NCBI GenBank assembly: GCA_024137785.1
Contig: JAHRHZ010000069.1
Location: 22,218,750-22,282,749, forward strand
DNA: 64,000 bases
Source of the DNA: Ginglymostoma cirratum
Taxonomy: Eukaryota
Direction: 5' to 3'
Part shown: positions 1 through 64,000 of the stretch, one piece after another
Position numbering within the stretch: the first letter of the stretch is position 1
How the letters are laid out: every line of letters begins with the position of its first letter
Program-made: the position numbers and the translations under genes
Notes under the pieces: generated by a model
Told to the model about the DNA's origin: nothing
The model's input: the letters and a program-made list of their open reading frames with translations, nothing else
The model's database searches: none

Positions 1-1516
1 AAATGCTGCATTGCAGGAAGCAAAATTACATTTGTCAGTGTCAATATTAATTTTGTGCAAATAACTTGGAGTATTATTAGTTGTGGGCTTCATCTTGCTG
101 AGTGAGATGGGTCATGCTTGTTAACCCCCTTCGTCCTCAAAACATGAGCATTTTCAATGTCTTTGTTTCCCTGATGTTAATGCAGCATCATTATTATTGC
201 CAATTTGGTTTAATCTTGGGTTGATATATCCATTTTAATTTAGGTAAGCTACTGGTATTATCAGTGTCTATTAAACAAGCAAGATTGATTTTTGGTTGGC
301 AGCCCAGTGAATCTATGATTCTTGCATTGCTCCAGTTGTCCCATGATATTGAAGTGACAGCAGCTTTGTTTTCAAATAAAAGCACTAATCCATAATATTT
401 CTGACAAAATCATCAAATATTCTAAACAGTGTAATTCAGCAGGGACCTCTGCCACTTTACATTGCAGAGCCAATTCCTCTTATTTCGCAGTCCTGGGAGT
501 TCTGGACCACTCACCAGTAACAGTGCAAAGAGGGTTCCAGAATACCAGCAAGAGGGGCAATCAAAAAGTATAGAAGGCACAGACGTTGTTCCACAGTCAA
601 AGAGTGTCTACAGGCCAGGGACGCTCAGTCTATTGAGCCCAGGCCAAATGGCCACCTGCACCACTGGTGGTGACTGATCATGTTTGGTGCCAGTGTCCAT
701 GTGTATTCAGTAGTGATGACTTGAGAAAAAAAATCAGCTGTTAAGCAATTACGACGTAATGTTTATGTTACAACATTGTCCCTGAACAAAGGACTACTTT
801 CAGTCATAGTGTTCAAATGCGTAGTGCATTAAATTAAATTACTAATCCATTGCAAGCTGCTTCTGTTTTGTATTCAGGGAAAGGAATTTGTATAACAGGT
901 GTTGATAGAAGATGAGTTTGGGGTTTTCAATAGCCTGGCTGTAGATTGTTTGGTTCGAGCCTGCTTGTCTCTAGCAGGTGGTAAAATACCTCCTCGGATT
1001 AATGAAAGGGAGGCGCTGTGCAGGCTGGACCCACTGTTTGATTAATCTCAAGAGACTGACTATGTTAAAAGAAACAAGATATTATTTGTAATCATCAAAC
1101 CAAGAAACTGTTGTGACTTTGGAAGAATTTAGTAATTCTACACCAATGGTGTTCGCTGGTTTTTGAACTTCTTTAAATTGATGGGGGATGCACGGAAAAA
1201 GCCACTACACTCTATTTGGAGTAAAATAGAGACCTAAAAATAATGATCATGTTAACAACATTTTAAAAACTCTTAGTGCACCATATTCATTTTTTTGAGA
1301 GATATTGATGATTTTGAGAGTTCCTTATGAATGTTCTTATTTTACAGAATTAAATATTTAAGTTGGTGTCTTGAATAACTCTAAGGTGGTTAGCTTCTTT
1401 AAAGTTAATAGAAAAAGTGTTTCAAATCATGAATGGAGAAAACAAAGCAATCATAGTAACATGTAAAATAGCCAGGAAGCATTAGTGATATGGCTTATAG
1501 TCATCTGACAGCAGTA

Positions 1517-2186
1517 GATACAATACAGTACAGCATAGGAACAGGCTCTTTGGCCCACCAAGCCTGTGCCGATTCCTAAACTTTATTTAGACTCCCTGCT
1601 CATTACCCATGTGCAGTTTCTGTTACTTCCCATTCATGTGTCTATCAAGATATACCTTAAATGTTGCCAATGTGCCTGCTTCCATCACCTTCACTAGCAG
1701 TGCATTCCAGGCACCCACCACCCTCTGTGTGAAAAATTTTCCACGTACTTTTCCCCTGAACTTGTGCCGCCTTGTCGTTGACCTTCCCACCCTGCGAAAA
1801 AGTCTCTGACTATCCACCCTCTTTATGCCTCTCATAATTTTGTCGATCGCTCATCAGCCTTTGCCTTTCCAGTGAAAACAATCCAAGTTTATCCAACCTC
1901 TCCTCGTAACTCAAACCGTTCAGACAAGGCAGCATCCTGGTAAATCTTCTCTGCCCCCTCTCCAAAGCATCCTCATCCTTCTGATCGTGGGGTACCAGAA
2001 CTGCATGCAATATTCCAAATGTGGCCAAATTAAAGTTTTGTACAGCTGAAATGTGACTGCCAACTTGTATATTTGATGCTCTGACCGATGAAGGCAAGTG
2101 TGCTGCATGCCTTCTCGACCACCTTATCCACTTGTGTTGCCACTTTAAAGGATCTGTGGACTTGCACATCCTGATCCCCCTGTATG
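1517..2186 (-). mobile_element. CR1-clade LINE, 5'-truncated 3' end
   Basis: Minus-strand frames give YKTLIWPHLEYCMQFWYP, LSYEERLDKLGLFSLE and FFTQRVVGAWNAL, typical of the CR1 ORF2 C-terminus; short pentanucleotide-like tail near 1517-1535. Confidence 0.9.
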
Positions 2187-2568
2187 TGTCAGGGAAGGTG
2201 GGAGAGAGAATGGTGTTGTGAAGATTACGTGCAAGTATTTAAACCAATGGAGTTCTAATTTATAGACCAAGTTGTTAACTGCAACATTTAGATTTTAAAC
2301 TTTGGATTTTGTATTGAAATCTGTAATCAAGTTAAACAATTTCTTCAGTGAAATGAAGATATAAATTTTTACATAAAGTTAATATACTTCCAATTTAAAT
2401 TTATAACATCTGGGATATGGTGCTGCTGAACTTAACTTGTGTTTAGTGATGCAGGAAACCATATCATGTTGGACCAGTAATTTCATGAGCTCATTCAATT
2501 TTGGGCACAAGAGGAAAGATTTTCTTTTGTTCTGAAAGTTTGATAACCTAACCAAGTTTTGTGCTATG

Positions 2569-2682
2569 GAGATAGTAGGAACTGCAGATGCTGGAGAAGG
2601 GTCTAGGCCCGAAACGTCACTTTCCTGCTCCTCTGGTGTTGCTTGGTCTGCTGTGTTCATCCAGCTCTACACCTTGTTATCT
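2569..2682. mobile_element. Short Penelope-terminus insertion (family A) with 17-bp TSD
   Basis: Direct repeat CCAAGTTTTGTGCTATG at 2552-2568 and 2683-2699; body contains aagggtctaggcccgaaacgtc...ctgctgtgttcatccagctctacaccttgttatct. Confidence 0.85.
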
Positions 2683-5444
2683 CCAAGTTTTGTGCTATGT
2701 TGGAATTTCATTTTAGGAATTGGATGCAGAAATCTAGCTGTTTTTCTTCCAGTACAGTTCTGCACATTGTCAGAGAAACTGTCCTTCAAACAGGATGTTT
2801 TGCCAACGTCCTGCCTGGCTGCTTGGTACTTTGAACGTTAAATGCTCTAAGACAGTTTAAGAAGAGCCGGTAGCATGGTTAACATCTTCCATCCATCACT
2901 GCCAGAAATAGCTTTGCAGATATGAATCTCATTGCTGCTTTATGGGATTTTGCTATCCTCAAAATGGCTGCTGCTTGTTTGATACACATGTACAGCTTCC
3001 TAAGATTTTATTTGAGAATTATAAGGCATTATATAAAACAATCTGTTTCCATCTGATTTAGGTACCTTGTGTTGCTAGCATAACGTCTTCAATGACAATT
3101 TCTGCATTAGCCATGTTTAGTGCACATGCATCCTGTCTGAGGGAAAAGGCTATTATCCCAATGTGGCGTATTGATTGCTCTCATGATTCAAAAAAAATTC
3201 CTCAATTATTTAGATCCACTCTGGTCACTGCTACAAACAAAAACATGGAAAAGCTTGTCAGAATCTCAAAGTAGTGCTAGAAATATTAATTACGTGATTG
3301 ATTTATTTTGAAATTGACACCTGTCTGCTAAAGGGCTCCATCGTTAATGAACAATTGCATGAGACTTGGTTACATGCGGGAAAAGAATGTTTCACAGGAC
3401 TGCATCAAGGAGGAAACTGTGAAATACTTTGCATCCCACCATTGCAGTATTTGCCTAACCTCCCTCAAAACTAATTTGTCATGTTCAGTGAAGCTGCTAC
3501 ACCCCAGGTCTTCGGAGTGTCAAAAGGGTAGCATTTAGCTCCTCAGAGAGAAACCTTTCACTTTTTTTTCCTTTTCGTTTGAGGTGACAGGCAAATTGTT
3601 CCAGACCTTGTTGCATTAAAGTGGCTTGCATTTATTTTAATTAACGTGTTTGGTCATGACTCTGGGTCAGGTAGGACTTGGCTCAGAGGTAGGCACTACC
3701 ACTATGCCAGTAGAGCCCCTCTAAACATGACTTGCATTACGGTCAATCAAGAAGATTTGAGGGGGATCTTGTTGAGTTGTTTAAGATAATTAAACGGTTT
3801 GTTCAGGGAAATAGAGAGGAATTATTTTCTATGTTGAAGGAGGCCCAGAACAAGGGGGCAGAGCTGTGCAGTGAGAACTAGACTCATGTAATTTTACCAC
3901 ATTTGCTTTCTTCTGTTCTAGGGAGAATATCTCAATAAAATTACATCAGACTGGAATAAGACCACAGCCTTAAGTAACTCAAAATCTTGCTAAATAACTT
4001 ATTGTGCAGAAAGTGTCATGTTGCCTCTAGTTTTTTCCCCACCCTCAAGGAAATCAATTATAGAAAAAACAAGTTGGCTTCTTAAAGTTAGTGCTGTGTA
4101 GATTGTCATTCCATCCAGCATTTCTCATTGTGATTTATCAAACCCCACAGTACTTTATTAGCACCATGCCTTACCGAATGGACTGTTGTATCACATAAGG
4201 GTCAAATTTTGCACTGAAGAAACTTTTTTCAATGTCACTATGTTTTCCTTAGTTCTATTTGTTTCTTACTGTGTGATAATGTTTGCAGTTTCTGTCCTGA
4301 TAACGCGGCCCCTTGACTGTACTGGCCACTGAACCATTGTTTATTATTCCCACAAAATGTAGGCCACGTGGTCTTAAAATATGGTAACATGCCCATCAGG
4401 AAAGTGCTGTCCACTGCTTCACACAAAATGCAACCTTCCGTCCTGTCCTCTCTGCTGCTACTTTCGGTGCAGCAAGCTGAATAGCTTGAACCCATCCAAT
4501 CTGTACCTGGCAGCAGCAAGTTGCACTGGTATCCATTTAGCCGCAGCGCAGCCGATGCAATTAGTGGAAAGAGCCGTACTTGGGACATTCAACATTGCAG
4601 CTAGTTGTTAGCCAGTAATCTTTTCACCACCTCAGAGTTGGTAGATAATTTCCAATGTTTATAAGAAAGTAAGGAGAGAATTTTACTATAATTTGTTGAA
4701 AAATGAACTTCATACATATAATTGCGCAAGGTATAGCAAAAATATTAGAGACTGGTTCCAACTGTATTGATTTTAGACATATTAATGTCAGGGGGAGCAT
4801 CTTGCATGGATTTGCCTGCTCTGGATGGAAGACTTTGTTTTGCCATTCCAATTATTGTGAAATTCAAATTTGCATTTTACTTCTATTTAAATGTGCATTA
4901 TTTAGCTGGCAGTCTAGACATGACCTCCATTTGTACCATGCGGATGGTTATTGCCTTCGTGATCTTGTTTTAGCAGATGTTGAATTTGACCTCACTTGAT
5001 CTATGTTGTGCTATGTCAGAAAATGGTGGAGGTGGCTGAAAAATACAGTAAAAGCTGAGATTCTGGGGCAGACTAGAGAGTGACTGGAAATCATTTAACA
5101 CAGGAAAATGTGCTATTTACTGTTGTTTAAATTAAAAAAAATCTTTATTTTGAACAGATCGTACATAACTACAAAATAAATTGTCAATAGAATTCAATTA
5201 CAATTTTCTGTGAGATCAGTTTAACAAAACTTCATTTAACTCTTGTTTTTGTTTTCATAGTAATGAGGTTAAGTGCATCTACTCGCTTGAGGTCAATAAT
5301 TACTAGCCTCTGTGATAGGTGGCTCTTTTTAAAAACTGCACACTAAAACTCAAAGTAAAATGGGATGCCTGTCAGAAAGAGTGGGTAATCATCACTGATT
5401 CTGAAAGAGCACAAGCATTATTCAAAGCAAATATCAAGTTTGAG

Positions 5445-5620
5445 GAACAAGTGGTGGAGGCTGGTACAATTACAACATTTATAAGGTATTTGGATGGGTA
5501 TACATGAATAGGAAGGGTTCAGAGGGATGTGGGCCAAATGCTGGCAAATGAGATTAGATTAATTTAGGATATCTGGTCGGCATGGACCGAAGGGTCCGTT
5601 TCCGTGCTGTATTACTCTGT
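5445..5620 (+). mobile_element. CR1 LINE 3'-terminal fragment
   Basis: VVEAGTITTFIRYLDGY followed by a CR1-type 3'UTR (ggaccgaagggtccgtttccgtgctgta). Confidence 0.85.
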
Positions 5621-7861
5621 CTTTCAATGTATTTCAAAGTCATTATCCCCAGAATGAAATGTGATTTTAAATTTTAAAATAAGAGCATCAAACTCTTAAC
5701 AGATGACTGTCACACCTGATTTTACTAAATCTCAAGGTTATACAGTTTCTTTGTCAAATTGAATAAACTACCCTGCATTTGGCAGCAGCCATCAGAAATC
5801 TGAATGGGTTTAACAAGATTCAGTTATGTGGGAGGCTATGGCCAAGAGGACATCATATAGTTATATAAGACAGCAAACTGTACAAAAGGTGAATCTGGAA
5901 TATTATTCCATGTAAAAGCGTAATATTAAATTAGGAAGTATGCACAGCTTAAAATCGTAAATAGCAAACTTGACCTATGGCGGGAGCAGTATGAATTAGA
6001 CTTTCACGTAAAGTAGTGGAAAGCAAAATCTATCATTTATAGATTTTTCAACATTGGCAATTGCCATTGCTAATATGTATTTTATAATCTTGTTAGAAAA
6101 TTATTATAAATTGCACAGATCTCAGAAAGTTGCTATACTTTTAGGACAACTGGTGAAATCACAACATTTGATGCTGTAGTTTAAGATGTCTCCATCAGTC
6201 AGCCTGTTAGACAAACAGCCAGCTAGCTGGTCATTGAGTCAGTCAGTCAACTATGTATATAATAATAGCAATCAAAGTAGGCCTAAAATCTAGGCTGTGG
6301 ATGTAATTCTCAGGTGTCATGTTAGTGTACATAGTTGTTAATAAACTTCCAGATATCTGACTCATTAAGAACCTGACTCACCAGTTTATGTTAGATGGGC
6401 TTACATGTGAATAAAACACCAAAATGCATATTTATTCAGGTTTGATTTGGTGCAATTAAATACCTCACTTGATTTCAGAAAATAAATCCAATCTGTATCA
6501 GTACCATCAAAAACTCAGGTTAGTAGAATTGTGATTGACCCTTTTCCCAATAATTGAGTGCAGAATTCAGTTTCATATTTATGCCTTTGTATATAGATAA
6601 AATATTTATACTTTATATAAAACTTAATTGTTAGATATCTAATCAAAATTATGAAAAATGGATTAGCAATACGTCACGGTACCTTCAAATTGACTGCTTT
6701 TGCTTACTTGCTGCTGGAATGGAAGCAGTACTCCAGAGATTAGTTACTAATAAAATTTCTCTAGTTTGTGTCTTTCCAAATTGTAGAACATCACTCTTTA
6801 ACATTACCAGAATGTTTGCAGGCATTAAATAGGCCTAATGTTATTCCCCAATAGACATGTAAAATAATGACAAGTCCCTACAGAAAACCACAAGACTCTT
6901 TTGTTTGGTGAAGTCAGTCCTGCTGTGGAGTGGTGTTCTTCCAGAAAGAAGTCAGATGTCTTAATTTCTAAAGTTAGTAACCAGCAGAGCCAGTCACATC
7001 AGGTTTCTTTCTCATGCTCTCCCAGGCAGAGTGCTGTTTTTTTTTTTTTTGGCAGATTTCCTGACATAAAAATGCAGGTGTTGTAATCTTCTGCCATTTC
7101 TTGTAATCACAGTTTTCATGCTGTGATCAACTTGATTATAAATTAGATACAAATTGATTATTCACCTTCGTTACACAGACTGCTATTTGGTCAAGGTACA
7201 ATCTAACTTGAAGCTGTTAGCTAGCCATCAATCACCATCATTCATCTCAAGTCAAGTTGCAGACTCTCAAATTGAAGGTAAATCGAGCAAGTATGTCCTT
7301 TTTTAATGACAGTGCATATTTTGTTCACTTCCATTTGAGCCTGCTCCAGTACCCAACAGGATCGTGGCTGATACAATCCTGACCCCTCCGATCTCTGATT
7401 AATATATCATCCCCTGTTAATCAAGAATCTACCTCCCACTACCATTACTTAAACTCCATACAATGAGCAAATCCATAACTACAAGAATGTAAAAGGAAAA
7501 TGATCAAATATTTAAATAAATTTTCTCAAATTCTATAATGTTAGTATAATTAGTGAAACAGCCACTGTAACCAGGTAAACTACTCTTGTGAAATGCTAAA
7601 AATAGGTGAAATGAATATTGCGATGTGCTTGTTCAAGTTATCACATTCTATTTCTTTTGGTTTTAGGATTTTGCACCAAAAAACTATTTTAATAATGGTA
7701 GTCCGAATTGTATTACTGAATTTGTAAAATGTAGACATAAAAGATTTGTTGCATTGAAAATGCCTCTGAAATATTTTGACCAATTTAAATAGAACCACAA
7801 ATGGTAAAGTGTGCAAACCATTCTTAATTTTTATAAAACCTGATCTCTGTTAGCAATGCCG

Positions 7862-8200
7862 ACAACAAACTTTCTTTTTATGGAGCAGCTCTAACATAGT
7901 AAAACGCGTGCTTTACAGTAGCATTATTAAAGTAAATATAACTCTAAGCCACATATGAAAACATTAGGATAGATGATTAAGTACTTGGTCAAACAGGTAC
8001 AATCTTAACGAGTGTCATAAAGAAGAAGACTGAATTAGAGGGAGTTTAGGACCTGGACAGACGAAGGCCTAACCACTAATGGTCGAGCAGTCGAAGACAG
8101 GGATATCTAAGAAACCAGACTTAGAGAAACTTGATAGGGCTGGGGAAGATTGCTGACAAATGGAGAGCTTTGAAAATGAGGATGAGAATTTTACAAGTTG
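7862..8200 (-). mobile_element. Old L2-like LINE 3' remnant
   Basis: Degenerate reverse complement of an L2-type tail (cf. 33700-34260 and 36638-36765); boundaries approximate. Confidence 0.5.
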
Positions 8201-8559
8201 TGGCTTTGAAACTGAAGATCCAGATCCTGGAATTTTTTTAAAGGATGCATTGACGTTCAGAGATTGGGCAAACTTGACTTTTCTTTAGAATGTTCTGGGT
8301 TGTTTTGTTTGAAGGGTTGAACCTTTGAGCCATGGTGATCACAGTCAGATTGCCACCCTGTCCCTTTTTTAACTTGACTCCGCCTGTAGCTCTGAGGGTT
8401 TTTTTTGCCTGAACATCAGAGTGTAGCCTCTTGAGAAATGCAGAGAGTATCTGATCAGGGGAGCAGTGCAGACTCAGCATTGGGAGCCAAACAATGTCTC
8501 CTTTTTAGAGCATTAACTGTCATATTCCACGCTTGAATGTCTAAATAAAGTTTGTCAAA

Positions 8560-9065
8560 CTATGGAGAAAAGGGAAGTGTCTAAACCATATGGGTGAAGG
8601 ACTTGGTTGGCAGGTGATTAGTGAGGGGATATGGTGGCAGATAATTGGGTGAAGAGGTAGGTTGGCAGGAGTTTAGTAAGCAGATTGTAGTTGGGTAGAT
8701 AGGGTGGCAGGTAAGTGGGTGAGTGAGGGGGTAGGTCTAGGTCGGTAGGTCAAGTGCTAGGGTGGGTTCGGTAAGTGTTGCGTAGGGTTTATCAGGTGTC
8801 AGCTAATCAGATATCCAAGGGTGATCAGTGTGAGTGTCTGGGTGGTGGGTCAGTTTTATAGTTACCTAGGAGCTTGAACAGATTCTAATTCCTCTAAAGA
8901 TTTTCTGGGTAACTAATCAAATTATTAAGTCTGTACCATCTGACTCAACTAAGATTTGGGGACTTTGTTTAGAGGTTTCCAATCTCTGTGTAATTGCCCA
9001 TCAGAATTTAAACTCCTCAGGTAATAAGTACATAGTCAGTGGGTTGGGACATCTGAGTGTATCTA
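8560..9065. repeat. Unclassified repeat with G/T-rich low-complexity arm; related copy inverted near 49.6-50.5 kb
   Basis: aattgcccatcagaatttaaactcctcagg (about 8993-9021) is near the reverse complement of cctgagaagattaaactttgttgggcaatt (about 49686-49715). Confidence 0.55.
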
Positions 9066-12000
9066 AAGCACTCCTGTCAGTACACGTGGTCTCTGGCTAT
9101 CCAGGAATTGGCAGATCTGGGTCTCAATGTTGTTTGTTTTTAAAATGTTGTGGATTGCCTTATCTACTGTGGTGCAGTTTGTCATAGCTCTCAAAATGCG
9201 AGCTGAGGTTTTAGAGCAAGTTTTCAGACTTGATTGAGAAGCCTTCTCAATGCAGTGGAAGCTTTTGTCTTTCAGCTTTGTCAAGGAATACCAGGAACAA
9301 TCGGATACTTGTGATAATGTCAAGTTAACACAATATGGCAGAGGCAGTGCTCTATTGAGTCCCCCCGTTATTTGCTCATAAAGTTTCCCATCTACTTTAA
9401 ATATAATTAAATAATGAACAGAAACTTAAATATTGTTTGTAGAATACGAGACCAAAAAGGTCTCCTATCTCCCCATTGTTCTAGTATTATGACTCTGACT
9501 GACCGAGACAATCTTGTCTGATCTCGTTCCCCTTCTCTTTCACTGTGGTCATGTGCAGCTATTGTAGTGTTTATCATATAACAAAAGCAATTTGATATCT
9601 GGTAAATGATCACATGATATAGATATGTGTGACTGACCTGAACGCGTTTATGTAAGTTTGTATCATTGTTGCATTTGCAGATGGTTTATGGAAACCACAT
9701 GAAATGCCATCTGTCAGGCGTGTGTCCAGTTGTAAGCTTATCATCCTTCTACATGAGGAAAGATGTGCCTGTCTTTTCAGGTCCATTGAACGTCACAGTG
9801 CAACAATTGGTCAAATGTGAGGCTGCCTTTCTCAAGAGTGACCTGCGCATTCCAGGGCATCAAGCTTGACTACATTAGGTGTACATGGAGAAAAGCCATG
9901 TTCAGCTTTTTGCTTTCCTGCTGTTATGTTTACCAAGAGCATTTGGGATTATTTCTTTTGTCTGATGTCTGAGTTTCTCTCCTTGAGACATAAAGAAGTA
10001 AGTCTTAGTTTGAAAACTGAATATCCCATAATGTTTGTTTCTTTGGTAGCTCATCTGCCCATACGCGATCCACCACAGACGCACATGGCATGCAATTAAA
10101 TGCTCAATATTGTGTGTTTTTGGACTGTACCTTTTGAAATATATATGTCACTTCTCTCCTCCATCACTGCAGGATGAATGCTTTAATTGTACATATCAAA
10201 TCTCAGTGCCTTTTTTTCATCGATATTGAAGCTACAGTCGGTATTCACTCAATCAGTAGAGGTAGAAATGATCATATTCTTCTTTTTATCCTTTTGTTAT
10301 TCCTCAGAAAAGTGATATACCCTTAAAAACAGCAATACTGCTTGACCTGCCATTGCAGCTCTGTGCCTGTTCAGGGATGCTTTATCTGTGTGACTGTGCA
10401 CCTTTCTTTCCTTCCTTCCCTCCCTTTAATCAACAGCCTAATCCCATTTCCATGGAAACAAGTAATTAGTGTCAGATGTGAGAGTCTAGCTAATGTGCTT
10501 AACACTGTACCTGACCTCCAAACAATTTGAAATGATGAGCAAAAGTCAATTCTGTGATGGAAAACGTAAAGTCAAGATTATTTTTTTTTTATAGATCTAA
10601 AATTGATGCACAAAATGAATCCTTGTACTTTAATAAAAATAATCACAACTATTGCATTTTTGGACAGATAAAGCAGAACATCCAATCTTGTATGAGTGTG
10701 GCTTGTGTCACCCACCAGAAGAGTGTTCAGCCTCTTGTGACAAAGCTTGCTTAGGTCACGAGGACATCAGGCTGAAGTGTAGGAAGTTCAGTCACCTAAA
10801 AAAAAAATCCCAAAGGGTAACACAATACTGCAAACACCATTATTTTAGACTCCCCCACCCTATAAATAATCTCTGTTGTATTGTGGCATTGTTTTCAGAC
10901 CAGACAGGACTATACCTTTAAGATAACATGACAACGTGGCATTCCAGTTGAAAGGTAACTGCTTCACCTAGAGTCATTCTTTTTGAGTAATGGAGTCAGT
11001 GTAGTGTCTTCTGTTGGTTAGAAATGTGTATGTAATATGCAGAAACAAAAGAAAGCACTAAATCCAGACTCTGTAATCCTGTGATATTATAGTCTTGTAA
11101 ATAGTCAGTGTTGTAAACAAACTTAAGATAGCTGAATCAATAAGAATCTGTGATATAGCGGGCTAACAAACAGAAAGCCATATAAGGCTGTCGTTGGTGA
11201 CAGTGAATGACTCTGAGTGCCAGTCGTGATAGCTATTTAATGGCAGTAAGAAGTCATTGAAGACTGAAAAATTGGCAGACGTGTTGTGCAATGTCTATTT
11301 TTCCTAACAGTCACACATCCATCTCTGAGTTCACAGCTTAAGTTAAAGCTACAAAACTAAAGGTTACAGATTTGTTCTGGAGCACTGTTGAGTACTTGAC
11401 CCTTCTTTTGAAGTTGTGCTGTTTCCAAGTGGCCTTGGACAACTTTGGAATTTTTTTTTTTGAATGGTTGATAAAAGGATTGTTCTTAGCTTAAAAGAAA
11501 AGCATTCCTAGAATTTAAAGACAGAAAAGAACAGTTTTCTATACTTACAAGGCTTGCCTTTCACAGTCATTGTTTGGTTCTGCTATTTTACCATCATGTC
11601 ACATTATCAATAGTCAGGTCAAGTAATGCACCAAATTGGAGGTGGGTGTTGACAAAGGTGTGGGATGTGATTGCACCGAAGCTAATCTAGCTGAAAGGCC
11701 AATGGAACTGGTCATTGCCTCTGCACCCATCAAATCCTTCAGAAAAGTCCTTTTGGACAGATCTAAGGAATACACCATTGACATTGAGCTAGAAGAAACT
11801 GGCAACGTCAAGAAAATTGTACCAGACCAGCTGCATCAGATGGTTTTTAATTCTGAAACAGCTATTTGTAGCTATCAACAGGTTAAGCAGAACATCCATC
11901 TGATTAATTTCACCAAGTTCCCTTTTGTGAGACAAGTTTATGGATTCCACTAACACAATGGTTGTTGACTACCATATTCATTTTGTTCAGTGTGTCTCCA

Positions 12001-14849
12001 CAAATTCTGTCTGTTAGGGCACTTTTCAAGGAAATGTGTAGGAAACGGGATGATCAACATATTACCTTCACCTCTTCATTGCTTTCTGTTGAATGGATTG
12101 CAGAATGCACTGGTCATACTGAAAAATCCGCTGTCATTAGATGTAAAATGACTTGCCAAGATATATTCAATATATTCATAATGTTCCTCCAGGCATTTAC
12201 CCTCAACAGCCACTGTTTCATATTTGGGACATTGATCCACACAGTCCTTCCCGACCACATCGTCACCACCCAACCGTGTTGCACTGTTGGGAAGAAGGGA
12301 GAAAATGGTACGAGCATCATCAACAAGCACGCGGGCAGTTAATCCAAATTGAACCAGAACAAGTGGATGAATTCAATGTCACGTCCAGCCTAGGTCACAG
12401 TATATTGTATTGAGCGCTGGTTAAATCCTATGAAAAAATAAACAAGAATTCCAAACCTTTGCCAGACCTGCTGAGTTTTTCCAGCAATTTGTTTTTGATT
12501 TTCAGCATCCGCAGTCTGTTTTTAAAATATCCAAAAGCCGTATCAGCCACTCATCACGCATGCTGGTGATCCGGATACTTAAAGTTCCACACGAGACAAC
12601 AATCACACATTTACGACAAACGATAGCGTGCTGTAGAGCGACGCTACATGCCAAATCGAGATAATTGTTTAATGACCAAATCTGTTCACATTATGTCCAT
12701 TAAGATGTTATTTGATTGTATAGACACAATTAGTCTACATGCATCTGTGCATGTGTTATTGAAAAAGGGTTCCCGTTCTTAAAGGGAACAGAAGATATTG
12801 TGTTATGGCATAGATTCCAGACCAGCCAGACCTTTGAAGGAAGTTATTTGATGTATAAAGTCTGATGTTCCATAATAAAGATACTCACTTCACCTGTAGT
12901 CGCTCTGTGTGCAATAGCCTCCATGTAACGTCTTTAGGTAGTTATTTGTGTTTGCAATACCAGTAAATACAGAACTTAATCTCTGACTGTGATAGTGTTG
13001 TCTTATAAATAGTGTTGTAAATAAATTTAACTATATTTGATCAGCTAGTACCCTTTTGTGATATATGTTACATAGGCTAATATATAAGAAAATTACAAAG
13101 TTCATCAGTGTCTAGAACTGTCAACAATATAAGCACAAAATTGCAGACTTGTGATTTAGAGAAAAGTCCCTTTGTGGCCAGTTTGGATTAAATGGAGGCA
13201 CATGTTAGTTTTGCTCCATTTTGTTTATAAAAATTGATTTGACATAGCAGAAAATACTGAAAACTGTAATTGCAGAAGGCATCTCAGGATATAGAACAGT
13301 TGCTGTACAGTCCATCTCCAAAAGCAAAACTAGATAATTGATATCAGGTGTGTTTACCTTTCATTTGAAAGCTTTGCAATTCCAAAAGTATTAGAGGAAG
13401 AACTAACCACTAACATTAACATGATGTGGATGCAGACAGGTTTGCTTCATTATGAATGGGGCTTCAGAAATGCCTGCAAGATTGTTTGAAGTGGCTAAGT
13501 ATCAGCTGAAGTGGAGTGTGAAATTGACAATTTCAGCTCAACTGCAAATTTAACTCCACCTTTCTTTAGAAGTCATGCTATCAGTGATTAGCTGTGTCAT
13601 AGACTGGCATGTCCTGACATACTTGCAGGGCATGCACTTTACCAATGGCAGTCCTGCTTTCACAACAGCAAAGTAAATAAGATGACAGCACTGCCTTCTG
13701 CGAGTCTGCACAACACTGGAAGAGACGGTTTCTGTAGCTGTGCTGGCAACACAAACATTCAGAACCCGTGTTGACAGTGATTCAGTCTGTCTCAATGAAT
13801 GAGCAAAGTGATTTCGCACTCCCAGGAATGGACCCACCCCCATTCATTAAGGTGCAACTTTAAAAGAAGTGCGCACACCGAATTGTGTTTCTGTTGTTCT
13901 GTTTGCTGTCGACGAAACTGTTCAATATAAATCATGTCTTTACAACAAATCAGGTCTCCATTGTTGTAGGATTTTTTTTTTTTGCAATCATTCTGTGATA
14001 TGCTCAAATAAATTTTGACAACTGTGTTGTTAACCACAACTTTGAACTTTGTAAGGGAAACTTTGAATTCCAGTTATGTTAGCCTTCTCTTTGAATAAAT
14101 CTCTGCAAATTAACTAACAGATTAGATAATCCAGCAGAGTTGACTTTTAATTATTACCACAATTTACTTTCTTCTACTTCTGGTTCTCCCCACCGAACCT
14201 TTATTTGATCTTTTAAACACCACACTGATCTAATTATTTATTTTAAGCATTGATACTAGTTTACAGATATTTCTAGTGCGTTTTTTGGGGGATACGGGGA
14301 GGGAAGTTGTGTGCACAAGATCTTCTAAGCACTGACTTTTGGAAATAGTTGTTTGGGTTTTTTGTACAACTTTTCAATTTTTAAAAAATGTTTATCTTTT
14401 TTTAAGAAGTCAGAATATCATATTTAATTTTATATTTTTGGTTCTTCTGTTTTATATTAACCTCATATCCTGTAATCAGCTAGGGCCCAAACATTTTATA
14501 AATTGTAACAAGTCTATCTTAAACGGAAGACCAGAAATCCAGCTCACTACCTGTCATGGCAGCTGCTTTCTATTGCAGATAGTTTTATAACTGAACAGGT
14601 TTTCCATGGAAATAAACAACCTGATTCTCCTACCCTCATTGCAAAATTTCTTCTCTTTTCTTTCTGTAGACACGACATAGAAATGTTTTGTGTGCCATTT
14701 CAGAATACTATTGTTAATTGCTTTACTGTTTCAAGATTAAAAGATTGGATGCCCCAGTGAGCTGCTACAAAAGTATGCTTTGGTTTCATGTGAAAATGTA
14801 ATCTATTCCTGTAAAGTTAAGGAATAGAAATGGAAATAATGTTAAGACT

Positions 14850-15580
14850 TATTCCTTCTTAGGTTGTGACCGTTGGCAAGGTCACCCTTTGTTGCCCATC
14901 CCTAATTGCACTTGAGAAAGTGGCAGGGAGCTGCCTTCTTGAGGTGCTGCTACCCATGTTGTGTAGCTACACCTACCATCCTGTTAGGAAGGAAGTTGCA
15001 GACATTTGACTCTGAACGTAAAGGAGTGGTGATACAGTTCCAAGTCAAGATAATGTGTGGTTTAGAGGAGCTTGCAAGGTGATGGAGGTTGTGGGTTTGA
15101 AAAAGAGCTGCTAAAGGAGGCTTGGGAAATTGCTGCAGTCTATTCTGTAGATGGTACACATGCCGATCACTGCATCTGTGGTAGAGTGAGTTTTTTTTAT
15201 GGTATTGAATGGGAAGCCTTTCAAGCAGCTGGTTTGTCCTAGACAATGATAAACTTGGAGCAGCACTCATCCAGGCAAAGGTACAGTATTACATCACACT
15301 CCTAACTGCGCTTTGCGGGTCAGGAAGTGAGTTACTTATAGGATTCACAGGATCTGATGTGCTTCAGTTTCTGGTCAATAGTTACCCCCTGTTGATAGTG
15401 GAGATTTAGCACTTAAAATGCTGTTGACTGTCAAGGGAAGATGGTTAGATTCTCTTTGTGGAGCTGATCATTGCCTGACACTTGTGTGGTGTGAATGTTA
15501 CTTGCCATTCATCAGCGCAAGCCTGGATGTTGTACGGGTTTTGCTGCATATGGGCTCAGACTGTCTCAGTATTACAAGTG
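14850..15580 (-). mobile_element. LINE 3' end whose tail is shared with the SINE family at 29.6 and 61 kb
   Basis: tttgttgcccatccctaattgc tail plus a decayed ORF2 C-terminus; clade not determined. Confidence 0.7.
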
Positions 15581-16171
15581 ACTAAGCAATGGATTTAAGA
15601 TTGACCTGCCCTACCACCTTCTGAGTAACATCTCAGATTGCCCAAATATTAACATGAGATGATTTTTAACAATCTCAAATGACAGGGTTAAAAGTAATTT
15701 TTGCAGTCAAAATGGAGACTGTATTTCACAACAAAGATTGAATCCTGGATCAGTGCATTTGTGAAGGAAGTATTGTTTCATTTAATTTCAGGGATTGAAG
15801 TATGACAGATAACATGAGACTGAGAACAACAGGGAAATGACCAACACATAGGATTTTTTAAAGTGAACAAAACTAAAGATAAGGTTGTTGTACAGGTAAG
15901 ATAGAGGGGTAAGATGTGAAGGACTGGGAAGGATCTTGCCCAATTTAATTGAGCAAAACAATAGAAAACATAAGGAAGGATCAGGAATGGAAAATCTTTA
16001 AATAAGAGGTAGGTAGATTAGCTTCCCAGTTCACTTGAAATGTCACTTCCTCAAATCAAGAAAATTGGCTATATGTTTCCCCTGCAATTCTACCATCAGG
16101 AGCTAGACAAAGGAAAGGCATATCTAAGTCCAATAAATGTTAAAAAAAAAAACCCTACTGACAAGTATTAA

Positions 16172-55859
<39,688 letters not shown>

Positions 55860-56825
55860 TGAATCTATTCCCTAACTATTTTTGATCTGTTTCTGAGACC
55901 TTTCCATAAAGTTATATGTTGTGTAGCTCATTTCCCTGCATCTACAAGGATACGTCTGTAAATTTTGTATGAGTATAAAGTTTACCTGATCAGTAATCTT
56001 TGTTACTTTGGCAGAAATTTTGTGTAGCTGTATACTTGGAAAAATCGATCTCCAGTACTTCATGTTTTGTGTTTGTGCCACTTCAGAAAATGGCAAAGAG
56101 ATCATTCACTTTACGGCTGCTGTTGGTGAAATTTCTTCATAAAATTATAGCTTTTGCTGCATGCATTTCTTGGTAGGCCTGTCATAATGATTGCAGTGAG
56201 TTTAATTTTCTGATTAACTTTTGCCAGAGTGTATATGTGAGTGAAATAATTGAATTTGCCCAGTTTGTAGACTCGTTTGGGTGTTGGAGAGCAGTGGGTG
56301 GGAAATGGTGGAAACTTTGTATAGACGAGATGAGATAAATCTTTAAAGCTTGCACATAATGAGTGTGATTCATGCCTAAGGTTTAATTGGTGCAAAAACA
56401 CAAATTTAATCCAATGACCAGAGATTGATTGGTAAGTTGTTACAGCAGCGGTTAGAATCAGAATACTTTTTGTTCTTGGTATTGAAATAAATTGAACTAT
56501 TCAAGGAAGGTCATTAATGAAAATTAATATGTGAGCTATAAGTGAGGTCTGATGATAATGAATGAATATTTCACATATTTGTATAGCATTTCCCTGTCTA
56601 TTTTTGAAAATAACTGAACTAACGTTCTTTTTAAAAGCAGTGAATTATTACAGAAATGTTGCTATTGCCACGTCTGAAGAGCACGTCTGAAATACATATA
56701 TGTATACAAAACATACTCATTCATAAAATAACAGTTCTCGCATCTTGATCCTGTCAGCTTTTACTGTCAGTGCAATGCTTTCTAACAAACCATTTATTTT
56801 GCCTCACCAATCATTTGCACAGACC

Positions 56826-57039
56826 AGAAAATAAAAACATGCTGGAGATCAGAGGGTCAGTTAGCATCCATGGATTAAAAAGTAAGCTGACGTTTGAGTC
56901 TACATGACTCTTCTTCAGCTCAAGAGTTATCTAGACTCGAAACGTTAGCTTGCGCTCTCCATGGATGATGCCTGACCTCCTGTGATCTCCAGCTTTGAGT
57001 TTCCAGTACAGATTCCAGCATCTGCAGTAATTTGCTTGT
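56826..57039. mobile_element. Palindromic Penelope-terminus insertion (family C) with 13-bp TSD
   Basis: ATTTGCaCAGACC at 56813-56825 and ATTTGCgCAGACC at 57040-57052; inverted arms gctggagatca...catccatgga / tccatggatg...tgatctccagc. Confidence 0.82.
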
Positions 57040-58019
57040 ATTTGCGCAGACCTATTCTGTCAAAATTCCAATTTCTTCTCAGTCAGATTGTACCAAAAGG
57101 GAAATTCTCAGATATCCAGCCAACTGTCCAACCATTTCTCCTACATGACATCTAGATTAGGTAAAAATTATTCTGATTCAGAATGGAAGAATTATAGACG
57201 ATAAACCATTTCATTGCATCCTTTAATTTTCCAGCGATGCCCTCTGTCTGCTTGCCTGCGCTCACAGTACATTCCACCAGATCCATTAACTGACTTGACC
57301 TCGGGTATAGTTTGTTCAGTTAAGAGAGAACAGCCTACAGTACTTAGAGTCCACAACTTGGCTTATCTGCAGTCTTCAATGTGGAGATGAATTTTGTGGA
57401 AACGATGCAGAACTTTTTTTTTCACCCCCACTTGATTTGGATATATTTAATTTCTACTTGATTGCAGCCATTAAAATAAACACTTAACCAGTTTGCTATC
57501 AGTAACAAATTGCTTGGTTGAAGAGGTCAGGTTTTGTGATGAAAGCAAACCTAATGCCATAATTTTGTTTAGATTTAGCAAATAGCCATTGTTGTGGTGG
57601 ATCTAAGTAGCTGAAAGCATTTTTGCTTTTGTTGGAGGATGGAATAATGATTCTGTTCAAAGAATTACTGTTATGAATGGTAAAGATCTTTGTGTGATGT
57701 TATAGTTGAGGTTATAAGCAATACAGAGTTAGTTAGGCTCCCATATAATTGCAAAAATGAGGTAATGGATATTATGTGCAACCAAAAAGTTCATTCTCCA
57801 GAAATTTTACTGTTTCTTTTTAGCTATGCTATTGCGTGAAAACTAAACTCTCATTCTGAAAACATTCCTTTTCTTGTATCACTCAAACATTCTCTTCTTT
57901 TTTTCCAGTACATAAATCTGGCCGTATATTTCCTTTTCACATCCAGATTTCAAATGTTCTTTGAATCAAATCACCAAGGATTTACTAGTTCAGGAATCTG
58001 TGACATTAGGTCTCCTTCT

Positions 58020-58215
58020 GCTATCGTCTAGATAATGATTGCTGAGCCGTAAGTGGACAGACTCAGTTTAATGGCTCATCCAAAAGGCAGCCACAGTGAC
58101 ACGACAGTATTTTCTCAAGTGTCAGCCTGGATTGCATTTGCCTCTGAAGTGGGTTTGAACCCACAACCTTCTGACTTAGAGCCAAGAATGCTACCACAGA
58201 ACCGTAGCTGATGCA
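58020..58215 (-). mobile_element. 5' (tRNA-derived) part of a Deu-SINE
   Basis: gtgggtttgaacccacaaccttctgacttagag...gctaccacaga, a reverse tRNA-like head. Confidence 0.65.
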
Positions 58216-58320
58216 AGTTATTAAATCAGTTAAGTTTTTTTTTTTAAACTGTTCAATTATAATCTAAAGGTTTTCTGTATACTTCCAAATAAATCTTACA
58301 GACAGCCTCCCACCTAATCT

Positions 58321-58457
58321 AAAGAAGGGTCACTGGACCTGCAACATGAACTCTCCTTTGTCCCCACAGATGCTGCCAGAGCTGCTGAGATTTTCCAGCA
58401 ATTTCTGCTTTTGTTCCTGATTTCCAGCATCAGCAGTTCTTCAGGGGGTTTCTATTT
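58321..58457 (+). mobile_element. Penelope-terminus insertion (family B-like) with 14-bp TSD
   Basis: CTCCCACcTAATCT at 58307-58320 and CTCCCACtTAATCT at 58458-58471. Confidence 0.8.
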
Positions 58458-59334
58458 CTCCCACTTAATCTTCCCCTTTCCTAAAGGGCTCCATTTCTGC
58501 AAAAGAGCGTCCATTCAGGCCTCAATCTTATCCGAGCAGACAGCATCCAGCTATTCTGTCCTGAATTTCACACTTCTGCCATGAAAGCAAAACAACTCTC
58601 ACTATTGCATGGTTCCTTAGAACATCTAGTTTGTGCTGTTACTTCTTCAAGCTTTGCTATCTGGGCCTAATTAAGACCCTCTCCCACCCTCTAAACCTGC
58701 CTGTTCTTGAACCTGATTCACACAGTGCACTTTGTACTAATCAAACTTTTTTTTTTACATTTTCTATGATATTGCAAATTGAACAAAACTCTTTCTAAAC
58801 ATTCTATGCAATCCTGCAGGCTGCATTTAAGGAAGAAAAAGAAAATAAGTGGATTAACATTGTCCAATAATGATATTGGGAATGAATTTTTTTCTATTCA
58901 AATTCTAAGTGTTGTTTGCACTGTATGTCAAAGCAACTTGCCTCAAACAAAATACATTTGGTGATGATAGCTAACACTTTCTTTCATAACTTGCGTTAGT
59001 ATCCCTGGGACGCTCTGTATTTTACGTGGTTCCCTAAAAATGTGATCATATTTTGCAGGAAGTCTCCTTTCTAGACTAATTTGAAAACCAGTGCTCTAGA
59101 GTGTAATTTATGTTCGTTTGCTGTACAGTGCAGATTGAAAAACTGCTTTTTTCATTTTCTTCCTCATTAACGTATTTGTGTGTGCAGTCCACAGGATGCT
59201 ATATAGATTTTATCAAATATTTCATGCTATTTTGTATTAGCAAACTAACTCAAATGTTCAAATACTTTTTCGCATTTGACACATTATTAATAATCAGTAA
59301 TTCACTTCATATTGATGTCTAGCAAAAATGATAT

Positions 59335-60240
59335 ATTCACCTTTATTACAAAAGGATTGGGAATATAAGATTACAGAAACCTAACACAACTGATAAGAGT
59401 TTTGGTGAGACCACACCTGGAGTACTCTGTACAGTTGTGATCGCACTACTCAAGGGAAGATTTGCTTGGTTTGTGCTTTCTGATGGAGATGTTACTTTGC
59501 AGAGTCAGGAGGTGAATTACTTGCTACAGACTTCGTAACCTGTTCTTGTAGTCACAGAATTGATATCACTGCTCTAGTTCAGTTATGGTCAAACATTCTG
59601 AATCATCAGCAAACATGTCCATTTCTGACAGTATGATGGATCGAAGATCATTGATGAAGCAGCTGAAGATATTGGTATCTACAACACTACTAGGACCTGC
59701 AGCAAAGTCCTGGGACTGAGTTGACTGTTTTGGCTAGCGGAGATCAATCATACTTTGTGCTAGATAAGACCCCAACCAGTGGAGAGTTTGCCCCAATCCC
59801 CATTAACTCCAGTTTTGCACAATGGAAGTATCACCCCAAATGATGAAGGGTGTCCTCAATGTATGGGCACCTGGACCTGTTGCAGTTAGTTTGGTGAAGA
59901 TCAATTCAAGTAGGATTTTCCCACATACCAGGCCTGAGGCAGGAGTTATCATCTGTGTTCTTAAGGACTTGCTGCTGAATCACTCTCTCGGAGATGGACA
60001 TTTGAAATCCCTCGCCAAAAGTACATTTTGCACCCTTGCCACCACCACTACATTGTCCGATAGGTGATCAGCATGGAGGGGTACTGATTCATCAGCCAAA
60101 GAGATGGGGAGTTTGTAGGCCTGCCTACAACCATGATGGTGACCAGCTGGAGGTTTCCTTGCTCATGTTTGACTTACGGCCATGGGATCCATAGCAAATG
60201 TTGAAGCAGCCCTGGCCAGTGTCATCCCAGCTGTCCACCC
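59335..60240. mobile_element. Mosaic of LINE fragments (CR1 on + at about 59335-59470; minus-strand pieces of the 14850-type LINE)
   Basis: LVRPHLEYSVQL motif; gtcaggaggtgaattac and aagatcattgatgaagcagctgaagat. Confidence 0.65.
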
Positions 60241-60773
60241 CTCTGTTTTTTAATGTATCTTTTAAGTGAACATCCTAACACGTTCAACGCCCACGTCTAG
60301 ATAACACTAGAAAAGTGATGAATGAGAAAATCAAGCTATTTGAAGCCTCCGTAGTCATTTCTCCTTAAGATTGTGACATCCTGTATTCTTTGGCATAAGT
60401 GCTTGTGACTCTTTTTTACTTAAGTGGATAGGTCCATATCCCCCAGTCTGAGTAGTTGCTGTATTTTCTGTTCTTGTTTTTTAAAGCTTTCTTGTATGTG
60501 ATATATCTCCCAATTGCACGCGAGTGAGTGTAAATGAGAACATTTACAAAGCAGGAGAACTTCAGAGAGGAAAGGAATATAGTTTAATACTAAAATTTCG
60601 CACACATGCACATAATAATACTCCTTTTTTCCTGTCGGTCTTCTCTTTAATTGATTAGTGTAGCTATTACTAAACTTTTTGAGAGAGAGTTTGTGGCGTT
60701 GTATACACAGTACTGCAAGTCACCACTCATGACTGAATACCAAATTGTAACTGAAACTGCAGCAATTATTATA

Positions 60774-61430
60774 GGAGGAGGCAACGCCTCAGTGGTATTA
60801 TCGCTGCACTATTAATCCAGACACAGCTAATATACTGGGGAAGTGGGTTAATTTGAATGCAGTAAAAAATAAAAATGGAATTAAGAGTTTAATGATGACC
60901 ACAAGCGCCTCTGGTTCACTCATGTCCTTCAGGGAACGAAACTGCTATCTTTATCTGGTCTGGCCTGCATGTGACCTCAGACCCACAGAAATCTCATTAA
61001 ATCTTAACTCTTATGGGGGAGGGAATGGCCTCGTGGTATTATCACTGGACTGTTAATCCAGAGACCCAGATAACATTTTGGGGACCCGGGTTCGAATCCT
61101 GCCACGGTAGATGGTGAAAGTTGAATTCAGTAAACGTCTGGAATTAAGAATCTAATGATGACTGTTAATCCATTGTCGATTGTCGGAAAATCCCAGCTGG
61201 TTTACTCATGTTTTTTAGGGAAGGAAACTGCAATCCTTACCTGGTCTGGCCGACCTGTGACTCCAAACCAAAAGCAATGTGGTTGACTCTTAACTGCCCT
61301 CTGGGCAATTAGGGATGGGCCACAAGTGCTGCCTAGCCAGGGATGCCCTCAACCCGTGAATGAATAAAGAAACACAAAGCTTTCTGAGAATAAATGCTGG
61401 CCTAGTGACATCGTGAAGGAATAAAAGAAA
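60774..61430 (+). mobile_element. tRNA-derived SINE with a second copy of the same family (61015-61372) nested inside
   Basis: Two heads (gtggtattatc...taatccaga), B box GGTTCGAATCC in the inner copy, outer tail aataaatgctggcctag resumes at about 61389. Confidence 0.82.
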
Positions 61431-61944
61431 ATGATGTCAAAAGAGCATTAAGTAGATTTCTTTGGGAAATTTTCAGTTTGCATCATTGTACTTTTGAATG
61501 CAGTCTGACTGTTGCTTGCAGCTCATCCGTCCCTTTCTCCTTATTCACGTGTATCAAATTTGTCAGGAGGAGAATTATGGTCAGCTGTTCTGCATAGCAA
61601 ACTTAGAACAAATCCTCAAGTAATATCTATGCAATGAAGCTGATAATAGTAAAAGCTCTTGGAATCCAACGATAATATTGGCCCCAAGGTGGGGGCATTA
61701 CCTGCAGCAGCTACCAACTTCCCAATAGCAATGCCTTTCAATAGAAATGCTGCCCTCTGTTTGGCCAGAAGCTCTTGGTAGGCAGGACATCTTTTTTGGG
61801 GTTCTTGATTCTGGGAAAGGTCATCCACTGTACAGTTAGATGCCAATGTACTTCATTCAGCAGGCCTTCACAGAAGAGGAAACGCAAGGCCTTTGCTGAT
61901 TGTCCAGCTAGTGGTCAAGGCAAAGTCACCTCCATTTAAATCTT

Positions 61945-62385
61945 ATTTATTCTTTCAGGATGTGGGTGCTGCCAATAAGACCAGCATTTGTTGACCATCC
62001 CTAATTGTCCTTAAACTGACTTGAGTTGCTAGGCCATTTCAAAGGTCACTTGAGAGTCAACCCCGTTCCTACGGGGCTGGAGTCACATAGACAAGAGTGA
62101 GTAAGTTTCTAATGTAGAAGGTTCAATAACTAAAGGATATATTTTCGAAATAATTGGCCAGGAGTCGGGATGGAAGTGAAGAGATTTTTTGTAACATGGC
62201 AAGTCGATATGGTCTGGAAAGAGTGGTACAAGATTCAACAGTAATGTAGAAGGCACTGTGTGCTTGAAGAAGAAAACTTTACAGTGCCAAGGGGAAAGAG
62301 CAGGGAGTGGAACTGTTAGGATAACTCTTTTAAAATACTGCACAATGTGCAAAAAGGCCTTTTATTGTGCAGTGTGATTCTGTGA
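61945..62385. mobile_element. SINE tail (-) joined to a CR1 3' fragment (+)
   Basis: ccagcatttgttgaccatccctaattg followed by gaagggttcaataactaaagga...ggccttttattgtgcagtgtgattctgtga. Confidence 0.6.
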
Positions 62386-62706
62386 TCTTCATTATATTTT
62401 TATATTATTAACAAATTGGTCAATGATCTTATAAATTATCTGAAGCCAATGAACTATAGAAGTAGTTAATTGTATATGAAGAGCTTTGAGATGTCTCATG
62501 ATGTGTTTATCAGTACAAATCTTTTCCTTCTCTCATTGCTGATGTTACAGTAATTAGACAACGCTTAGAACCTTGAATCAACTGGAAGACTATTTTTGCC
62601 ATTCTACCAGTGCATTCAGGTCTCACAAGCAACAAGGGTCATTGAGCTACTTAATCTGTAGTTAAATATATTACGTGGTGTGGCACTTCATTACCAGTGA
62701 ATCCTT

Positions 62707-62821
62707 TCAGAACCCTCTTCCCCTCCCCCATTTCTGATGAAGGGTTTCGGCCCGAAACGTCAAGTTTTCCTGCTCCTATGATGCTGCTTGACCTGCTGTG
62801 TTCATCCAGCCCCATGCTTGT
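62707..62821 (+). mobile_element. Short Penelope-terminus insertion (family A)
   Basis: Near-perfect reverse complement of 47440-47557; possible 7-bp TSD AATCCTT. Confidence 0.85.
62734..62761 (+). ncRNA. Minimal hammerhead ribozyme-like core (PLE-associated)
   Basis: CTGATGA-A-GGGT(TTCG)GCCC-GAAA-CGTC, with predicted GUC cleavage triplet. Confidence 0.7.
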
Positions 62822-64000
62822 AATCCTTAACCTACACCTGAATTCTTCAATTAGCCCTGGTAGCTCAAGGTTATGGTGAGGAACTGTGAGCTGGCTGTGT
62901 GCATATGTGGGACAATAGAACTGAGATTAAATGGGATGGATCTCACTGTTCCTAAATTCAAATCTCAAAGAATAAACTCTTAAGTGAAGTACCATGAAGC
63001 TTCAATGGAATTATATCTCAGCAGGATTTGTAGCTTCTACAGAGGAGGGGTAAGGTGAAGCATCTGAGAAAAGTGGGAAGAAGCAGGTTTTGATAGCCAA
63101 ATCTCAAAAGCAGACTTGAAGTGTATAGAATAAAGCCATTTGGCCAGGAACACCATAAGTGGTTAGTATAGCGTTTTTGATGCCAACACTGACAGATGGG
63201 GCAGTCTGCTGGAGACCACAGTTCTCATGCTGCTATCACATAGAGCCTTTATCTGTCTTGACATTTGCCTAGTGGATTTCATAAATGTGATAATTTTGCC
63301 TTAAATGGTCTAATATTCTATCTGCTGCGTTTGACACTTTTTTGGTTTAACCTGAGCTCTGCTGCACACCAGTAGTGACTAATCAGCTTGTAATGGTGTG
63401 AGAAAGATCAGACACAGTGAACTATTTATAAAACGATGCATCTCTGCAGTGCAGAATAGTGCATCAATATTTAAGTAACTGATGTTGAATTGTACCCAAT
63501 TACAATTTCAGTGATATCCAATGTGATATGTACCTATGGTAAAACTGTTAGGGGCAGATAGAGTCAAAGAATATCTATCTTTTAAATCTGTATTTATCTT
63601 TATTGAGGACAGAGAGCTTAGCCTCTCTGCAAAGAGAACTCGAAACCGTCCCAGAGTCCAATGTTCCACAGCCCTTCTAAGTTGACACAATATTCAGGGT
63701 GCTTCATTTTATCTCTGTGTCCTTGGACAAAGAGGGGAAAAGTTCAGCTGTGATTTTTCACTTGTGATTGGCATGCATGGCCCTTGCTGAAAACTTGTAG
63801 GAGTGAATGCATGTCACCAGACTTGGCTAGCTCTCTGCCCTGAAAGGAGAACCTCCAAAAAGGCAGAGTGCTGGAGGGCTGACACCAGTATTCGTGTAAG
63901 AGGAGAGACAAGGCAGCAATTCGTGGGGCCATATTTTTGGAATAAGAAATATTCTTCAGATTTTTACAGTTTTATTTTCCAAATAGAACTTTATGGAAGA

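Follow-up and report, generated by a model that had tools for sequence, protein, structure and literature searches.

Short Penelope-like insertions in the genome of Ginglymostoma cirratum pile up at the 5′ edge of a hammerhead ribozyme, a likely start of the element RNA

Introduction

The nearest described counterparts of the shark insertions analyzed here are the minimal hammerhead ribozymes (min-HHR) of metazoan Penelope-like elements (PLEs). According to the accessible text of Cervera and de la Pena (2014, PMC4209133), min-HHR and the shark motif have in common the type I layout, an extra base lying between 9 and 10.1, the G10.1-C11.1 pair, the palindromic 15.2-16.2 positions and a short helix I; in both, single motifs attributed to truncated PLEs are dispersed in their thousands, and pairs on opposite strands occur as well. 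Helix II comprises 4 to 5 bp in the shark, whereas it has 7 to 8 bp in the schistosome families of that study, whose accessible text includes neither cartilaginous fish nor a mapping of copy ends to a promoter.

Insertions of PLEs with an endonuclease (EN+), as far as they are covered by the accessible parts of Arkhipova (2013, PMC3846280) and Craig (2021, PMC8557442), share with the shark copies the head-to-head inverted pLTR, a one-sided tail of 30 to 40 bp, the target site duplication (TSD), solo pLTRs and internal microhomology deletions. Unlike these, the shark insertions often consist of only two pLTR ends, with TSDs of 12 to 17 bp and a density of one per 4.3 kb. In the same portions of the two papers, solo pLTRs are put down to recombination or deletion, inversions are explained by self-priming on an antisense template, and a TATA plus Inr-like pair is noted in one rotifer pLTR. 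For the Anolis Poseidon element PAc, the in vitro work of Frangieh (2024, PMC11167929), in its accessible text, describes how the tail is delimited by two internal reverse transcriptase (RT) start sites lying downstream of the hammerhead, and further reports extension of both target strands, a product length set by the template 5′ end and uncleaved RNA as the main substrate; that text neither gives a transcription start site nor explains short copies in the genome. PAc belongs to another clade, whereas the shark protein has a CX4CxxC linker of the Neptune/Nematis type. Finally, non-LTR retrozymes (bioRxiv 10.64898/2026.07.22.740005, accessible part) resemble the shark stubs in being noncoding, hammerhead bearing and related to PLE pLTRs, but they form head-to-tail tandem repeats, whereas the stubs are single or head-to-head and TSD flanked. 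Among the titles and abstract openings searched in the openly accessible journal literature, none pointed to a published explanation of short PLE copies by a start site or by run-off. The origin of the inverted ends and of the solo termini of PLEs, and the function of the hammerhead, are the questions to which the present analysis relates.

Results

The window, a 64,000-nucleotide (nt) stretch of G. cirratum contig JAHRHZ010000069.1, had been described in a sequence-only reading as carrying about ten small insertions, most of them bounded by direct repeats. When we re-examined the window, all ten were found in their places, and TSDs of 12 to 17 bp flanked 9/10 of them, the exception being the insertion at 62707-62821 with its 7-bp repeat. 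Pairs are given below without a strand. Among the family A copies, the stub at 2569..2682 (plus strand; 17-bp TSD, 2552-2568/2683-2699) consists of a 30-nt inverted tail and a direct arm whose start lies within the CUGANGA box and whose end is the inner stop, which lacks the tail. The single-arm stub at 20293..20368 (minus strand; 12-bp TSD, 20281-20292/20369-20380) has its first box broken and sits within an old Penelope reading frame, and the head-to-head pair at 22877..23466 (13-bp TSD with 1 mismatch, 22864-22876/23467-23479) has a tail confined to its right arm and a centre masked by a 400-N gap (22950-23349). The stub at 24007..24126 (minus strand; 15-bp TSD with 1 mismatch, 23992-24006/24127-24141) retains an intact core; its start coincides with the initiator-like site, and before it stands a short inverted segment composed of the tail end and the ORF leader. 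The young single arm at 62707..62821 (plus strand), with an intact core at 62734-62761, starts 24 nt upstream of the initiator-like A. A further layout is that of a young copy with an internal deletion (47436..47829, minus strand; 14-bp TSD, 47422-47435/47830-47843), which carries the ORF leader and the first ~110 nt of the ORF, with the ATG at 47808, and jumps by microhomology at ~47698 to the 3′ UTR, followed by a TATA-like box, the hammerhead and the inner stop. Position 47533, the initiator-like A, lies 31 nt downstream of this TATTTAT box (47558..47564, minus strand), which is predicted to belong to a pLTR core promoter. The minimal type I hammerhead (47498..47533, minus strand) begins with the 5′ strand of helix I at that same A; C3 is at 47529 and cleavage is predicted after C17 at 47502 (minus strand).

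Family B is represented by the head-to-head pair at 36070..36288 (14-bp TSD with 1 mismatch, 36056-36069/36289-36302), whose arms both end at the ribozyme 5′ edge, whose plus arm has the tail and whose core is damaged by a change of G12 in one arm and loss of stem II in the other. The pair at 42988..43199 (14-bp TSD, 42974-42987/43200-43213) combines an inverted arm ending in helix III, a 3-nt microhomology and a tailed direct arm with an intact core at 43063-43092. An older tailed single arm at 58321..58457 (plus strand; 14-bp TSD with 1 mismatch, 58307-58320/58458-58471) is mutated in both boxes and starts just within the ribozyme 5′ edge. The family C head-to-head pair at 56826..57039 (13-bp TSD with 1 mismatch, 56813-56825/57040-57052) has a tailed plus arm and one broken box per arm. 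An inverted arm or inverted piece, a feature absent from the earlier reading, thus occurs in 6/10 insertions. Three older relatives were likewise missing from its list: a decayed Penelope element with RT, linker, EN remnant and B-like terminus (19982..22126, plus strand; tblastn 36% identity, E value of 2e-59; profile match 21615-22126) and, from the profile search, a B-like terminus fragment lacking the ribozyme (12460..12531, plus strand) and a diverged B-like terminus with a decayed core (44849..44988, minus strand). No tandem array was present in the window. An Rfam scan of the window returned no hammerhead match; a MIR2118 match at 36074-36254, scoring below the gathering threshold, was rejected as a product of the hairpin shape.

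The proposed division into three sequence families, A, B and C, held up in a profile search, and their mutual likeness of 64 to 70% downstream of the ribozyme indicates that they are relatives within one clade. The ribozyme core is conserved above the rest of the consensus, with 15/15 core positions identical in all three families versus 64 to 70% downstream; upstream of the ribozyme, identity is 58 to 61%, compared with 53 to 57% for shuffled sequences. The statement that the core is kept although several copies are mutated applies to all three families, but an arm intact in both catalytic boxes and stem II is found in only 4/10 insertions (24007, 42988, 47437 and 62707), 5/10 being truncated or mutated in the core and the core of 22877 being masked by the N gap. 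Similarly, stem II differs between the families and stays paired, but in family A it comprises 4 bp with a G-U pair and not merely GGG/CCC. A core-plus-stem search gave 14 matches in 180 kb of blind tiles and 0 in each of 5 Markov shuffles. Assignment to the minimal type I hammerheads agrees with helix I and stem II sequences that vary between families while pairing is preserved: 88.8% of cells in helices I and II were paired, which 0/500 shuffles equalled and slid controls (9 to 47%) did not approach. Two-sided changes were seen in 4/4 helix I pairs and 1/4 stem II pairs, as counted in 17 hand-picked related copies with family D misaligned in stem II. In older family A copies, helix I is reduced to 2 bp. 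Among 90 intact-core matches, the nucleotide after A9 was A in 84 and T in 6 (the scan itself demanded one extra base), the first stem II pair was G-C in 68 and G-T in 21, and the middle of helix III was CG in 52 and a CpG-decay form in 29. Nearest-neighbour folding predicted −5.1, −16.3 and −16.7 kcal/mol for the active dimers of A, B and C and −28.8, −24.2 and −23.5 kcal/mol for the competing folds, and so disfavours the active dimer in this model. Earlier publications already contain the minimal hammerhead with the additional base that follows A9, the inverted copy and the tail on one side.

Elsewhere in the genome, an RT/GIY-YIG frame stands beside the terminus of every family, which supports the suggested Penelope origin. 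Upstream of a family A terminus (locus L147), a 702-aa frame, its 5′ end cut by an assembly gap, contains RVT_1 (residues 214-357, 27.9 bits, E value of 2e-6), just under the Pfam cut-off of 29.6, and GIY-YIG (residues 588-665, 24.1 bits, E value of 5e-5), above the cut-off of 22.6; two partial frames gave no Pfam match, whereas this longer one did. All 105 scored matches in the genome (105/105) repeated the link between the frame and family A, and nearly all of them had 95% identity with the query. An EN frame precedes the family B terminus at L008, and RT-EN remnants precede the family C terminus at L154, L159, L169 and others. One frame with RT followed by a GIY-YIG endonuclease at the C terminus is the EN+ PLE layout, and its translation fits the description of EN+ PLEs in the accessible text of PMC8557442. 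The CX4CxxC linker between RT and EN fits the CX2-5CxxC of Neptune, which is shared with Nematis. No named reference element was among the 120 homologues listed. N runs often interrupt long copies. At none of the loci examined were promoter, ribozyme, tail and ORF start seen in one piece, nor was a full-length copy. Since all three families stand directly behind RT/GIY-YIG frames, their termini are, judged by sequence, ends of protein-coding PLEs and not separate non-autonomous families. The earlier suggestion of non-autonomous retroposons therefore finds no support, given that inverted junctions vary from copy to copy and that the stubs lack the upstream TATA-like box; the other suggestion, extreme truncation, fits but hides the fact that the short ends are nonrandom and piled up at one site.

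This pile-up was analyzed in 1,148,764 bases (1.15 Mb) of sampled genome. Because the first 40 blind tiles were 55% N, 100 tiles were added near gap-free tiles, near the window or at least 20 kb from earlier matches, and the sample is not strictly random. It contained 267 clusters, or one per 4.3 kb, comprising one terminal arm in 212 and a head-to-head pair in 46. Two sites, separated by ~35 nt, account for the 3′ ends, one including the tail and the other not; exactly one tail was present in 35/44 pairs. A TSD search on single arms, many of them old or gap cut, found a repeat in 46/140 and served as a source of examples only. At the other end, with 281 of 319 arms usable, 186 arms extend to the ribozyme 5′ edge, and 94 of them terminate no more than 3 nt from the initiator-like A, the first base of hammerhead helix I. 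The stop rate at the edge was 0.072 per nt, compared with 0.0048 at 14 to 93 nt upstream (~15-fold lower) and 0.0044 around the cleavage site; it was already raised, to 0.014 to 0.020 per nt, over the 4 to 20 nt inside the edge, and the peak is broad, alignment ends being good to ~3 nt. In abutting pairs, 43/58 arms end at the edge site, and in a replicate using separate flank DNA 22/41 do so. Relative to the edge A, TATA-like boxes lie at −31, −29 and −31 in families A, B and C; both the TATA-like and the initiator-like labels refer to resemblance to the respective consensus. Family C, with 6 arms in the sample, was too rare for assessment of the edge peak.

We also considered whether the pile-up is a subfamily artefact. 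Only 6/81 single arms share upstream DNA with another copy, and these were read as remnants of inverted arms; moreover, 29/30 and 20/20 inspected copies without the templated C had no upstream element sequence, and the artefact was rejected. Arms ending near the cleavage site numbered 6/271, and 0/69 in the replicate set.

The base preceding the edge A provided a second signal. In exact matches of the young family, the templated C is kept in 24,252/27,297, so that many of these copies extend further upstream; non-C matches numbered 3,045 at the edge, 1,074 at the cleavage site and 324 at the upstream C-A step. At the edge, this base was G in 61/100 young family A copies and 52/100 family B copies, whereas the control sites gave G in 19/100 (cleavage site) and 17/100 (upstream C-A step), an excess with Fisher p values of 2e-9 and 2e-10. 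Of 20 inspected G's, about 6 can be accounted for by the inverted arm and further ones by filler or microhomology; once the inverted-arm share was removed, G still accounted for 43/82 (p of 3e-7). The family C count (46/100) was set aside, as the same G arises when copies of this family are joined head to head at the palindromic strand of helix I.

Of 24 RNA runs listed, one gave 12 reads and one was useful (35,500 and 14,608 reads). On both strands of the useful run no pile-up of starts or ends was seen; the strands were about equally represented, and 82 to 85% of the reads continue into unrelated sequence, which makes this run uninformative as to a start site.

Discussion

The elements and their ribozyme belong to known kinds. 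What is added here is the 5′-end pile-up at an initiator-like A behind a TATA-like box, together with the preference for G. The pile-up likely marks where the element RNA begins. We consider it reasonably probable that the insertions are short products of coding, EN-bearing Penelope-like retrotransposons and that run-off cDNA, copied from the 5′ end of capped, uncleaved mRNA, makes up the most frequent short class. Transcription would start at the edge A in the upstream pLTR, and RT would start internally, 60 to 110 nt past the ribozyme, as it does in vitro for the anole element; on the 5′ pLTR copy, it would consequently exhaust its template after 95 to 145 nt and might add one base by copying the cap. 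The staggered cut of 12 to 17 nt would be extended at both ends, one from each RT start site, and head-to-head joining of the two cDNAs would give hairpin copies with one tail. Lacking the TATA-like box, the stubs would be dead on arrival, and the ribozyme would be a passenger in them, most templates not having cleaved themselves. The accessible text of PMC11167929 provides in vitro precedent for two internal RT start sites, extension of both strands and dispensable ribozyme cleavage, and untemplated G has been interpreted as a cap copy in L1 and SVA (PMC4859970). Counting against the proposal, the Drosophila Penelope promoter is TATA-less and the helix I edge is a splice acceptor there (PMC2377424 and PMC4209133, accessible portions).

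Ordinary 5′ truncation of cDNA begun on the 3′ pLTR would place the hot spot where RT stalls or dissociates once the ribozyme has been unwound, or at the entry to the upstream pyrimidine-rich tract, and would read the G as a terminal-transferase or repair preference. Heavy truncation is typical of PLEs (PMC8557442, accessible text), the rate climbs across the whole ribozyme region, and junction fillers and microhomologies are common. However, a structure-induced stall is expected at the 3′ side of stems, not past the last helix strand; the G excess is missing at the two control breakpoints, and the TATA-like boxes are correctly spaced in all three families although the upstream DNA is otherwise at shuffled-level likeness, and we regard this explanation as unlikely. 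It is quite improbable that the edge is a processing site, either a splice acceptor or a nuclease cut: in family A, which has CAT and no AG, the peak is equal and the G signal is strongest, copies retain the A of the AG, and no common upstream exon precedes the breakpoints, even though families B and C have a pyrimidine tract followed by CAG at the edge and the Drosophila Penelope intron ends at the 5′ end of helix I (PMC4209133, accessible text).

No more credit is due to the idea that the stubs are SINE-, MITE- or retrozyme-like families amplifying as units of their own. Their copy number is very high, their sizes recur, one junction type is frequent among family B pairs (in a score-ranked, biased set), and PLE-derived retrozymes are known (bioRxiv 10.64898/2026.07.22.740005, accessible part). 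Yet no fixed internal junction common to copies was found, junctions and fillers varying between otherwise near-identical copies, with six different junctions among 8 internally deleted loci; stub sequence tracks the ORF-linked pLTR of its own subfamily, the window is free of tandem arrays and the stubs lack the upstream box. That stub ends are set by ribozyme cleavage, or by circular RNA arising from it, is the most doubtful reading: circular templates have been proposed (PMC4209133, accessible text), and the 1,074 non-C matches at the cleavage site would agree with it, but the main peak lies 31 to 34 nt upstream of that site and retains the half that cleavage removes, and ends near the site are as scarce as counted above. 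A minor class from cleaved template is possible, given that the starts of four or five family A arms coincide with or adjoin the cleavage site.

Returning to run-off from a capped start, we lean, by a small measure, towards its fullest form. Shark Penelope transcription would start at the first base of the hammerhead, and the ribozyme would form the first 35 to 40 nt of the capped mRNA, which cleavage would decap; internal priming there would yield strong-stop-like cDNAs integrated singly or head to head in tens of thousands, and the genome would hold a base-exact record of a vertebrate PLE start site and of an uncleaved capped template in vivo. If the pile-up is indeed a capped start, the flood of tiny copies would require no non-autonomous family of its own as an explanation, genomic data would back the in vitro evidence that insertion needs no cleavage, and the role of the ribozyme would shift towards control of the mRNA cap or release of unit-length RNA.

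Results

All ten short Penelope-terminus insertions listed by the sequence-only reading are present at their places in the window, and nine are bounded by target-site duplications (TSDs) of 12-17 bp with 0-1 mismatch, while 62707 (insertions are named by window start) has a 7-bp repeat only. The hammerhead core, which that reading saw kept in all families with several copies mutated, is intact in fewer than half of the copies: intact boxes with stem II occur in an arm (one terminus copy) of only four insertions, and one core is not readable behind a 400-N gap. Six of the ten contain an inverted arm or piece, and profile searches of the whole window assigned 17 arms to 14 clusters. The core-plus-stem motif is far commoner than expected by chance: 180 kb of blind tiles gave 14 matches, and five Markov shuffles gave none. 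Across 140 tiles (1,148,764 non-N bases; 40 tiles were blind and 100 lay near gap-free DNA), 267 clusters had a terminal arm, or one per 4.3 kb. The recent copies of family A, here called young, had 27,297 exact 20-24-letter matches, and family B had 17,997. In the gappy 4.36-Gb assembly, fixed 400-N and 100-N gaps are often central in head-to-head pairs (two inverted arms) or lie within long young copies (window 22950-23349 and many loci), and hairpin copies and full-length elements are therefore under-assembled. The window also holds an old decayed Penelope element (19982-22126), with the younger 20293 stub in its reverse transcriptase (RT) region, and tRNA-like-headed repeats in partial tandem (60774-61295) with an inverted relative at 29682-29979. 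These repeats are likely a shark SINE, presumably HE1.

The suggested link to Penelope-like elements (PLEs) was borne out for all three families: the termini sit behind a frame encoding RT and GIY-YIG domains in family A, behind an endonuclease frame in family B (locus L008, sampled elsewhere in the genome), and behind RT-EN remnants in several of 30 loci in family C. In the 3' half of the family A frame, all 105 scored matches are 95-100% identical, which indicates that this family is recent. Among the matches listed, its closest named protein homologues belong to whale shark (94%), zebra shark (85-89%) and bamboo shark (77-79%), which suggests a carpet-shark-like host. By motif description, the element protein shares a CCHH motif and a CX4CxxC linker with Neptune and Nematis, as given in PMC8557442. 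Similarity among the three families is 64-70% in the part downstream of the ribozyme; upstream they cannot be aligned (58-61% versus 53-57% shuffled). All 15 core positions are identical across them, so that the core is indeed conserved above its surroundings. In internally deleted young copies (window 47436-47829; L002, L005-L008, L011, L114), the first 20-160 nt of the ORF are joined to the 3' UTR at short microhomologies, with six different junctions in eight loci, one common to L002, L008 and L011 (L008 and L011 being two arms of one locus). In the family A leader (L008, L002), a short upstream frame of approximately 39 codons opens past the ribozyme and terminates two bases ahead of the ATG of the long frame.

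The predicted fold matches the minimal type I hammerhead of PMC4209133. That paper already describes an additional nucleotide following position 9, a G10.1-C11.1 pair and a palindromic helix III, and found activity in vitro to be low. Among 17 chosen copies, 88.8% of cells were paired, a value reached in none of 500 shuffles, and all four helix I pairs were altered on both sides; since the copies are related and hand-picked, this result gives support and not a probability. Helix I is weak, with 4 bp in B, C and young A and 2-3 bp in older A, and by nearest-neighbour energies the predicted active double-hammerhead is much less favourable than competing folds. In the stretch 15-110 nt downstream of the predicted cleavage site, all three families retain a GATGCTG motif and, in the tail (the approximately 35-nt extension between two 3'-end sites), its complement; the two could close a stem-loop across the two RT start zones.

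In a fourth predicted hammerhead family, D, the extra nucleotide is U, stem II is longer, and helix I has 5 bp with changes on both sides. It is absent from the window and was found at L198:1675-1708 (+), L198:1251-1284 (-), L261:2563-2596, L209:4533-4566, L196:1051-1084 and L216:8416-8449. Its upstream DNA is purine-rich and lacks a TATA-like box at -30, and D is therefore probably another PLE clade.

The 3' ends of insertions fall in two zones approximately 35 nt apart, and exactly one arm carries the tail in 35 of 44 head-to-head pairs, a layout described in PMC8557442 and PMC3846280. In vitro work in PMC11167929 accounts for this layout by two sites at which the RT starts internally. For 5' ends, 319 arms were scored, with 38 left out for contact with a gap or tile edge; only six arms are from family C. 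Among the 186 arms reaching the 5' edge of the ribozyme, the end lies no more than 3 nt from the first base of helix I, an A, in 94. The rate at this A (0.072 per nt) is 15 times that 14-93 nt upstream and 16 times that around the cleavage site. In abutting pairs, 43 of 58 end there, and in separate flank DNA (322,598 bases), 22 of 41 replicate arms do. Unmodelled subfamily sequence does not account for the peak: upstream DNA was common to only 6 of 81 single arms, and these look like inverted-arm remnants.

In families A, B and C, a TATA-like hexamer or heptamer begins 29-31 nt before this A, which stands in the context pyrimidine-C-A-N-T; both resemble the TATA and initiator consensus, and we take them to be promoter-like. 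The 4-bp helix I of B, C and young A would correspond exactly to the first four bases of a transcript starting at the A. A TATA and Inr-like pair is noted for one rotifer pLTR (PLE terminal repeat) in PMC3846280. The promoter of Drosophila Penelope, whose pLTR start site is known, is TATA-less according to PMC2377424.

In matches that lack the templated C preceding the A, the base at that position is G in 61 of 100 for young A (the first 100 of 3,045 such matches) and in 52 of 100 for B (the first 100 of 5,565), against a background of 26%. Two control C-A steps in family A gave lower counts, with G in 19 of 100 at the cleavage site (1,074 such matches) and in 17 of 100 at a step 25 nt upstream (324). 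None of the 20 G copies inspected has element sequence upstream; approximately six are explicable by an inverted arm, and some have filler repeating the 5' end. In L328, a single G lies between TSD and element. For full-length L1 and SVA copies, PMC4859970 interprets an untemplated G at the 5' end as cap copying.

RNA-seq reads on element termini come from both strands and mostly from copies within host transcripts, and in run X23 they show no pile-up at a start. In the poly(A) RNA of that run, both strands of the termini at L016:1300-1800 are abundantly represented: a quarter of the reads gives depths of up to approximately 10,000 for each strand class, and head-to-head joints close to the initiator-like site are included. 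The termini are thus a likely source of double-stranded RNA in host transcripts.

Discussion

We consider it reasonably probable that the commonest class of short insertions is run-off cDNA from capped mRNA begun at helix I, primed internally and joined at its ends. The upstream pLTR would start the mRNA at helix I, and the RT would prime internally, past the ribozyme. On the 5' pLTR copy it would run off the template after 95-145 nt, often copying the cap, while priming on the 3' copy would give longer, randomly truncated insertions. Extension would proceed from a single end of the staggered cut or from both, followed by end-joining with microhomology or filler, and the resulting stubs would be dead on arrival.

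The truncation rate also rises, less sharply, 4-20 nt inside the ribozyme edge; RT stalling as the cause of the 5' pile-up nevertheless seems unlikely to us. We give little credence to a splice or processing site at that edge, and equally little to the stubs being independent non-autonomous families. That ribozyme cleavage defines the ends is the most improbable: although four to five family A arms begin at or beside the cleavage site, none of 69 replicate arms does, and stubs keep the half that cleavage would remove. Templates of the preferred run-off cDNA were thus mostly uncut, like those of the anole element in vitro (PMC11167929), with a possible minor class of cleaved ones.

PLEs, the minimal hammerhead and the insertion layout are already known. 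In the literature within reach, we found no tie of short PLE copies to a start site and no report of the extra G. Together, the pile-up at the helix I A and the extra G constitute a testable mechanistic signal.
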